The notes beneath the pieces were generated by a model. That model saw only the letters and a list, made by a program, of their open reading frames with translations, did not search any database and was not told the origin of the DNA. Below are positions 1-64,000 of a stretch of 64,000 nucleotides of DNA, one piece after another. Position numbers and translations under genes: made by a program. How positions within the stretch are numbered: position 1 is the first letter of the stretch; each line of letters opens with the position of its first letter. Origin of the DNA: Escherichia coli (GTDB lineage Bacteria; Pseudomonadota; Gammaproteobacteria; Enterobacterales; Enterobacteriaceae); the NCBI RefSeq assembly GCF_003991155.1, contig NZ_CP031293.1; one strand, written 5' to 3'.

Positions 1-367
1 CGATGCCATGACGAAAACGCATTAACTCAGCCAGCATTTCAGCACGACGGATCACCGGAATACGCGCTTCATGAGCGGCAACAATTTCCGGGTTATCGGC
101 AGAAATCGCGCTGGAAACAACGACCACGCTGGCATCACGTACGTTTTCCGGGCGATGGTTGAAATAAATCGTCGCACCCAGATTCATTAACTGCTGCGTG
201 ACCGGATTTGGCGCTAAATCGGAACCACTGATCTGATAACCTTCATTGGCCAGAACTTCGGCAATACCGCCCATACCGGCACCACCGATGCCGACAAAAT
301 GTATGTGCCGAACGCGACGCATTTCGGGCACGATGGAACGCAGTTTTGCCAATTGTTGTGTATTCAT
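1..367 (-). CDS. murC: UDP-N-acetylmuramate--L-alanine ligase MurC, 5' part only (3' end lies beyond window start)
   Basis: Reverse complement of 344..367 encodes MNTQQLAK, the MurC N-terminus as I recall it; position at the end of the dcw cluster next to murG. Confidence 0.85.
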
Positions 368-420
368 TCTTTACGCCATTAACTTCTTAAATTCATACGA
401 TGCAAAAGGCATCGCTACAA

Positions 421-1488
421 TTACGCCCGGGCAGCCCGGCTCACTTCATTTGCCACTCGCTCGGTGGCATCCGGAATGGATGCCGCCCGGGCGCGTTCTG
501 CCATGGTTAATAAGGTTTCTCGCGACCACCCGGCCAGGGTGTTGGCGACAGCATCCACGCTAAGCTGTGACTGCTCGATAATTTTGGCTGCGCCCGCTTT
601 TTCCAGCGGTAGCGCATTCCAGTATTGCTGACGGTCTTTATGTTGAAACGGCACAAACAACGCCGGAAGTCCTGCCGCGGCGATTTCACTCACCGTTAAC
701 GCACCGGAGCGGCAAACAACGACATCCGCCCACGCATACGCCGCCGCCATATCATCAATAAATTCCGTCACTTTATGCTGCGGTTGTCCCGCTTCGGCAT
801 ACGCCTGTTCAACGGATTGTTGCGAACCTTTGCCGCTCTGATGCCAGATAGTGACTGAATCACCCAGTTTTGCAGCAACCTGCGGCATTGTCTGATTAAG
901 AATGCGTGCGCCCTGGGAACCACCCACTACCAACACACGAACCGGACCTTCACGTCCAGCCAAACGTTGCTGCGGCAACGGCAGCGCCAGCACATCGGTA
1001 CGCACCGGGTTACCCACCACTTCCGCATTAGGGAAAGCGCCTGGAAACGCCTGCATCACTTTGGTAGCAATCTTCGCCAGCCATTTATTGGTTAAGCCCG
1101 CAATACCGTTTTGTTCATGAAGTACAACCGGAATGCCTAACGACCACGCAGCCAGACCACCTGGACCTGATACATAGCCGCCCATACCGAGCACCACGTC
1201 AGGTTTGTACGCTTTCATAATCGCCCGCGCCTGACGCCAGGCGTTGAAGATACGCAGCGGCGCAGCTATCAGTGCTTTTATACCTTTTCCACGCAGACCA
1301 GAGATACGAATGAAATCAATTTCGATGCCATGTTTTGGCACTAAGTCCGCTTCCATACGGTCGGCAGTCCCCAGCCAGCGAACTTGCCAACCCTGAGCCA
1401 TTAGATGGTGCGCAACCGCCAGTCCCGGGAATACATGTCCACCGGTTCCGCCTGCCATCACCATTAATCGCTTTCCTTGACCACTCAT
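421..1488 (-). CDS. murG: MurG, lipid II N-acetylglucosaminyltransferase
   Basis: 355-aa ORF with glycine-rich N-terminus [14 protein letters not shown]; dcw cluster order. Confidence 0.95.
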
Positions 1489-2729
1489 CGTGAACCTCGT
1501 ACAAACGCCTGCGCTTTCTCCAGACGCGTTTCATAATCAATACGCAACAGCATCATGATGGCTGTCGACATAATCAGTAAGCTCGAACCACCGTAACTGA
1601 TCAGCGGCAATGTCAGACCTTTGGTCGGTAACATCCCCGCCGCCGCGCCTACGTTAACCAGCGCCTGGAAACTAAACCAGATACCAATAGAACAGGCGAG
1701 AAAACCGGAAAAACGGTGGTCAATTTCTAATGCTTTGCGGCCAATCGACATCGCGCGAAAAGCGACGAAGAATACCATTAAAAGTGCCAGCACCACACCG
1801 ACATACCCCAGTTCTTCGCCGATAATGGCGAAAATAAAGTCAGTGTGCGCTTCCGGCAGATACTCCAGTTTTTGTACCGAGTTACCTAAACCTTGTCCCC
1901 ACAGTTCACCGCGACCAAACGCCATCAACGATTGCGTTAACTGATAGCCGCTGCCAAAGGGATCTTCCCACGGATTCCAGAATGCGGTAACACGGCGGAT
2001 ACGGTACGGTTCGGCGAGGATCAGCAACACAACAGCTGAAATGCCCATACCGATAATGGCAATGAACTGCCACAATTTCGCTCCCGCCAGGAACAACATC
2101 GCCAGCGTAGTCACAAACAACACCACCACCGTACCAAGGTCTGGCTGTGCCAGCAGTAGCACTGCCAACACCAGAATTACGCCCATCGGTTTCAGAAAGC
2201 CGCGCAGGTTATTACGTACTTCGTCGCCTTTACGCACCAGATAGTTGGCGATATAGCAAAACAACGACAGTTTTGTCAGCTCCGCAGGCTGGATACGCAG
2301 CAAGCCGAGATCGATCCAACGCGATGCCCCTTTAACCGAGCTACCCACTACCAGAACGATCATCAGCAGGATGATAGATCCGAGCAGCATCGTGGCACTG
2401 TAGCGTTGCCAGAACTCCATCGGCAGACGCAGCGTAATGATCGCCAGAATGAATGCCAGGATCAGATAGACGCCATCACGCTTCGCGAAGAAGAACGGAT
2501 CGTTGGTTAAGCGTTGCCCTATGGGCATTGACGCCGAGGTCACCATGATAAAGCCAATCGCCGCGAGGCCGAAGGTCAGCCACAGTAAGGTGCGATCGTA
2601 CATGATCAGGCTGTCGGTATCTTTTTCCCGCGAGCCCATCACCCAGCCCTTTAGCGCCGTGGAGATCCAGACCAGAATACTGAATCCTGGCAGGCGCGGC
2701 ATTTTCAGGCGAGGGAGAGATAAACGCAT
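1485..2729 (-). CDS. ftsW: FtsW, SEDS-family cell-division lipid II flippase/polymerase
   Basis: 414/415-aa multi-TM ORF starting [16 protein letters not shown]; overlaps murG start and murD stop as in dcw operon. Confidence 0.95.
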
Positions 2730-4045
2730 CAACCTAACTCCTTCGCCAGACGGGCAAACTCATTGCCTCGTTGTTCAAAGTTCTTGAACTGATCAAGGCT
2801 GGCACAGGCCGGGGAGAGCAGAACCATATCGCCCGGCTGAACACGCGGAGCCAGCAAGCGCATCGCCTGTTCCATGGTTTCGGTTTGTTCTGCCACTTCC
2901 GGGCGTAGCGCCGCCAGCTGCGCGCCGTCCCGACCGAAACAATACAGACGTACGTTATCGCCATTCAGGTAACGCGCCAGTGGGCTAAAATCTGCCGATT
3001 TACCATCGCCGCCCAGCAACAAATGCAGCGTGCCGTCTACGTGCAGGCCATTCAGTGCCGCTTCCGTACTGCCGACGTTGGTCGCTTTTGAATCGTTAAT
3101 CCAGCGCACACCGTTATGCTCCAGCACAACTTCAAAGCGATGCGGCAGACCAGTGAATGTGGTTAACGCTTTCAGGCTGCTGGCGCGCGGCAAACCAGCG
3201 GCATCTGCCAGTGCCAGAGCTGCCAGTGCATTGGTGTAGTTATGCTGCCCGGAAAGTTTCATTTCTTTCACGTTCAGCACTTTCTCGCCCTTCACCCGCA
3301 GCCAGGTTTCACCCTGCTGATGATTCAGGTGATAGTCACCCATGTTGACGCCAAAGCTGACGCAGCGTTCATCCGCACCGCGAATCGGCATTGTTAAGGC
3401 ATCATCAGCATTAACCACGCAAATTTTTGCGTTTTCGTAAATGCGCAGTTTTGCTGCACGATACTGTTGTAAACCAAACGGATAGCGATCCATATGATCT
3501 TCAGTTACGTTCAGAATGGTCGCTGCTACCGCCTGTAAACTGGAGGTGGTTTCAAGCTGGAAGCTCGACAGCTCCAGCACGTACAGTTCGCACTCATCAT
3601 CCAGCAGCATCAACGCAGGCAGGCCAATATTGCCACCCACACCAACGTTAACCCCCGCCGCTTTCGCCATTTCACCCACTAGCGTGGTGACCGTGCTTTT
3701 GCCGTTAGAACCGGTGATCGCCACAATCGGTGCTTGTGCTTCACGACAGAACAGCTCGATATCGCCAACGATTTCGATTCCGGCATCAGCGGCAGCGCTT
3801 AAGGATGGATGCGCCAGTGCAATACCGGGACTGGCGACAATCAGATCGGCCGCCATCAGCCATTCATCATTCAGACCGCCCGTGTGGCGTTCTACAGCTT
3901 CGGGTAATTTATCCAGGCCAGGCGGTGTCATACGCGTATCCATAACGCGCGGCGTCACACCGCGAGCGAGGAAAAAGTCCACGCAAGAAAGCCCGGTGAG
4001 GCCCAGGCCGATAATGACGACATTTTTACCCTGGTAATCAGCCAT
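2729..4045 (-). CDS. murD: MurD, UDP-N-acetylmuramoylalanine--D-glutamate ligase
   Basis: 438-aa [24 protein letters not shown]-terminus; Mur ligase motifs. Confidence 0.95.
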
Positions 4046-4047
4046 GA

Positions 4048-5130
4048 TTAACGTACCTTCAGCGTTGCCAGACCAATCAGGACCAGCATCAGCGAAATAA
4101 TCCAGAAACGTACAATGACGCGCGGTTCCGGCCAGCCTTTCAGTTCATAGTGGTGATGAATCGGTGCCATGCGGAAAATACGTTGTCCGCGCAGTTTAAA
4201 GGAGCCGACCTGCAGGATGACGGAAAGTGTTTCTACCACGAACACGCCCCCCATAATCACCAGCAGGAATTCCTGACGCAGCAGTACGGCGATAATACCT
4301 AACGCACCACCTAACGCCAGCGAACCGACATCGCCCATAAAGACCTGCGCCGGATAGGTGTTAAACCACAGGAAGCCCAGCCCTGCCCCGACTATCGCGG
4401 TACAGACAATGACCAGTTCCCCGGCGTGTCGTAGATACGGTATGTGTAAATAGCTGGCAAAGTTCATGTTGCCGGTCGCCCACGCCACCAGCGCAAAACC
4501 ACCGGCGACAAATACGGTCGGCATAATTGCCAGACCGTCAAGACCATCAGTCAGGTTTACCGCGTTGCCTGTACCCACAATGACGAAGTAAGCCAGCAGA
4601 ATGTAGAACAGCCCCAGTTGCGGCATCACATCTTTAAAGAACGGAACCACCAGCTGCGTTGCGGGCGTGTCTTTGCCGGCAAGGTACAGCGCGAAGGCAA
4701 CACCCAGCGCAATGACCGACATCCAGAAATACTTCCAACGAGCGATCAACCCTTTGGTGTCTTTACGCACCACTTTGCGATAGTCATCAACAAAGCCAAT
4801 GATGCCGTAGCCTACCAGCACCACCAGTACGCACCAGACGTACGGATTGGATGGATAAGCCCACAGCAGTACGGAGATCACAATCGCTGTCAGGATCATA
4901 ATCCCGCCCATGGTCGGCGTACCGCGCTTGCTGAAGTGTGATTCAGGACCGTCGTTACGCACCACCTGACCAAAGGAAAGTTTTTGCAAATGAGCAATCA
5001 TGCGCGGGCCCATCCACAATGAGATGAACAGCGCAGTCAGCAGGCTGACGATGGCGCGAAACGTCAGATAGGAAAAGACGTTAAAGCCGGAATAATATTT
5101 GACCAAATGTTCGGCCAGCCAAACTAACAT
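4048..5130 (-). CDS. mraY: MraY, phospho-N-acetylmuramoyl-pentapeptide transferase
   Basis: 360-aa polytopic membrane [22 protein letters not shown]; between murD and murF. Confidence 0.95.
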
Positions 5131-6482
5131 GTCCCATTCTCCTGTAAAGCGCGTACTACCTCTTCCATGGCAGCACTACGTGAACCCTTAACTAAAATCG
5201 TAATTACCTGTTGCTCAGCAATCAGTGATTTAAGACGCGCGATAAGCGCAGTTTTATCGGAAAAATGTTCGCCAACGCCGCTGGCGGTGCTGATAGCATG
5301 GCTTTGTTTGCCCACGCTTAACACGCGGTCAATACCAGCTGCTTTTGCCGCTTCGCCCACCTGTATATGGCAGGCTTCGCTTTCAGCGCCCAGTTCCGCC
5401 ATATCGCCCACCACCAGCACGCGGTAGCCCGGCATTTCAGCCAGTACCTGGACTGCTGCAGTCATTGAACCAACATTGGCGTTGTAGGAGTCGTCGAGCA
5501 GCAACTGGTTTTCTACCAGTTGAATGGGGAACAGACGGCCTGGAACAGCTTTCAGATTTGCCAGCCCCGCTTTGATAGCATCAAGCGTTGCGCCCACGGC
5601 CATGGAGAGCGCAGCGGCTGCCAGCGCATTCGCAATATTGTGACGCCCCGGCAACGGCAGCAGAACATCGACGCTACCTGTTGGGGTTTGCAGCGTAAAT
5701 TCCGTACCGTGCGAAGTCACATGGATATTGGTGGCGGTGAAATCGCTGTTGGCGGCATTGGGTGAGAAACGCCACACTTTGCGTGAGCCAATTACGCTCT
5801 GCCAGTTCAGCCAGTCGTTGTTGTCAGCGTTCATGATGGCGATACCGTTTTCCGGCAGGCCGCTAAATATTTCACCTTTCGCTTTCGCGACACCCGCAAG
5901 CGAGCCAAAACCTTCCAGATGTGCCGCTGCCAGGTTGTTGACCAGCGCCGCTTCCGGGCGAGTCAGACTCACAGTCCAGGCAATTTCACCCTGATGGTTC
6001 GCGCCAAGTTCAATAACTGCGTAATCGTATTCCGGCGTTAAGCGCAACAGCGTCATCGGTACACCGATGTCGTTATTGAGATTGCCTGCCGTATAAAGTG
6101 TGTTGCCGCACTGGTTTAAAATTGCCGCCGTCATCTCTTTAACGGATGTTTTGCCGGAGGAACCTGTCAGAGCAACCACGCGCGCCGGAACTTGCTGGCG
6201 AACCCATGCAGCCAGTTCACCAAACGCCAAACGCGTATCCTTGACGATTAACTGCGGCAGATCGATATCCAGCGGACGGCTAACCAGTAGTGCGCCTGCG
6301 CCGCCAGCTTTCGCCTGGTCGGCAAAATCATGAGCATCGAAACGTTCGCCTTTCAGGGCAACAAACAGGCAGCCCGGCGTCAGTTTTCGCGTGTCAGTGG
6401 TTACAGCATCAAGGGTAATATCTGCACCTTGCAGTTCACCGTTGAGAATATCGGTAAGTTGGCTAAGGGTTACGCTAATCAT
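5124..6482 (-). CDS. murF: MurF, UDP-MurNAc-tripeptide--D-Ala-D-Ala ligase
   Basis: 452-aa ORF; Mur ligase P-loop TGSSGKTS; dcw order. Confidence 0.95.
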
Positions 6483-7966
6483 GCAATCACCCCCAGCAGA
6501 CGCGCCACCGTGACGCGATCGGAGTAGTCCAGACGCTGATTGCCAACAATCTGGTAATCCTCATGACCTTTGCCCGCGACCAGTACCACATCATTCTCTT
6601 TAGCCTGCATAACAGCGCAAGTCACCGCTTCAGCACGGCCTTCCATCACTTTGGCATGTCCGGCATCTAACATTCCCGCCAGAATATCGTTGATGATGGC
6701 ACGCGGTTCTTCGGTACGCGGGTTATCGTCCGTTACCACCGCCACGTCAGCGAACTCTTCAGCAATTGCGCCCATCAGTGGACGTTTGCCTTTATCACGA
6801 TCGCCACCACAGCCAAAGACGCACCACAGCTTGCCCGCACAGTGCAGGCGCGCCGCCTGTAAGGCTTTTTCCAGTGCATCTGGCGTATGCGCGTAATCCA
6901 CCACCACCGTCGGTTTGCCTGGTGCAGTGAACACTTCCATACGTCCGCAAACCGGTTGCAGACGCGCGGCGGTTTTCAGCAGCTCAGCCAGTGGATAGCC
7001 GAGTGCCAGCAGTGTCGCCAGCGCCAGCAGCAGGTTGCTGACGTTAAAAGCGCCCATCAGATGGCTTTCAATTTCCCCATCGCCCCAGCTTGAGCTAAAG
7101 CGAATAGTCGCACCGCTGTCGTGATAGTTCACTTCAGTCGCTTTCAACCAGCGTCCGTGACAGTTCGGATTGATATGATCTTCCATTGACACCGCAACCG
7201 CGTCTGGCAGTTTTGCCAGCCAGCGGCGACCCACTTCATCGTCGGCGTTAACAATCGCCTGACCGCAATGATGTGCAGAATAAAGCAGCCATTTCGCCGC
7301 TTCGTAGTGTTCCATATCACCATGGTAATCAAGGTGATCGCGGCTTAAGTTGGTAAAGACCGATGCCGCAAATTTCAATGCCGCCACACGGTGCTGTACC
7401 AGCCCGTGGGAGGAAACTTCCATTGCGCAAAAAGTCGCGCCCTGATCCACCAGCCCCGCCAGCTCATGCTGAACATCGACTGCCGAACCGGTGGTATTTT
7501 CTGTCGGGATCACTTTCCCCAGCAGGCCGTTACCAACGGTGCCCATTACCGCGCTGGTTTCGCCAAGCAGTTGGCTCCACTGTGCCAGCAGCTGGGTCGT
7601 CGTGGTTTTGCCGTTGGTGCCCGTTACGCCTACAAGACGTAAATTGTCAGAGGGTTCATGGTAAAAGCGGCCCGCCAGTGCAGATAAACGCTCGTTGAGC
7701 TGGCTGAGATAGATGACCGGTACGCCGTGCATTTCACGGATTTCACCGTCGGTCGCCTCATCTTTCGCCTCTGCAATAATGGCAGCCACACCTTGCGCTA
7801 TCGCCTGCGGGATATATCGACGCCCGTCCGCCTGATGACCTACTACAGCTACAAAGAGATCGCCCGCCGCAGCCACACGGCTGTCGAGTGTCATCTCTCG
7901 CAGTGCTCGCGAAGGTGCGTCTGGCACCCACGGAGCAAGAAGGTCGCGCAAATTACGATCTGCCAC
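6479..7966 (-). CDS. murE: MurE, UDP-MurNAc-L-Ala-D-Glu--meso-DAP ligase
   Basis: 495-aa ORF; Mur ligase motif GTNGKTTT; dcw order. Confidence 0.95.
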
Positions 7967-9719
7967 CTGTCCCCTCGCCTTGATTAATCACAAATTCATT
8001 TTTATCGCCCGTTGTCAGCGCATCCGGCTCGATGTTCATGGTACGCAATACGCCGCCCATGATGGCACCAAAGACCGGCGCGGAAACGGCGCCGCCGTAG
8101 TATTTACCCGCCTGCGGATCGTTGATAACAACAACCAGCGCGAAGCGCGGCTGACTCGCAGGCGCAACGCCTGCGGTATAAGCAATATATTTATTGATGT
8201 AGCGACCGTCCGGCCCGACCTTTTTCGCGGTACCGGTTTTAATGGCGATACGATAGCCTTTAATCGCCGCCTTCACGCCGCCGCCGCCCGGTAGCGCCAC
8301 GCTTTCCATCATATGCACCACGGTGCGAACAATGGATTCCGGGAAGACACGTTCACCGGGAACCGGGGGGTCAACTTTGGTAATCGACAGTGGGCGATAA
8401 ATGCCGTAGCTGCCGATAGTTGCGTAGACTCGCGCTAACTGTAACGGTGTTACCATTAGCCCGTAGCCGAAAGAGAAGGTGGCCCTCTCTATGTCAGACC
8501 ACCGTTGTTTTTGAGGATATAAGCCACTGCGTTCTCCGACCAACCCCAAATTGGTCGCTTTTCCCAGTCCAAAACGTGAGTAAGTATCTACTAACGCTGA
8601 GGACGGCATCGCTAACGCCAGCTTGGAAACACCGACGTTACTCGACTTCTGTAATACCCCGGTCAGGGTTAATTCGCTGTAGCGTGCCACGTCTTTGATT
8701 TCGTGGCCGTTAATTCGATAAGGAACGGTATTCAGTACCGAGTTTTCCCGCACTACGCCACGTTGCAACGCGGTCATCACCACCATCGGTTTAACCGTTG
8801 AACCCGGTTCAAACACGTCAGTGATGGTACGGTTACGCATCGCCTCTTTCGGCGTGCCACTCAGATTGTTTGGGTTGTATGACGGGCTGTTAGCCATCGC
8901 CAGCACTTCACCGGTGTTGACATCCACCAGCACGGCGCTACCAGATTCAGCTTTGTTAAAGGCCACCGCGTTGTTCAGTTCGCGATACACCAGCGCCTGC
9001 AGGCGTTCATCAATACTCAGCGCCAGGTTGTGCGCCGCCTGACTGTCGGTGGAAGAGATATCTTCAATTACGCGACCATAGCGGTCTTTACGCACAATGC
9101 GCTCACCCGGCTGCCCGGTAAGCCATTTATCGAAACTCTTCTCAACGCCCTCAATCCCCTGACTATCGACGTTAGTAAAGCCGATGAGGTGAGCGGTCAC
9201 TTCGCCGGATGGATAATAACGGCGAGATTCTTCACGCAGATGAATCCCCGGCAGTTTCAGTTTTTTGATGTACTCTGCCATGTCAGGGTTTACCTGACGC
9301 GCCAGATAAATAAAGCGCCCTTTCGGGTTGGCGTTAATGCGGGCTGAAAGCTGATCCAGCGGAATATTGAGTGCGTTAGCCAGCGCCTTCCAGCGATCAC
9401 CGACGCTGATACCGCCAGCGTCATGCACTTCTTTCGGGTCAGCCCAAATCGCTTTAACCGGCACGCTCACCGCTAACGGGCGACCAGAACGGTCAGTAAT
9501 CATGCCGCGGGAGGTGGAAACTTGCTGAACGCGAAGAGAACGCATGTCGCCCTCTTTTACCAGCATATCCGGGGAGATAACTTGTAACCACGCTACGCGT
9601 CCGAGCAGAAAAGCCAGCGCCAGGAGAATACAGCCGCATAACAACGCAAAACGCCAACTGATAAAGTTGGCATGTTCTTCCTGACGTTTTGGTTTCTGCG
9701 TTTTCGCCGCTGCTTTCAT
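7953..9719 (-). CDS. ftsI: FtsI / PBP3, septal peptidoglycan transpeptidase
   Basis: 588-aa ORF with N-terminal membrane anchor and STVK / KTG transpeptidase motifs. Confidence 0.95.
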
Positions 9720-9734
9720 GCGTCGCGTTTATCC

Positions 9735-10100
9735 TTATTTTTGCACTACGATATTTTCTTGTGACGGATCAACATGCTGCATTTGCAGCTTTTCCGTGGC
9801 TATCCTTTCCACCCGGCTATGGTCGCCGAGCGCATTCTCTTCAAGGATCAGGTTGCGCCATTCAATGTCTAAAGCATCTCGCTCCAGCACCAGTTGTTCG
9901 CGCTGAGCGGTCAGTAAACGGGTATGGTGCGCCGTGGTTACCACGGTCACCGCCGTCAAAATAATGCAAATGAACAGGCAGAGTGGCAGCTTCCCAAATC
10001 GCAAAAGATCGTCACCGATAACACCAGGCAATGCATGGCGCTCGTGGCTTCCCATCGATCCTTTAACTTTGCTTAGAGCTTCTGTCACTCTGCTGATCAT
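9735..10100 (-). CDS. ftsL: FtsL, cell division protein
   Basis: 121-aa bitopic ORF between rsmH and ftsI. Confidence 0.9.
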
Positions 10101-11038
10101 GCGTTCGTCCTCTCTGCAATACGCAGAACTGAACTACGGGCACGAGGGTTCTCAGCCACCTCTTCTTCGCCCGGCATTAACTTGCCTAGTGCTCGCAGCT
10201 GACGGCCACCCAGTTTTTTGAGCTGCTCTTCAGTCATCGGTAACCCTGCCGGAACTTGCGGACCGCGGCTGTTTTCACGCATAAAACGTTTCACAATACG
10301 GTCTTCCAGCGAGTGGAAGCTGATGATCGAAAGCCGCCCACCCGGGGCCAGCACGTTGAGCGAGCTTTTTAGCGCCTGCTCTATCTCCTCCAGTTCACTG
10401 TTTACCCAAATGCGCACCGCCTGGAAGGTCCGGGTCGCGGGATGTTTAAACTTATCTTTCACCGGCGTTGCAGCAGCCACGACTTCCGCCAGTTCTTTGG
10501 TGCGGGTCATCGGCTGTTCGCGGTTATGCTCGACAATTGCGCGGGCAATGCGTTTGGCAAAACGCTCTTCACCATAGGTTTTCAATACCCAGGCGATATC
10601 GGCTTCTTCTGCGGTTTGTAGCCATTCAGCGGCTGACTGCCCACGGGTTGGGTCCATACGCATGTCCAGCGGACCATCGCGCATAAAGGAAAAGCCGCGT
10701 TCAGCATCATCAAGTTGCGGTGAAGAGACGCCAAGATCGAGGAGAATGCCATCGATCTTGCCGATAAGATCGCGCTCGGCAACGTATTCGCCCAGCGCGG
10801 AGAAAGGTCCGTGGATGATGGAGAAGCGCGGATCATCAATAGTCTTCGCAACGGCGATAGCCTGCGGGTCGCGATCGATCGCCAACAAACGCCCCTCTTC
10901 GCCAAGCTGCGAGAGGATCAGACGTGAGTGACCACCGCGACCAAAAGTCCCATCAATGTAGATGCCATCAGGACGGATATTGAGGCCATTAACGGCTTCA
11001 TCCAGCAGCACCGTAGTATGTTTATAGTTTTCCATCAT
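10097..11038 (-). CDS. rsmH: RsmH (MraW), 16S rRNA m4C1402 methyltransferase
   Basis: Track ORF is 5'-extended; start placed at internal [16 protein letters not shown] to give the ~313-aa product. Confidence 0.9.
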
Positions 11039-11039
11039 T

Positions 11040-11498
11040 TTATAGAGACAAGTCCTGCAGTCGCTCCGATAAGTCTCCGGTAGCCAACTGCTCTGCGTCG
11101 ATATCTTCCTTGACCTGTTGATGCCAGGTTGTTTCATCCCACAGCTCAAACTTGTTGAACTGTCCAACCAGCATCACTTCTTTTGTCAGCCCGGCATGTT
11201 GCCGCAGTACTGGCGCGATTAACAATCGACCTGCGCCATCCATCTGACATTCGCTGGCATGACCTAACAGTAGGCGCTGCACACGGCGCTCAACCGGGTT
11301 CATGCTCGACAGACGCGATAATTTTTGCTCGATAATTTCCCATTCAGGCAGGGGGTAAAGCAGCAGGCACGGGTGATGAATGTCAATGGTGCAAACCATT
11401 TGACCGGCAGCGTTCTCAAGCAGCTGTTCCCGATAACGGGTAGGCACTGATAAGCGCCCTTTGCTGTCGAGATTGACTAACGTTGCTCCCCGGAACAT
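11040..11498 (-). CDS. mraZ: MraZ, transcriptional regulator of the dcw cluster
   Basis: Start placed at internal [19 protein letters not shown] (152 aa); track ORF extends upstream in frame. Confidence 0.9.
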
Positions 11499-11504
11499 GC
11501 CAGC

Positions 11505-11560
11505 CTCACCCCTTATTCCCACTTTGCCCCACAATTTCCCACTGAAAGGAGTTTACGGAG
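11505..11560 (-). promoter_or_regulatory. mraZ leader with direct repeats of GTGGG (MraZ operator-type repeats) immediately upstream of mraZ
   Basis: Minus strand reads GTGGGaaattGTGGGgcaaaGTGGGaataaGGGGT, i.e. GTGGG at 10-bp spacing; matches the described TGGGN repeat operator of Pmra. Confidence 0.6.
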
Positions 11561-12099
11561 CGGAGGAAAAGCTTGTCAAGCCAGTCACAAGGCATACCGA
11601 GGTAAAAAACCCGATGTTTACGGCTAATATCAGCGTTGTTTATTTTACGTCCAACGTGCGAAGCAAATTAACGTTATGAATAGCTGTAAGAAAAAATCCC
11701 TCATCGTCATCACCGTTTTAAAATGACTCACTATTTTCCACAGCAAATATAAAGTGTCAGTTTGCGACGCGAGCGGCATTTTAGGACATATCTTCCCCGG
11801 TTAACAGTCCCTGTTGCGTCTGTGTGGCGCTTGATGCCAGCGGGTTTGCGCAAAAGCAAAGAAAAGTGTTTGTTAAATCGGCAATTCATCTCTGCATGTA
11901 ACAAAATAATGCAAAAACGCGCTATCGATATCACTTAATTATTGTGAATTTCAGCTGGTGAGGTAATTAACGGGCAGGTTTAAAAGCATTTATCAATAAT
12001 AGCCAGGAATAGTCTTATTTACTTTAAGGATATTGATGTCCATTCCCGTACTCAACGCGCCAGAGAGAAATTCACCTGGCGCGTATTTTTGTTCGCGGC

Positions 12100-13104
12100 T
12101 TAGCTACGGCTGAGCACGCCGCGGCGATAGAGATTACGTTTAATGCGCGTTAAACCAGGTTTTGGCTTACGCGGTTCGTCCAGGCTTGCCAGGACAATCT
12201 CCAGCACACGCTCTGCGACATCGCGGTGACGTTGAGCCACTGCCAGCACCGGGCACTGTAAGAAGTCGAGCAGTTCGTTATCGCCAAAGGTGGCAATTGC
12301 CAGGTCAGAAGGCAGTTTGCCGTCACGACGTAGCGTGACATCCATCACCCCTTGCAACAACGCAAACGACGTTGTGAACAGTGCCTGCGGCATCGGATGC
12401 GTTTCCAGCCATTTTTCGAATAACTGGGCAGCCGCCTCCCGCTCATAGCTGTTGGCATAAAGGAAATGCACTTCGCGCGGATCATCTTTCCAGGCAGTAC
12501 GGAAACCTTGTTCACGCAGGAAGCTGACAGAAAGCTCCGGCAGCGCGCCAAGATAAAGTACCGTCTCGGCGGGAAACTTACGTAACTCTTCCGCCAGCAT
12601 TTCGGCATCATCCTGATCGGCACCAACCACGCTGGTGAAATGTTCACGATCGAGGGCGCGGTCCAGCGCGACAATCGGGAACGGGTCGTTAGCCCAGCGT
12701 TGATAAAAAGGATGCTCAGGTGGCAACGACGTCGAAACAATAATGGCATCAACCTGACGCTGCAAAAGATGCTCGATACAACGCATTTCGTTGTCGGGCT
12801 GATCTTCCGAGCAGGCAATCAGCAGTTGATAACCCCTTTGCCGCGCCTGGCGTTCAAGATAGTTAGCGATGCGGGTATAGCTGGTGTTCTCCAGATCGGG
12901 GATCACAAGACCAATAGAACGTGTGCGTCCAGCACGAAGCCCAGCTGCCACGGCGTTCGGGTGGTAATTGTGCTCACGCACCACAGCCATGACTTTTTCA
13001 ACGGTTTTGTCGCTCACACGGTATTGCTTCGCTTTGCCGTTAATAACATAGCTTGCAGTGGTCCGCGACACTCCCGCCAGCCGAGCGATTTCATCCAGTT
13101 TCAC
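12100..13104 (-). CDS. cra: Cra (FruR), catabolite repressor/activator, LacI family
   Basis: 334-aa ORF, HTH N-terminus [34 protein letters not shown]. Confidence 0.95.
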
Positions 13105-13283
13105 AATTGCCCCTTGCGTAAAATGTAAAAACCATAGCCATTGTACTGGTATGGGTTAAATTCATTAACATCTAAGCGCAGAAAATTAACTGCGGCAACT
13201 GCTTTTATTCCAGGTTCCCACTGATTTCGCAAAAAAAGCCCAACGTGACATGTTGGGCTGCAAATTGCGCATTGAGATCATTC

Positions 13284-13775
13284 TCAACGCATTATTTTTT
13301 CGCCGCGCGAAAGTCCGACCACACCAGAGCGAGCAACTTCCACAATTTTCGCCACATCGCGAATCGATGCTAAAAATGCATCAAGCTTATCGCTGGTACC
13401 TGCTAATTGAACGGTATAAAGCGAGGGTGTGACATCGATAATTTGCCCACGGAATATTTCCGTATTACGTTTCACTTCGTCACGCCCGTAGCCGCTGGCC
13501 TGAATTTTCACCAGCATGATTTCCCGCTCAACATGCGCCCCCTGCCCCAACTCGCTCACGCGTAATACATCGACCAGCTTGTGTAATTGCTTTTCGATCT
13601 GCTCAAGCACTTTTTCATCGCCCACGGTCTGGATGGTCATACGCGATAATGTCGGATCGTCGGTTGGCGCAACGGTCAGGCTTTCAATGTTGTAGCCACG
13701 CTGGGAAAAAAGGCCAATCACGCGGGATAACGCGCCTGATTCATTTTCGAGTAAGACTGATAATATCCGGCGCAT
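13284..13775 (-). CDS. ilvH: IlvH, acetolactate synthase III small (regulatory) subunit
   Basis: Internal start [19 protein letters not shown] gives 163 aa; directly follows ilvI. Confidence 0.9.
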
Positions 13776-13777
13776 AA

Positions 13778-30107: not shown

Positions 30108-30959
30108 TCACGACCTGTGCGGATAATGAGGGTTTAAGAAAAGAAAAAGCGGTCTTTCAAAGGGAGATTCTGAAAACTTTATAGCTCCCGAACTTGATAA
30201 TGAACTATACAACTCATGATTTATTCTGTTTTTATCTTTATAATAATTAGTAATAGGTCTATTATTATATTGATTATATAACAATGTTGAAAAAGACTCA
30301 TCTAATGGCTTTATATAATTTAACCATTCTGGAAGCTTCTTTTTTATTAGTTGATTTTTTTTAAAAGGAGGATGGGTTGTAAATAAGAATGGCGTAAACT
30401 CAGTATTTTTAAAATTCCCTGGCGCTCCATATGTATCCCATATTTGTAAGGCTTTTGTGTAAGATAAAGGTTTTGCCAATAAAAGTGGATCGGGGCCTGT
30501 TCCAAATACACGATAAAAACCAATCAAGTCTGAGACTAAATCTTCTGCACTAAATCCGCTATCAGTATACCAGTTAAAAATAAATGAGTTTTGCCATGCT
30601 TCAAACCTCTTCGCAGTTCCATACATTAACGTTAAGGCAACTCTTGCTTTAAGAGTGGGTGAAAGACATGAACGAACCATAACCTTCGTATAAACACCGG
30701 TATGAAATGTAAGATCTACTCCTAATATTTTTTCCCGAATTCCCATTTCCTGATGATAATCAACAGGAAAATACCAATCATGAAATTCATCGTAATATGT
30801 TGAAAAATGTTCTTGCTCCAATTTTCTTTTTAATATTCTGGCATCTTGTCCCTGAGCATGCCCCAAATCGATCCAACCTAACTCTTCGGTATAAACTAAT
30901 CCATACTTTTTCGTTGTTGCAAATATTCCATCAGTAATATCGTTACGTTTGCTCATCAC
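30108..30959 (-). CDS. Hypothetical protein, 283 aa; candidate effector/toxin of a two-gene cassette, function unknown
   Basis: ORF with GAGGGGAG RBS upstream of a GTG-ATG start; single Cys; AT-rich codon usage unlike the flanking genes; absent from the K-12 araC-yabI interval. Confidence 0.6.
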   Translation of the reverse strand: MMSKRNDITDGIFATTKKYGLVYTEELGWIDLGHAQGQDARILKRKLEQEHFSTYYDEFHDWYFPVDYHQEMGIREKILGVDLTFHTGVYTKVMVRSCLSPTLKARVALTLMYGTAKRFEAWQNSFIFNWYTDSGFSAEDLVSDLIGFYRVFGTGPDPLLLAKPLSYTKALQIWDTYGAPGNFKNTEFTPFLFTTHPPFKKNQLIKKKLPEWLNYIKPLDESFSTLLYNQYNNRPITNYYKDKNRINHELYSSLSSSGAIKFSESPFERPLFLFLNPHYPHRS

Positions 30960-31432
30960 AATCTCCCCTCAAAAAAAACGTATAGCAAATAATATCAATA
31001 AGGAAAAATATTATTTTTCAATGTTTTTTTGTATACAATTCATTTTATGAATGAATTTACAAAGATAGCTGCGCCTGATACCGCTACACTTTTGCCAGAC
31101 CATGTTCTCCTCTGAGGGAGTAACTGGCGCTTTTCATAGAATGCCGTACTTTTTTCAACAACTGCCACATCGAACGGCATTTATGGTGGCGTGAAGTGCC
31201 TGCCATAACCGCTCAATGTGGTGTTCCTACGATGAACAAACCGCTTGATATATTCTCCTGATACAACCGGACAATATGTTCATGATGGGTATCCCGATAC
31301 ATAAGCCTTCGTTTTATTTTTACAAAAAGAAATCGTTGTCGATATTTTATCAAGAAAAAAATAATTCAGGTAAAACGATTCAACTAAAAATAACTAAAAT
31401 TAATCCCCCGTGAAATATATAAATAACGTCAG

Positions 31433-31469
31433 ATGAAGAAAGCAAGGGGGGCCCCCCCTTGCTTTCTTA
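31433..31469. repeat. Long perfect inverted repeat with G6/C7 core at the island-araC junction (terminator-like or recombination site)
   Basis: aagaaagcaagggggg | cccccccttgctttctt, arms of ~16 bp, abutting the new araC stop codon. Confidence 0.7.
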
Positions 31470-32315
31470 TTATTCACATCCAGCCCTAAACTCGCTCGGG
31501 CTGGCCCCGGTGCATTTTTTAAATACTCGCGAGAAATAGAGTTGATCGTCAAAACCAACATTGCGACCGACGGTGGCGATAGGCATCCGGGTGGTGCTCA
31601 AAAGCAGCTTCGCCTGACTAATGCGTTGGTCCTCGCGCCAGCTTAAGACGCTAATCCCTAACTGCTGGCGGAAAAGATGTGACAGACGCGACGGCGACAA
31701 GCAAACATGCTGTGCGACGCTGGCGATATCAAAATTGCTGTCTGCGAGATGATCGCTAATGTACTGACAAGCCTCGCGTACCCGATTATCCATCGGTGGG
31801 TGGAGCGACTCGTTAATCGCTTCCATGCGCCGCAGTAACAATTGCTCAAGCAGATTTATCGCCAGCAATTCCGAATAGCGCCCTTCCCCTTGCCCGGCGT
31901 TAATGATTTGCCCAAACAGGTCGCTGAAATGCGGCTGGTGCGCTTCATCCGGGCGAAAGAAACCCGTATTGGCAAATATTGACGGCCAGTTAAGCCATTC
32001 ATGCCAGTAGGCGCGCGGACGAAAGTAAACCCACTGGTGATACCATTCGCGAGCCTCCGGATGACGACCGTAGTGATGAATCTCTCCTGGCGGGAACAGC
32101 AAAATATCACCCGGTCGGCAGACAAATTCTCGTCCCTGATTTTTCACCACCCCCTGGCCGCGTATGGTGAGATTGAGAATATAACCCTTCATTCCCAGTG
32201 GTCGGTCGATAAAAAAATCGAGATAACCGTTGGCCTCAATCGGCGTTAAACCCGCCACCAGATGGGCGTTAAACGAGTATCCCGGCAGCAGGGGATCATT
32301 TTGCGCTTCAGCCAT
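31470..32315 (-). CDS. araC: AraC, arabinose operon regulator; C-terminally shortened allele (281 aa, ends ..SEFRAGCE*)
   Basis: Start at [15 protein letters not shown]; the last 11 residues of K-12 AraC are replaced by a stop at the insertion junction. Confidence 0.9.
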
Positions 32316-34354
<2,039 letters not shown>

Positions 34355-34364
34355 GGACACGACA

Positions 34365-35867
34365 ATGACGATTTTTGATAATTATGAAGTGTGGTTTGTA
34401 ATTGGCAGCCAGCATCTGTATGGCCCGGAAACCCTGCGTCAGGTGACGCAACATGCGGAACACGTTGTTAATGCACTGAATACAGAAGCGAAGTTGCCCT
34501 GCAAACTGGTGCTGAAACCGCTGGGCACCACGCCGGATGAAATCACCGCTATTTGCCGCGACGCGAATTACGACGATCGTTGCGCTGGTCTGGTGGTGTG
34601 GCTGCACACCTTCTCCCCGGCCAAAATGTGGATCAACGGCCTGACCATGCTCAACAAACCGTTGCTGCAATTCCACACCCAGTTCAACGCGGCGCTGCCG
34701 TGGGACAGCATCGACATGGACTTTATGAACCTGAACCAGACCGCGCATGGCGGTCGCGAGTTCGGCTTCATCGGCGCGCGTATGCGTCAGCAACATGCCG
34801 TCGTTACCGGTCACTGGCAGGATAAACAAGCCCATGAGCGTATCGGCTCCTGGATGCGTCAGGCGGTCTCTAAACAGGATACCCGTCATCTGAAAGTCTG
34901 CCGTTTTGGCGATAACATGCGTGAAGTGGCGGTCACCGATGGCGATAAAGTTGCCGCACAGATCAAGTTCGGTTTCTCCGTCAATACCTGGGCGGTTGGC
35001 GATCTGGTGCAGGTAGTGAACTCCATCAGCGATGGCGATGTTAACGCGCTGGTCGATGAGTACGAAAGCTGCTACACCATGACGCCTGCGACACAAATCC
35101 ACGGCGAAAAACGACAGAACGTGCTGGAAGCGGCGCGTATTGAGCTGGGGATGAAGCGTTTCCTGGAACAAGGTGGCTTCCACGCGTTCACCACCACCTT
35201 TGAAGATTTGCACGGCCTGAAACAGCTTCCTGGTCTGGCCGTACAGCGTCTGATGCAGCAGGGTTACGGCTTTGCGGGCGAAGGCGACTGGAAAACTGCC
35301 GCCCTGCTTCGCATCATGAAGGTGATGTCAACCGGTCTGCAGGGCGGCACCTCCTTTATGGAGGACTACACCTATCACTTCGAGAAAGGCAATGACCTGG
35401 TGCTCGGCTCCCATATGCTGGAAGTCTGCCCGTCGATCGCCGCAGAAGAGAAACCGATCCTCGACGTTCAGCATCTCGGTATTGGCGGTAAAGACGATCC
35501 TGCCCGCCTGATCTTCAACACTCAAACCGGTCCAGCCATTGTCGCCAGCCTGATTGATCTCGGCGATCGTTACCGTCTGCTGGTTAACTGCATCGACACG
35601 GTGAAAACACCGCACTCCCTGCCGAAACTGCCGGTGGCGAATGCGCTGTGGAAAGCGCAACCGGATCTGCCAACTGCTTCCGAAGCGTGGATCCTCGCTG
35701 GTGGCGCGCACCATACCGTTTTCAGCCATGCGCTGAACCTCAACGATATGCGCCAGTTCGCCGAGATGCACGACATTGAAATCACGGTGATTGATAACGA
35801 CACCCGCCTGCCAGCGTTTAAAGACGCGCTGCGCTGGAACGAAGTGTATTACGGGTTTCGTCGCTAA
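34365..35867 (+). CDS. araA: AraA, L-arabinose isomerase
   Basis: 500-aa [23 protein letters not shown]. Confidence 0.95.
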
Positions 35868-35950
35868 GTAGCCGCATCAGGTGTGTAACGCCTGATGCGA
35901 CGCTGACGCGTCTTATCAGGCCTACACGCTGTGATTTTGTAGGCCGGATA
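35868..35950. repeat. REP / BIME element
   Basis: gccgcatcaggtgtgtaacgcctgatgcgacgctgacgcgtcttatcaggcctacacg...gtaggccggataagc; typical REP palindromes. Confidence 0.75.
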
Positions 35951-35959
35951 AGCAAAGCG

Positions 35960-36005
35960 CATCCGGCATTGTTTTCCCCCTCGCCCCTCTGGGGAGAGGG
36001 CCGGG
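35960..36005. repeat. GC-rich palindromic repeat (boxC-like), second copy
   Basis: ccccctcgcccctctggggagagggccggggtgaggggaa; related to 28700..28750. Confidence 0.5.
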
Positions 36006-36035
36006 GTGAGGGGAAACGACCTCTCAGGAGTCAAC

Positions 36036-36731
36036 ATGTTAGAAGATCTCAAACGCCAGGTATTAGAAGCCAATTTGGCGCTGCCAAAACATAACCTGGT
36101 CACGCTCACATGGGGCAACGTCAGCGCCGTTGATCGCGAGCGCGGCGTCTTGGTGATCAAACCTTCCGGCGTCGATTACAACGTCATGACCGCTGACGAT
36201 ATGGTCGTGGTCAGCATCGAAACCGGTGAAGTGGTTGAAGGAACGAAAAAGCCCTCCTCCGACACGCCAACTCACCGGCTGCTCTATCAGGCATTCCCGT
36301 CCATTGGCGGCATTGTGCACACACACTCGCGCCACGCCACCATCTGGGCGCAGGCGGGTCAGTCGATTCCAGCAACCGGTACCACCCACGCCGACTATTT
36401 CTACGGCACCATTCCCTGCACCCGCAAAATGACCGACGCAGAAATCAACGGTGAATATGAGTGGGAAACCGGTAACGTCATCGTAGAAACCTTCGAAAAA
36501 CAGGGTATCGATGCGGCGCAAATGCCCGGCGTCCTGGTCCATTCTCACGGCCCATTTGCATGGGGCAAAAATGCCGAAGATGCAGTGCATAACGCCATCG
36601 TGCTGGAAGAGGTCGCTTATATGGGGATATTCTGCCGTCAGTTAGCGCCGCAGTTACCGGATATGCAGCAAACGCTGCTGGATAAACACTATCTGCGTAA
36701 GCATGGTGCGAAGGCATATTACGGGCAGTAA
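36036..36731 (+). CDS. araD: AraD, L-ribulose-5-phosphate 4-epimerase
   Basis: Start at [19 protein letters not shown] preceded by AGGAG. Confidence 0.9.
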
Positions 36732-36734
36732 TGA

Positions 36735-36750
36735 CTGTATAAAACCACAG
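36735..36750. promoter_or_regulatory. LexA (SOS) box upstream of polB
   Basis: CTGTATAAAACCACAG fits CTG-N10-CAG; polB (dinA) is SOS-regulated. Confidence 0.7.
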
Positions 36751-36805
36751 CCAATCAAACGAAACCAGGCTATAATCAAGCCTGGTTTTTTGATGGAATT
36801 ACAGC

Positions 36806-39157
36806 GTGGCGCAGGCAGGTTTTATCTTAACCCGACACTGGCGGGATACCCCGCAAGGAACCGAAGTTTCCTTTTGGTTAGCGACGGACAACGGGCCGTT
36901 GCAGGTTACGCTTGCGCCGCAAGAGTCCGTGGCGTTTATTCCCGCCGATCAGGTTCCCCGCACCCAGCATATTTTGCAGGGTGAGCAAGGCTTTCGCCTG
37001 ACGCCGCTGGCGTTAAAGGATTTTCATCGCCAGCCGGTGTATGGCCTTTACTGTCGCGCCCATCGCCAGTTGATGAATTACGAAAAGCGCCTGCGTGAAG
37101 GTGGCGTTACCGTCTACGAGGCCGATGTGCGCCCGCCAGAACGCTATCTGATGGAGCGGTTTATCACCTCACCGGTGTGGGTCGAGGGTGATATACGCAA
37201 TGGCGCTATCGTTAATGCCCGTCTGAAACCGCATCCCGACTATCGTCCGCCGCTCAGGTGGGTTTCTATTGATATTGAAACCACCCGCCACGGTGAGCTG
37301 TACTGCATCGGCCTGGAAGGTTGCGGGCAGCGTATCGTTTATATGCTGGGGCCAGAGAATGGCGACGCCTCCGCGCTCGATTTTGAACTGGAATACGTCG
37401 CCAGTCGCCCGCAGCTACTGGAAAAACTCAACGCCTGGTTTGCGACTCACGATCCTGATGTGATCATCGGCTGGAACGTGGTGCAATTCGATCTACGAAT
37501 GCTGCAAAAACATGCCGAGCGTTATCGTATTCCGCTGCGGCTGGGGCGCGATAACAGTGAGCTGGAGTGGCGCGAGCACGGCTTTAAAAACGGCGTCTTT
37601 TTTGCCCAGGCCAAAGGGCGACTGATTATCGACGGTATCGAGGCGCTGAAATCCGCGTTCTGGAATTTCTCTTCATTCTCGCTGGAAACCGTCGCTCAGG
37701 AGCTATTAGGCGAAGGAAAATCTATCGATAACCCGTGGGATCGGATGGACGAAATTGACCGCCGTTTCGCCGAAGATAAACCTGCGCTGGCAACTTATAA
37801 CCTGAAAGATTGCGAGCTGGTCACCCAGATCTTCCACAAAACTGAAATCATGCCGTTTTTACTCGAACGAGCGACGGTTAACGGCCTGCCGGTAGACCGC
37901 CACGGCGGTTCGGTGGCAGCGTTTGGTCATCTCTATTTTCCCCGTATGCATCGCGCTGGTTATGTCGCGCCTAATCTCGGCGAAGTGCCGCCGCACGCCA
38001 GCCCTGGCGGCTACGTGATGGATTCGCGACCTGGGCTTTATGATTCGGTGCTGGTGCTGGACTACAAAAGCCTGTACCCGTCGATCATCCGCACCTTTCT
38101 GATTGATCCCGTCGGGCTGGTGGAAGGCATGGCGCAGCCTGATCCAGAGCACAGCACCGAAGGTTTTCTCGACGCCTGGTTCTCACGGGAGAAACATTGC
38201 CTGCCGGAGATTGTGACTAACATCTGGCACGGGCGCGATGAAGCCAAACGTCAGGGTAATAAGCCGCTTTCGCAGGCGCTGAAGATCATTATGAATGCCT
38301 TTTATGGCGTGCTTGGCACCACCGCCTGCCGCTTCTTCGATCCGCGCCTGGCGTCGTCGATCACCATGCGTGGTCATCAGATCATGCGGCAAACCAAAGC
38401 GTTGATTGAAGCGCAGGGCTACGACGTGATCTACGGCGATACCGACTCAACGTTTGTCTGGCTGAAAGGCGCACATTCGGAAGAAGAAGCGGCGAAAATC
38501 GGTCGTGCACTGGTGCAGCACGTTAACACCTGGTGGGCAGAAACGTTGCAACAGCAACGGCTGACCAGCGCATTAGAACTGGAGTATGAAACCCATTTCT
38601 GCCGTTTTCTGATGCCAACCATTCGTGGAGCCGATACGGGCAGCAAAAAGCGCTATGCCGGGCTGATTCAGGAGGGCGATAAACAGCGGATGGTGTTTAA
38701 AGGGCTGGAAACCGTGCGCACCGACTGGACGCCGCTGGCCCAGCAGTTTCAGCAGGAGCTGTACCTGCGTATCTTCCGCAACGAGCCATATCAGGAGTAC
38801 GTCCGCGAAACCATCGACAAACTGATGGCGGGCGAACTGGATGCGCGGCTGGTTTACCGTAAACGCCTTCGCCGTCCGCTGAGCGAATATCAGCGTAATG
38901 TGCCGCCTCATGTACGCGCCGCTCGCCTTGCCGATGAAGAAAACCATAAGCGCGGTCGCCCCTTGCAATATCAGAACCGCGGCACCATTAAGTACGTATG
39001 GACCACCAACGGCCCGGAGCCGCTGGACTACCAACGTTCACCACTGGATTACGAACACTATCTGACCCGCCAGCTACAACCCGTGGCGGAGGGAATACTC
39101 CCTTTTATTGAGGATAATTTTGCTACACTTATGACCGGGCAACTTGGGCTATTTTGA
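36806..39157 (+). CDS. polB: DNA polymerase II (B family)
   Basis: 783-aa ORF from GTG; exonuclease and polymerase motifs (YGDTDS). Confidence 0.95.
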
Positions 39158-39320
39158 ACAAAAAAAGAGTTCGCCAGATACCATTTTGATGCGTGACGAA
39201 TGCTTTGCCATCCAGTACCATAGCGCCCTTTCCATTCCTGGACCTGAATAACACCACTACCTCATAAGCACGGTAGCGGGTGGTTATTGCCTGCAATTAA
39301 AGATATAGAGCCGAACACAT

Positions 39321-42227
39321 ATGCCTTTTACACTTGGTCAACGCTGGATCAGCGATACAGAAAGCGAATTGGGACTTGGAACCGTTGTCGCGGTGGATGC
39401 GCGAACTGTCACTTTACTTTTCCCATCTACTGGTGAAAACCGTCTGTACGCACGCAGTGATTCCCCCGTGACCCGCGTGATGTTCAACCCTGGTGATACC
39501 ATTACCAGCCATGACGGCTGGCAGATGCAAGTCGAAGAAGTAAAAGAAGAAAATGGCTTGCTGACCTATATCGGTACTCGCCTGGATACTGAAGAGTCCG
39601 GCGTAGCCCTGCGTGAAGTTTTCCTTGATAGCAAACTGGTGTTCAGCAAACCGCAGGACCGTCTGTTTGCCGGGCAGATTGACCGTATGGACCGCTTTGC
39701 GCTGCGTTATCGCGCGCGTAAGTATTCCAGCGAACAGTTCCGTATGCCGTACAGCGGCCTGCGCGGTCAGCGTACCAGCCTGATCCCCCATCAGCTCAAC
39801 ATCGCTCATGATGTTGGTCGCCGCCACGCGCCGCGCGTCCTGTTGGCTGACGAAGTGGGTTTAGGGAAAACCATTGAAGCCGGGATGATCCTGCATCAGC
39901 AACTGCTCTCTGGCGCTGCTGAACGTGTGCTGATTATCGTCCCGGAAACCTTACAGCATCAGTGGCTGGTAGAAATGCTGCGCCGTTTCAACCTGCGCTT
40001 TGCTCTGTTTGATGATGAGCGTTATGCCGAAGCTCAGCACGATGCTTACAACCCGTTCGACACCGAACAGCTGGTGATTTGCTCGCTGGATTTTGCCCGT
40101 CGTAGCAAACAGCGTCTGGAACATCTCTGTGAAGCCGAATGGGACCTGCTGGTGGTCGATGAAGCCCATCACCTGGTGTGGAGCGAAGATGCGCCGAGCC
40201 GCGAATATCAGGCCATTGAACAACTGGCAGAGCACGTGCCGGGCGTTCTGCTGCTGACCGCAACCCCGGAACAACTGGGGATGGAAAGCCACTTCGCCCG
40301 TCTGCGTCTGCTGGACCCGAACCGTTTCCACGATTTTGCGCAATTCGTTGAAGAGCAGAAAAATTATCGTCCGGTTGCGGACGCCGTTGCCATGCTGCTG
40401 GCAGGTAACAAACTGAGCAATGATGAACTGAACATGCTCGGTGAGATGATCGGCGAGCAGGATATCGAGCCGCTGTTGCAAGCAGCAAACAGCGACAGCG
40501 AAGATGCACAGAGCGCCCGTCAGGAGCTGGTTTCGATGCTGATGGATCGCCACGGCACCAGCCGCGTGCTGTTCCGTAACACGCGTAACGGTGTGAAAGG
40601 CTTCCCGAAACGCGAGCTGCACACCATTAAGCTGCCGCTGCCGACACAGTATCAGACGGCTATTAAAGTCTCCGGCATTATGGGCGCACGCAAAAGTGCG
40701 GAAGACCGCGCTCGCGATATGCTCTACCCGGAGCGTATTTATCAGGAATTTGAAGGTGATAACGCCACCTGGTGGAACTTCGATCCGCGCGTTGAGTGGC
40801 TGATGGGCTACCTGACCAGCCATCGCTCTCAGAAAGTGCTGGTGATCTGTGCCAAAGCTGCCACTGCGCTGCAACTGGAGCAGGTACTGCGCGAACGTGA
40901 AGGTATTCGCGCCGCGGTGTTCCACGAAGGCATGTCGATAATCGAACGTGACCGCGCTGCCGCCTGGTTTGCTGAAGAAGACACCGGTGCGCAGGTACTG
41001 CTGTGCTCGGAAATCGGTTCTGAAGGACGTAACTTCCAGTTCGCCAGCCACATGGTGATGTTTGACCTGCCATTCAACCCGGATCTGCTGGAGCAGCGTA
41101 TTGGGCGTCTGGATCGTATCGGCCAGGCGCACGATATTCAGATCCATGTGCCTTATCTGGAGAAAACTGCTCAGTCGGTGCTGGTGCGCTGGTATCACGA
41201 AGGTCTGGATGCATTCGAGCACACCTGCCCGACCGGACGCACTATTTACGATAGCGTATACAACGATCTGATTAACTATCTGGCTTCACCGGATCAAACC
41301 GAAGGCTTTGACGATCTGATCAAAAACTGCCGTGAGCAACATGAAGCGCTGAAAGCACAGCTGGAACAGGGTCGTGACCGCCTGCTGGAAATCCATTCCA
41401 ACGGTGGCGAAAAAGCCCAGGCACTGGCAGAAAGCATTGAAGAGCAGGATGACGATACCAACCTGATCGCCTTCGCCATGAATCTGTTCGATATTATCGG
41501 TATCAATCAGGACGATCGCGGCGACAACATGATCGTACTGACGCCGTCCGATCATATGCTGGTGCCGGACTTCCCTGGCTTGTCGGAAGATGGCATCACC
41601 ATCACCTTTGATCGTGAAGTGGCGCTGGCGCGTGAAGATGCGCAGTTTATTACCTGGGAACATCCGCTGATCCGCAACGGTCTGGATCTGATCCTTTCTG
41701 GCGATACCGGTAGCAGCACGATTTCACTGTTGAAAAACAAAGCGTTGCCGGTAGGTACGCTGTTGGTGGAACTGATTTACGTGGTCGAAGCCCAGGCTCC
41801 GAAGCAGTTGCAGCTCAACCGCTTCCTGCCACCGACGCCGGTACGTATGCTGCTGGATAAAAACGGCAACAACCTGGCGGCGCAGGTGGAGTTTGAAACC
41901 TTTAACCGTCAGCTTAACGCGGTTAACCGTCACACCGGCAGCAAACTGGTTAACGCCGTGCAGCAGGATGTTCACGCTATCCTTCAGCTGGGTGAAGCAC
42001 AGATCGAGAAATCTGCCCGTGCACTGATTGATGCCGCACGTAACGAAGCCGACGAAAAACTGTCTGCCGAGCTGTCTCGTCTGGAAGCTCTGCGTGCAGT
42101 GAACCCGAACATTCGTGACGACGAACTGACCGCCATTGAGAGCAACCGTCAGCAGGTAATGGAAAGCCTGGATCAGGCAGGCTGGCGTCTGGATGCCCTG
42201 CGTTTGATCGTTGTAACGCATCAGTAA
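39321..42227 (+). CDS. rapA: RapA (HepA), RNA polymerase-associated Swi2/Snf2 ATPase
   Basis: 968-aa ORF with helicase motifs ([18 protein letters not shown]). Confidence 0.95.
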
Positions 42228-42238
42228 CGGAGCCGAAA

Positions 42239-42898
42239 ATGGGGATGGAAAACTACAATCCACCGCAGGAACCCTGGTTGGTTATCCTGTATCAGGATGA
42301 CCATATTATGGTGGTCAACAAGCCGAGCGGTTTGTTGTCTGTGCCGGGTCGTCTGGAAGAGCACAAAGACAGCGTGATGACGCGCATTCAGCGTGATTAT
42401 CCGCAGGCAGAATCGGTGCATCGTCTGGATATGGCTACCAGCGGCGTGATTGTAGTGGCGCTGACCAAAGCCGCGGAGCGGGAGTTAAAACGCCAGTTCC
42501 GCGAGCGCGAGCCGAAAAAGCAGTATGTGGCCCGCGTCTGGGGGCATCCATCCCCTGCGGAAGGTCTGGTAGATCTGCCGCTGATTTGCGACTGGCCAAA
42601 CCGCCCGAAACAGAAAGTCTGTTACGAAACAGGTAAACCTGCGCAGACGGAATATGAAGTGGTGGAGTATGCGGCGGATAACACGGCAAGAGTGGTGTTA
42701 AAACCGATTACCGGGCGTTCGCATCAGTTGCGTGTGCATATGCTGGCGCTGGGTCATCCGATTCTCGGCGATCGTTTTTATGCATCACCAGAAGCGAGAG
42801 CAATGGCACCGCGTTTGTTGCTACATGCAGAGATGTTGACGATTACCCATCCGGCATATGGCAATAGTATGACGTTTAAAGCACCAGCGGATTTTTAA
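42239..42898 (+). CDS. rluA: RluA, pseudouridine synthase
   Basis: 219-aa ORF; HRLDMATSG catalytic motif. Confidence 0.95.
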   Translation: MGMENYNPPQEPWLVILYQDDHIMVVNKPSGLLSVPGRLEEHKDSVMTRIQRDYPQAESVHRLDMATSGVIVVALTKAAERELKRQFREREPKKQYVARVWGHPSPAEGLVDLPLICDWPNRPKQKVCYETGKPAQTEYEVVEYAADNTARVVLKPITGRSHQLRVHMLALGHPILGDRFYASPEARAMAPRLLLHAEMLTITHPAYGNSMTFKAPADF

Positions 42899-42919
42899 TA
42901 GTCACGCTGGCGAAGTTCG

Positions 42920-44196
<1,277 letters not shown>

Positions 44197-44225
44197 CAAC
44201 AGCGCCTGACGGCGCTGTGTCTGGC

Positions 44226-44288
<63 letters not shown>

Positions 44289-44294
44289 TGAAAC

Positions 44295-45110
44295 TTATTT
44301 AAACCCTTTCTGCTGTTTTATCAGCTCATAGGCCTGCTGAATTTCCTGCGCTTTCTGCTTCGCCATCTCCATCATCTCTGGCGGTAAACCTTTCGCCACC
44401 AACTTATCGGGATGGTGTTCACTCATCAGCTTACGGTAGGCACGTTTGATGGTGGTCGCATCATCCGTCGGCTTCACGCCCAGCACATTACAGGCATCTT
44501 CCAGCGTCGGGCCACGCTGGGTTTGTTGCCAGTTACCACCGCCAGATTGCTGCTGATAACCGCCGCCAAACTGCGCCCCGCCCTGCATCATGCGCAAAAA
44601 CTGGTCAAACTGGGCGCGGGAGATGCCTAACTCTTCGGCAATGACATACAGCACCGCCCGTTCATTCGGGTGCAGTGAACCATCAGCAAACGCCGCCTGA
44701 ATCTGGATCTCCAGAAACATACGAATTAAGTCAAAACGACCAAAGCAAACACTGCGAAACTGGCGCATCTTTTCGCGCAGCGGGTAATTGTCTGATTTTC
44801 CCACCCGGAACGCGTTTTGCGCCGCAGTACGGGAAGCGCCATGCAGGTTCATTCGGTCCATCAACTGGCTGGCGATATGAATATCAGCCTCCGTGACGCG
44901 ACCTTTGGATTTGGTTAAATGCCCCATCACTTCAAAAGTGGTGGCAAAAAACAGCGCCTGACGCTCACGCTGGTTGGCGAACCACGCCATTTTACGGCTA
45001 CGGGCTTTATCAAACATATGGCCAATTAACAGGCCTAACACTACGCCCCAAAAGCCGCCGCCCATCAGTAAGGCCACGGCCACGCCAATGATTTTTCCCC
45101 AATACTGCAT
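44295..45110 (-). CDS. djlA: DjlA, DnaJ-like membrane co-chaperone
   Basis: Start at [22 protein letters not shown]; C-terminal J domain with HPD. Confidence 0.9.
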
Positions 45111-45364
45111 ATATTCCCCAAATCGACACACGGATATCAGGGCTATCTCCCACAATATAAAGGTGCTTTTACCGTTTTCCGGCTGCGGTCAATTGTGGGA
45201 CATCGCCTATAATTTGCATTATCATACCTGTCATTCAATGCCGTGCCTAACACCACTGACGCTATTCGGACAGGATTAACACTAGCGTAGAGATGACGAG
45301 TACGTTAGTCTCTGACCGTTTGTCACGCGCAACGTTACCGATGATGGAACAATAAAATCAACGT

Positions 45365-47722
45365 ATGAAAAAACGTATCCCCACTCTCCTGGCCACCATG
45401 ATTGCCACCGCCCTTTATAGTCAACAGGGACTGGCAGCCGACCTCGCCTCACAGTGCATGTTGGGCGTGCCAAGCTATGACCGTCCTCTGGTACAGGGCG
45501 ATACCAATGACTTACCCGTGACTATCAATGCTGACCACGCGAAAGGGGACTACCCGGATGACGCCGTGTTTACTGGCAGCGTGGATATCATGCAGGGTAA
45601 CAGCCGTCTGCAGGCCGACGAAGTGCAGCTCCATCAAAAAGAGGCACCAGGACAACCGGAGCCGGTACGTACCGTTGATGCGCTCGGTAATGTCCATTAC
45701 GACGATAACCAGGTGATCCTCAAAGGGCCGAAAGGCTGGGCGAATCTGAACACCAAAGATACCAACGTCTGGGAGGGTGATTACCAGATGGTGGGTCGCC
45801 AGGGTCGCGGTAAAGCGGACCTGATGAAACAACGTGGCGAAAACCGCTATACCATTCTGGATAACGGTAGCTTTACCTCCTGTCTGCCGGGTTCTGACAC
45901 CTGGAGCGTGGTAGGTAGCGAAATTATTCATGACCGCGAAGAACAAGTTGCGGAGATCTGGAACGCCCGCTTTAAGGTGGGTCCGGTACCGATCTTTTAT
46001 AGCCCCTATTTGCAGTTGCCGGTGGGTGACAAACGTCGCTCTGGTTTCTTGATCCCGAACGCCAAGTACACCACCACCAACTACTTTGAGTTCTACCTGC
46101 CGTATTACTGGAACATCGCGCCAAATATGGATGCCACCATCACGCCGCATTATATGCATCGTCGTGGCAACATTATGTGGGAAAACGAATTCCGTTATCT
46201 CACCCAGGCGGGCGCAGGCTTGATGGAACTGGACTATCTGCCTTCGGATAAAGTCTATGAAGATGAACATCCAGAAGATAGCAATTCACGCCGTTGGTTG
46301 TTCTACTGGCAACACTCCGGAGTGATGGATCAGGTTTGGCGCTTTAACATCGACTACACCAAAGTCAGCGACCCGACCTATTTCAATGATTTTGATAATA
46401 AATATGGTTCCAGTACCGATGGCTACGCCACGCAAAAATTCAGCGTGGGCTATGCGGTGCAGAACTTTGACGCCACGCTTTCGACTAAACAATTCCAGGT
46501 TTTTGATGATACCAGTGGCAACAGCTATGCCGCTGAACCGCAGTTAGACGTCAACTACTACCATAACGATCTCGGCCCGTTTGATACCCGTGTTTATGGT
46601 CAGGCAGTGCATTTTGTTAATACAAACAGCAATATGCCGGAGGCTACTCGCGTTCATCTGGAGCCGACGATCAACCTGCCGTTATCTAACACCTGGGGCA
46701 GTATCAATACCGAAGCGAAGCTGCTGGCGACCCATTATCAGCAGACCAATCTCGACTGGTATAACAGCAACCCACAAAACAATAAGCTGGCTGATTCTGT
46801 TAACCGCGTAATGCCGCAATTTAAAGTTGACGGCAAAATGGTCTTCGAACGTGATATGGAAATGCTGGCGCCGGGTTATACCCAAACGCTGGAGCCGCGC
46901 GCGCAATACCTGTATGTACCGTATCGCGATCAGAGCGACATCTATAACTACGACTCCTCCTTGCTGCAATCCGATTACTCGGGCCTGTTCCGGGACCGGA
47001 CTTATGGCGGTCTTGACCGTATAGCTTCCGCGAACCAGGTCACGACCGGTATCACAACTCGCGTATATGATGATGCAGCCGTTGAACGTTTTAATATTTC
47101 CGTTGGTCAAATCTACTATTTCACGGAGTCTCGCACTGGCGATGACAACATAACATGGGAGAATGACGACAAAACGGGCTCGCTGGTGTGGGCAGGCGAT
47201 ACTTACTGGCGTATCTCCGAGCGTTGGGGATTGCGTGGCGGGATTCAGTACGATACACGTCTGGATAACGTAGCGACCAGTAACTCCAGCATTGAATACC
47301 GTCGGGATGAAGACCGTCTGGTACAGCTGAATTACCGTTACGCCAGCCCGGAATATATTCAGGCTACGCTGCCTAAGTACTATTCCACAGCTGAGCAATA
47401 TAAGAATGGTATTTCACAGGTAGGTGCCGTCGCCAGCTGGCCAATTGCCGATCGTTGGTCAATTGTTGGGGCCTACTATTACGACACCAATGCGAACAAG
47501 CAAGCCGACTCTATGTTAGGTGTGCAATACAGCTCCTGCTGCTATGCAATTCGCGTCGGTTACGAGCGGAAGCTGAACGGTTGGGATAACGATAAACAAC
47601 ATGCGGTATATGACAACGCAATCGGCTTTAACATCGAACTTCGCGGCCTGAGCTCCAACTACGGTCTGGGTACGCAAGAGATGCTGCGTTCGAACATTCT
47701 GCCGTATCAAAACACTTTGTGA
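45365..47722 (+). CDS. lptD: LptD (Imp), outer-membrane LPS assembly protein
   Basis: 785-aa ORF with signal peptide. Confidence 0.95.
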
Positions 47723-47774
47723 TTTGTTGATTTACCACGTAATCCGCAGTGCGGTTAATTGAAATGGAAAAAGT

Positions 47775-50868
<3,094 letters not shown>

Positions 50869-50870
50869 CG

Positions 50871-51248
50871 ATGATCAATTCGCCCCGAGTGTGTATTCAG
50901 GTTCAAAGCGTCTACATTGAGGCCCAATCTTCACCTGATAATGAACGTTACGTTTTTGCTTATACCGTAACCATACGCAATCTGGGGCGAGCGCCAGTGC
51001 AGTTGTTGGGGCGTTACTGGCTGATCACCAATGGCAATGGCCGTGAAACCGAAGTCCAGGGCGAAGGAGTGGTTGGCGTCCAGCCACTTATCGCGCCTGG
51101 CGAAGAGTACCAGTACACCAGCGGTGCAATCATTGAAACCCCGCTGGGCACCATGCAGGGTCACTACGAAATGATCGATGAAAATGGCGTCCCTTTCAGC
51201 ATCGACATTCCCGTATTCCGACTCGCCGTTCCCACACTCATTCATTAA
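50871..51248 (+). CDS. apaG: ApaG
   Basis: Start at [19 protein letters not shown] (125 aa). Confidence 0.9.
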
Positions 51249-51254
51249 AAGAAT

Positions 51255-52103
51255 ATGGCGACATACCTTATTGGCGACGTTCATGGTTGTTACGATGAAC
51301 TGATCGCATTGCTGCATAAAGTAGAATTTACCCCTGGGAAAGATACCCTCTGGCTGACGGGCGATCTGGTCGCGCGCGGCCCGGGTTCGCTGGATGTTCT
51401 GCGCTATGTGAAATCCTTAGGCGACAGCGTACGTCTGGTGCTGGGCAATCACGATCTGCATCTGCTGGCGGTATTTGCCGGGATCAGCCGCAATAAACCG
51501 AAAGATCGCCTGACACCGCTGCTGGAAGCGCCGGATGCCGACGAGCTGCTTAACTGGCTGCGTCGCCAGCCTTTGCTGCAAATCGACGAAGAGAAAAAGC
51601 TGGTGATGGCCCACGCCGGGATCACGCCGCAGTGGGATCTGCAGACCGCCAAAGAGTGCGCGCGCGATGTAGAAGCGGTGCTGTCGAGTGACTCCTATCC
51701 CTTCTTCCTTGATGCCATGTACGGCGATATGCCAAATAACTGGTCACCGGAATTGCGGGGGCTGGGAAGACTGCGTTTTATCACCAACGCCTTTACCCGT
51801 ATGCGTTTTTGCTTCCCGAACGGTCAACTGGATATGTACAGCAAAGAATCGCCGGAAGAGGCCCCTGCCCCACTGAAACCGTGGTTTGCGATTCCTGGCC
51901 CCGTCGCTGAAGAGTACAGCATCGCCTTTGGTCACTGGGCATCGCTGGAGGGCAAAGGTACGCCGGAAGGTATTTACGCGCTGGATACCGGCTGCTGTTG
52001 GGGCGGGACATTAACCTGCCTGCGCTGGGAAGATAAACAGTATTTTGTCCAGCCGTCGAATCGGCATAAAGATATGGGTGAGGGAGAGGCGGCCGCGTCT
52101 TAA
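51255..52103 (+). CDS. apaH: ApaH, diadenosine tetraphosphatase
   Basis: 282-aa [19 protein letters not shown] with GDLVARG / GNHD metallophosphatase motifs. Confidence 0.95.
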
Positions 52104-52127
52104 CGCTTTACCATTCAGGGAGGAATA

Positions 52128-52727
52128 ATGGCTGACTATTTTGAAATACGTGCTGATTACAATCAGCACACCATCACGGTTTATCAGGCTTACAATGATG
52201 CAATCGCTGACGTCGCCGTACGTGACGGGCGATTTGGCGCACCTTTTTCATTCAACCGCATGACCTGGATTAAACCCTCTTTTATGTGGATGATGGAGCG
52301 TAGCAACTGGGGACTGAAAAAAGATCAACAACGCATTCTCGCAATCCGAATCAAACGCACCTTCTTTGATACATTGCTGGAACAAGCGGTGCTAACCACG
52401 CCGGAAGCCCATGTCTATCCACATGCAGGAGTTTGGGAAACGTTATTTGCGCAAGCAAATGTATATGTTCAGTGGGACCCAGAACGCAGCATAAATGGCA
52501 AAAAACTGGAGCACCGATCATTACAGCTTGGTATTTCTCGTAACTTGATCAGTCAATTTAACGAAGACGCCATTGTTGCCATTGATGATCTGACGCCGCT
52601 GGTGCGAAAGTGTCATAACCTTTTGATAAACGGTAAAACAACACAGGCGAAATCCTTCCTGCCGCCAGAAAAAATTTATCCTGTTAGTGCAACTGCAAGA
52701 AAGGCTTGGGGAATGAAAAATTCCTGA
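52128..52727 (+). CDS. Hypothetical protein, 199 aa (uncharacterized; not in the K-12 apaH-folA interval)
   Basis: ORF with AGGGAGGA RBS directly after apaH; conserved-looking block RMTWIKPSFMWMMERSNWG that I recall, uncertainly, as a DUF-type family. Confidence 0.6.
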   Translation: MADYFEIRADYNQHTITVYQAYNDAIADVAVRDGRFGAPFSFNRMTWIKPSFMWMMERSNWGLKKDQQRILAIRIKRTFFDTLLEQAVLTTPEAHVYPHAGVWETLFAQANVYVQWDPERSINGKKLEHRSLQLGISRNLISQFNEDAIVAIDDLTPLVRKCHNLLINGKTTQAKSFLPPEKIYPVSATARKAWGMKNS

Positions 52728-52762
52728 GACAAATACGCGCCTATTAAGCGGAAAATATCTAA

Positions 52763-53212
52763 GTGCGACAAATCAACGCCGGGCTTAATACCAGAGAAAT
52801 TATTCTGGAAATGATTGACGAAGCAGATGACCCCCCGTTTGCTGAGCAGCGAACCTGGCATCGCAGGCGAATCGCTTTTCTTTGTGAGTGCATCAGCGTT
52901 GCTGTCGACTACGGCTTCTTCTGTTCTGTCTCTCAGCAGTCAATAATGAACATAACCAGGATGGCTGAAGATGTATGGATAACAGAAAGTAAAACGACCC
53001 AACTCATTGATATCTGGCAGCAACTTAAGCAGCTTTATCCGCCAGAAACTATTCCCTATACCCAGCAGTTACCCGCTAAAGAATTGCTTGAACTGCTACT
53101 TTCCAGTCCTGACGATCTTCGAATAATTGAAATCCCTGACATCATCGGCGATGTTTTTGATGACCAAACCTGGATTCGATTATTCAAAAAACACTTTGCT
53201 GATGTTATCTAA
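52763..53212 (+). CDS. Hypothetical acidic protein, up to 149 aa (start uncertain: GTG at 52763 or ATG at 52811)
   Basis: Co-directional ORF 35 bp after the 199-aa gene; Asp/Glu-rich C-terminal half; no recognisable homolog. Confidence 0.5.
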   Translation: MRQINAGLNTREIILEMIDEADDPPFAEQRTWHRRRIAFLCECISVAVDYGFFCSVSQQSIMNITRMAEDVWITESKTTQLIDIWQQLKQLYPPETIPYTQQLPAKELLELLLSSPDDLRIIEIPDIIGDVFDDQTWIRLFKKHFADVI

Positions 53213-53528
53213 CTACGATGTGATGTGTAACAATCTAAAATACATCGCCAGACGACAGACCAAAAAGAAAGTATTTAGCAGATACTCAACATTCTGACTT
53301 CTGTACAGAAATAGCAGAGTTTAAAAACTTAAAATTTCCGGTACTCATCAGAGAAACATCCTGTTTCTTCTGCAAGTTCATTTAATGCCGAGATGGCATC
53401 CTCGTTTACTTCAGTCCACTGTAGAGTGGCTTGAGGGTTTAGACCTACGCAATGAGTGCGACTCACAAAATCGCGCTCACTGGTAAAATCAGACGTCTTA
53501 TCGTTCAATTTGTAGTCATAGCAAAAAC

Positions 53529-56054
<2,526 letters not shown>

Positions 56055-56062
<8 letters not shown>

Positions 56063-56585
56063 GATGTGCCTCCTGCCATTCCAGCAGACGTTGCTTATAG
56101 TGCCGCGCCTGCCCTTCGAGGGTTTCGTCGTCACAAATAAAGGTGCAGTGCATGGCAAACGGTGGCAGCCAGTTCAGCCCGCAGTAGATTGCCGTCGCCT
56201 GTAGCGGCTGTGACAGCACATCAAAGCCCGGATGCGCACCAATCTCAAAATGGCTTTCCCCGCCGCCGGTCGTCACCGCCCACAGCAAATGTTTGCCATG
56301 CAGCGCCGTACCGCCGTGACCGTAAGCCCAGCCGTGCGAGAAAACTTTATCGATCCAAAGTTTGAGGAGCGGTGGAATGCTGTACCACTGCATCGGGTGC
56401 TGCCAGACGATCAGATCGGCGCGAGACAGCGCCTCCTGCTCGGCGGCAATATCGATATTGAAGTCAGGATAGAGTTGATAAAGAGAGCGAATTTCGACGC
56501 CTTCCAGCGTCCTTGCCTGTTCAAGCATCCGTTTATTCGCATGGGAATGATGCGGATACGGATGCGCATAAATTATAAGAATCAT
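56055..56585 (-). CDS. kefF: KefF, KefC-activating flavoprotein quinone oxidoreductase
   Basis: 176-aa [21 protein letters not shown]. Confidence 0.95.
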
Positions 56586-56692
56586 AGGTAGCCCGCGTGA
56601 TTACGCCTTTGTTTTCCCACAAAGTGTAGTCATATATTCACGCGGCTTATAGTCAATAATATTGATTCAGAAAAGAGAGAAATCTGAACAAA

Positions 56693-58024
56693 TTACCCCA
56701 TTCTCTGCCCGCGGATCGTCATATTGCTGGTCTGCGCCAGTGACATCCCTCGAGTCTCCGGGGCAAACGCTACGGAAATCAACAAGCCAAACAGCGAGAT
56801 ACCCGCCCCCATCAGCATGGTGCTACTGATGCCGTAATTATTGATAAAGATTGGCAGTGCCCAGGTCGAAACAATGGTGCCAATACGGCTTAAGGACATA
56901 ATCACGCCCACGGCAGAGGCGCGGATATCCGTCGGGAAGAGTTCATTAGGATAGAGCCACTGCAAATTACCCGGCCCACCGGAGAAAAAGGCATACACCG
57001 CAAATGCCATCACTACCAGCCAGATCCCCATATCCGGGATCAGCCCCAAAACCGCCAGCGCCAGCGTCATCATGGCAAAACTGCCAATCAACAATGGACG
57101 CCGTCCGGCAGTGTTTAGCCACAGCATCGGCGGAATACAGCCGAGCATAAAGAACAGGCTAATCACCACATTCCCCAGCGCCGCATTTTTGCCAACCCCC
57201 AATCCCAACAAACCAACGATTTGCGGGCCAAAGGTGTAAATGGCGAACATTGGGATCACCTGGCAGGTCCAGATGGCGGCAACAAACAGAACAAAAGGAA
57301 AATGGCGGCGATTAAACAGATCGCGAAAACGGGTTTGCTGCGGCTGCTCTTCCTCGAAAGCCACCGGTTCGCCAAACAGTTTGATCATCATCTCTTCGCA
57401 CTCTTTTACTCGCCCTTTGCGTAACAACCAGCGGGGAGATTCAGGCAGTTCGAATCGACCAATCAAAATCAACAAACAGGGGATCGCTGCGCTACCCAGC
57501 ATCCAGCGCCAGCCGCCTTCCACATCATAAAGCCAGTAACCGACCAGATCGGCGCAGGTCGCGCCGACATACCACATCGCGGCAATAAAGCTGATGGAAA
57601 ACGCCCGCTGACGGGTACTGGAGAACTCGGTGATCATTGAGGTGGCGATGGGATAATCTGCACCGATGACAATGCCGATGAGTACCCGCATCACTAACAG
57701 TTCGACGGGGGATGAGACAAACATCGTCGCCACCGATATCACGCCGATGGCGATGATATCGATGAGGAACATTTTGCGCCGTCCGACTTTATCGGAGATA
57801 TAGCCAAACAGCGATGTGCCAACGAACAGCCCGGCGAGCGTTCCCGCGCCCAGCAAGCCAATCCAGTCAGCGTCCAGTTTCAGCGCCGGAGTCAGTTGCT
57901 CCAGCGCCACGCCAATCATTACCAGTACATAACCATCCAGAAACGGACCACCGCTTCCCCACAGCAAAATGCGGCGGTGAATAGAGGAGAATTTGAGATC
58001 GTCAAAGTTTCTGGACGGTTGCAT
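56693..58024 (-). CDS. yaaU: YaaU, MFS transporter
   Basis: 443-aa 12-TM ORF. Confidence 0.85.
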   Translation of the reverse strand: MQPSRNFDDLKFSSIHRRILLWGSGGPFLDGYVLVMIGVALEQLTPALKLDADWIGLLGAGTLAGLFVGTSLFGYISDKVGRRKMFLIDIIAIGVISVATMFVSSPVELLVMRVLIGIVIGADYPIATSMITEFSSTRQRAFSISFIAAMWYVGATCADLVGYWLYDVEGGWRWMLGSAAIPCLLILIGRFELPESPRWLLRKGRVKECEEMMIKLFGEPVAFEEEQPQQTRFRDLFNRRHFPFVLFVAAIWTCQVIPMFAIYTFGPQIVGLLGLGVGKNAALGNVVISLFFMLGCIPPMLWLNTAGRRPLLIGSFAMMTLALAVLGLIPDMGIWLVVMAFAVYAFFSGGPGNLQWLYPNELFPTDIRASAVGVIMSLSRIGTIVSTWALPIFINNYGISSTMLMGAGISLFGLLISVAFAPETRGMSLAQTSNMTIRGQRMG

Positions 58025-58081
58025 GGGTTATTCCTGTTTTTTGCAATGAGAGTCAGTGCGGCGTTACGTATCAAACCAACA

Positions 58082-58369
58082 TCAGCCGTAACGGAACTCC
58101 ACACCAAAGGTGCCGCGCGGGTATTCCCACTGTTCCAGCGCCGACCCCAGCCCCAGAATGCGACAGGTGCCGCACTCCAGACATCCGGCGTAATCGAAGC
58201 GCACACTGCCGTCATCCTGCTTCTTGTACAGACCTGCGGGGCACGCTTTCACCAGCAGCTCCAGCGCCTGTTTATCGGCATCGGCCTTCACAACAATGTG
58301 CGGATGCTCTTCATCGACATTGAATTTATTGACGCCCAGTTTGACGTCCACATTGACGGGAGAAGTCAT
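58082..58369 (-). CDS. fixX: FixX, ferredoxin-like protein
   Basis: 95-aa ORF with Cys cluster. Confidence 0.9.
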   Translation of the reverse strand: MTSPVNVDVKLGVNKFNVDEEHPHIVVKADADKQALELLVKACPAGLYKKQDDGSVRFDYAGCLECGTCRILGLGSALEQWEYPRGTFGVEFRYG

Positions 58370-59652
58370 AAAACGGTCACTCCTTTCATGCCATCCTTGA
58401 TCAGATTGATGAAGCCCACTTTCTTGCCGTGGCGGAGGATTTTCTTGCGCATCAGTTCCGGCGCACTGCCGTCAATGGTGAACAGGTCACGCGCCACGCC
58501 CACCGCCAGTTCCGGGTAGCCGTTAAACATGCGTGGGTTATCAAGGAACGCCGGTAGTTTCTGGTACATACGCATATCGCGCAGCGGGCCACTCTCAAGA
58601 TGCTGACGATATTCCGCGAGTTTTTGCTTACTGAAATCGTCGCTTTTCATCGCTGAAAGCACGGTTTTTGCTGCGGCTTCCCCGGCGGCAATCGCCAGAT
58701 CCATACCGCGAATGGTAAAACCGAGGTTCATACACATTCCGGCGGCATCACCGGCAATCAGTACGCCGTCACCGACCAGCTCCGGCAGCATGTTGATGCC
58801 TGCTTCCGGCACTACGTGAGCGGAATATTCCACCAGCTTGCCGCCTGCGATCAGCGGTGCAACGGCCGGATGTTGTTTGAAATCTTCCAGCATTTGCGGC
58901 ACCGATTTTTTCGCGTCATGCAGATGATGCAGACCACAAACCAACCCCAGCGACAGAGTGTTTTCATTGGTATAAAGAAAGCCGCCGCCCATCAGGCCAT
59001 CGGTGGGTGATCCCGCAAACAGGCAAGCCGCGCCCTGATTACCCTGCAACTGAAAACGGTCTTCGATAACCGACTTCGGTAACTCGATCAGTTCCTTCAC
59101 GCCAACCGCCACATCCGTCGGTTTAACGCGTTTTGCCATCCCCAGCTTTTCGGCAAGGATGGAATTCACCCCATCAGCAAGGATCACCGTTTTCGCTTCA
59201 ATCACATCGCCATCGGCTTCTACGCCAACAACTTTGCCATCGCGCTGTACGAGGTTATCGACGCGGATCCCGGTAATTAACTGCGCGCCCGCTTCCTCGG
59301 CCTGCTCCATCAGCCAGGCATCAAATTTACTACGCAAAACGGAGTAAGAACGCTGGGATGGCGAGGTTTCGTCGCCATTGCAGTAGTCCATAGTCATCGC
59401 TGACTTTTCCGTCATAAACGCGAGTTTTTCATGGGTGATCAGGCGTTCTACGGGGGCGGAGTCAGCGAAACCAGGAATAATGTGTTCCAGACTGTGGGCA
59501 TAGAGACGCCCGCCGGTGACGTTCTTGGCACCTGCGGAATTGCCTCGCTCGATAACTAACACTTGCGCACCTTCGCGGGCGAGCACCAGTGCGGCAACCG
59601 AACCGGCAAGCCCTGCACCGACGATGATGGCGTCAAAGATATCTTCGGACAT
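58366..59652 (-). CDS. fixC: FixC, FAD-dependent oxidoreductase
   Basis: 428-aa ORF with GAGLAG dinucleotide-binding motif. Confidence 0.9.
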   Translation of the reverse strand: MSEDIFDAIIVGAGLAGSVAALVLAREGAQVLVIERGNSAGAKNVTGGRLYAHSLEHIIPGFADSAPVERLITHEKLAFMTEKSAMTMDYCNGDETSPSQRSYSVLRSKFDAWLMEQAEEAGAQLITGIRVDNLVQRDGKVVGVEADGDVIEAKTVILADGVNSILAEKLGMAKRVKPTDVAVGVKELIELPKSVIEDRFQLQGNQGAACLFAGSPTDGLMGGGFLYTNENTLSLGLVCGLHHLHDAKKSVPQMLEDFKQHPAVAPLIAGGKLVEYSAHVVPEAGINMLPELVGDGVLIAGDAAGMCMNLGFTIRGMDLAIAAGEAAAKTVLSAMKSDDFSKQKLAEYRQHLESGPLRDMRMYQKLPAFLDNPRMFNGYPELAVGVARDLFTIDGSAPELMRKKILRHGKKVGFINLIKDGMKGVTVL

Positions 59653-59702
59653 AAGAGCTCCCTGTCAGCAGCAGGGCCAAAATGCAGCCCTGCCAGAGTG
59701 GA

Positions 59703-60644
59703 TCAACGCGCTAAAGCTGCGGTCAGTGCCGGAAGGATCTTCACGGCGTCGCCAACAATGCCGTAATCCGCGTACTGGAAGATCGGCGCATTTTTATCTT
59801 TGTTGATGGCGAAAATGGTTTGCGACGCATTAGCGCCAACCATGTGCTGGATCTGCCCGGAGATCCCCACCGCCAGGTACAGTTCAGGTTTCAGCATCAG
59901 GTTGGAGATACCGACATAGCGTTCGTGCTCCATCCATTTTTCGTTTTCCGCCACCGGACGAGAACAGGCCAACTCCGCACCTATCGCCTTGCAAAGCTGT
60001 TCTGCCAGCGCAATGTTCTCTTTGCTGCCAATGCCGCGACCGACGCTGACCACCAGACGGGCTTTGTCGAGATCGACGCTGTTGCTCTGGCGCGCCTGGG
60101 TTGCCGTGCGGGTAATCGCCACAGCCGGAGCCTGCCACTCCACGGTGTGCGTTTCGCCAGTGCGTGACGCGTCTGGCTGAGCCACATCGAACGTGCCGCT
60201 GCTGATGGTCAGTACCGCATACGGCGTGGCAATGCGTTCTTCGCCAATCGCCAGACCGCCGTAAACCATGTGTTTCACTGTCGCTTTACCGTCCTGTACG
60301 CTGACGGTGCTGGCATCGTTAGACACCGCCGCTTTAAGGCGATAACCCAGTTTTGCTGCCAGTAATTTGCCGCGACGGGTGTTTGGCAACAGCACCAGAC
60401 CGTCTGCGCCGTGCTGGCGAATAGTGTCAGCCATGACACCGGCGTAATCTTCGATCATCCGCTCGTCCGGTTTGCCGCTTAATTTCCAGACATGATTAGC
60501 GCCGAGCTGGATTGCCTGTGCGCCGTCGGCATCATTGAGGACGAACGTGTTGATTTGATTAGCTAAAGCCTGCGCACCGTTCATCAGTTCCGGCAGACGA
60601 GAAGGGGTATCGCTGAATACCCAGACTTGAGAAAACGTGTTCAT
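59703..60644 (-). CDS. fixB: FixB, electron transfer flavoprotein alpha-like subunit
   Basis: 313-aa ORF. Confidence 0.9.
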
Positions 60645-60658
60645 AGCATCCCCTGTAA

Positions 60659-61429
60659 TTAAATGACTTTGCGAAGATTTTCAGCAAATGCGGCGATCTG
60701 TTCTTCGCCGTCGCCTTCAATCACGATGCGCTGACGCTCGCGCTGTTTCGGCGCGGCAACCTGTTGTTCTGACCAGGCTGCCTCTGCGTTAAAACCGATA
60801 TCCGCCGCCGACCATACCTGGACTGGCTTTTTCGCCGCGCCGAGAATGGCTTTCATCGAAGGAATTTGTGGGGAGTTGATATCAGTGGAAACAGCAACAA
60901 CCGCAGGCAGCGGAATGCTTAAGGTTTCGGTTTCATCTTCCAGTTCGCGCTCAACGGTGAGGGTATCTGCCGTCAGGGAGATAATTTTGCTGACGCCGTT
61001 AACTGCCGGAATATTGAGGATTTCGCCTACCAGCAAACCAACCTGCTGGGCATAAAGGTCGGAAGAACCATCGCCACAGAGGATCAAATCAAAGCCTGCT
61101 TTCTGGGCGGCTGCAGCCAGTGCGCTCGCCGTTTGTTGCGGCAGTGCCTGCTCGAACTGGTCATCAATCACCACAATCAGTTCATCCGGACCGCGCGATA
61201 GCACATCTTTACGCCCTTTGGCGTTGGTCAGGGCTTTACCGCCCACACTTAAGGCCGTCACCTGCCCCTCTGCTGCCTGTTGCTTTAGCTGGCAAGCCGC
61301 TTCAATAGCGTTGAGATCGTATTGGCTTATTTTGGCATCGGCTTTACTGAAGTCTAACGAACCATCAGCATTATTGACCGCAATATCCTGTTCATCAGGC
61401 ACGCACTTATAGCAAGTAATAATCTTCAT
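60659..61429 (-). CDS. fixA: FixA, electron transfer flavoprotein beta-like subunit
   Basis: Start at [18 protein letters not shown] (256 aa). Confidence 0.9.
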
Positions 61430-61499
61430 TGCATCTCCAGAAATCATGAAGGAAACGTCGTTCATATCGGTGGTGTTAATTACAGATATCACGCCCTTT

Positions 61500-61660
61500 A
61501 ATTTGGAAATAAAACTTTAATCACCAATATTGAAAATGTCACACGCAGATAAATCCAACTTTCAATATTGTTAAGCTCCTCACCAATATTGAAAACATGG
61601 CGTAGCAAAAAGAAATTTTCAATATTGTTTTATGGATCACCAATATTGAAAGTCAGATGC
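61500..61660. promoter_or_regulatory. fix-cai divergent control region with five copies of the palindromic core CAATATTG (CaiF/CRP/FNR-regulated region)
   Basis: tcaccaatattgaaa x3 (about 61520, 61579, 61637) and ttttcaatattgtt x2 (about 61560, 61616). Confidence 0.6.
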
Positions 61661-61898
61661 TATTTTTTTACTCACAATCAAACTCATCACATTGATAAAC
61701 AATGAATATTTACACAAAAACGCCCTGTTTTTACCCGATAAAAAACTGTGACTAACATCACAGAACGCAGCCAATTGAATACCCATTATGAGTTAGCCAT
61801 TAACGCGTCCACGAGGTTAATAATAATTATATTAAATGTTAACAAAAATAAAACAAACGGGAACGCAAAATAAATATTCGTTTTCACAGTGGAATTAA

Positions 61899-63416
<1,518 letters not shown>

Positions 63417-63446
63417 TTAACCCCCAAAATATCAAGAGGTTGAAAG

Positions 63447-64000: not shown

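Follow-up and report, generated by a model that had tools for sequence, protein, structure and literature searches.

We analyzed the 513-bp spacer that separates araC from a two-gene cassette in Escherichia coli and found that it is probably an evolutionary patchwork of four pieces and not one functional unit, a reading to which we assign a probability of about 0.8. Read in the direction of transcription (minus strand), the pieces would follow one another as the araC stop with its hairpin, a ~175-bp kinase relic, a ~197-bp insertion sequence (IS) stub and a 108-bp native region. Only the last ~110 bp would then be the cassette's own promoter region, which would make this an ordinary spacer and not a dedicated regulatory leader. 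None of the components is new in kind: the spacer combines an IS630 stub with the relic of a gene start, an intrinsic terminator and a putative sigma-70 promoter. An earlier note on this DNA had described a ~470-bp part of the spacer as consistent with an H-NS-silenced promoter region or with an unannotated small RNA or leader controlling the cassette.

The whole stretch of DNA that was analyzed (the window; 64,000 nucleotides) contains the E. coli thiBPQ-yabI / araC-araBAD locus, as determined from its open reading frames (ORFs) and from the RefSeq annotation of 100%-identical genomes. The genes around the spacer are listed below.

28760-29524, minus strand: yabI
29679..30101, minus strand: cassette gene 2, 140 aa
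30108..30956, minus strand: cassette gene 1, 282 aa when read from ATG and 283 aa when read from GTG
31470..32315, minus strand: araC, 281-aa form ending in ...FRAGCE and the stop
plus strand: araBAD

Since araC, both cassette genes and yabI share the minus strand, the earlier note had correctly placed the stretch upstream of the cassette operon. The full araC-to-cassette spacer runs from 30957 to 31469. On the cassette side it is bounded by the ATG at 30956, the start chosen by PGAP (a GTG lies one codon further upstream, at 30959), and on the araC side by the stop of that gene at 31470-31472. Here the gap between araC and yabI was ~1.9 kb with a GC content of 22-35%, while in K-12 the araC-yabI distance was 85 bp. 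Among 5426 complete E. coli genomes, 486 carried the two-gene cassette, every time between araC and yabI, and 575 (ST131 included) carried a PfkB kinase/DHDPS/TctCBA island between the same two genes; the remainder, K-12 included, were assumed to be mostly of the empty K-12 type. E. coli has three alleles at the araC-yabI hotspot, which is empty or holds either the metabolic island or the DUF4056 cassette.

We also observed that the sequence matching the last 11 codons of K-12 AraC and its stop (EKVNDVAVKLS, then stop) lies 1.8 kb from araC in the window, at 29610-29659, between yabI and cassette gene 2. It was also conserved at the equivalent position in Citrobacter and Salmonella. Comparison of the K-12 locus (record L004, positions 1225-1362) with the window (31470-31500) indicated that the island is bounded by an imperfect direct repeat of ~23 bp (GCTGGATGTGAATAATAAG / GCCGATTGTGAAGAAAAAG). 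The imperfect flanking repeat together with the displaced AraC end suggests either that a deletion between the flanking repeats produced the empty K-12 allele with its longer AraC, or that the island was inserted with a duplication.

The ORF list confirmed that no ORF of at least 60 aa occurs on either strand between the 283-aa gene and araC, and a check for small ORFs found that the longest ORFs in the spacer were 46 aa and the longest stop-free stretch 54 aa. When 473-bp sequences matched to the composition of the ORF-free stretch were randomised, 36% (Markov-1) to 56% (mononucleotide shuffles) of them were equally without a 60-aa stop-free stretch. The absence of a 60-aa ORF is therefore no more than chance. 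The stretch had also been described as strongly AT-rich with A/T tracts. This was true on average, with 35-37% GC (35.1% for the stretch itself) as compared to 52.4% for the window, and nine A/T tracts of 5-8 nt each were found. However, the composition was not uniform, and the spacer could be divided into four blocks:

30957-31064: 22% GC
31065-31262: 47.5% GC, near the genome average
31263-31440: 29% GC
31441-31469: 62% GC

These distinct GC blocks gave the first hint that the spacer is composite. Sequence comparisons identified the following pieces:

30957..31064, minus strand: native cassette upstream region, 108 bp, 22% GC (alignment with orthologous spacers)
31066..31262, minus strand: IS630-family 3'-terminal remnant, ~197 bp (blastn, tblastn and PGAP)
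31263..31435, minus strand: relic of a kinase-gene 5' control region with the first 13 codons (blastn, tblastn and alignment)
31436..31468, just past the araC stop codon: perfect palindrome whose 16-nt arms are separated by 1 nt (repeat search)

The IS630 stub is already known, since it is labelled as a pseudogene in RefSeq/PGAP. PGAP lists an 'IS630 family transposase, frameshifted; incomplete; missing N-terminus' at 31084-31223 on the minus strand, and the IS630 pseudogene was annotated in every cassette-bearing record that we inspected. Using blastn, we matched positions 31065-31261 at 73-81% identity with the 3' end of ISEc33-like elements, which occur on many enterobacterial plasmids and chromosomes; the closest intact relative that we found was only ~80% identical. 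A tblastn search indicated that the ORF at 31084-31206 (MAGTSRHHKCRSMWQLLKKVRHSMKSASYSLRGEHGLAKV, then stop) matches the C-terminus of the ISEc33 transposase (E-value 2e-15), with residues ~308-344 and the stop, i.e. the last ~37 codons, aligned to it. Beyond this ORF the IS sequence was frameshifted or deleted. The homology to two intact elements reached exactly to their terminal base (TAGCTGCGCC / TGGCTGCGCC) at 31066, where the IS end abuts a TA, and this was the single end present. Thus, the stub has in common with IS630/ISEc33-like elements a 3' end that is complete to the terminal base and a transposase tail of ...CRSMWQLLKKVRH...KV and stop. On the other hand, it differs from the intact elements in that only ~197 of ~1,150 bp are left: the left end, the catalytic domain, ~0.9 kb of sequence and ~300 codons are gone. 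Since it lacks the left end and the catalytic domain and carries a 13-nt deletion, the stub cannot transpose. A direct repeat (GATA..CCTGATAC) noted at both edges of the stub was 78% identical over 18 nt and was judged to have occurred by chance.

The ~175-bp, 29% GC block on the araC side of the stub was related to the metabolic island. By blastn, positions 31265-31470 aligned at 81% identity with the araC-proximal end of the ST131 island, which consists of five genes, with a DeoR-HTH/PfkB kinase at its head, a DHDPS-family protein and a TctCBA transporter. By tblastn, the fossil first 13 codons of the kinase gene were located at 31302..31264 (MYRDTHHEHIVRL as compared to MYRDTRREYIVRL in ST131), with 10 of 13 positions identical in the tblastn match. 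The ST131 PfkB/DHDPS/TctCBA island occupies the same chromosomal site and has the same araC-proximal end, and the two loci share the terminator region, ~170 bp of upstream DNA and the 13 codons at 77-90% identity. The window copy, however, ends at codon 13 and is followed by the IS stub and the two-gene cassette. The ST131 island differs further in its junction with yabI and in its upstream region, which contains two additional blocks of 26 and 23 nt. In the ST131 record that we inspected, araC was annotated as a pseudogene with an internal stop.

The palindrome at 31436..31468 is the junction palindrome of the earlier note. It folds into a hairpin with a 15-bp stem (-27.7 kcal/mol, z -5.2), was flagged as terminator-like on both strands and was the sole significantly stable structure in the spacer. 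As in intrinsic terminators, a stable, GC-rich hairpin is thus present at the araC stop, although its U-tract is imperfect (3' arm UUGCUUUCUUC, then CAUCUGACGUUAUUU). The hairpin likely serves as the terminator of araC, where its transcripts would stop, and shields the cassette from read-through out of that gene.

The only part of the spacer assigned to no foreign element was 30957-31064. Orthologs of the 283-aa protein with ~70% identity occur in Citrobacter, Salmonella, Trabulsiella and Enterobacter. We fetched nine orthologous loci, and the upstream alignment covered 10 loci. In Citrobacter and Salmonella the order was araC, a 97-167-bp spacer, the cassette and yabI, while in Trabulsiella, Enterobacter and another Enterobacterales genome it was araD, a 135-139-bp spacer, the cassette and polB, so that the spacers of all nine loci fell between 97 and 167 bp. 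Conservation in the alignment was limited to the part of the E. coli spacer within ~110 nt of the ATG, and ~400 bp of this spacer had no counterpart in the orthologous cassettes. The conserved block comprised (T)TTGTTT, 17 nt, TGnTATAAA (TATAAT in Salmonella), AGGAGG and ATG, with AGGAGG and then the ATG located ~20-25 nt downstream of the -10. The block in the orthologs resembles a textbook example of an extended -10 sigma-70 promoter with a ribosome-binding site, an assignment made by conservation and consensus only. We noted three elements in the corresponding E. coli region:

30963..30970, minus strand: Shine-Dalgarno sequence GAGGGGAG, 6 nt before the ATG at 30956; the orthologs have AGGAGG there
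30979..31007, minus strand: candidate promoter P1, with a -35 of TTTTCC (31007..31002), a 17-nt spacer and an extended -10 of TGcTATACG (30987..30979)
31037..31057, no strand assigned: perfect 8-bp inverted repeat AATTCATT-N5-AATGAATT, ~80-100 nt upstream of the ATG and next to the IS end

The TTGTTT-17-TGnTATAAA arrangement was conserved in most of the nine orthologs. E. coli P1 retains the TG and the spacing, but both hexamers are degenerate (TTTTCC/TATACG as compared to TTGTTT/TATAAA), and relative to the extended -10 sigma-70 class it has a weak -35 (TTTTCC) and a weak -10 (TATACG). The conserved site was among the top three position weight matrix (PWM) hits in six of the nine orthologs but was outside the top hits in the E. 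coli spacer, and P1 was also unreported by a 9-of-12 consensus scan of that spacer. From its conserved position we infer that P1 is the cassette promoter, its function being predicted. The cassette would then be transcribed from native P1, whose -10 ends 22 nt before the ATG, giving a 5' UTR of ~15-25 nt. With such a short 5' UTR, most of the presumed leader would not be transcribed as a leader at all. The promoter-region part of the earlier claim is accordingly retained only for the proximal ~60-110 bp, about a fifth of the spacer, which likely hold a promoter and are conserved with the orthologs.

The right half of the inverted repeat at 31037-31057 (ATGAAT/CAAT) was partly conserved in the orthologous spacers, and the repeat is possibly a regulator site. 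It matched no known motif, and its geometry did not fit an ARG box or another regulator. An AraC half-site was considered as well, because the cassette is invariably found next to ara genes and the conserved block ATAGCATTTGTTT in its upstream region is similar to the araI1 A-box (TAGCATTTTT...). This candidate was dropped for lack of support, since TAGC was not conserved across the orthologs, there was no TCCATA B-box and no second half-site was present 21 bp away; the ortholog alignment demonstrated no AraC site upstream of the module. As a separate observation, the two-gene module adjoined arabinose genes in every genus examined, on either flank, and was co-oriented with the upstream ara gene. 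In Escherichia the order was araC, module, yabI, as in Citrobacter and Salmonella.

The idea of a dedicated ~470-bp leader found no support in these results. Between ~370 and 400 of the 513 bp are leftovers of unrelated elements, and the orthologous cassettes manage with the 97-167-bp spacers described above. The earlier note had named unrelated filler as the finding that would speak against its reading, and this is what most of the stretch turned out to be. We also weighed a long leader that arose by accident, for which the kinase relic offers a candidate promoter:

31352..31344 (extended -10; -10 hexamer at 31349..31344), minus strand: candidate relic promoter P2, TTTACC-19-TGaTAAAAT (PWM scan)

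We consider it unlikely that P2, surviving from the decapitated kinase gene, fires into the cassette and produces a ~380-nt 5' leader running via a 29-codon fossil ORF (ATG 31302, stop 31213) and the IS stub. Of the sigma-70 sites in the E. coli spacer, P2 had the highest PWM score; it sits 41 nt upstream of the fossil ATG, no intrinsic terminator was predicted between it and the cassette, and the degeneracy of native P1 in E. coli favours such a leader. However, P2 is a consensus match only, and promoter-like hits in the region (13) were not above those in shuffled sequences (9.0 +/- 3.2). Its 19-nt spacer is unfavourable, and the P2 leader segments showed no significant structure. The other consensus promoter of the ST131 version (CTGACG-18-GATAAT) has been destroyed in the window, where the counterpart of its -10 is now GGGGAT, and this also argues against the long leader. 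Being long and for the most part untranslated, such a leader would also be open to termination by Rho, which we counted against it. With the cognate DeoR-type regulator gone, a captured kinase-gene promoter around 31344-31380 would possibly be de-repressed; expression of the DUF4056 module from this foreign promoter is a prediction that we regard as quite improbable. If true, it would be a case of promoter capture by island-to-island fusion.

An unannotated small RNA or cis-regulatory RNA in the spacer, for example a ~100-nt plus-strand transcript running from 31319-31365 to the hairpin at 31436-31468, appeared very improbable. Plus-strand promoter-like sites (9 of 12 matches) are present at 31319-31365 with the terminator-like hairpin downstream on the same strand, and the plus-strand fold of 31355-31475 had a z of -3.7. 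This z, however, stems entirely from the araC terminator hairpin. Furthermore, the homologous ST131 stretch has its 26- and 23-nt insertions inside the would-be small RNA, and the orthologous cassettes in other genera are without this block altogether. A search of Rfam 15 with permissive filters gave best hits of 13-27 bits against gathering scores of 40-100, and the hits below threshold were all to implausible families. When we applied RNAalifold to the 10 upstream regions, we found zero conserved pairs in the conserved proximal region, which argues against a cis-regulatory RNA and against an RNA structure shared across homologous cassettes. The fold of the proximal 125 nt was no better than that of shuffles (z = -0.47). 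A 501-nt minus-strand fold of the spacer reached z = -2.9, a value confounded by mixed composition; we attributed it to the mixing of the 22% and 47% GC blocks in the shuffles and discounted it because the sub-segments were non-significant. A literature search found nothing relevant on the cassette locus, its proteins or its transcription.

In enterobacteria, AT-rich DNA gained by horizontal transfer is a preferred target of H-NS binding and silencing. The odds are about even, in our estimate, that an H-NS filament nucleated by the AT-rich spacer and the low-GC cassette represses the cassette promoter, a reading that is compatible with the patchwork explanation and does not exclude it. Two blocks of the spacer, at 22% and 29% GC, are AT-rich and contain A/T tracts, and the cassette has 31-34% GC in a genome of 52% GC. 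As acquired DNA of 22-34% GC that carries A/T tracts and is surrounded by a 52% GC chromosome, the locus resembles H-NS-silenced low-GC islands, but its central IS stub is near the genomic GC content. Three 8-of-10 matches to the H-NS high-affinity motif TCGATAAATT were found in the spacer; such matches are what an AT-rich sequence yields by itself, and the motif search was uninformative since the hits were no more than local AT-richness predicts. The central 198 bp at 47.5% GC also argue against an H-NS region. H-NS binding to the 22-34% GC blocks is plausible and is predicted on general grounds: the AT-rich blocks probably attract H-NS as any low-GC acquired DNA would, generically and not as a designed leader. 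Silencing of this kind would be a general feature of the island and no evidence that the 470 bp, most of which are relic DNA, evolved to control the cassette.

The patchwork reading was further examined by a population comparison of the window with four B2-type strains, among them UM146, ATCC 25922 and UPEC 26-1. The island (29525-31440, from the spacer between yabI and the 140-aa gene onward, relics included) differed by 0.2-1.3%, mostly <1%, from the B2-type strains, while the flanking genes araC (31470-32315) and yabI (28760-29524) differed by 3.1-4.1%. The transition in divergence occurred inside the terminator palindrome, where 4 substitutions in 29 bp mark the right-hand breakpoint. All of the 486 cassette-bearing complete E. 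coli genomes (486/486) carried the same spacer mosaic upstream of the cassette. Since divergence of the island is below that of its flanks, the mosaic must have been assembled once and moved between lineages as a unit, and the comparison indicates a recent transfer of the whole island between phylogroups by homologous recombination. Within the island, the spacer had 4 substitutions in 484 bp (0.8%) and the two genes had 5-6 in 1272 bp (0.4-0.5%), all of which are small counts. The substitution rate of the spacer was thus not below that of the genes, and there was no sign of extra constraint on the spacer.

As for how the patchwork came about, we infer that an IS630-family element was inserted at a TA ~110 bp upstream of the cassette, and that a later deletion or illegitimate recombination fused the kinase gene of the neighbouring or alternative island, at its codon 13, to the interior of the IS. 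The order of these two steps, insertion followed by deletion, is a reconstruction. An evolutionary intermediate, with either an intact IS or both islands together, was found neither in the 5426 E. coli genomes nor in three extra contigs. A scan of species-representative genomes with the N-terminal pattern of the protein recovered only the already-known Enterobacter locus. The relics (~370 bp) would be passengers.

The cassette proteins were analyzed as well. The gene 1 protein matched PF13265 with an E-value of 0.15, which is below the Pfam cut-off, but 15 of 46 aligned gene 1 homologs matched this family, the best with 1.3e-6. A 2025 preprint assigns DUF4056 to the 'CapCone' group within the Lipocone superfamily, near the TelC lipid II phosphatase toxins, and describes as CapCone-DUF4056 motifs a Gly six residues before the active-site His and S/GxxSxx before a conserved Asp (bioRxiv 10.1101/2025.01.14.632903). 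In our gene 1 alignment, G27...H33 and S133-x-x-S136-x-x-D139 were invariant and fit these motifs. Judged by its sequence, the gene 1 protein is probably a divergent DUF4056 protein ('CapCone-DUF4056', Lipocone superfamily). An AlphaFold model of the 283-aa protein (pLDDT 86) had no neighbour among solved structures. The gene 2 protein has an N-terminal transmembrane helix, a DcrB/PsbP-MOG1-like domain and two invariant cysteines, and its gene evolves fast; the product is a candidate immunity or partner protein. Neither cassette protein had a match in PADLOC or NCBIfam. For Salmonella, a DUF4056 bicistron was put forward as a candidate T6SS effector.

Gene 1 was frameshifted in ATCC 25922 and appeared truncated or split in SCU-485 and in Logan contig L024; the many homopolymer indels in the SCU-485 assembly may reflect sequencing errors. 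The gene was intact in UM146, UPEC 26-1 and LWY24. In the protein database, a truncated 202-aa form of gene 1 was common, with 385 member sequences as compared to 963 for the full-length form. The drifted hexamers of P1 and the frequently frameshifted gene 1 suggest that the cassette may be a decaying and weakly expressed module in E. coli.

These results call for caution, as a long AT-rich and ORF-free stretch before an acquired operon can mimic a regulatory leader. Comparison with related genomes revealed that ~80% of the spacer is debris of an insertion sequence and of an island competing for the same hotspot. The search for control elements of the cassette is thereby narrowed to ~110 bp, with P1 and P2 as two concrete candidate promoters. 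For E. coli, the findings indicate that this cassette allele has a single origin and later passed from one phylogroup to another.

Follow-up and report, generated by a model that had tools for sequence, protein, structure and literature searches.

The palindrome that immediately follows araC in the window, a 64-kb stretch of contig NZ_CP031293.1 from the E. coli assembly GCF_003991155.1, is a chromosomal single-copy hairpin that probably serves as a Rho-independent terminator or 3'-end hairpin of the araC transcript, and its perfect symmetry appears to be a derived trait.

An inverted-repeat search identified two arms of 16 nt, at 31436-31451 (AAGAAAGCAAGGGGGG) and 31453-31468 (CCCCCCTTGCTTTCTT), that are 100% complementary and separated by a 1-nt gap, with the araC-proximal arm ending one base short of the araC stop codon (TAA, minus strand, 31470-31472). 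This confirmed what a first-pass annotation of this DNA had described (arms of about 16 nt ending 1 nt before the araC stop codon), although the span that it had given to the element, 31433-31469, was slightly too wide. A second in-frame araC TAA, at 31467-31469, overlaps the palindrome arm. The element is the longest perfect close-spaced inverted repeat within the 64 kb, where it occurs only once (the other match being its own reverse complement), and its pattern was found in none of 100 dinucleotide-preserving shuffles of the window; it is not explained by chance. RNA from either strand folds into a 15-bp stem with a 3-nt loop (plus strand: -27.7 kcal/mol, z -5.0; minus strand: -28.8 kcal/mol, z -4.3), and a 48-nt araC-sense segment containing the palindrome reached -25.6 kcal/mol (z -5.3). 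The elements of this hairpin, and those of a second symmetric terminator of the window, are the following:

31436-31468, both strands: perfect palindrome AAGAAAGCAAG6 / C7TTGCTTTCTT, 16-nt arms and a 1-nt centre
31442-31462, both strands: GC-rich core stem GCAAGGGGGG/CCCCCCCTTGC, 9 bp with a 3-nt loop as RNA, -16.3 kcal/mol
31427-31441, minus strand: U-rich tail UUUCUUCAUCUGACG of the araC-sense transcript
31463-31477, plus strand: U-rich tail UUUCUUAUUAUUCAC of the transcript antisense to araC
17528-17557: second perfect symmetric terminator AAAAAACCCGCGC-CATT-GCGCGGGTTTTTT, 13-nt arms, tail score -4.22

Each 16-bp arm is made of an outer AAGAAA/UUUCUU part and of an inner GCAAG6/C7UUGC core of 9-10 bp. 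With 9 bp and a 3-nt loop, this GC-rich core falls within the range expected for Rho-independent terminators (a stem of ~5-14 bp and a loop of 3-8 nt), and the stem is followed by a U-rich tract on both strands: UUUCUUCAU in the araC sense (5/8 U; tail score -4.29) and UUUCUUAUU on the plus strand (6/8 U; tail score -4.58), when scored with a TransTermHP-style tail formula. The araC-sense U-tract is interrupted, and the first 6 nt of the corresponding tail can also pair with the A-tract. A consensus terminator scan flagged both strands at the palindrome. Considering this core and tail anatomy together with Term-seq surveys that found medians of 20-28 stem nucleotides and loops of 4 nt (PMC12207403), the element at the end of araC corresponds to a normal-sized, symmetric ("hypersymmetric") intrinsic terminator design. 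Calling it exceptionally long, or much above typical terminators in length and GC purity, was thus an overstatement: the core stem is ordinary when set against these medians, and the six outer pairs of the arms belong to the A-tract/U-tract. The terminator found at 17528-17557 has the same A-tract/GC-stem/U-tract organisation, perfect arms, a core of similar stability (-14.1 versus -16.3 kcal/mol) and a comparable tail score, but its arms are shorter (13 versus 16 nt) and it has a proper 4-nt loop.

The A-tract AAGAAA mirrors the U-tract TTTCTT around the core, in line with the A-tract criterion for bidirectional terminators (PMC12207403), of which an upstream A-tract is a hallmark (PMC12207403; PMC4824070). 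With the hypersymmetric or bidirectional Rho-independent terminators of E. coli, examples of which are cited in PMC4824070 (Wright, Kumar & Hayward 1992; tonB-P14, Postle & Good 1985), the palindrome shares a GC-rich stem, a 3-nt loop, complementary A- and U-tracts, a sequence that reads identically on both strands and a location at the 3' end of a gene. It differs from them by its unusual G6/C7 homopolymer core, by a stem that starts only 1 nt past the stop codon, by the lack of a convergent gene and by the fact that termination is here a prediction. The palindrome does not serve convergent units: the PfkB remnant, the IS630 remnant, the 283-aa gene, the 140-aa gene and yabI are all encoded on the same (minus) strand as araC, and on the plus strand near the palindrome we detected only promoter-like consensus matches, at 31319-31365. 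Since its neighbours all share the araC strand, the relevant direction is most plausibly the araC sense, and the second, antisense direction is probably incidental given that no gene converges on the palindrome. The proposal that this element may be a bidirectional terminator insulating araC therefore holds for its two-strand anatomy and for its site, 3' of araC and upstream of island genes of the same strand, and less so for its second direction.

If this reading is correct, the 9-10 bp core GCAAG6/C7UUGC would form behind the RNA polymerase, followed by UUUCUU, and the transcript would be released at the U-tract, keeping araC read-through away from the same-strand island genes. With its AAGAAA / TTTCTT flanks, the palindrome is the same on both strands, and antisense transcription coming from the AT-rich island could stop there too. 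One feature calls for caution on the efficiency of such a terminator: the stem lies directly 3' of the gene, 1 nt past the stop codon. In a tR2 reporter, terminator efficiency fell from ~90% to <10% when the stop codon, initially 28 bp upstream, was placed only 5 bp away, since a terminating ribosome blocks hairpin folding, and a stop-to-terminator spacing of >27 nt was needed for full efficiency (PMC4824070). For araC mRNA that is being translated, termination may therefore be inefficient or conditioned by translation and, by analogy with this reporter, may depend on how closely araC translation tracks transcription. If ribosomes indeed block co-transcriptional folding at such a short distance (PMC4824070), the hairpin may only stabilise the RNA 3' end, shielding the araC mRNA from 3'-to-5' exonucleases after Rho-dependent or more distal termination. 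The araC hairpins of Citrobacter and Salmonella described below, which have no U-tract, are in line with such a role, but the E. coli element has a U-rich tail on both strands and scores equal to the 17528-17557 terminator, and we consider a purely stabilising role distinctly unlikely. A literature search returned nothing usable on the araC-yabI island or on Term-seq or transcript 3' ends in strains carrying it, and it is from anatomy and position that we infer termination at this hairpin.

We then considered the locus in which the hairpin is embedded, which has the following organisation:

31470-32315, minus strand: araC, 281-aa form, stop TAA at 31470-31472
31473-31490: right copy (TTCACATCCAGCCCTAAA) of an imperfect direct repeat of araC codons 276-281, inside the live araC, identical to the left copy at 13/18 positions
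31303-31435, minus strand: AT-rich spacer with homology to the DNA between araC and PfkB in the TTT/PfkB island of E. coli and K. spallanzanii
31265-31302, minus strand: remnant of an HTH-PfkB kinase gene, first ~13 codons, ATG at 31302-31300
31084-31223, minus strand: fragment of an IS630-family transposase, annotated as a pseudogene in RefSeq
30108-30956, minus strand: cassette gene 1, 282/283 aa, matching no family or fold
29679-30101, minus strand: cassette gene 2, 140 aa, hydrophobic N-terminus
29646-29663: left copy (TTCACAATCGGCACAAAA) of the imperfect direct repeat of araC codons 276-281
29610-29663, minus strand: remnant of a K-12-type (292-aa) araC tail, codons ~276-292 and stop, 54 nt, beside yabI
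28760-29524, minus strand: yabI (DedA family)

GC content drops from ~53-58% in the flanks to ~30-40% in the island. On the yabI side, K-12-like DNA runs through the 85-bp intergenic region and into the araC tail remnant; with this remnant at one end and the end of the live araC at the other, the island is bracketed by an imperfect araC direct repeat. On the araC side, the ~205 bp at 31265-31469, which comprise the hairpin and ~170 bp of additional DNA, are ~81% identical to the araC-PfkB intergenic region of a five-gene island that occupies the same site in other E. coli genomes. This homology identifies the hairpin as the araC-proximal end of an older module, to which, judging from the sequence, the two-gene cassette and the IS630 fragment were joined at about 31224-31265. 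The first-pass annotation had placed the palindrome at the cassette junction. Inserted DNA does begin there relative to K-12, but the hairpin belongs to the ~205-bp module of another island, and the true junction marks are instead the IS630/PfkB remnant (31084-31302) and the araC 3' end, duplicated at 29646-29663 and 31473-31490.

The araC stop codon next to the palindrome had been regarded as new. Among 80 Enterobacteriaceae loci, AraC has 281 aa and ends with RAGCE-TAA in most genera, including Citrobacter, Salmonella, Klebsiella, Kluyvera, Raoultella and Kosakonia, while in the 292-aa AraC of K-12, E. albertii and some Citrobacter this TAA is changed to GAA, reading into EKVNDVAVKLS. The 281-aa stop is the majority position and probably the ancestral one in Enterobacteriaceae. 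Since the 281-aa form prevails, the stop codon of the window appears to lie at its ancestral position, with the 292-aa form representing a stop-loss extension. Two ~6.5-kb contigs labelled Photorhabdus namnaonensis (L010) and Xenorhabdus szentirmaii (L011) encode an AraC that is 100% identical to the query over residues 1-281, beyond which the 292-aa-type tail and the downstream sequence are those of K-12; these are probably contaminations by E. coli or by an araC vector.

The arrangement of the palindrome locus was found in 486 out of 5,426 complete E. coli chromosomes, and many chromosomes of wild E. coli from human, livestock, pet and wastewater sources match window positions 29400-31700 at 100% identity. 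Using a 43-nt probe centred on the palindrome, we detected exactly one locus per genome, always beside araC, the apparent second place in each genome corresponding to the self-complement of the palindrome. The same probe had no match in 72,556 plasmids, 50,697 phage records or IMG/VR, and an Rfam search gave only sub-threshold chance matches (27 bits versus a gathering score of 62). The idea that the same palindrome may recur at other cassette boundaries thus found no support in E. coli genomes, plasmids, phages or IMG/VR, where the araC locus was its only location. A recent or engineered origin had also been suggested, and we considered a construct scar or an assembly artefact; perfect GC-cored palindromes do serve as synthetic terminators, and errors are frequent in homopolymer runs. 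Nevertheless, dozens of independent wild isolates of human, animal and wastewater origin share the 2.3-kb region at 100% identity, 70 genomes have an identical palindrome and graded natural alleles of it exist, leaving this explanation with a negligible probability. Altogether, the natural distribution, the single locus and the negative plasmid, phage and Rfam searches exclude an engineered scar, a dispersed repeat and a recurrent boundary motif.

Reading the hairpin base by base in six carrier loci revealed a series of alleles, among which the one-base homopolymer differences (G6C7 versus G7C7, C6 versus C7) could partly be long-read assembly errors:

G6C7, perfect (window): 70 genomes, -25.6 kcal/mol
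G7C7, 34-nt perfect palindrome (LI60C3): at least 1 genome
AAGAAAGCAAG5-TT-C7TT-CTTTCTT, one bulged base and a TTCC loop: 402 genomes, -21.0 kcal/mol
C6 variant of the bulged allele: a few genomes, -23.6 kcal/mol (71-nt fold)
IS421 in the hairpin loop, with target duplication: 1 genome, CUVET21-PYO5

Carriers of the bulged G5TTC7 allele include Nissle 1917, APEC O1, 536, S88 and ATCC 25922. In CUVET21-PYO5, the IS421 element (IS4 family; L090, 2520-3875) lies exactly in the loop of a bulged allele and is flanked by a target duplication of ~12 bp (GGGGTTCCCCCC).

Compared with the majority allele, the window allele has GG/G instead of TT in the loop and an additional G opposite the bulged C, each change adding complementarity. 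These 3-4 differences cluster at 31451-31461, while the adjacent 90 nt of island DNA have none. Since an araC-proximal arm lacking the extra G is common to the majority allele and to the outgroup formed by the TTT island, the additional G that faces the once-bulged C in the window allele is most simply seen as derived. On the basis of these alignments, the perfect palindrome is a minority, derived and recently evolved allele, the common allele being a quasi-palindrome. Quasi-palindromes are known to become perfect through template switching (PMC7202029), with hotspots such as those of Ripley 1982 and the thyA hotspot of Dutra & Lovett 2006, both as cited in PMC7202029, and a bias toward perfect inverted repeats exists genome-wide (PMC5941160). 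The pattern of changes seen here fits a quasi-palindrome template-switch mutation followed by a one-base homopolymer slippage. As at these hotspots, a bulge and non-complementary loop bases have been replaced by clustered changes that the opposite arm could template, but in our case the mutational route is deduced from alleles of natural populations rather than observed with a reporter, and G6C7 could only be reached with two or more template directions, or with one more slippage step. The series, which goes from weak to bulged to perfect hairpins, provides a clean natural example of inverted-repeat perfection, and it could be used to probe how stem perfection and stop-codon proximity tune araC read-through into foreign genes.

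The araC-yabI gap, which is only 85 bp in K-12 (with its 292-aa AraC), is a recurrent insertion point, and we compared the hairpins found after araC with its different occupants. At the empty site of K-12, there is no significant hairpin after the araC stop codon (z -0.9). The five-gene island, found in ~574 E. coli genomes (e.g. JJ2434 and GN04530; L003/L004, 683-6261) and also after araC in Klebsiella spallanzanii (L088, 3847-6300), encodes an HTH-PfkB kinase, a DHDPS-family protein and a tripartite tricarboxylate transporter (TctC/B/A-like). In E. coli carrying this island, the orthologous hairpin is weak (-8.7 kcal/mol, z -0.3), showing that a strong hairpin is not required in such genomes. 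In one E. coli genome (L008), most of the five-gene island has been lost through an IS1-mediated deletion. A fourth occupant of the site is found in the E. coli-labelled strain SCPM-O-B-8794 (L009, 3001-4908), where a gene encoding a fimbrial-subunit-like protein of 201 aa follows an araC that is ~10% divergent in DNA from that of the window; this locus has no significant hairpin past the araC stop codon (-2.5 kcal/mol, z +1.0). Three other loci have strong hairpins of their own:

Klebsiella spallanzanii, PfkB island, homologous spacer: different hairpin AGGUGCUGAG...CUCAGCACCU at the same place, -17.5 kcal/mol, z -4.7
Citrobacter freundii, two-gene cassette: a hairpin of its own, 12-15 nt past the stop codon of araC, -14.9 kcal/mol, z -4.1
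Salmonella enterica, two-gene cassette: a hairpin of its own, 12-15 nt past the stop codon of araC, -19.1 kcal/mol, z -4.1

The Citrobacter and Salmonella cassettes encode proteins with ~70% aa identity to those of the window and do not have the IS630/PfkB remnant. Since a hairpin recurs at the same position after araC with unrelated sequences, these comparisons argue for a structural role. They also bear on the possibility that the palindrome is a neutral by-product, with no selected role and a symmetry that only reflects a mutational bias perfecting imperfect inverted repeats. The perfect allele is indeed in the minority (70/486), the weak version of the TTT class persists in ~574 genomes, one genome tolerates IS421 in the hairpin loop and a preferential correction of imperfect inverted repeats has been documented (PMC5941160). 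Nevertheless, strong hairpins of unrelated sequence are found after araC in four independent island contexts and are absent from empty sites, and symmetry correction alone leaves the U-tract and A-tract flanks unexplained; we find a purely neutral origin unlikely.

A last possibility was that the palindrome is a DNA-level recombination or integration site (att-like, attC-like, or an IS or MITE end) marking the entry of the cassette. It does lie at the edge of the DNA that is inserted relative to K-12, several different islands all start right after the araC stop codon and IS421 entered the loop once. When the window was compared with three B2-type carriers (28760-32315 versus L005-L007), divergence was ~0.6% in the island, ~3.8% in araC and ~4.4% in yabI, switching at the hairpin and at the start of yabI. 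Because of this lower divergence, the island most likely moved between E. coli lineages more recently than its flanks diverged. The inter-lineage SNP density thus steps from ~0.6% to ~4% right at the hairpin, yet the hairpin is neither repeated nor associated with a recombinase. It has a single copy per genome and is absent from plasmids and phages, the island encodes neither an integrase nor a Y1 transposase, and the sequence shows no integron core sites (GTTRRRY/RYYYAAC). The hairpin differs in other carriers of this two-gene cassette, and what is repeated on the two sides of the cassette is the 3' end of araC, not the palindrome. We thus regard a recombination site, which had been put forward initially, as very unlikely.

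Several specific element classes were also rejected: REP/BIME or another dispersed palindrome, by its one place per genome in 486 genomes and by the Rfam result; IS or MITE terminal inverted repeats, by arms that abut (1-nt spacer) and by the single copy; an IS630 end, by the location of the IS630 fragment, which is 213 bp away, internal and truncated; an integron attC site, by the lack of either core motif at 31425-31480 and of an integrase among the annotated neighbours; an IS200/IS605-type hairpin target, by the lack of core motifs and of a cognate enzyme and by the single copy; an island att site, by the nature of the flanking direct repeat and by the lack of a recombinase; and an operator for the HTH-PfkB regulator, by the different stem of K. 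spallanzanii and by the deletion of the regulator gene in the window.

With a 3'-end hairpin of araC as the preferred reading, a probable araC terminator can be assigned in ~9% of E. coli genomes, among them Nissle 1917-type and APEC/UPEC strains, whose allele is the imperfect one. The direct value of this assignment is small; it corrects three misreadings of the locus, namely an engineered origin, a recombination site and a new stop codon.

More unusual than the hairpin itself are the recurrent insertions at the araC stop codon and the conserved orphan two-gene cassette, a pair with no recognisable family or fold. The two-gene cassette, the PfkB/DHDPS/TctABC island and the fimbrial-type island, although unrelated, all begin within a few bases of GAATAA, and most bring their own hairpin. 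A direct repeat of the last araC codons lies on either side of the two-gene cassette in E. coli, Citrobacter and Salmonella: the Citrobacter repeat is a perfect 16 nt (CGCTGGATGTGAATAA; L091, 3318-3333 and 4808-4823), the Salmonella copy is degraded (L094, about 4812-4826) and the distal E. coli copy is the 292-aa-type araC tail remnant. Site-directed insertion and homology-assisted illegitimate recombination are both candidate origins for this repeat. The araC stop codon could even be a cross-genus landing point for an undescribed, trans-acting system of site-directed cassette insertion or exchange, whose recognised target would include the gene-end hairpin, but this is a long shot, and plain homologous replacement between conserved flanks is an alternative. 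In Trabulsiella, the same two-gene cassette is located at the other edge of the ara cluster, between araD and polB.

Follow-up and report, generated by a model that had tools for sequence, protein, structure and literature searches.

A 281-codon araC allele of Escherichia coli with a 3' end probably imported on island DNA

Here we report that araC in the window, the 64,000-nucleotide stretch of Escherichia coli DNA that was analyzed, is very probably an intact, working allele of 281 codons, the end of which was imported on island DNA. The initial annotation had described this gene as an araC allele without the last 11 codons of K-12 araC. We confirmed this difference: the encoded protein comprises 281 amino acids and ends in FRAGCE*, compared to 292 amino acids in K-12. 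As judged from comparisons across the enterobacteria, the length of the window allele is evidently the ancestral one, and the 11 "lost" codons are not ancestral.

The araC gene and its displaced end

The following features define the araC end of the locus:

31470..32315, minus strand: araC coding sequence, 281 codons plus TAA (ORF list; comparison with NCBIfam, Pfam and K-12)
31470..31487, minus strand: putatively imported araC 3' end, codons 277-281 (AGG GCT GGA TGT GAA) plus TAA, delimited by clustered differences
31470..31490, minus strand: proximal copy of an imperfect direct repeat, sense strand tttagggctggatgtgaataa, by direct reading
29610..29663, minus strand: displaced native araC end, consisting of the distal repeat copy (29643-29663), 11 codons and TAA, now non-coding
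28760..29524, minus strand: yabI (DedA family), the normal downstream neighbor of araC

From its annotated start at 32315, araC runs through 281 codons to a TAA at 31470-31472, and a second in-frame TAA follows directly. The region is 100% identical in E. coli 2016C-3878, for which RefSeq gives an araC CDS of 846 nt encoding 281 amino acids (WP_001361831.1); araC of K-12 (b0064) has 879 nt and encodes 292 amino acids. In a codon-by-codon comparison with MG1655, the window protein corresponded exactly to residues 1-281 of K-12 AraC, with 14 synonymous and 0 non-synonymous differences over codons 1-281. Three of these 14 differences are clustered (R277 CGT>AGG, A278 GCC>GCT and G279 GGT>GGA), and codon 282 is GAA in MG1655 and TAA in the window. 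Synonymous differences had initially been noted for four codons, F, R, A and G. This is correct for R277, A278 and G279, but not for F276, which is TTT in both sequences. About 100 nt ahead of codon 277 are identical to K-12. The gene is divergent from araB (32654-34354, plus strand) and araA (34365-35867, plus strand), both of which are intact, in the K-12 layout across the PC/PBAD control region. The window locus thus shares its regulatory region and its araBAD neighbors with E. coli K-12.

Residues 282-292 of K-12 AraC (EKVNDVAVKLS) are missing from the window protein, and their DNA is displaced to 29610-29642. On the minus strand, 29663..29610 reads ttt tgt gcc gat tgt gaa gaa aaa gtg aat gat gta gcc gtc aag ttg tca taa, which is K-12 araC codons 276-292 plus the stop codon with two substitutions. 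This displaced end adjoins yabI upstream, and the K-12-type araC-yabI spacer comes after it. Codon 276 is therefore separated from the former end of araC by an insert of about 1.82 kb (29664-31487), a fixed feature of the sequence that does not depend on statistics. The proposal that an insertion separates the gene from its K-12-type last 11 codons was borne out, and the tail persists 1.8 kb away.

The two copies of the flanking repeat in the window (31470-31490 versus 29643-29663) match at 15 of 21 positions by direct reading. Our repeat search missed this pair because it contains no 8-nt exact seed. The same search returned a flanking repeat of 25 nt with 80% identity, at a spacing of 1827 nt, for the variant of the insert present in Nissle-type strains, in which the distal stretch gccggttgtgaagaa is identical to K-12.

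Contents and source of the insert

Between the araC stop codon and the displaced end, the window contains the following features:

31436..31468, minus strand, readable also on the plus strand: predicted intrinsic terminator of araC, a 15-bp perfect-stem hairpin followed by a U-rich run
31264..31435, minus strand: remnant of a PfkB-kinase/DHDPS/TctCBA island, by alignment to the complete island in CCUG 73778 and K. spallanzanii
31084..31223, minus strand: IS630-family transposase fragment, a pseudogene, from the RefSeq annotation of 2016C-3878 (3185-3324 there)
30108..30959, minus strand: cassette gene 1, 283 amino acids, no family match (ORF list)
29679..30101, minus strand: cassette gene 2, 140 amino acids, hydrophobic N terminus (ORF list)

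The hairpin at 31436-31468 gave a terminator-like match on both strands, with a fold of -25.6 kcal/mol (z = -5.0; 0 of 200 shuffled sequences did as well), and it is homologous but degenerate in the type C locus. It is likely the intrinsic terminator of araC. An AT-rich spacer follows, ahead of the kinase start, and kinase homology extends to about 31264. The island remnant consists of the araC-pfkB intergenic region of the island plus the opening 13 kinase codons (ATG at 31302..31300, MYRDTHHEHIVRL).

In E. coli CCUG 73778 the intact island has a size of 5.4 kb, encodes a PfkB kinase, a DHDPS-family protein, TctC, TctB and TctA, and fills the araC-yabI gap. The araC gene of this strain is also 846 nt long. 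In Klebsiella spallanzanii, the same island is positioned right after the araC TAA, with a kinase that is 81% identical. An alignment of the window junction to araC of related strains, as suggested in the initial annotation, showed that GAGTTTAGGGCTGGATGTGAATAATAAGAAAG is identical in CCUG 73778, and that the sequence downstream is homologous to the island edge of K. spallanzanii. The combination of island-edge homology with an identical junction argues that the terminal araC codons of the window came with the island DNA. An earlier suggestion was that the junction is derived from an element and yet preserves the reading frame. Import together with island DNA and maintenance of the frame agree with our results, but a fortuitous element sequence does not: the araC end of the window is evidently a homologous araC terminus that has diverged and that the island carries at its proximal edge.

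The IS630 fragment comprises 140 bp and is annotated in RefSeq as "frameshifted; incomplete; missing N-terminus". We considered an IS630 insertion as the cause of the junction and rejected it. The fragment is internal to the insert, at about 250 bp from the araC stop codon, and the junction is composed of island DNA; the intact element with terminal inverted repeats and a TA target duplication that such an insertion calls for was not seen at the araC junction. Separately, we observed an 18-nt imperfect repeat, GATAGCTGCGCCTGATAC (31064-31081) and GATATATTCTCCTGATAC (31247-31264), the copies of which are 183 nt apart; it brackets the IS630 fragment and marks the position where PfkB kinase homology ends. 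This repeat may be the trace of an IS-mediated deletion. Neither of the cassette proteins (283 and 140 amino acids) had a match in Pfam or NCBIfam.

Distribution in E. coli

We surveyed 5426 complete E. coli genomes using island-specific queries and synthetic junction queries. The window-type insert was present in 486 genomes and the intact tct island directly after the araC stop codon in 575 genomes, so that the 281-amino acid allele with insert occurs in about 1061 of the 5426 genomes (approximately 20%). In all six annotated insert or island examples examined, araC was 846 nt long. Coverage and identity of an 80-nt junction query were dropped as a means of counting alleles; K-12-type ends align through at 88-92%, and Nissle-type ends fall into the same band.

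According to the initial annotation, identical nucleotides at these codons in related strains without the insert would point to ordinary allelic variation. A synthetic query in which AGG-GCT-GGA...TAA was joined directly to the old tail had no genuine insert-free match among the 5426 complete E. coli genomes, so that this refutation did not apply. Four insert-free genomes carry a plain GAA>TAA change at codon 282 in a K-12-like context (for example, NZ_CP080080.1 3799817-3799858) and encode the same protein, WP_001361831.1.

Two side observations concern records with unexpected araC loci. In a genome titled E. coli SCPM-O-B-8794, araC shows 86 nucleotide differences from the window over 846 nt, none of which alters an amino acid, and ends at codon 281; a chaperone-usher-like operon (201, 879, 250, 248 amino acids and more) comes next, in place of yabI. 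None of the 5426 complete E. coli genomes matched this configuration, and the record may thus represent a divergent Escherichia lineage. On short, free-standing contigs of Photorhabdus namnaonensis (6.6 kb) and Xenorhabdus szentirmaii (6.5 kb), araC is identical to the K-12 292-amino acid type, downstream bases included. This looks like contamination with a pBAD-type vector or E. coli DNA rather than a native gene.

The 281-amino acid terminus among enterobacteria

One genome per species was scanned; among the 80 araC loci obtained, about 60 encode a protein of 281 amino acids ending in FRAGCE and a stop codon. These include the C. freundii complex, S. enterica subsp. arizonae, Klebsiella, Kluyvera, Raoultella, Kosakonia, Enterobacter and Pseudocitrobacter. 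The 292-amino acid form was found in E. albertii, two other Escherichia species and the C. amalonaticus/sedlakii group, all of which have GAA at codon 282. That the AraC proteins of E. coli and S. typhimurium differ in length by 11 residues has been known since the sequencing of these genes in the early 1980s.

Following the TAA, the C. freundii complex and Salmonella read aaagtgaatgatgt...gtcataa (aaagtgaatgatgtgtcc...gttgtcataa), which is a homolog of K-12 codons 283-292. The presence of a tail homolog past the stop codon in species with a 281-amino acid AraC argues that the K-12 tail is a read-through product. With GAA in place of TAA as codon 282, translation in Escherichia and the Citrobacter amalonaticus group continues into intergenic sequence. 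By this comparison, the 11 extra codons of K-12 evidently result from a stop-loss (TAA to GAA) with read-through into intergenic sequence.

In Salmonella enterica, the C. freundii complex, Klebsiella and others, AraC shares with the window protein its length, its C terminus and the position of the gene between araBAD and yabI. Unlike these orthologs, to which it is 92-95% identical, the window protein has an E. coli-type body, and only the last five codons and the stop codon are of a foreign type. The termini nearest to AGG-GCT-GGA were AGA-GCT-GGA in Salmonella and AGG-GCT-GGC in Yokenella; among the loci compared, we found no donor with the exact AGG-GCT-GGA terminus.

The two-gene cassette in other genera

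Homologs of the 283-amino acid protein, with 68-70% identity to the E. coli protein, are encoded between a 281-amino acid araC and yabI in C. freundii, C. farmeri and S. enterica. The gene for the 140-amino acid partner accompanied the 283-amino acid gene at every locus examined. In Trabulsiella and Enterobacter sp. ENT03, the cassette is located between araD and polB, and no araD-terminus repeats were seen around it there.

In four species (E. coli, C. freundii, C. farmeri and S. enterica), the cassette is flanked on both sides by direct repeats of the araC terminus (the last 15-25 bp). They consist of a perfect 17-nt repeat, CGCTGGATGTGAATAAA, in C. freundii, and of gctggatgtgaataa and gctattgtgaataa in S. 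enterica. In C. farmeri, which belongs to the 292-type clade, the proximal cgcgccggttgtgaa is followed by TGA and the distal cgcgccggttgtgaa by GAA and the tail, with 15 nt perfectly repeated; C. farmeri thus shows the E. coli pattern independently. Locus coordinates of such araC-terminus repeats are 4818-4834/6307-6323 in L086 and around 3889-3906/5320-5340 in L092.

Between species, identity of the 283-amino acid protein is 68-79%, with E. coli the most distant, and the ordering is the same for AraC and YabI. The cassette diverges in parallel with AraC and YabI, only faster, which argues for long residence rather than recent transfer.

Distant relatives of the 283-amino acid protein carry DUF4056. 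In Rahnella, a 291-amino acid ORF directly follows an Hcp gene on the contig that also carries the homolog P0045. There was no T6SS gene beside the window cassette. The cassette may be an orphan type VI effector-immunity pair. Separately, the 283-amino acid gene is split in SYNB1934 (6706-7553) and in an O18:H1 strain (5648-6495), where the annotation gives two ORFs of 573 and 234 nt. In both strains the gene seems to be in decay, while it is intact in the window.

Origin of the arrangement

We infer import by homologous recombination and the following order of events. Codons 1-276 are ordinary E. coli araC, and codons 277-281, the double TAA, the strong terminator hairpin and the next approximately 200 bp correspond to the proximal edge of an island that was presumably imported. 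The imported DNA would have brought with it the araC 3' end of the donor, replacing the resident end by recombination within araC, with a crossover between codon 241 and codon 277. The island would subsequently have decayed, in association with IS630, to 13 kinase codons and the IS630 fragment, and would now stand next to a two-gene cassette that either pre-existed or was co-imported. The resident araC end would have been pushed 1.8 kb off and left as a non-coding remnant beside yabI. Because the gene is K-12-like ahead of codon 277, either the crossover would have occurred unusually near the end of the gene, or the upstream part was later homogenized by within-species recombination. A further point speaks against such an import: the start of the resident remnant coincides exactly with that of the imported end, giving an imperfect direct repeat of 21-25 bp. 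Such a repeat looks more like the signature of an attachment site or a target duplication than like a random recombination end-point.

It is possible, although we consider it unlikely, that the cassette-bearing, 281-amino acid state is old in Escherichia, Salmonella and Citrobacter, and that insert-free loci arose by deletion between the repeats, whereby a distal copy that had drifted to GAA gave rise to the 292-amino acid AraC. The occupation of the same slot between araC-terminus repeats in C. freundii, S. enterica, C. farmeri and E. coli is consistent with this, as are the divergence of the cassette in parallel with the flanking genes, which speaks against recent transfer between species, and the combination, in the 292-type lineages E. 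coli and C. farmeri, of a distal GAA with a proximal stop codon that is TAA in E. coli and TGA in C. farmeri. However, E. albertii and two other Escherichia species are insert-free and have a 292-amino acid AraC, cassette-free genera (Klebsiella, Kluyvera and others) already possess the tail directly after the TAA, and the same T>G change would have to be shared or to recur. Moreover, recombination with insert-free alleles would equally explain a K-12-like distal flank, and in the window it is tct-island DNA, not cassette DNA, that adjoins araC. A proposal that we regard as doubtful is that the last 15-25 bp or so of araC constitute a recurrent recombination site, and that loss of the cassette through recombination between the repeats, with retention of the GAA-containing distal copy, generated the 292-amino acid AraC. 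If this were true, the textbook K-12 AraC tail would be the scar of a cassette excision.

The import of a donor araC end has to be weighed also against integration of a site-specific element. The prophages e14 and phage 21 integrate in icd and supply an alternative 3' end of their target gene. In a comparable manner, an element could have targeted the last 15-21 bp or so of araC, with an attP mimic rebuilding the end of the gene and a recombinase that has since been lost. We consider this quite improbable. As at icd, a diverged and largely synonymous 3' end is supplied, the gene is intact, and a remnant of the original end is found on the far side; araC-terminus direct repeats flank the insert in four species, and the araC-proximal copy always ends in a stop codon. 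Different from icd, about 18 bp are replaced, and the proximal DNA is the edge of a metabolic island and not of a phage. When we looked for the marks of an att-type element, direct repeats were present at both ends of the insert, but an integrase was absent; as to mobility, none of the 5426 E. coli genomes joined the proximal repeat copy to the tail, and the divergence of the cassette followed that of the host genes. There is no integrase or other recombinase gene in the insert, the cassette ORFs match no Pfam or NCBIfam family, and the sole mobile trace is the 140-bp IS630 fragment. In Trabulsiella and Enterobacter sp. ENT03, the cassette occupies the araD-polB gap and is not flanked by such repeats, no element-type empty site was found in 5426 E. 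coli genomes, and the repeat sequences are species-specific rather than element-specific.

Finally, the 281 codons might be ordinary allelic variation, through a simple nonsense mutation at codon 282 unrelated to the insert, for which the four insert-free E. coli genomes with exactly GAA>TAA and the same protein provide a precedent. In the window, however, three synonymous changes cluster beside the stop codon, the tail lies at a distance of 1.8 kb, and the island DNA past the stop codon is common to the 575 genomes with the tct island. This anatomy refutes simple nonsense for the window, and we regard that explanation as highly improbable. All of the alternatives on the origin of the allele leave its present nature unchanged.

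Function of the 281-amino acid AraC

Whether the shortened AraC is functional was initially left open. This question is largely answered by identity to K-12 AraC over residues 1-281, by complete domains, by a solved structure and by the use of arabinose in Nissle 1917. The window protein scored 508.4 bits against the NCBIfam AraC equivalog NF007860 of the AraC/XylS family (cut-off 208), with residues 2-281 aligned to positions 7-286 of the 292-position profile. Pfam PF02311 (AraC_binding), the N-terminal domain for sugar binding and dimerization, covers residues 22-160, and PF12833 (HTH_18), the C-terminal double helix-turn-helix, covers residues 201-278 at profile positions 2-79 of 80. By these profile matches, the window AraC can be classified as an AraC equivalog with both domains complete. 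In PDB 2K9S, the solved DNA-binding domain of AraC, the construct comprises residues 175-281.

AraC of Nissle 1917 is identical to the window AraC at 280 of 281 positions. Nissle carries the same insert type (cassette, IS630 fragment and island remnant) and a 281-amino acid AraC. It differs from the window in its terminal codons (AGG GCA GGT versus AGG GCT GGA), in a distal repeat identical to K-12 and in a 283-amino acid cassette gene that is split into two ORFs, compared to an intact gene in the window. Wild-type Nissle 1917 grows on arabinose, which it uses naturally, and restoration of the "original araC locus" in Nissle led again to growth on arabinose as the sole carbon source (PMC8121789). 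In SYNB1934, which is derived from Nissle, LAAD is located directly beside the 281-amino acid araC. LAAD in this strain is L-arabinose-inducible through AraC-PBAD (PMC10620806). In the literature on the 281/292-amino acid difference, on truncations of the AraC tail or on an araC-yabI island, we found nothing usable.

The window AraC almost certainly works as a regulator, and we infer functional equivalence in the window strain. The imported end brings back the canonical enterobacterial protein, so that no effect on arabinose regulation is expected. A functional defect of the 281-amino acid AraC is very unlikely, and a subtle role for residues 282-292 in K-12 AraC is conceivable. That the truncation damages AraC, leaving a partial loss of function or a decaying gene, is scarcely credible: eleven K-12 residues are indeed absent, but 281 amino acids are the norm outside Escherichia, the differences from K-12 are 0 non-synonymous versus 14 synonymous, the Pfam and NCBIfam domains are complete and the 2K9S construct ends at residue 281, approximately 20% of the complete E. 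coli genomes retain the 281-amino acid form, AraC-PBAD operates in Nissle, which uses arabinose, and araB and araA are intact in the window.

Implications

The feature reported here is ordinary and of little consequence for biology at large; its one somewhat novel aspect is that a cassette bounded by repeats is found at the araC stop codon in several genera. The gap between araC and yabI is a hotspot occupied by islands that differ from strain to strain. The 11-residue tail of textbook K-12 AraC is evidently a lineage-specific read-through. The 281-amino acid AraC of E. coli, present in about one-fifth of complete genomes, is the canonical enterobacterial form and not a damaged regulator. It is also carried by Nissle 1917, a probiotic and chassis strain, and annotators and engineers need not call it a truncation.

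What the first reader, a model, noticed from the sequence alone, without database searches (positions are those of the whole stretch)
35911..35930. Unoccupied copy of the IS621 target in the REP downstream of araA
The REP after araA contains tcttatcaggcCTacacgctg. This matches the reconstructed empty site at the IS621 insertion (tcttatcaggcCTacacgttg) at 20 of 21 positions, including the CT core, about 7 kb away. It is a ready-made second landing site and a natural control for target specificity.
Basis: seen in the sequence. Interest (0 to 1): 0.45.

Follow-up and report, generated by a model that had tools for sequence, protein, structure and literature searches.

The report
Vacant IS621 landing site after araA
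The short sequence after araA is a real, empty, fully matching landing site for the RNA-guided mobile element IS621 that sits 7 kb away, but E. coli carries over a hundred such sites and this kind is already well documented, so it is ordinary.

Summary
TCTTATCAGGCCTACACGCTG lies at 35911-35931 (+), in the 3' arm and tail of a REP hairpin between araA and araD. It matches the reconstructed empty site of the IS621 copy at 43004-44282 at 20 of 21 positions.

The single difference (35929, C vs T) is target position 15. That is outside the 11 nt read by the bridge RNA and outside the 14-nt extended range.

The element's own guides (LTG ATCGGGCCU, RTG GUAG) fit both sites equally.

The "landing site" reading is supported by natural occupancy. 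Of 5,426 complete E. coli genomes, 27 carry IS621 in the araA-araD REP cluster. One of them, strain MEW, has it at exactly the predicted nucleotide, in the same intergenic architecture.

It is not special. Published work found 129 ATCAGGCCTAC sites hit in BL21(DE3). The same 21-mer occurs within an entry (seq580) of the published catalogue of natural IS621 targets. IS621-bearing genomes hold a median of 5 copies, so most perfect targets are empty.

It is therefore a poor unique "control". Verdict: correct, already known biology, low interest.

The parts
35911..35931 (+). The 21-mer of the finding, TCTTATCAGGCCTACACGCTG
   Evidence: unique in the window and 20/21 identical to the reconstructed empty IS621 site. 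The only difference is at 35929 (C here, T at 44288).
35915..35925 (+). 11-nt IS621 target ATCAGGCCTAC. Left target 35915-35921, CT core 35922-35923, right target 35924-35925. Predicted top-strand cleavage and insertion point lies between 35923 and 35924.
   Evidence: the only exact copy in the window; this is the natural target sequence; strain MEW carries IS621 inserted exactly here.
35890..35921 (+). REP hairpin (GCCTGATGCG...CTTATCAGGC; 'Z2'-type by my recollection of the Bachellier nomenclature) whose 3' arm holds the left target
   Evidence: inverted repeat I2, 14-nt arms, 86% complementary. (matches the 3' hairpin of Rfam naRNA4 at 37 bits, below the gathering score). (one of only two GCCTGATGCG REP heads in the window).
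35938..35967 (-). Partner REP in inverted, tail-to-tail orientation (ATCCGGCCTAC at 35939-35949, head GCCGGATGCG at 35958-35967). It differs from the IS621 target at position 4.
   Evidence: (I1: 15-nt arms, 93% complementary, 11-nt spacer).
35974..36016 (.). GC-rich imperfect palindrome between the REP pair and the araD start (ATG at 36036). It is a neighbour only, not part of the target.
   Evidence: I3, I5. Present in MEW and a K-12-like strain; replaced by extra REP pairs in BL21(DE3), AZ155 and 2011C-4315.
43004..44282 (+). Resident IS621 copy (1279 bp) inserted in the REP between rluA and djlA
   Evidence: ends TGTATTATCC... and ...ACAGTATCT. (annotated as IS621 family in RefSeq genomes, with 100% identical copies). 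(this exact junction is present in 171 of 5,426 genomes).
43196..44176 (+). IS621 recombinase gene (326 aa)
   Evidence: Pfam DEDD_Tnp_IS110 1.5e-24, Transposase_20 1.1e-25. (D11, E60, D102, D105 and S241 present; 2 aa differences from WP_000399648.1). (these residues are the catalytic ones).
43018..43195 (+). Bridge RNA region. LTG AUCGGGCCU at 43067-43075. RTG GUAG at 43095-43098 (extended UGCGUAG at 43092-43098). Handshake guide AU at 43099-43100.
   Evidence: Read directly. Numbering checked against U74, A81/U82 and G53 in PMC11208158. Near-identical bRNA variant is listed in the published supplementary data next to this very target. Fold z-score -3.86.
42995..43003 (+). Left half of the occupied target (ATCAGGC + CT)
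44283..44290 (+). Right half of the occupied target (ACACGTTG)
   Evidence: Empty-site reconstruction validated.
42923..43002 (+). REP pair directly upstream of IS621 (passes the Rfam naRNA4 model)
   Evidence: 77.3 bits, gathering score 59.5.

Best explanation
The sequence is the 3' arm and tail of an ordinary REP element in the araA-araD spacer. It belongs to the REP subtype whose tail reads ATCAGGC-CT-AC. IS621 has evolved to recognise this tail, so every such REP is a potential integration site. How it would work: the bridge RNA's target-binding loop pairs its left guide (AUCGGGCCU) with the bottom strand of 35915-35923, with one G-T wobble at position 4, as at nearly all natural sites. 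Its right guide (GUAG) pairs with the top strand of 35922-35925. The recombinase tetramer would then cut after the CT core and exchange strands with the circular IS junction ...ACAGTAT-CT-TGTAT.... That would place the 1.28-kb element between 35923 and 35924, in the same orientation as araA and araD. In this genome the site is simply empty. IS621 copy number (about 5-9 per genome) is far below the number of perfect targets (over 100), so an empty perfect target is the normal state. What is shown: sequence identity at all guide-read positions; an intact recombinase and intact guides in the resident copy; and natural insertion at this exact position in another strain. What is inferred: that this copy, in this cell, would use the site at a rate like any other perfect site.
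For: - The site is an exact 11-mer and 14-mer match to the occupied site.
- The differing base is at position 15. Only 11 positions (14 at most) are read by the guides, per PMC11208160 and PMC11208158.
- LTG, RTG and HSG of the resident copy are unchanged from the published wild-type bridge RNA.
- The catalytic residues D11, E60, D102, D105 and S241 are intact.
- Copies with 1279/1279 identity occur at at least 6 distinct loci in other genomes. All have ATC[A/G]GGC-CT-AC with variable positions 12 onward, which points to a recently active element with this specificity.
- Strain MEW (NZ_CM192120.1) has IS621 at ...GTCTTATCAGGCCT|TGTATT...CAGTATCT|ACACGCTGTGATTTTG..., i.e. the predicted junctions with identical local flanks. 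Both junction queries confirm it.
- 26 further genomes have IS621 in a neighbouring ATCAGGCCTAC REP of expanded versions of the same spacer.
- The published catalogue of natural targets contains the same 21-mer (seq580), the occupied sites of those strains (seq604, seq605), and this window's occupied site (seq783).
- The published genome-wide assay found 129 ATCAGGCCTAC sites used in BL21(DE3), 144 of 173 sites being in REPs. BL21(DE3) has three perfect targets in this same spacer.
- IS621-like elements are in 2,244 of 5,426 genomes, with a median of 5 places.
Against: - No insertion is seen at this site among genomes whose spacer is near-identical to the window. About 280 records are at least 99% identical and unoccupied. 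MEW, the one exact case, is a different lineage: its ara flanks are 3.1% divergent and its IS differs at 26 of 1280 positions.
- Competence of this particular site in this particular strain is therefore inferred, not observed.
- The local context differs from the occupied site. Here there is a tail-to-tail REP partner 11 nt downstream and the site is inside the araBAD operon. At rluA-djlA the site is an outward-facing tail. An effect of context on efficiency cannot be excluded with these tools.
- I could not confirm from the truncated Supplementary Table 3 that the BL21(DE3) ara sites were among the 129 hit.
Confidence: 0.9

Rival explanations
1. The site matches on paper but is effectively refractory in this genome. 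One route is counter-selection: an insertion between araA and araD would be polar on araD, and loss of AraD with AraB/AraA intact is classically arabinose-toxic. Other routes are the tail-to-tail REP pair, REP-binding proteins or transcription hindering synapsis, or some target immunity exerted by the copy 7 kb away.
For: - The site is vacant in about 280 near-identical genomes, even though the IS has several 100% identical copies elsewhere.
- Occupancy of the ara spacer (27/5,426, 0.5%) is lower than that of rluA-djlA (171/5,426, 3.2%).
- In the two ara-occupied genomes checked, the rluA-djlA site is not occupied by IS621.
Against: - 27 genomes in at least four spacer architectures tolerate IS621 between araA and araD, with araD annotated intact.
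- Tail-to-tail REP contexts are in the catalogue of natural targets (seq580, 604, 605).
- A rough expected per-site occupancy is 13,172 places / (5,426 genomes x about 130 sites), or about 2%. So 0.5% and 3.2% are both unremarkable given clonal inheritance.
- Co-occupancy expected under independence is under 1 genome, so its absence says nothing.
- No immunity mechanism is known for IS110-family elements (my knowledge).
Confidence: 0.07
2. The resemblance is only shared REP ancestry and has no relation to IS621. On this view the element's presence in a similar REP 7 kb away is coincidental and the site should be read solely as a host REP/BIME (mRNA stabiliser, protein binding site).
For: - The identical stretch is mostly REP consensus (GCGTCTTATCAGGCCTAC).
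- The extra ACG after it also follows other natural targets (17 catalogue entries).
- REPs have host roles independent of IS elements (established knowledge).
Against: - This is compatible with, rather than opposed to, the main explanation. IS621 specifically reads this REP tail.
- IS621 has actually inserted at this nucleotide in strain MEW.
- Neighbouring REPs with position-4 variants (ATCTGG in AZ155, 2011C-4315 and the K-12-like strain; ATCCGG in the partner REP) are the ones left unused.
Confidence: 0.02
3. The empty site is a scar-free footprint of an IS621 copy that once sat there and excised precisely.
For: IS110-family excision regenerates the target exactly (PMC11208158 discussion of the transposition cycle), so such a history leaves no trace and cannot be excluded.
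Against: There is no positive evidence. All close relatives are also empty, and the simplest history is that the site was never occupied.
Confidence: 0.01

Closest known systems
Natural and experimental IS621 target sites in E. coli REPs (Choi et al. 2003, cited in PMC11208158; Durrant et al. 2024, PMC11208160; Hiraizumi et al. 2024, PMC11208158)
   Same: Same 11-nt target ATCAGGCCTAC, same CT core, and same position at the 3' foot of a REP hairpin. The same 21-mer is listed among published natural targets (seq580), and the window's occupied site is listed as seq783.
   Different: Nothing of substance. The exact 50-nt context of the window's ara site (GACGCTGACGCG...CTGTGATTTTG) is not itself in the catalogue. 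Its occupied form is seen only in the recent MEW assembly.
Expanded araA-araD REP clusters of other E. coli strains (BL21(DE3), Ecol_AZ155, 2011C-4315)
   Same: Same intergenic spacer and same REP subtype. IS621 is found there in 26 genomes.
   Different: Those strains have 2-3 tandem REP pairs and lack the GC-rich palindrome. In the two occupied genomes examined (AZ155, 2011C-4315), IS621 sits in the second REP because the first reads ATCTGGCCTAC there. BL21(DE3) is unoccupied and all three of its REPs read ATCAGGCCTAC. The window has a single REP pair whose target is perfect.
Other REP- or BIME-targeting mobile elements: ISPpu9/ISPpu10 (IS110 family, P. putida; PMC12288879 and bioRxiv 10.64898/2026.03.19.712850), and IS1397 and the RAYT/TnpA-REP transposases (my knowledge)
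   Same: They use the host's dispersed REP palindromes as many safe, intergenic landing or recognition sites. The conserved REP tail CTAC (GTAG on the other strand) is part of what is recognised.
   Different: The recognition chemistry or the REP family differs. IS1397 and RAYT recognise REPs through protein, not through an RNA guide. ISPpu elements read Pseudomonas REPs.

Membership tests
IS621 bridge-RNA target site | 11-nt match to the natural target ATCAGGCCTAC (or the guide-encoded ATCGGGCCTAC) | tested here: met
   Exact match at 35915-35925, the only one in the window. Definition from PMC11208160.
IS621 bridge-RNA target site | CT core dinucleotide at positions 8-9 | tested here: met
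   CT at 35922-35923.
IS621 bridge-RNA target site | Complementarity to the LTG, RTG and handshake guide of the resident element's own bridge RNA | tested here: met
   LTG AUCGGGCCU (43067-43075) matches the target top strand except for G versus A at position 4, giving the tolerated G-T pair. RTG GUAG (43095-43098) is the complement of CTAC. Positions 6-7 (GC), read by the DBL handshake guide, are identical at both sites. All 14 positions are identical to the occupied site.
IS621 bridge-RNA target site | Located in a REP element | tested here: met
   Inverted-repeat arms 35890-35903 and 35908-35921. Alignment to the REP hairpin of Rfam naRNA4.
IS621 bridge-RNA target site | Actually used for integration | tested here: met
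   Used in another strain: MEW has IS621 at exactly this position. It is not occupied in this window or in about 280 near-identical genomes. Recombination in this strain cannot be tested with these tools.
REP/BIME (repetitive extragenic palindrome cluster) | Imperfect palindrome of about 35 nt with a conserved CTAC/GTAG tail, in an intergenic position, paired with an inverted partner | tested here: met
   It lies between the araA stop (35867) and the araD start (36036).
REP/BIME (repetitive extragenic palindrome cluster) | Match to a curated REP-derived RNA model (Rfam naRNA4, RF02564) | tested here: inconclusive
   37.4 bits against a gathering score of 59.5 at 35849-35922. The REP pair next to IS621 passes with 77.3 bits.
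IS621 element (the resident copy that defines the comparison) | IS110-family recombinase with the DEDD RuvC-like domain and the Tnp domain serine, plus IS621 ends and bridge RNA | tested here: met
   Pfam PF01548 and PF02371. D11, E60, D102, D105 and S241 present. 1279 bp with ends TGTAT... and ...ACAGTATCT. Annotated IS621 family in RefSeq.

The most novel reading that the evidence does not exclude
The least ordinary reading not excluded is this. The ara spacer target stays empty in this lineage, despite an active multi-copy IS621 only 7 kb away, because insertion there is selected against (polarity on araD making arabinose toxic) or is blocked by some cis-acting target immunity. The 27 occupied genomes would then carry compensating features. 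If a second copy did land there in the same orientation, the two copies would bracket araD-polB-rapA-rluA and could drive deletion of that 7-kb segment.
Probability: 0.05. Interest if true: 0.4.

Novelty: already known. Interest (0 to 1): 0.13.

Why it matters
It matters little beyond annotation. It shows that a sequence-only reader can correctly predict an RNA-guided insertion site, and that the prediction is borne out in another strain at single-nucleotide precision. IS621's preference for this REP tail has been known since 2003, and the guide mechanism and genome-wide site usage were published in 2024. The site could serve as one of many internal positive-control targets when following IS621 movement in this strain. 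An insertion there would split the araBAD operon, which could be of practical interest for arabinose phenotypes.

Tried and rejected
- I looked for the BL21(DE3) ara spacer coordinates (69414/69415, 69499/69500, 69584/69585) in Durrant et al.'s supplementary tables, to see whether those sites were among the 129 hit. The stored copy of Table 3 is truncated and nothing was found.
- I tried to read Choi et al. 2003 (PMC166490). It is not held, so the REP-targeting history is cited second-hand from PMC11208160 and PMC11208158.
- Rfam at gathering threshold gives nothing at the ara REP. At a relaxed threshold there is only a sub-threshold naRNA4 hit plus obvious noise (Pab91, mir-3059, Antizyme_FSE). 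I rejected the idea that the site is a distinct RNA gene.
- The promoter and terminator scan of 35800-36100 found nothing.
- I considered a 'hotspot' reading of the ara spacer and rejected it. Occupancy of 0.5% is below a rough genome-wide mean of about 2% per perfect site.
- I considered testing target immunity through co-occupancy of the two sites. It is untestable, because under independence fewer than one genome would be expected to have both.
- I considered that the extra 3-nt identity (ACG) beyond the 11-mer signals a special relation between the two sites. I rejected this: the same ACG follows the target in 17 catalogue entries, and positions 12-14 vary freely among identical IS copies.
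- A whole-genome count of perfect targets in the source strain was not possible, because fetches are limited to 50 kb. I relied on the published BL21(DE3) figure and on local densities: 2 per 64 kb here, counting the occupied site, and 5 per 20 kb in BL21(DE3).

Full report
**1. The observation**

The window is an E. coli chromosomal segment with the gene order araC, araB, araA, araD, polB, rapA, rluA, [IS621], djlA, lptD, surA. This follows from the ORF layout and RefSeq annotations of matching genomes.

- The quoted string TCTTATCAGGCCTACACGCTG occurs once, at 35911-35931 on the + strand. The finding's end coordinate is one base short.
- It begins 44 nt after the araA stop codon (35867).
- IS621 occupies 43004-44282 (1279 bp). 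Its left end is TGTATTATCC... and its right end is ...CCATAACAGTATCT. A CT lies immediately to its left (43002-43003) and a second CT is its last two bases.
- Deleting the element gives TCTTATCAGGCCTACACGTTG, which is 20/21 identical to the ara site. The two CT cores are 7,080 bp apart.
- The reconstruction is not hypothetical. 300 bp spanning the reconstructed empty site is 100% identical to the unoccupied rluA-djlA spacer of several sequenced strains, e.g. SMS-3-5.

**2. What the ara site is**

- The 21-mer is the 3' arm and tail of a REP hairpin with arms 35890-35903 and 35908-35921.
- This hairpin aligns to the 3' hairpin of the REP-derived Rfam model naRNA4, below threshold at 37 bits.
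- Eleven nucleotides downstream sits an inverted partner REP, tail to tail, reading ATCCGGCCTAC on the minus strand.
- A GC-rich palindrome (35974-36016) follows, then the araD start at 36036.
- The window holds only two REPs with the head GCCTGATGCG. One is this vacant one and the other is occupied by IS621.
- The 20/21 identity therefore comes from membership of one REP subtype, plus a 3-nt extension (ACG). That extension also follows the target in 17 entries of the published natural-target catalogue.

**3. The resident IS621 and its guides**

- The 326-aa ORF (43196-44176) has the two IS110-family Pfam domains.
- It carries all five residues shown to be catalytic: D11, E60, D102, D105 and S241.
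- Taking bridge-RNA nucleotide 1 as 43018 reproduces the published positions G53, U74 and A81/U82.
- On that numbering the left target guide is AUCGGGCCU (43067-43075), the right target guide is GUAG (43095-43098, extendable to UGCGUAG from 43092), and the handshake guide is AU (43099-43100).
- This copy's bridge RNA differs from the published wild type only outside the guides.
- A near-identical variant appears in Durrant et al.'s supplementary data, paired with exactly this window's rluA-djlA target.
- The region folds well above shuffled controls (z = -3.86).

**4.

According to PMC11208160 the target is 11 nt: seven left-target positions, the CT core, and two right-target positions. The guide can optionally extend to 14 nt.

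- The ara site and the occupied site are identical over all 14 positions.
- The one difference (35929, C vs T) is position 15.
- Empirically, IS copies identical to the window's at all 1279 bases sit at at least six other loci in other genomes. Every one has ATC[A/G]GGC-CT-AC, but positions 12-14 read ACA, ATA, ACG, ACT, GTG and GCT.
- The published catalogue of natural targets contains an entry (seq580) with the same 21-mer as the ara site.

The differing position is therefore not critical, and the refutation fails.

**5.

I built chimeric queries joining the ara flank to the IS621 left end, and the IS621 right end to the ara flank. I searched 5,426 complete E. coli genomes with both.

- 27 genomes have IS621 between araA and araD.
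- In strain MEW (NZ_CM192120.1) both junctions are single, full-length matches.
- The MEW sequence reads ...GCGTCTTATCAGGCCT|TGTATT...CAGTATCT|ACACGCTGTGATTTTGTAGGCCGG.... This is the predicted insertion point, orientation and flanks, in the same one-REP-pair architecture as the window.
- MEW is an independent lineage. Its ara flanks are 3.1% divergent and its IS differs at 26 of 1280 positions.
- The other 26 genomes have two or three tandem REP pairs in the spacer. In the two examined, IS621 sits in the second ATCAGGCCTAC REP, and the first REP, which reads ATCTGGCCTAC, is unused.
- Their occupied sites are the published catalogue entries seq604 and seq605.
- A K-12-like strain has the window's architecture but reads ATCTGGCCTAC.
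- BL21(DE3), the host of the published insertion assay, has three perfect targets in this spacer.

**6. Why the site is not remarkable**

- Durrant et al. mapped 173 insertion sites of wild-type IS621 in BL21(DE3). 144 were in REPs and 129 carried ATCAGGCCTAC.
- IS621-like sequences are present in 2,244 of 5,426 genomes, with a median of 5 places per genome. The likely source strain has 8.
- Most perfect targets in any genome are therefore empty.
- A rough mean occupancy per perfect site is 13,172 places / (5,426 x about 130), or about 2%. This brackets both the ara spacer (0.5%) and rluA-djlA (3.2%). It is only an order-of-magnitude figure, because places include partial copies and genomes are not independent.
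- Among about 280 records whose spacer is at least 99% identical to the window's, none is occupied. That is what low copy number predicts.
- The site is a valid positive-control target, but one of over a hundred equivalent ones.

**7. Mechanism, and what is shown versus inferred**

Shown:
- The site is identical to the occupied site at all guide-read positions.
- The guides and the catalytic residues of the resident copy are intact.
- Identical IS copies sit at several loci, implying recent activity.
- IS621 has integrated naturally at this nucleotide in another strain.

Inferred from the published mechanism:
- The target-binding loop would pair with both strands of 35915-35925.
- S241 would cut the top strand after T35923.
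- Strands would be exchanged with the circular RE-LE junction ACAGTAT-CT-TGTAT.
- The product would be a 1.28-kb insertion co-oriented with the ara operon.

Not tested: the efficiency at this site in this strain, and any effect of the tail-to-tail REP partner or of operon transcription.

**8. Rivals**

- A "refractory site" reading (selection against polarity on araD, structural hindrance, or immunity) is not excluded. It is weakened by 27 tolerated natural insertions with intact araD annotations and by tail-to-tail contexts in the natural catalogue.
- "REP only, unrelated to IS621" is contradicted as an exclusive reading by the MEW insertion.
- A precise-excision footprint cannot be tested from sequence.

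**9. Verdict**

The finding is an instance of well-described biology: REP targeting by IS621, and bridge-RNA guide rules. Novelty is "already known" and interest is low.

Noticed in passing
window 42923-43002: The REP pair immediately upstream of IS621 passes the Rfam naRNA4 (nucleoid-associated ncRNA 4) model at 77 bits. IS621 begins one to two bases after the model's 3' end, so the insertion sits at the very foot of a naRNA4-like unit.
   Followed up: partly
window 35974-36016: A GC-rich imperfect palindrome (TTCCCCCTCGCCCC...GGGGTGAGGGGAAA) lies between the REP pair and araD. It resembles a 'Box C' repeat (from memory, untested). It is present in MEW and a K-12-like strain but replaced by extra REP pairs in BL21(DE3), AZ155 and 2011C-4315.
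   Followed up: partly
araA-araD spacer: window 35868-36035; L002, L004, L005: The number of REP pairs in this spacer varies from one to three between strains. Position 4 of the first REP's IS621 target varies too: A in the window, MEW and BL21(DE3); T in K-12-like, AZ155 and 2011C-4315.
   Followed up: partly
window 44262-44267 and 43006-43011: Joining the right end to the left end of IS621 brings TTGCAG and TATTAT together with a 17-nt spacer. This is a sigma-70-like promoter that exists only in the excised circular form.
   Followed up: no
L007, L008, L010, L014, L015 (other genomes): IS copies identical to the window's at all 1279 bases sit at at least six different chromosomal loci, including dedD-cvpA in strain 2016C-3878. 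This implies recent transposition. One of the targets is ATCGGGCCTAC rather than ATCAGGCCTAC.
   Followed up: yes
L003 19100-20300 (strain MEW, rluA-djlA spacer): MEW carries a different insert in the rluA-djlA spacer: a UDP pyrophosphate phosphatase gene plus a frameshifted transposase fragment. This is where the window has IS621.
   Followed up: no
window 35939-35949 (minus strand): The partner REP reads ATCCGGCCTAC. The published covariation input shows related IS110-family elements whose flanking target reads ATCCGGCCTAC (file 11). The same REP pair may therefore offer a landing site to a different IS621 relative.
   Followed up: no
window 52183-52193: ATCAGGCTTAC is one mismatch from the IS621 target, but the mismatch breaks the CT core and no REP motif overlaps it. 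It is probably not a usable site.
   Followed up: no
window 44195-44222: There is a hairpin (CAGCGCC TGAC GGCGCTG) just after the recombinase stop codon, inside the IS right end, with no U-tract. It could bear on read-through into downstream genes when IS621 sits inside an operon such as araBAD.
   Followed up: no

Follow-up and report, generated by a model that had tools for sequence, protein, structure and literature searches.

A DUF4291 gene, a rare gene of putative immunity type and a ccdA remnant as an accessory islet in the variable apaH–folA spacer of Escherichia coli

Introduction

The spacer between folA and apaH of Escherichia coli is a plastic site that takes up foreign DNA (PMC3184786, PMC7232551, PMC7167474). 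In K-12 MG1655 only 77 bp lie between the two genes, and in O157:H7 Sakai the gap is filled by ccdA-ccdB; this ccdO157 system at the folA-apaH site has been reported to be degenerating in E. coli. Several classes of the spacer were reportedly distinguished by Mine et al. 2009 (Genetics 181:1557), including one that fits the islet described here and an IS-containing variant, and that work is said to have assigned no folds or families to the spacer ORFs.

DUF4291 has been predicted in silico to be an atypical ADP-ribosyltransferase (ART) in a 2025 survey that reported it from eukaryotes too (PMC12522546). By structural alignment, the family was given the motifs QA[YF], WIK and [AS]IQ, with Q at the position of the canonical catalytic Glu. 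TetR, NUDIX, Macro, ARH and KptA were listed as frequent neighbours, NAD+ binding is known in the literature from docking only, and the proposed function was that of a diphtheria-toxin-like protein-modifying effector (PMC12522546). RhsP2, whose toxin domain has been solved together with its immunity protein, carries an R-Y-E triad and ADP-ribosylates the 2′-OH of structured RNAs. The enzymes known to erase ADP-ribosylation from nucleic acids are PARG, NADAR and TARG1-like Macro proteins.

Here, a stretch of 64,000 nucleotides of an E. coli chromosome (contig NZ_CP031293.1; hereafter the window) was analysed, in which apaH and folA are separated by a 1.4-kb islet encoding a DUF4291 protein (ORF1), a protein of a rare family (ORF2) and a remnant of ccdA.

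Results

The region surrounding the islet is the pdxA-rsmA-apaG-apaH ... folA-kefC region of E. coli. The original prediction held that a 1.4-kb insert stands here in place of a K-12 gap of less than 100 bp, and the comparison with K-12 bore this out. A BLAST comparison of the window with both K-12 and O157 showed that homology ceased exactly at the apaH stop (52103) and restarted at 53525, showing that the whole spacer has been replaced. The features of the locus are as follows.

51255–52103, plus strand: apaH, conserved flank and last gene of the surA-pdxA-rsmA-apaG-apaH operon; K-12 and O157 homology ends at its stop codon
52104–53528, no strand: whole islet in place of the 77-bp K-12 spacer; GC 0.38–0.46; no flanking direct or inverted repeats
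52116–52122, plus strand: Shine-Dalgarno sequence GGGAGGA, 5 nt 5′ of the ORF1 ATG
52128–52727, plus strand: ORF1, 199 aa, pI 9.3, full-length DUF4291 (PF14124) protein with a predicted ADP-ribosyltransferase fold, closest to RhsP2tox
52763–53212, plus strand: ORF2, 149 aa, pI 4.55, GTG start, N-terminally truncated member of a rare zinc-ribbon and helical family with immunity-protein-like fold and context
53213–53328, no strand: AT-rich convergent intergenic stretch from the ORF2 stop to the stop of the ccdA remnant; no terminator, Rfam match or ccdB trace
53329–53508, minus strand: ccdA remnant, 59 codons, TTG start (PGAP call: 45 aa, 53329–53466); no ccdB
53529–54008, minus strand: folA, conserved flank, with its stop at 53529; K-12 and O157 homology resumes at 53525

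The AT-rich composition noticed earlier was confirmed, the islet genes having a GC content of 0.44–0.45 and a GC3 of 0.44 compared with 0.54–0.56 and 0.61–0.63, respectively, for apaH, rsmA and folA. A repeat search detected neither att-like direct repeats nor terminal inverted repeats at the islet borders, an Rfam scan gave no match to an RNA element within the islet, and terminator and promoter scans predicted a terminator neither in the apaH–ORF1 gap nor in the convergent stretch. Both sides of the islet consist of core housekeeping genes, and no defence genes flank it. Scans of ORF1, ORF2 and the ccdA remnant against NCBIfam, PADLOC and PHROGs returned nothing significant. The suggestion of defence cargo was not borne out, as all three proteins together matched 0 families of PADLOC-DB 2.0 at E values up to 1. 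In a plasmid search, the near-identical matches to ORF1 were confined to entries of 0.4–1.3 Mb labelled "plasmid", which are probably chromosomal pieces, and the search gave no evidence of a plasmid vehicle for ORF1.

The frequency of the spacer layouts was determined in 5426 complete E. coli genomes. The K-12-type short spacer was present in 2857 genomes, the ccdABO157 layout in 2022, and the DUF4291/ORF2/ccdA islet, at 96–100% identity, in 536 (about 10%); all three layouts are chromosomal and single-copy, and jointly they account for 5415 of the 5426 genomes. The islet is also present in E. whittamii, E. albertii and Escherichia sp. 93.0816, and ORF1 by itself is also named from E. fergusonii. 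RefSeq annotates the islet as DUF4291, hypothetical and CcdA. In strain EF7-18-58 (L029), IS1 adjoins the ccdA remnant. Of the spacer classes reportedly distinguished by Mine et al. 2009, the window fits one and EF7-18-58 the second, IS-containing class. The presence of the islet in 536 of 5426 genomes, its low GC content and the published plasticity of the site support the original prediction of accessory cargo in a convergent spacer.

As had been noted, ORF1 is a 199-aa reading frame with a strong Shine-Dalgarno sequence (GGGAGGA) just past the apaH stop, its ATG lying 24 nt downstream of that stop. Because the gap is this short and no terminator is predicted within it, ORF1 is most likely cotranscribed with apaH by read-through. 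Both proteins had been called unfamiliar, which was wrong in detail for ORF1: it matched Pfam DUF4291 (PF14124) with an E value of 2.2e-68, its residues 6–184 being aligned with model positions 1–180 of 180. The family has 7795 homologues at E ≤ 1e-10, and proteins of Listeria, Chryseobacterium and Prevotella are 53–67% identical to ORF1. The dN/dS of ORF1 across Escherichia species was 0.11–0.24.

A PDB sequence-profile search with DUF4291 matched no solved structure. The AlphaFold (AF2) model of ORF1, built from 74 sequences, reached a pLDDT of 95.2; this predicted model contained the ART core fold, and its best structural neighbour by a wide margin was RhsP2tox (PDB 7RT7). ORF1 shares with the family described in PMC12522546 the full-length Pfam match and the QAY, WIK and [AS]IQ motifs (Q20-A21-Y22, W47-I48-K49 and S131-L132-Q133), and the ART fold was recovered here independently. 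However, whereas the published proposal is a diphtheria-toxin-like effector of proteins, the closest structure found here is an RNA-targeting domain. ORF1 also differs from RhsP2tox, with which it has 10% sequence identity and no sequence-level match: the R-Y-E triad of RhsP2 is not reproduced by the DUF4291 motifs, and the RhsP2 domain forms the tip of an Rhs protein of 1614 aa, ORF1 being a free-standing, strongly conserved protein. Since the DUF4291 motifs are without the canonical catalytic Glu and H/R of ARTs, ORF1 might be a noncatalytic binder; alternatively, the invariant residues R8, R44, R58 and E119 might replace the canonical catalytic residues.

Gene contexts of DUF4291 outside the Enterobacteriaceae were sampled at three loci, in Listeria, Chryseobacterium and Prevotella. 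The Chryseobacterium lactis locus contains NrtR and NADAR and, further on, DUF4291, a bacterial PARG, DUF2971, SIR2, ARH, KptA and a lambda-phosphatase-like phosphoesterase. The Prevotella locus contains WYL, NrtR, two NADARs, ARH, DUF4291, Macro, ARH, KptA and ARH; here the Macro gene lies 18 bp downstream of DUF4291, and its domain is a close relative of Streptomyces coelicolor SCO6735 (phmmer E value 8e-67 to 5e3b). In Listeria costaricensis, the DUF4291 gene follows a histidine phosphatase gene. In Chryseobacterium and Prevotella, BLASTP detected no similarity of the unannotated neighbours of DUF4291 to ORF2 or to P0008. The NADAR, PARG, TARG1-like Macro and KptA genes of these contexts point to nucleic-acid or ADP-ribose processing and not to a secreted effector. 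A functional link between DUF4291 and apaH was also considered, as the Chryseobacterium cluster likewise has a phosphoesterase, and was set aside; the hot spot explains more simply why DUF4291 lies beside apaH in E. coli.

ORF2 is acidic, as had been stated for this 149-aa protein, with a pI of 4.55 and 24 D/E compared with 14 K/R residues. Its GTG start codon immediately follows an in-frame TAA and has no convincing Shine-Dalgarno sequence. No Pfam match was obtained for ORF2 or for its whole family, and the PDB sequence-profile search gave only a chance-level match to PtuB, so that neither Pfam nor the PDB places it in a named Imm family. The family is very small: among 1.84 billion representatives, an exhaustive HMMER scan matched only six, and a scan of 100,044 species genomes returned four loci. 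Full-length relatives have 189–249 aa: an N-terminal zinc ribbon of the form CxxC-x(n)-CxxC is joined by a variable linker to a helical domain, in which WHRRR is invariant and a KHF motif stands at the C-terminus. The Escherichia proteins have 149 or 155 aa and start just before the helical domain; this position, together with the GTG after an in-frame stop, shows that they are N-terminally truncated. The dN/dS of ORF2 across Escherichia species was 0.15–0.41, so that the truncated gene is probably still expressed and constrained.

Relatives of ORF2 occur at the same site. In the enterobacterium L002, whose core genes are approximately 80% identical to those of E. coli in nucleotide sequence, a 57%-identical relative stands alone in the apaH-folA spacer, with neither DUF4291 nor ccdA. 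In Superficieibacter electus the spacer contains a DUF4291 gene, whose product shares 81% identity with ORF1, and 200 bp further on a gene for a full-length ORF2 relative of 218 aa, together with a PRiA4_ORF3 gene. The distant relatives (22–30% identity) are encoded in long codirectional arrays of small genes, one of which (L010–L013) includes SMI1_KNR4 (SUKH) and DUF4304 and another (L030) ankyrin (Ank), SUKH_6 and Imm17. Arrays of this kind are the typical look of polymorphic-toxin poly-immunity loci. In the window, the gene in front of ORF2 has a predicted ART fold, and its toxicity is doubtful. The AF2 model of a full-length relative had a pLDDT of 84.9, and the predicted fold resembled the T6SS immunity protein SsdAI and DUF416, these being helical matches of moderate Z. 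Foldseek against AFDB50 retrieved family members in E. coli O26, Salmonella, Bacteroides and Listeria, followed by weak matches to Imm-5-like, SMI1/KNR4 and DUF416 proteins. Compared with the polymorphic-toxin immunity proteins (SsdAI, DUF416, Imm5-like proteins and the SUKH arrays), ORF2 has no sequence match to any named Imm family, and its family differs from these in its own N-terminal zinc ribbon, which the E. coli copy does not have, and its WHRRRI motif. An assignment of ORF2 to immunity proteins would thus combine guilt by association in distant relatives with fold matches of moderate Z.

The original prediction treated ORF1 and ORF2 as a compact pair. The adjacency of the two genes does recur, in Escherichia spp. 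and in Superficieibacter and always between apaH and folA, but elsewhere each family was found alone. No DUF4291 was detected by tblastn at the ORF2-family loci of Spirochaetales and Synergistaceae MAGs or at L010–L013, no PF14124 was present among the called genes of L030 and L031, and none of the three sampled DUF4291 loci (Listeria, Chryseobacterium and Prevotella) contained an ORF2 relative. Unrelated genomes therefore do not show the two genes co-occurring as an obligate pair. DUF4291 has 7795 homologues, and the ORF2 family is far too rare to provide their partners. Natural alleles also show each gene broken separately: in L024, ORF1 is interrupted by an internal stop and ORF2 is intact, and in E. 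albertii L021 it is ORF2 that is frameshifted, ORF1 remaining intact. Taken together, a two-gene cassette of ORF1 and ORF2 is weakly supported.

The approximately 315 bp downstream of ORF2 had been described as noncoding, but they carry a minus-strand, 59-codon CcdA-like ORF (53329–53508) that RefSeq annotates as a CcdA family antitoxin. The equivalent 59-aa product in Escherichia sp. L022 has a precomputed PF07362 match. Relative to CcdAO157 (77 aa), four N-terminal residues are missing and 14 aa are deleted internally, whereas the C-terminal 29 residues are nearly identical. In F CcdA, the C-terminal segment is the part that binds CcdB. No trace of ccdB was found near the remnant at E values up to 100. 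The remnant thus lies in the same spacer, beside folA and in the same orientation as ccdABO157, but it differs from that system in its shortened N-terminus and internal deletion and in having no ccdB, so that an intact CcdA with an adjacent CcdB is not encoded here. Nucleotide identity to the O157 allele was 80% over 77 nt, implying that the remnant is not recently derived from that allele. Its dN/dS was 0.27–1.3, based on few substitutions.

Discussion

We consider it fairly probable that the islet represents, beside the short spacer and ccdABO157, the third common state of this known variable spacer, with which it shares locus and flanks, and that it comprises three independent accessory genes and not one two-gene machine. 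The islet as an object is already known and is routinely annotated. It is accessory cargo, whereas a functional two-gene or defence cassette was not demonstrated. ORF1 is a basic, single-domain DUF4291 protein which, judged from its predicted ART fold, may bind NAD+ or an ADP-ribosyl adduct. By analogy with KptA/Tpt1 and RhsP2, which act on RNA, it may act on RNA, other nucleic-acid or ADP-ribose-derived substrates, and we infer that it would be a nontoxic enzyme of processing or repair type in the NAD+/ADP-ribose network and not a toxin. ORF2 is an acidic, helical protein that may be an orphan of immunity type and would bind an incoming toxin stoichiometrically; the E. coli copy has lost the N-terminal zinc ribbon of its family but remains under purifying selection. 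The ccdA copy is the rest of a ccdAB module; it has kept the CcdB-binding tail and drifts near-neutrally.

It is unlikely that ORF1 and ORF2 form a self-contained toxin–immunity (TA-like) module, in which ORF1 would be a free-standing RhsP2-type ART toxin and ORF2 its neutraliser. The arrangement is exactly the one expected of such a module: the genes are in the toxin-then-immunity order of polymorphic toxin loci and darTG, an order kept in Superficieibacter, and ORF2, with its immunity-like fold and family context, lies directly downstream after 35 nt. In fold, ORF1 comes closest to the toxin domain of RhsP2, which was solved with its immunity protein, the two proteins are of opposite charge (pI 4.55 for ORF2 and 9.3 for ORF1), and the lone ORF2 homologue of L002 could be an immunity gene orphaned by the loss of its toxin. 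However, DUF4291 is highly conserved across phyla and is reported from eukaryotes, unlike fast-evolving toxins, and it is without the canonical catalytic Glu (PMC12522546). Its 7795 homologues contrast with a vanishingly rare ORF2 family, and elsewhere it is found among ADP-ribose erasers under NrtR with no dedicated binder beside it. In addition, E. albertii L021 keeps ORF1 intact with a frameshifted ORF2, and ORF2 of E. coli has no N-terminal domain and a poor start site. We judge it highly improbable that the islet is an antiphage defence system made of an ART effector and an infection-triggered partner, in the manner of CmdTAC or DarTG. Several defence systems do use ART-fold effectors (PMC11618068), and the islet is an accessory element of low GC content at a hot spot; but none of its three proteins has a PADLOC match or a significant PHROG match, the flanks are core housekeeping genes with no defence gene on either side, no sensor, chaperone or antitoxin architecture is present, and the homologues of ORF1 sit in ADP-ribose clusters of metabolic or repair type.

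Decay offers a further explanation, in which the islet would be junk, three functionless remnants kept by linkage to essential neighbours. The ccdA copy is indeed a remnant with a near-neutral dN/dS, ORF2 is N-terminally truncated, pseudogenised alleles of ORF1 (L024) and ORF2 (L021) exist, and ccdO157 is reported to be degenerating at the same site. We nevertheless regard this as decidedly unlikely for the islet as a whole, given the dN/dS of ORF1 (0.11–0.24) and ORF2 (0.15–0.41) across Escherichia species and the strong Shine-Dalgarno sequence of ORF1. Moreover, the dS of the islet between Escherichia species (0.06–0.14) is below that of the flanks (0.23–0.42), implying recent spread and not passive decay. 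The immunity-like ORF2 and the ADP-ribose context of ORF1 make a counter-toxin role possible, and in its boldest form, which we hold to be very unlikely, the locus would be an "antidote islet" of three toxin-less protective genes at one hot spot. The Glu-less DUF4291 protein would then counteract or repair the ADP-ribosylation of RNA or DNA and so oppose incoming RhsP2-, DarT- or KptA-like toxins, ORF2 would act as a stoichiometric orphan immunity protein, and the CcdA tail would neutralise plasmid CcdB. Such a role would explain why DUF4291 travels with PARG, NADAR, ARH and TARG1-like Macro genes in Bacteroidota. If this were true, DUF4291 would make up a new class of enzymes that antagonise ADP-ribosylation by means of the transferase fold itself, which could be tested directly in E. 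coli.

Under the reading that we prefer, of three independent accessory genes in a known variable spacer, the islet adds little as a genome feature, since the spacer is a textbook plastic site and this state of it is annotated in hundreds of genomes. What the analysis adds is, for DUF4291, an RhsP2-like fold and a setting among ADP-ribose erasers and, for ORF2, a provisional assignment to an immunity family. Neither point would surprise specialists in ADP-ribosylation or bacterial conflict, yet both are testable. ORF2 represents a small zinc-ribbon and helical family, apparently part of the immunity repertoire against polymorphic toxins. DUF4291 is a large and strongly conserved family with an ART fold, and its gene context is clearly one of NAD+/ADP-ribose. 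Its substrate may be found in the E. coli strains that naturally carry it behind apaH, for example those of the O26 and O111 lineages, which are a tractable host.

Divergence and apparent spread of the apaH-folA islet in Escherichia

Between Escherichia species, the islet genes (52128-53212 of the window, compared with E. whittamii L015 and E. albertii L021) showed a dS of 0.06-0.14, far below the dS of 0.23-0.42 found for the adjoining apaH and folA in the same interspecies comparison. Inside E. coli, the divergence of the flanks was about equal to that of the islet. As the islet is less diverged than its flanks between species and about equally diverged inside E. coli, these sequence comparisons suggest that the islet was transferred between Escherichia species later than the species split. 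The breakpoints of the islet coincide with gene ends, and a search for att or repeat sequences at its borders revealed none that were recognisable.

The 3′ end of ORF2 varies between alleles. ORF2 of the window strain stops at a TAA (53210-53212), and the most frequent allele, which encodes 155 aa and belongs to a cluster of 595 members, continues for six more codons (QLRCDV) past this stop. At the other end, an in-frame TAA (52760-52762) lies immediately 5′ of the GTG start.

In E. coli EF7-18-58 the islet was found in a different form:

L029 (E. coli EF7-18-58), 1759-2733: IS1 immediately adjoining the ccdA remnant

Because the DNA on the far side of this IS1 is yiaW/aldB, in place of ORF2, ORF1 and apaH, the arrangement indicates that the remainder of the islet was lost or relocated in this strain through a putative IS1-mediated rearrangement.

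The original prediction counted the apaH-folA insert as the "second" two-gene cassette; another insertion relative to K-12 is presumably located elsewhere in the window, outside 50000-55500.

Relatives of the islet genes in other genomes

The apaH-folA gap is also a cargo site in enterobacterial genera beyond Escherichia:

L002 (enterobacterium), 8001-8570: a 189-aa ORF2 relative only
L007/L008/L014 (Superficieibacter electus), 6001-8178: DUF4291 and PRiA4_ORF3 genes together with an ORF2 relative of 218 aa

DUF4291, the family of ORF1, was also found in large ADP-ribose gene clusters:

L026 (Chryseobacterium lactis), 1226-12349: cluster with DUF4291
L027/L028 (Prevotella), 621-9541: cluster with DUF4291

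Both have an NrtR regulator at their upstream end, and together they hold almost all known types of ADP-ribose writer and eraser (NADAR, ARH in up to three copies, bacterial PARG, TARG1-like Macro, KptA, SIR2, DUF2971 and DUF4291), along with a lambda-phosphatase-like phosphoesterase and several genes without annotation. Literature searches on DUF4291 and on NADAR/PARG/KptA/NrtR turned up no description of this NrtR-headed cluster type.

Distant ORF2 relatives were located in long co-directional gene arrays:

L010, 285-12092: array
L030, 5623-9020: array

The array genes encode proteins of 90-470 aa, the majority without annotation and several from families without Pfam assignment; annotated members across the two loci include SUKH, two copies of DUF4304, DUF6138, ankyrin and Imm17. 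By appearance, both arrays look like poly-immunity loci.

Follow-up and report, generated by a model that had tools for sequence, protein, structure and literature searches.

The question raised by this locus is what occupies the 316 bp that separate the stop codon of a 149-aa hypothetical gene from that of folA, an interval that a first-pass annotation had described as a non-coding tail with short hairpins and a possible micro-ORF. The window, by which we mean the whole stretch of 64,000 nucleotides that was analysed, is E. coli chromosome with the gene order pdxA-rsmA-apaG-apaH … folA-kefC; among the ORFs around the interval, the plus strand carries pdxA, rsmA, apaG and apaH, the minus strand folA, kefC and kefF. 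The distance from apaH to folA in the window is 1,425 bp, made up of a DUF4291 gene, the 149-aa gene and the 316-bp interval. The folA and apaH coding sequences of K-12 are 77 bp apart, a gap that presumably contains a REP-like palindrome. A 1,551-bp query covering window positions 52050..53600 is 100% identical to E. coli 2016C-3878 (NZ_CP029747.1). The features of the region are as follows.

52128..52727, plus strand: DUF4291 gene of the islet (Pfam PF14124, E 1.9e-68).
52763..53212, plus strand: 149-aa hypothetical gene of the islet.
53213..53528: the 316-bp interval between the stop of the 149-aa ORF and the folA stop.
53213..53230, plus strand: 18 nt that belong to the coding sequence of the neighbouring gene in its majority allele (155 aa, C-terminus ...QLRCDV).
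53231..53328, unstranded: A+T-rich spacer between the convergent stops, with no detectable ccdB trace, terminator-like site or Rfam match.
53329..53519, minus strand: ccdA remnant (pseudogene), bounded by the ancestral ATG (53519..53517) and the TAA (53331..53329), as aligned to an intact locus (L002).
53529..54008, minus strand: folA coding sequence.

The extent of the interval, put at about 315 bp in the first-pass annotation, is confirmed, and the statement that it lacks long ORFs is borne out; its longest ORF, which that annotation did not list, is a 59-codon frame with a TTG start at 53329..53508 on the minus strand. The interval is A+T-rich (39.6% G+C vs 52.4% in the window). The window allele of the 149-aa gene carries a premature TAA at 53210..53212 and ends six residues early.

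The most probable answer, to which we give a probability of about 0.86, is that the interval is what decay has left of a type II toxin-antitoxin module of the ccdAB type, once inserted in the chromosome at the folA-apaH hot spot of Escherichia. Its folA-proximal 191 bp (53329..53519, minus strand) are, judged by alignment, a decayed ccdA antitoxin gene, and about 60% of the interval 53213..53528 is on the same comparison a recognisable, broken ccdA. The term non-coding tail is apt in that the interval probably encodes no functional protein and lies between convergent units, but the interval is not featureless. Two parts of the remnant matter for what follows.

53329..53508, minus strand: surviving remnant ORF, 59 codons from the TTG start; the frame is also annotated in RefSeq from a GTG at 53466.
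53332..53421, minus strand: conserved C-terminal segment, QWTEVNEDAISALNELAEETGCFSDEYRKF, the counterpart of the CcdB-binding domain.

The identification as a decayed ccdA is made because of a Pfam CcdA match, a tblastn match to CcdA_O157 and the RefSeq annotation. Residues 27-59 of the 59-aa ORF align to positions 39-71 of the 71-position CcdA profile (PF07362) with an E value of 2.3e-8, and the score of 34.7 bits lies above the family's gathering cutoff of 22.4, with only profile positions 39-71 being matched. A tblastn search with CcdA_O157 as the query covers 53484..53332 (E 9e-17) with a 14-residue gap, and the remnant shares 67.5% nucleotide identity with ccdA_O157 over aligned columns. 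The C-terminal segment QWTEVNEDAISALNELAEETGCFSDEYRKF is collinear with residues 48-77 of CcdA_O157, RWREENTEAIAALNQLADETGCFSDEYRSF, with 21 of the 30 residues identical (70%). RefSeq labels the remnant "type II toxin-antitoxin system CcdA family antitoxin" and annotates it as a 45-aa coding sequence from the GTG (53329..53466) in the matching genome, and as a 59-aa one in others.

The damage becomes apparent when the window is aligned to an intact ccdAB_O157-type locus (L002; ccdA 77 aa, ccdB 104 aa); many E. coli carry intact ccdA and ccdB at exactly the same position. The lesions, in order from folA, are listed below.

53520..53528, minus strand: the 9 nt left between the folA stop and the ancestral ccdA ATG.
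53505..53519, minus strand: ancestral start followed by a premature stop at codon 5 (ATG ACT ACA AAT TGA), by direct reading.
Approximately 53485..53490 (near 53487), minus strand: 1-nt deletion, a frameshift relative to intact ccdA, by alignment.
53422..53423, minus strand: junction of a 42-bp in-frame internal deletion that removed 14 codons, corresponding to CcdA_O157 residues 34-47.

In the intact locus, 85 bp precede the ccdA ATG and include a Shine-Dalgarno sequence (AGGAG) and palindromes of the GTATAC type; these elements are missing from the window, where 72 alignment columns of the upstream region are gone, and with them the gene's own promoter/operator and ribosome-binding site. No Shine-Dalgarno sequence is recognisable by direct reading before either the TTG or the GTG start of the remnant. 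In the majority allele, moreover, the ancestral ATG is mutated to AGG. The N-terminal ribbon-helix-helix domain is not intact in frame, leaving profile positions 1-38 unmatched, and the 14-codon deletion sits where the two CcdA domains join. A promoter scan gave no minus-strand promoter-like site in the interval, a negative that is uninformative since the same scan misses the promoter of the intact ccd locus too; the argument that the remnant has no promoter of its own thus rests on absent DNA (9 vs 85 bp) and not on the scan. Because there is no space for such a promoter and folA ends 9 nt upstream, the remnant would be transcribed only as a 3' extension of folA.

The toxin gene is missing altogether. 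Searches of 52000..53700 by tblastn with CcdB_O157 and CcdB_F gave a best E value of 0.5, leaving no detectable trace of ccdB, and the sequence 3' of the remnant's stop has 44% identity to the ccdB region of the intact locus, which is random; immediately downstream of the ccdA remnant, ccdB is thus absent. The remnant nevertheless lies between folA and apaH on the folA strand, as intact ccd genes do. The side that ccdB holds in ccdAB strains is filled in the window by the DUF4291 gene, which, like the 149-aa gene, lies on the strand opposite to the remnant.

As a separate observation, a 59-aa CcdA_O157 variant (P0030) carries an independent in-frame deletion of 18 codons (…AGLN|TRWREEN…), nearly where the window lost 14. 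The two deletions suggest a deletion-prone spot between the two CcdA domains.

Selection on the remnant was assessed from pN/pS, with the window set against the other E. coli allele group (about 96% identity), against E. albertii and against E. whittamii. The remnant frame has a pN/pS of 0.44-0.80 (3-5 non-synonymous and 1-3 synonymous changes), values that rest on only 4-8 substitutions per comparison and with which weak constraint is compatible, vs 0.13-0.22 for the DUF4291 gene, 0.15-0.21 for the 149-aa gene and 0.03-0.06 for folA and apaH. These ratios point to nearly neutral evolution of the remnant and to purifying selection on the DUF4291 and 149-aa genes. Neither half of the remnant ORF, N- or C-terminal, is richer in variable residues than the other. 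At the ETGCFSDEY motif of the ORF, E. albertii reads ETECF, without the Gly that all retrieved intact relatives share, and an E. coli variant reads ETGFF, without the Cys. The 59-codon frame is open in most variants from all three species, E. coli, E. albertii and E. whittamii; by our own estimate, an unbroken frame of this length is expected by chance at about 4% divergence with a likelihood of roughly 70%, and its persistence therefore carries little weight either way. The CcdB-binding C-terminal part, which has survived largely intact, is a point against the reading as a relic.

Some copies have been damaged further. A frameshift variant (P0009) fuses the remnant to the frame of the micro-ORF discussed below. 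In an E. coli draft assembly (L019, GCA_036602385.1, 1..126), the contig ends inside the remnant in a multicopy sequence with a median of 5 copies per genome, which in complete genomes immediately precedes the transposase gene of IS621 (IS110 family). The insertion point corresponds to window positions ~53445-53447, and the target, …TTTAGACCTAC…, is one that we take to resemble the REP-derived site favoured by IS621. Strain HH45 (L005, NZ_CP116411.1, 1600..2690) carries a much more diverged and fully decayed islet copy (85-88% identity): its DUF4291 gene is in fragments, a frameshift has hit its hypothetical gene, and of the remnant only the 3' ~100 bp (85% identity) are left, abutting folA.

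The two small features singled out in the first-pass annotation fall at least partly within the old coding sequence.

53352..53368, unstranded: 7-bp inverted repeat, within the CcdA codons GAA-ACA-GGA-TGT-TTC (E-T-G-C-F).
53286..53381, minus strand: 31-codon micro-ORF, overlapping the 3' end of ccdA out of frame and extending into the spacer; judged spurious.

The inverted repeat, AGAAACA/TGTTTCT, does exist, with its arms at 53352-53358 and 53362-53368, one base away from where it had been placed. Of 2000 dinucleotide-preserving shuffles of the interval, 308 (15%) contained a perfect inverted repeat with arms of 7 bp or more and a loop of 3-10 nt, and intact ccdA_O157 has a shorter version of the hairpin at the same E-T-G-C-F codons; in the majority allele the innermost pair is lost without compensation. 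The hairpin is A+U-rich and the U-run begins only ~20 nt later, which does not correspond to an intrinsic terminator. The minus-strand ORF, proposed at about 30 codons, is likewise present, has 31 codons and gives exactly the translation reported, yet it does not exceed chance: ATG ORFs of 30 or more codons turn up in 54% of the dinucleotide-preserving shuffles. It has no family match, shows 2 non-synonymous changes vs 1 synonymous change between alleles, and occurs in the databases only as the tail of the frameshifted variant P0009. Hairpin and micro-ORF alike are thus read, from their position and frequency, as incidental by-products of the old coding sequence.

An alternative to decay without function would be that the 45/59-aa ORF, expressed by read-through from folA, acts as an orphan mini-antitoxin that neutralises O157-clade CcdB reaching the cell on incoming DNA or by recombination with ccdAB strains, and so serves in anti-addiction or immunity. 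The 70% identity of the 30 C-terminal residues to CcdA_O157, the ETGCFSDEYRxF end that is kept in the window and the frame that is open in three Escherichia species are in its favour, as is the anti-addiction concept established for chromosomal ccd; the C-terminal half of F-plasmid CcdA alone neutralises CcdB. However, the 9 nt after the folA stop leave no space for a promoter, no Shine-Dalgarno sequence precedes the TTG or GTG, the pN/pS of the frame is 0.44-0.80 with both halves of the ORF equally variable, and the otherwise invariant Gly and the Cys of the motif are substituted in some alleles. In addition, the 14-codon deletion takes the residues just N-terminal to the binding helix, and disrupted variants are in circulation. 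We therefore regard such an orphan antitoxin as quite unlikely. That the promoter-less ccdA frame has been kept and is translated from the folA 3' UTR, thereby immunising islet-carrying Escherichia against O157-type CcdB, is very unlikely on the same sequences; if true, this immunity would account for the open 59-codon frame in three species despite the destroyed module.

The interval might also function as non-coding sequence, holding terminators for folA and the apaH side, as the first-pass annotation had proposed, or a small regulatory RNA, or encoding a translated 31-aa micro-protein. Convergent transcripts must end in or near the interval, the minus strand of the whole interval folds with a z of -2.38 (2 of 100 shuffles are as good), and the 98-116-bp spacer shows fewer differences than the remnant (1.7-2.6% vs 3.7-4.7%), albeit in tiny counts (2-3 vs 7-9). 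However, there is no terminator-like site in 53213..53528 on either strand, so that the proposed terminators find no counterpart there, and the low z of the whole interval is driven by hairpins in the old coding sequence that are not followed by U-tracts. The proposal of a small regulatory element fares no better: a permissive E-value scan of 51500..54500 against Rfam yielded only sub-threshold noise, the best matches in or overlapping the interval being tsr32 (20.2 bits, gathering score 98) and sn2841 (17 bits, gathering score 45), and folding of the spacer is not unusual on either of the two strands (z -1.39 and -0.27). With hairpin and micro-ORF at chance level, the innermost hairpin pair lost uncompensated in the majority allele, and the micro-ORF devoid of a family match and of a synonymous excess, a functional non-coding interval appears very unlikely. 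Overall, the ccdA remnant is most likely a non-functional relic, as far as its sequence and variation can tell.

The reading of the interval as a decayed ccdAB-type module leads to the following scheme for its origin. A ccdAB-type module would have been inserted at the folA-apaH hot spot, of which only ccdA is left and ccdB is gone, the rest of the intergenic region being filled by a two-gene cassette on the opposite strand (the DUF4291 and 149-aa genes). The remnant would derive from a ccdA lineage that diverged deeply from ccdA_O157 while under purifying selection, and its ccdA would have been broken before the islet came to be shared by E. coli, E. albertii and E. whittamii. It would no longer act as antitoxin or autorepressor and would be carried passively; any transcription would come from read-through of folA, whose stop codon lies on the same strand 9 nt before the ancestral ATG. 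The remnant would then drift nearly neutrally, with occasional further damage by frameshift, IS621 insertion or larger deletion.

This islet is present in 536 of 5426 complete E. coli genomes (10%), and ccdAB_O157 is found at the same site in 2022 of the 5426 (37%); the remaining genomes presumably have the short K-12-type folA-apaH region. In line with this, about half of isolates have a REP sequence at folA-apaH according to a secondary report. E. albertii (L008-L011) and E. whittamii (L016) carry the same islet with the same lesions at the same site. Between the window and these two species, the islet gene pS is 0.06-0.14, vs 0.22-0.34 for the flanking folA and apaH, and over 52104..53528 and the adjoining core genes the differences amount to 3-5% in the islet genes and remnant, about 2% in the tail spacer and 6-10% in the core genes, except for two very short junction segments (24 and 9 nt) that diverge more. 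Because the pS of the islet is lower than that of its flanks, the islet with its broken ccdA has probably been exchanged horizontally after the species split, and the pattern indicates inter-species exchange by recombination in the flanks.

The remnant itself does not stem from recent decay of the circulating ccdO157 alleles, whose mutual identity is 95% or more. Compared with ccdA_O157, it has a dS of about 0.9-1.5 and a dN/dS of 0.24-0.30, and these values point to descent from a separate, once-functional ccdA lineage. Among 1.8 billion representative proteins, no intact CcdA closer than the CcdA_O157 clade was found.

Outside Escherichia, the region from apaH to folA in Superficieibacter electus contains genes of the DUF4291 and PRiA4_ORF3 families and a homologue of the hypothetical gene that is full-length (218 aa), so that the DUF4291-hypothetical gene pair recurs at the apaH-folA site; an enterobacterial metagenome contig contains only a 189-aa homologue of the hypothetical gene. 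ccdA or spacer-like sequence is absent from both of these loci, and the spacer 53231..53328 was seen only in Escherichia versions of the islet. Since ccdA and spacer are absent outside Escherichia, the tail would be an Escherichia-specific addition to a pre-existing cassette. Two candidate sources were considered and set aside: for a donor outside Escherichia, a scan of a genome collection gave the cassette at the same site in Superficieibacter, without any ccdA, and for a plasmid origin, a plasmid search returned only E. coli chromosomal-type copies.

In Superficieibacter electus, the PRiA4_ORF3-family gene (L017 3557..4195, minus strand; PF07929, E 3e-47) occupies the folA-adjacent position that the ccdA remnant has in Escherichia. 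Its presence there again suggests that DNA has been inserted repeatedly at the folA-proximal edge.

The neighbouring genes have features of their own. The DUF4291 family has been predicted to adopt an atypical ADP-ribosyltransferase fold (PMC12522546), and scans of the three islet products with PADLOC and NCBIfam gave no hits. The Escherichia 149/155-aa protein lacks a ~40-70-residue N-terminal segment of its homologues from other genera (L012 5001..5570; L017 2800..3456), a segment with two Cys-x2-Cys pairs in a zinc-ribbon-like motif; homology begins at the 'GL' near residue 7.

Copies of the locus also occur on two E. coli resistance plasmids, an IncY plasmid of 69 kb and an IncF/N/R plasmid of 82 kb (L006, NZ_CP072804.1, 4046..5243, and L007, NZ_MG252036.1, 4263..7519), which have captured a chromosomal segment containing folA and the ccdA remnant (window equivalent ~52770..56600). 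In addition to these, one plasmid has a portion of the hypothetical gene and the other has kefC-kefF; the segment is flanked by IS1 and IS26 and adjoins blaTEM-1. Mobilisation of the chromosomal folA may be tied to trimethoprim resistance.

Among known systems, the remnant is closest to ccdO157 of O157:H7, CFT073 and others, which occupies the same folA-apaH site in the same orientation, likewise following folA on that gene's strand, and belongs to the same protein family; the intact proteins nearest to the remnant in the set of 1.8 billion representatives are of the CcdA_O157 type, with 55-61% identity. However, ccdO157 has ccdB, a promoter, an operator and a Shine-Dalgarno sequence, and the remnant has none of these four and is interrupted and internally deleted; with 67.5% nucleotide identity and a dS of about 1, it is not a recent derivative of circulating alleles. 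Secondary sources describe folA-apaH as a plastic region with ccdO157, defective ccd genes or a REP sequence, and ccdO157 as decaying; the decay of chromosomal toxin-antitoxin systems is discussed in the literature.

F-plasmid CcdA belongs to the same Pfam family, and the C-terminal region of the remnant aligns to CcdA_F residues 43-70 (E 0.002), but its identity to the remnant is only 29%, and the F-plasmid CcdA/CcdB system is plasmid-borne, complete and active in post-segregational killing. A chromosomal anti-addiction ccd is exemplified by that of Erwinia chrysanthemi, as outlined by Saavedra De Bast et al. (2008). Like the remnant, Erwinia chrysanthemi-type ccd comprises a CcdA homologue on the chromosome with the potential, in principle, to counteract a related toxin that enters the cell; unlike it, that system is intact and expressed, whereas the remnant in the window has no toxin gene or promoter of its own and a damaged frame.

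A class of folA-apaH regions with a large DNA piece, comprising a ccdA_O157 remnant by folA and ORFs of unknown function towards apaH, was reportedly already distinguished by Mine and colleagues in 2009, and a sub-variant with an insertion sequence in the ccdA remnant is said to have been noted in the same work. On that reported description, the islet in the window belongs to the class and differs in nothing substantive, with the IS621 case matching the sub-variant. What is added here is how frequent the configurations are in 5426 genomes, the occurrence of the islet in E. albertii and E. whittamii as well, a map of the lesions, and the observation that other genera have the DUF4291 cassette at folA-apaH without ccdA.

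Finally, it should be noted that the ccdA remnant is a real, ordinary and reportedly already known relic, for which the correct label is ccdA pseudogene or toxin-antitoxin relic, and neither regulatory spacer nor an intact "CcdA family antitoxin" coding sequence. It represents a textbook case of chromosomal toxin-antitoxin decay after toxin loss at a well-known insertion hot spot, to which two modest additions can be made: the broken remnant appears to have moved between Escherichia species together with the DUF4291 cassette, and it probably comes from a ccdA lineage distinct from ccdO157.

Follow-up and report, generated by a model that had tools for sequence, protein, structure and literature searches.

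The control region between the divergent genes fixA and caiT of Escherichia coli raises a simple question: how many binding sites does the regulator CaiF have there? The descriptions in PMC12083890 and PMC3680233 give only two, F1 and F2. An earlier note, made from the sequence alone, described a five-fold array of a short palindrome in the same region and remarked that it looks more extensive than a two-site model. Here we ask which copies of this array the published sites account for, and what role the remainder may have. The window referred to throughout is the whole stretch of E. coli DNA that was analysed, 64,000 nucleotides in length; the features discussed are collected in Table 1.

The array and the published CaiF sites

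The five-fold array between fixA and caiT is real, and all of its copies lie inside 61500-61660. In a scan of the window the core CAATATTG was found five times within 124 bp (61525-61648; starts at 61525, 61563, 61584, 61620 and 61641), where 1.1 occurrences would be expected in the whole 64 kb. The window as a whole holds eight matches against 1.11 expected, a number reached in none of 100 shuffles. The three matches outside the array (3625, 5633 and 50812) are without the AAA flank, and the 11-mer CAATATTGAAA, which has the AAA/TTT flank, is present in five perfect copies, every one of them in the array. These copies alternate in orientation as A-B-A-B-A (A three times, B twice), with core centres 38, 21, 36 and 21 bp apart, so the regular interleaving described earlier is indeed seen. 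The earlier count of three copies of a motif and two of its inverse stands for the motif, since TCACCAATATTGAAA occurs exactly three times (61521, 61580 and 61637), but not fully for the inverse: the 14-mer TTTTCAATATTGTT occurs only once (61616-61629), the second inverse copy is cTTTCAATATTGTT (61559-61572), beginning with C, and only the 13-mer TTTCAATATTGTT is found twice. Near-matches elsewhere in the window, at 13682 and 30282, are probably due to chance; the second of these is a B-type element with one mismatch, TTTTCAACATTGTT (30280-30293), distant from the cai locus. The ORF listing stretches fixA to a GTG at 61492, and homology to K-12 puts its start at the ATG given in Table 1.

Table 1. 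Coordinates of the features of the fixA-caiT control region in the window (a dot marks features given no strand)
Feature	Position	Strand	Remarks
fixA	ATG 61429	minus	start set by homology to K-12
fixA-caiT divergent intergenic control region	61430..61901	.	472 bp
Conserved box AATAAAAC	61508..61515	-	always 5 bp from copy 1; fix strand GTTTTATT
Predicted sigma-70 fix promoter	61514..61542	-	-35 GTGACA 61542..61537; 17-bp spacer 61536..61520; -10 TAAAGT 61519..61514
Copy 1 ('A1'), unpaired A-type site TCACCAATATTGAA	61521..61534	+	core CAATATTG 61525-61532; outside published dyads
Fix-proximal CaiF dyad, copies 2+3	61560..61594	.	exact pattern; identical in K-12; PMC12083890, PMC3680233
CRP-like TGTTA-N6-TCACC in fix-proximal dyad spacer	61569..61584	.	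8/10, centre 61576.5
Cai-proximal CaiF dyad, copies 4+5	61617..61651	.	exact pattern; identical in K-12; PMC12083890
CRP-like TGTTT-N6-TCACC in cai-proximal dyad spacer	61626..61641	.	7/10, centre 61633.5
Perfect CRP consensus TGTGACTAACATCACA, class II site of cai promoter	61747..61762	.	10/10, centre 61754.5
caiT	ATG 61902	plus	gene start

According to PMC12083890 and PMC3680233, which summarize experimental work of Buchet et al., the CaiF sites F1 and F2 are each 11-bp perfect inverted repeats 13 bp apart, TTTCAATATTG-N13-CAATATTGAAA. The window contains exactly two matches to this pattern, the two dyads of Table 1, and in both the core centres are 21 bp apart, or two helical turns. The earlier association with the paired inverted-repeat half-sites of CaiF was right. 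All five copies carry the 11-bp perfect repeat (TTTCAATATTG or CAATATTGAAA), occupy the divergent cai-fix intergenic position and are identical in sequence to the K-12 DNA for which CaiF binding is reported; the 13-bp separation is found in both dyads and not at copy 1. Taken as a whole, the five copies are almost certainly an array of CaiF operators in the control region shared by the divergent cai and fix genes.

Because a two-site model already comprises four half-sites, the real excess is a single copy (61525-61535): the array does go beyond the published sites, but it is not a much larger array. The earlier note had proposed a comparison with the intergenic sequence of K-12, and held that an identical arrangement fully accounted for by F1 and F2 would refute its view. 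The arrangement in K-12 MG1655 proves to be the same base for base, in all five copies and in their spacing, but F1 and F2 cover only four of the five. Relative to F1/F2 of K-12 (Buchet et al. 1999, as summarized in PMC12083890 and PMC3680233), copies 2-5 have the same locus and sequence, whereas copy 1 is unpaired, lies nearer fixA inside the predicted fix core promoter and falls outside the two-site description. The locus, the regulator, four of the five copies and the K-12 arrangement were already known. What appears to be new here, on comparative grounds, is the recognition and support of a fifth, unpaired and deeply conserved CaiF-type site in the predicted fix core promoter, and of variation in copy number among genera; Buchet 1998/1999 may mention copy 1.

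Identity to MG1655 is 98% across 61430-61674. The intergenic region is 100% identical to that of E. coli 2016C-3878, and of the 5426 complete E. coli genomes 5391 contain it. Around copy 1, a 53-bp stretch is kept without a single change in 5292 of the 5380 E. coli genomes compared. Three of the roughly 5400 matches to the cai-fix control region in the E. coli genome collection are on plasmid-class records. CaiF autoregulation through the array motif was rejected: CAATATTG is absent from the K-12 caiF promoter, and the only two matches with one mismatch are at chance level and inside coding sequence. We likewise rejected an RNA element at the array, since no Rfam family matched the window's intergenic region or seven related loci, and a coding role, since the only ORFs that overlap the array are short and unconserved.

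CRP motifs, copy 1 and the predicted fix promoter

A scan with the CRP consensus TGTGA-N6-TCACA, scored out of ten bases, identified one perfect site on the cai side and a weaker CRP-like motif in the spacer of each CaiF dyad, the two nested motifs being 57 bp apart (Table 1); matches at 7/10 are common in the window, at 2.8 per kb. The pentamers of the cai site are kept in all aligned Escherichia, Citrobacter and Salmonella, and the N6 spacer varies. A perfect TGTGA-N6-TCACA upstream of cai together with two weaker fix-side motifs is like the arrangement of CRP sites in divergent catabolic promoters, but here, unlike in the usual CRP class I/II sites, the weak motifs are nested within CaiF dyads and have 1-2 bp in common with the CaiF cores. 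Because of this overlap CRP and CaiF must either co-occupy the DNA or compete for it.

These positions can be set beside earlier numbering: the abstract of Buchet 1998 reportedly places one CRP site at -41.5 relative to cai and two, at -69.5 and -126.5, relative to fix, with the cai and fix starts 289 bp apart. The position of the motif centred at 61576.5 fits the "CRP site 2 at -69.5 of fix" of that abstract; the 57 bp between the nested motifs equal 126.5 minus 69.5, and the CRP and start numbers agree with the motif centres within 1 bp. On this numbering the cai start would be at about 61796 (K-12 42037) and the fix start at about 61507 (K-12 42325; reportedly as in Buchet 1998 and RegulonDB), the latter in agreement with the predicted promoter. 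The array would then lie between the two starts and presumably be untranscribed. Since each dyad encloses a CRP-like motif, the targets of CaiF and cAMP-CRP are interdigitated upstream of the fix promoter; the perfect CRP site serves the cai promoter.

A hypervariable 100-bp segment (61675-61775) separates the CaiF array from the cai core promoter; its identity to K-12 is only 68%, compared with 98-100% in its flanks. About 641 of the 5426 complete E. coli genomes, LF82 among them, carry the allele of the window (at least 95% identity), and in most other E. coli genomes the segment is too diverged for blastn to report. Within it the CRP pentamers TGTGA/TCACA are kept, and K-12 has another base at five of the six spacer positions that they enclose. 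Further toward cai, the 5' leader of Escherichia albertii (L002) has a 10-bp insertion, AAACAAAAAG, relative to E. coli.

On the fix side, copy 1 has no partner. In a base-by-base comparison, the sequence that begins the dyad spacing of 13 bp away on its left (11 bases, 61501-61511) agrees with the half-site at four positions only, and a degenerate partner was rejected on that count; to its right a 24-bp gap separates it from copy 2, an arrangement opposite to that of a dyad. Its 16-mer, ATCACCAATATTGAAA (61520-61535), is identical to that of copy 5. This 16-mer takes up the 17-bp spacer in the predicted fix promoter, which is the sole fix-direction promoter found on the fix strand by a consensus scan of weak discrimination (three sites against 2.5 expected). 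Next to it, the conserved box of Table 1 reads GTWTTATT on the fix strand and contains a -10-like hexamer (TTTTAT in Escherichia, TATTAT in distant genera, TTTAAT in Proteus), from which we infer that the box may act as a -10 element. The Escherichia/Citrobacter/Salmonella clade has a second -10-like hexamer, TAnnGT, 5 bp nearer copy 1, and in either -10 register copy 1 would sit at roughly -13 to -32 of the predicted promoter. In genera where the TWTWAT box is the only -10-like element, a -35-like GTRACA can be read 22 bp away.

Two further elements were observed nearby. One is a fix-leader element at 61473-61493, downstream of the presumed fix start; it reads ACAGATATCACG in the window and AATAGAAATACCATGATT in distant genera, and its conservation extends across families. 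A GATC Dam site at 61634-61637 overlaps the left edge of copy 5 (gGATCACC), and GATC also overlaps the promoter-proximal copy in Proteus mirabilis, Hafnia, Edwardsiella, Serratia, Leminorella and Limnobaculum; Dam methylation could affect binding at A-type sites overlapped in this way.

A location over the predicted core promoter is what would be seen if copy 1 were conserved for a reason other than CaiF, either as core-promoter DNA or as the target of another factor; TCAC is, for example, a CRP right half-site, and there is a 7/10 CRP-like match at 61528-61543. We find this explanation improbable. The A-type arms of the CaiF dyads have the same 14-15 nt as copy 1, a CRP left half-site is missing where the spacing would require it (the pentamer is TAAAA here, TAATA in distant genera, each with two of five bases), and the spacers of sigma-70 promoters do not normally show such conservation. 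A conserved TCAC lacking the CRP left half-site suggests that the recognition unit is an asymmetric 14-15-mer, of which the B arms would be weaker inverted versions.

Copy 1 and array size across Enterobacterales

A CaiT-based scan with one genome per species yielded 80 loci; in 55 of them, all from Enterobacterales, fixA and caiT are divergent. Of 56 fixA-caiT regions of Enterobacterales, 54 contain the module AATAAWAC-N5-TCACCAATATTGAA, and these come from about 29 of 30 genus-level labels, the first of these counts overstating the number of independent observations because the species sample is rich in close relatives. In a site-anchored alignment of 44 species, copy 1 carries 1.7-2.0 bits per position over the 14 nt of TCACCAATATTGAA, and most flanking positions carry 0.5-1.2 bits. 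The alignment argues strongly that copy 1 is under purifying selection and is held 5 bp from the -10-like box. In this comparison it is the best-conserved copy, and the only one present in nearly all Enterobacterales with divergent fixA-caiT, and for this reason it is probably the ancestral CaiF site. The only clear exception among the 56 is Entomohabitans teleogrylli (L037), which has one dyad and no AATAAWAC-N5-TCACC module.

The number of copies differs among genera, and the spacing is largely kept. In the species compared, core spacing within a dyad is always 21 bp and copy 1 is 38 bp from copy 2 in 35 of 40 (range 38-40), and the inner A-to-B distance is 34-38 bp across loci. Three copies are found in Yokenella, Pluralibacter, Trabulsiella, Atlantibacter and two other Enterobacteriaceae, and five in Escherichia, Citrobacter, Salmonella, Phytobacter, Pseudocitrobacter and Intestinirhabdus. 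Proteus has seven in a regular 38/21/38/21/38/21 spacing, that is, three dyads and the unpaired copy. Dyads are missing altogether from Hafnia, Edwardsiella, Serratia H1w, Leminorella and Limnobaculum, where one A-type site, (G)ATCACCAATATTGAA, stands beside the same left-hand box. Budvicia, also without dyads, has two direct A-type copies 27 bp apart in both species (L048, intergenic positions 298-338, about 2605-2645; L081, intergenic positions 266-306, about 2611-2651). Copy-number change can be followed at L031 (Proteus mirabilis, about 2493-2685) and at L027, L028, L030, L032-L034 and L046; a single site is exemplified by L045 (Edwardsiella hoshinae, 2575-2588) and likewise by L047, L049, L050, L052, L053, L021, L044 and L051.

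In distant Enterobacterales the box beside the lone A-type site reads AATAATAC. There 250-335 nt separate the site from the ATG of fixA, so that the fix leader should be long. Neither a conserved ORF nor an Rfam family was found in this leader; in the long intergenic regions of distant species no conserved small ORF was seen and tblastn found no caiF. In Edwardsiella, caiF has been reported (PMC2764856).

Array units resemble each other beyond the sites themselves, and this similarity points to tandem duplication of a 57-59-bp unit; the array has expanded and contracted by whole units of this size. Such paralogy could also mean that copy 1 is a non-functional remnant of tandem duplication and that the two-site model is complete, in keeping with PMC12083890 and PMC3680233, which give F1 and F2 only. 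A relic would decay, yet about 30 genera share an almost unchanged 14-mer, with its neighbouring bases free to vary. Copy 1 is also kept in genera that have no dyads, and in Providencia it is perfect while the first dyad has a degenerate left arm. Because of this conservation we consider a neutral relic very unlikely. Copy 1 is likely, on the comparative evidence, to be a functional CaiF-type site. The overall reading that we favour, with some reserve, is that the array consists of CaiF operators, that copy 1 is a conserved fix-promoter CaiF-type site, likely ancestral, and that the dyads are accessory.

How copy 1 may act

CaiF of K-12 scores 28.5 bits against PF07180 (CaiF_GrlA; curated cut-off 25) and matches the GrlA chain 4KT5_C with E = 0.001, GrlA (4KT5) being the only solved relative. 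GrlA is the characterised homologue of CaiF (PMC9979310), and in PMC10877973, PMC4856446 and PMC4730234, which cite the EHEC/EPEC data on GrlA and LEE1 (ler) P1 of Islam et al. 2011, it is reported to activate LEE1 P1 by a MerR-like binding in the -35/-10 spacer. As for the likeness to our locus, the regulator belongs to the same CaiF/GrlA family, and copy 1 would occupy the corresponding spacer position of the predicted fix promoter. There are differences as well. The LEE1 spacer is a suboptimal 18 bp without dyad symmetry, whereas the predicted fix spacer is 17 bp with a palindromic core CAATATTG; CaiF is outside the MerR family, and the targets of MerR have 19-20-bp spacers. A predicted spacer of the optimal 17 bp in E. 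coli, and not the suboptimal 18-20 bp of GrlA/MerR targets, is an argument against activation from the spacer. If a dyad is required, moreover, the lone site may bind CaiF weakly or not at all.

In the mechanism we propose, copy 1 would be the promoter-proximal CaiF site, working from the spacer of the fix promoter, and the dyads with CRP would be accessory upstream modules, multiplied by tandem duplication of the 57-59-bp unit to give arrays of 3, 5 or 7 copies. By analogy with GrlA, we regard activation by copy 1 from the spacer as a genuine possibility that falls somewhat short of probable. More tentative still is the fuller proposal that the lone TCACCAATATTGAA in the fix core promoter across Enterobacterales, and not the dyads, is both the ancestral and the primary operator, with CaiF activating in a GrlA-like manner and F1/F2 added later as enhancer-like modules.

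The main rival to spacer activation is a braking or architectural role, in which copy 1 is a CaiF site but not an activator of fix. It would either occlude the fix core promoter at high CaiF, or serve together with the dyads as an anchor of a long-range complex required to activate cai about 270 bp away. Sites between -35 and -10 are more typical of repressors, and this is where copy 1 lies relative to the predicted elements; the strictly kept distance of 38-40 bp between copies 1 and 2 would likewise suit a brake or an anchor. According to the abstract of Buchet 1998, transcription of cai reportedly depends on a 50-bp sequence that overlaps the start of the fix mRNA. Even so, we think such a role rather unlikely. 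Hafnia, Edwardsiella and others have only the copy 1-type site, and if CaiF induces fix in these genera they would hardly be left with no activating site; the homologue GrlA, moreover, activates from the spacer position (PMC10877973).

CaiF-based carnitine biosensors and strains engineered to produce L-carnitine use the cai-fix region as their working part, and papers up to 2025 design around the two-site model. If copy 1 is not functional, the locus is textbook material. If it is functional, and the sole site in several genera, a minimal CaiF-responsive promoter could be much smaller than present designs assume, and CaiF could offer a tractable model for spacer activation in the CaiF/GrlA family, to which a key virulence activator of EHEC also belongs.
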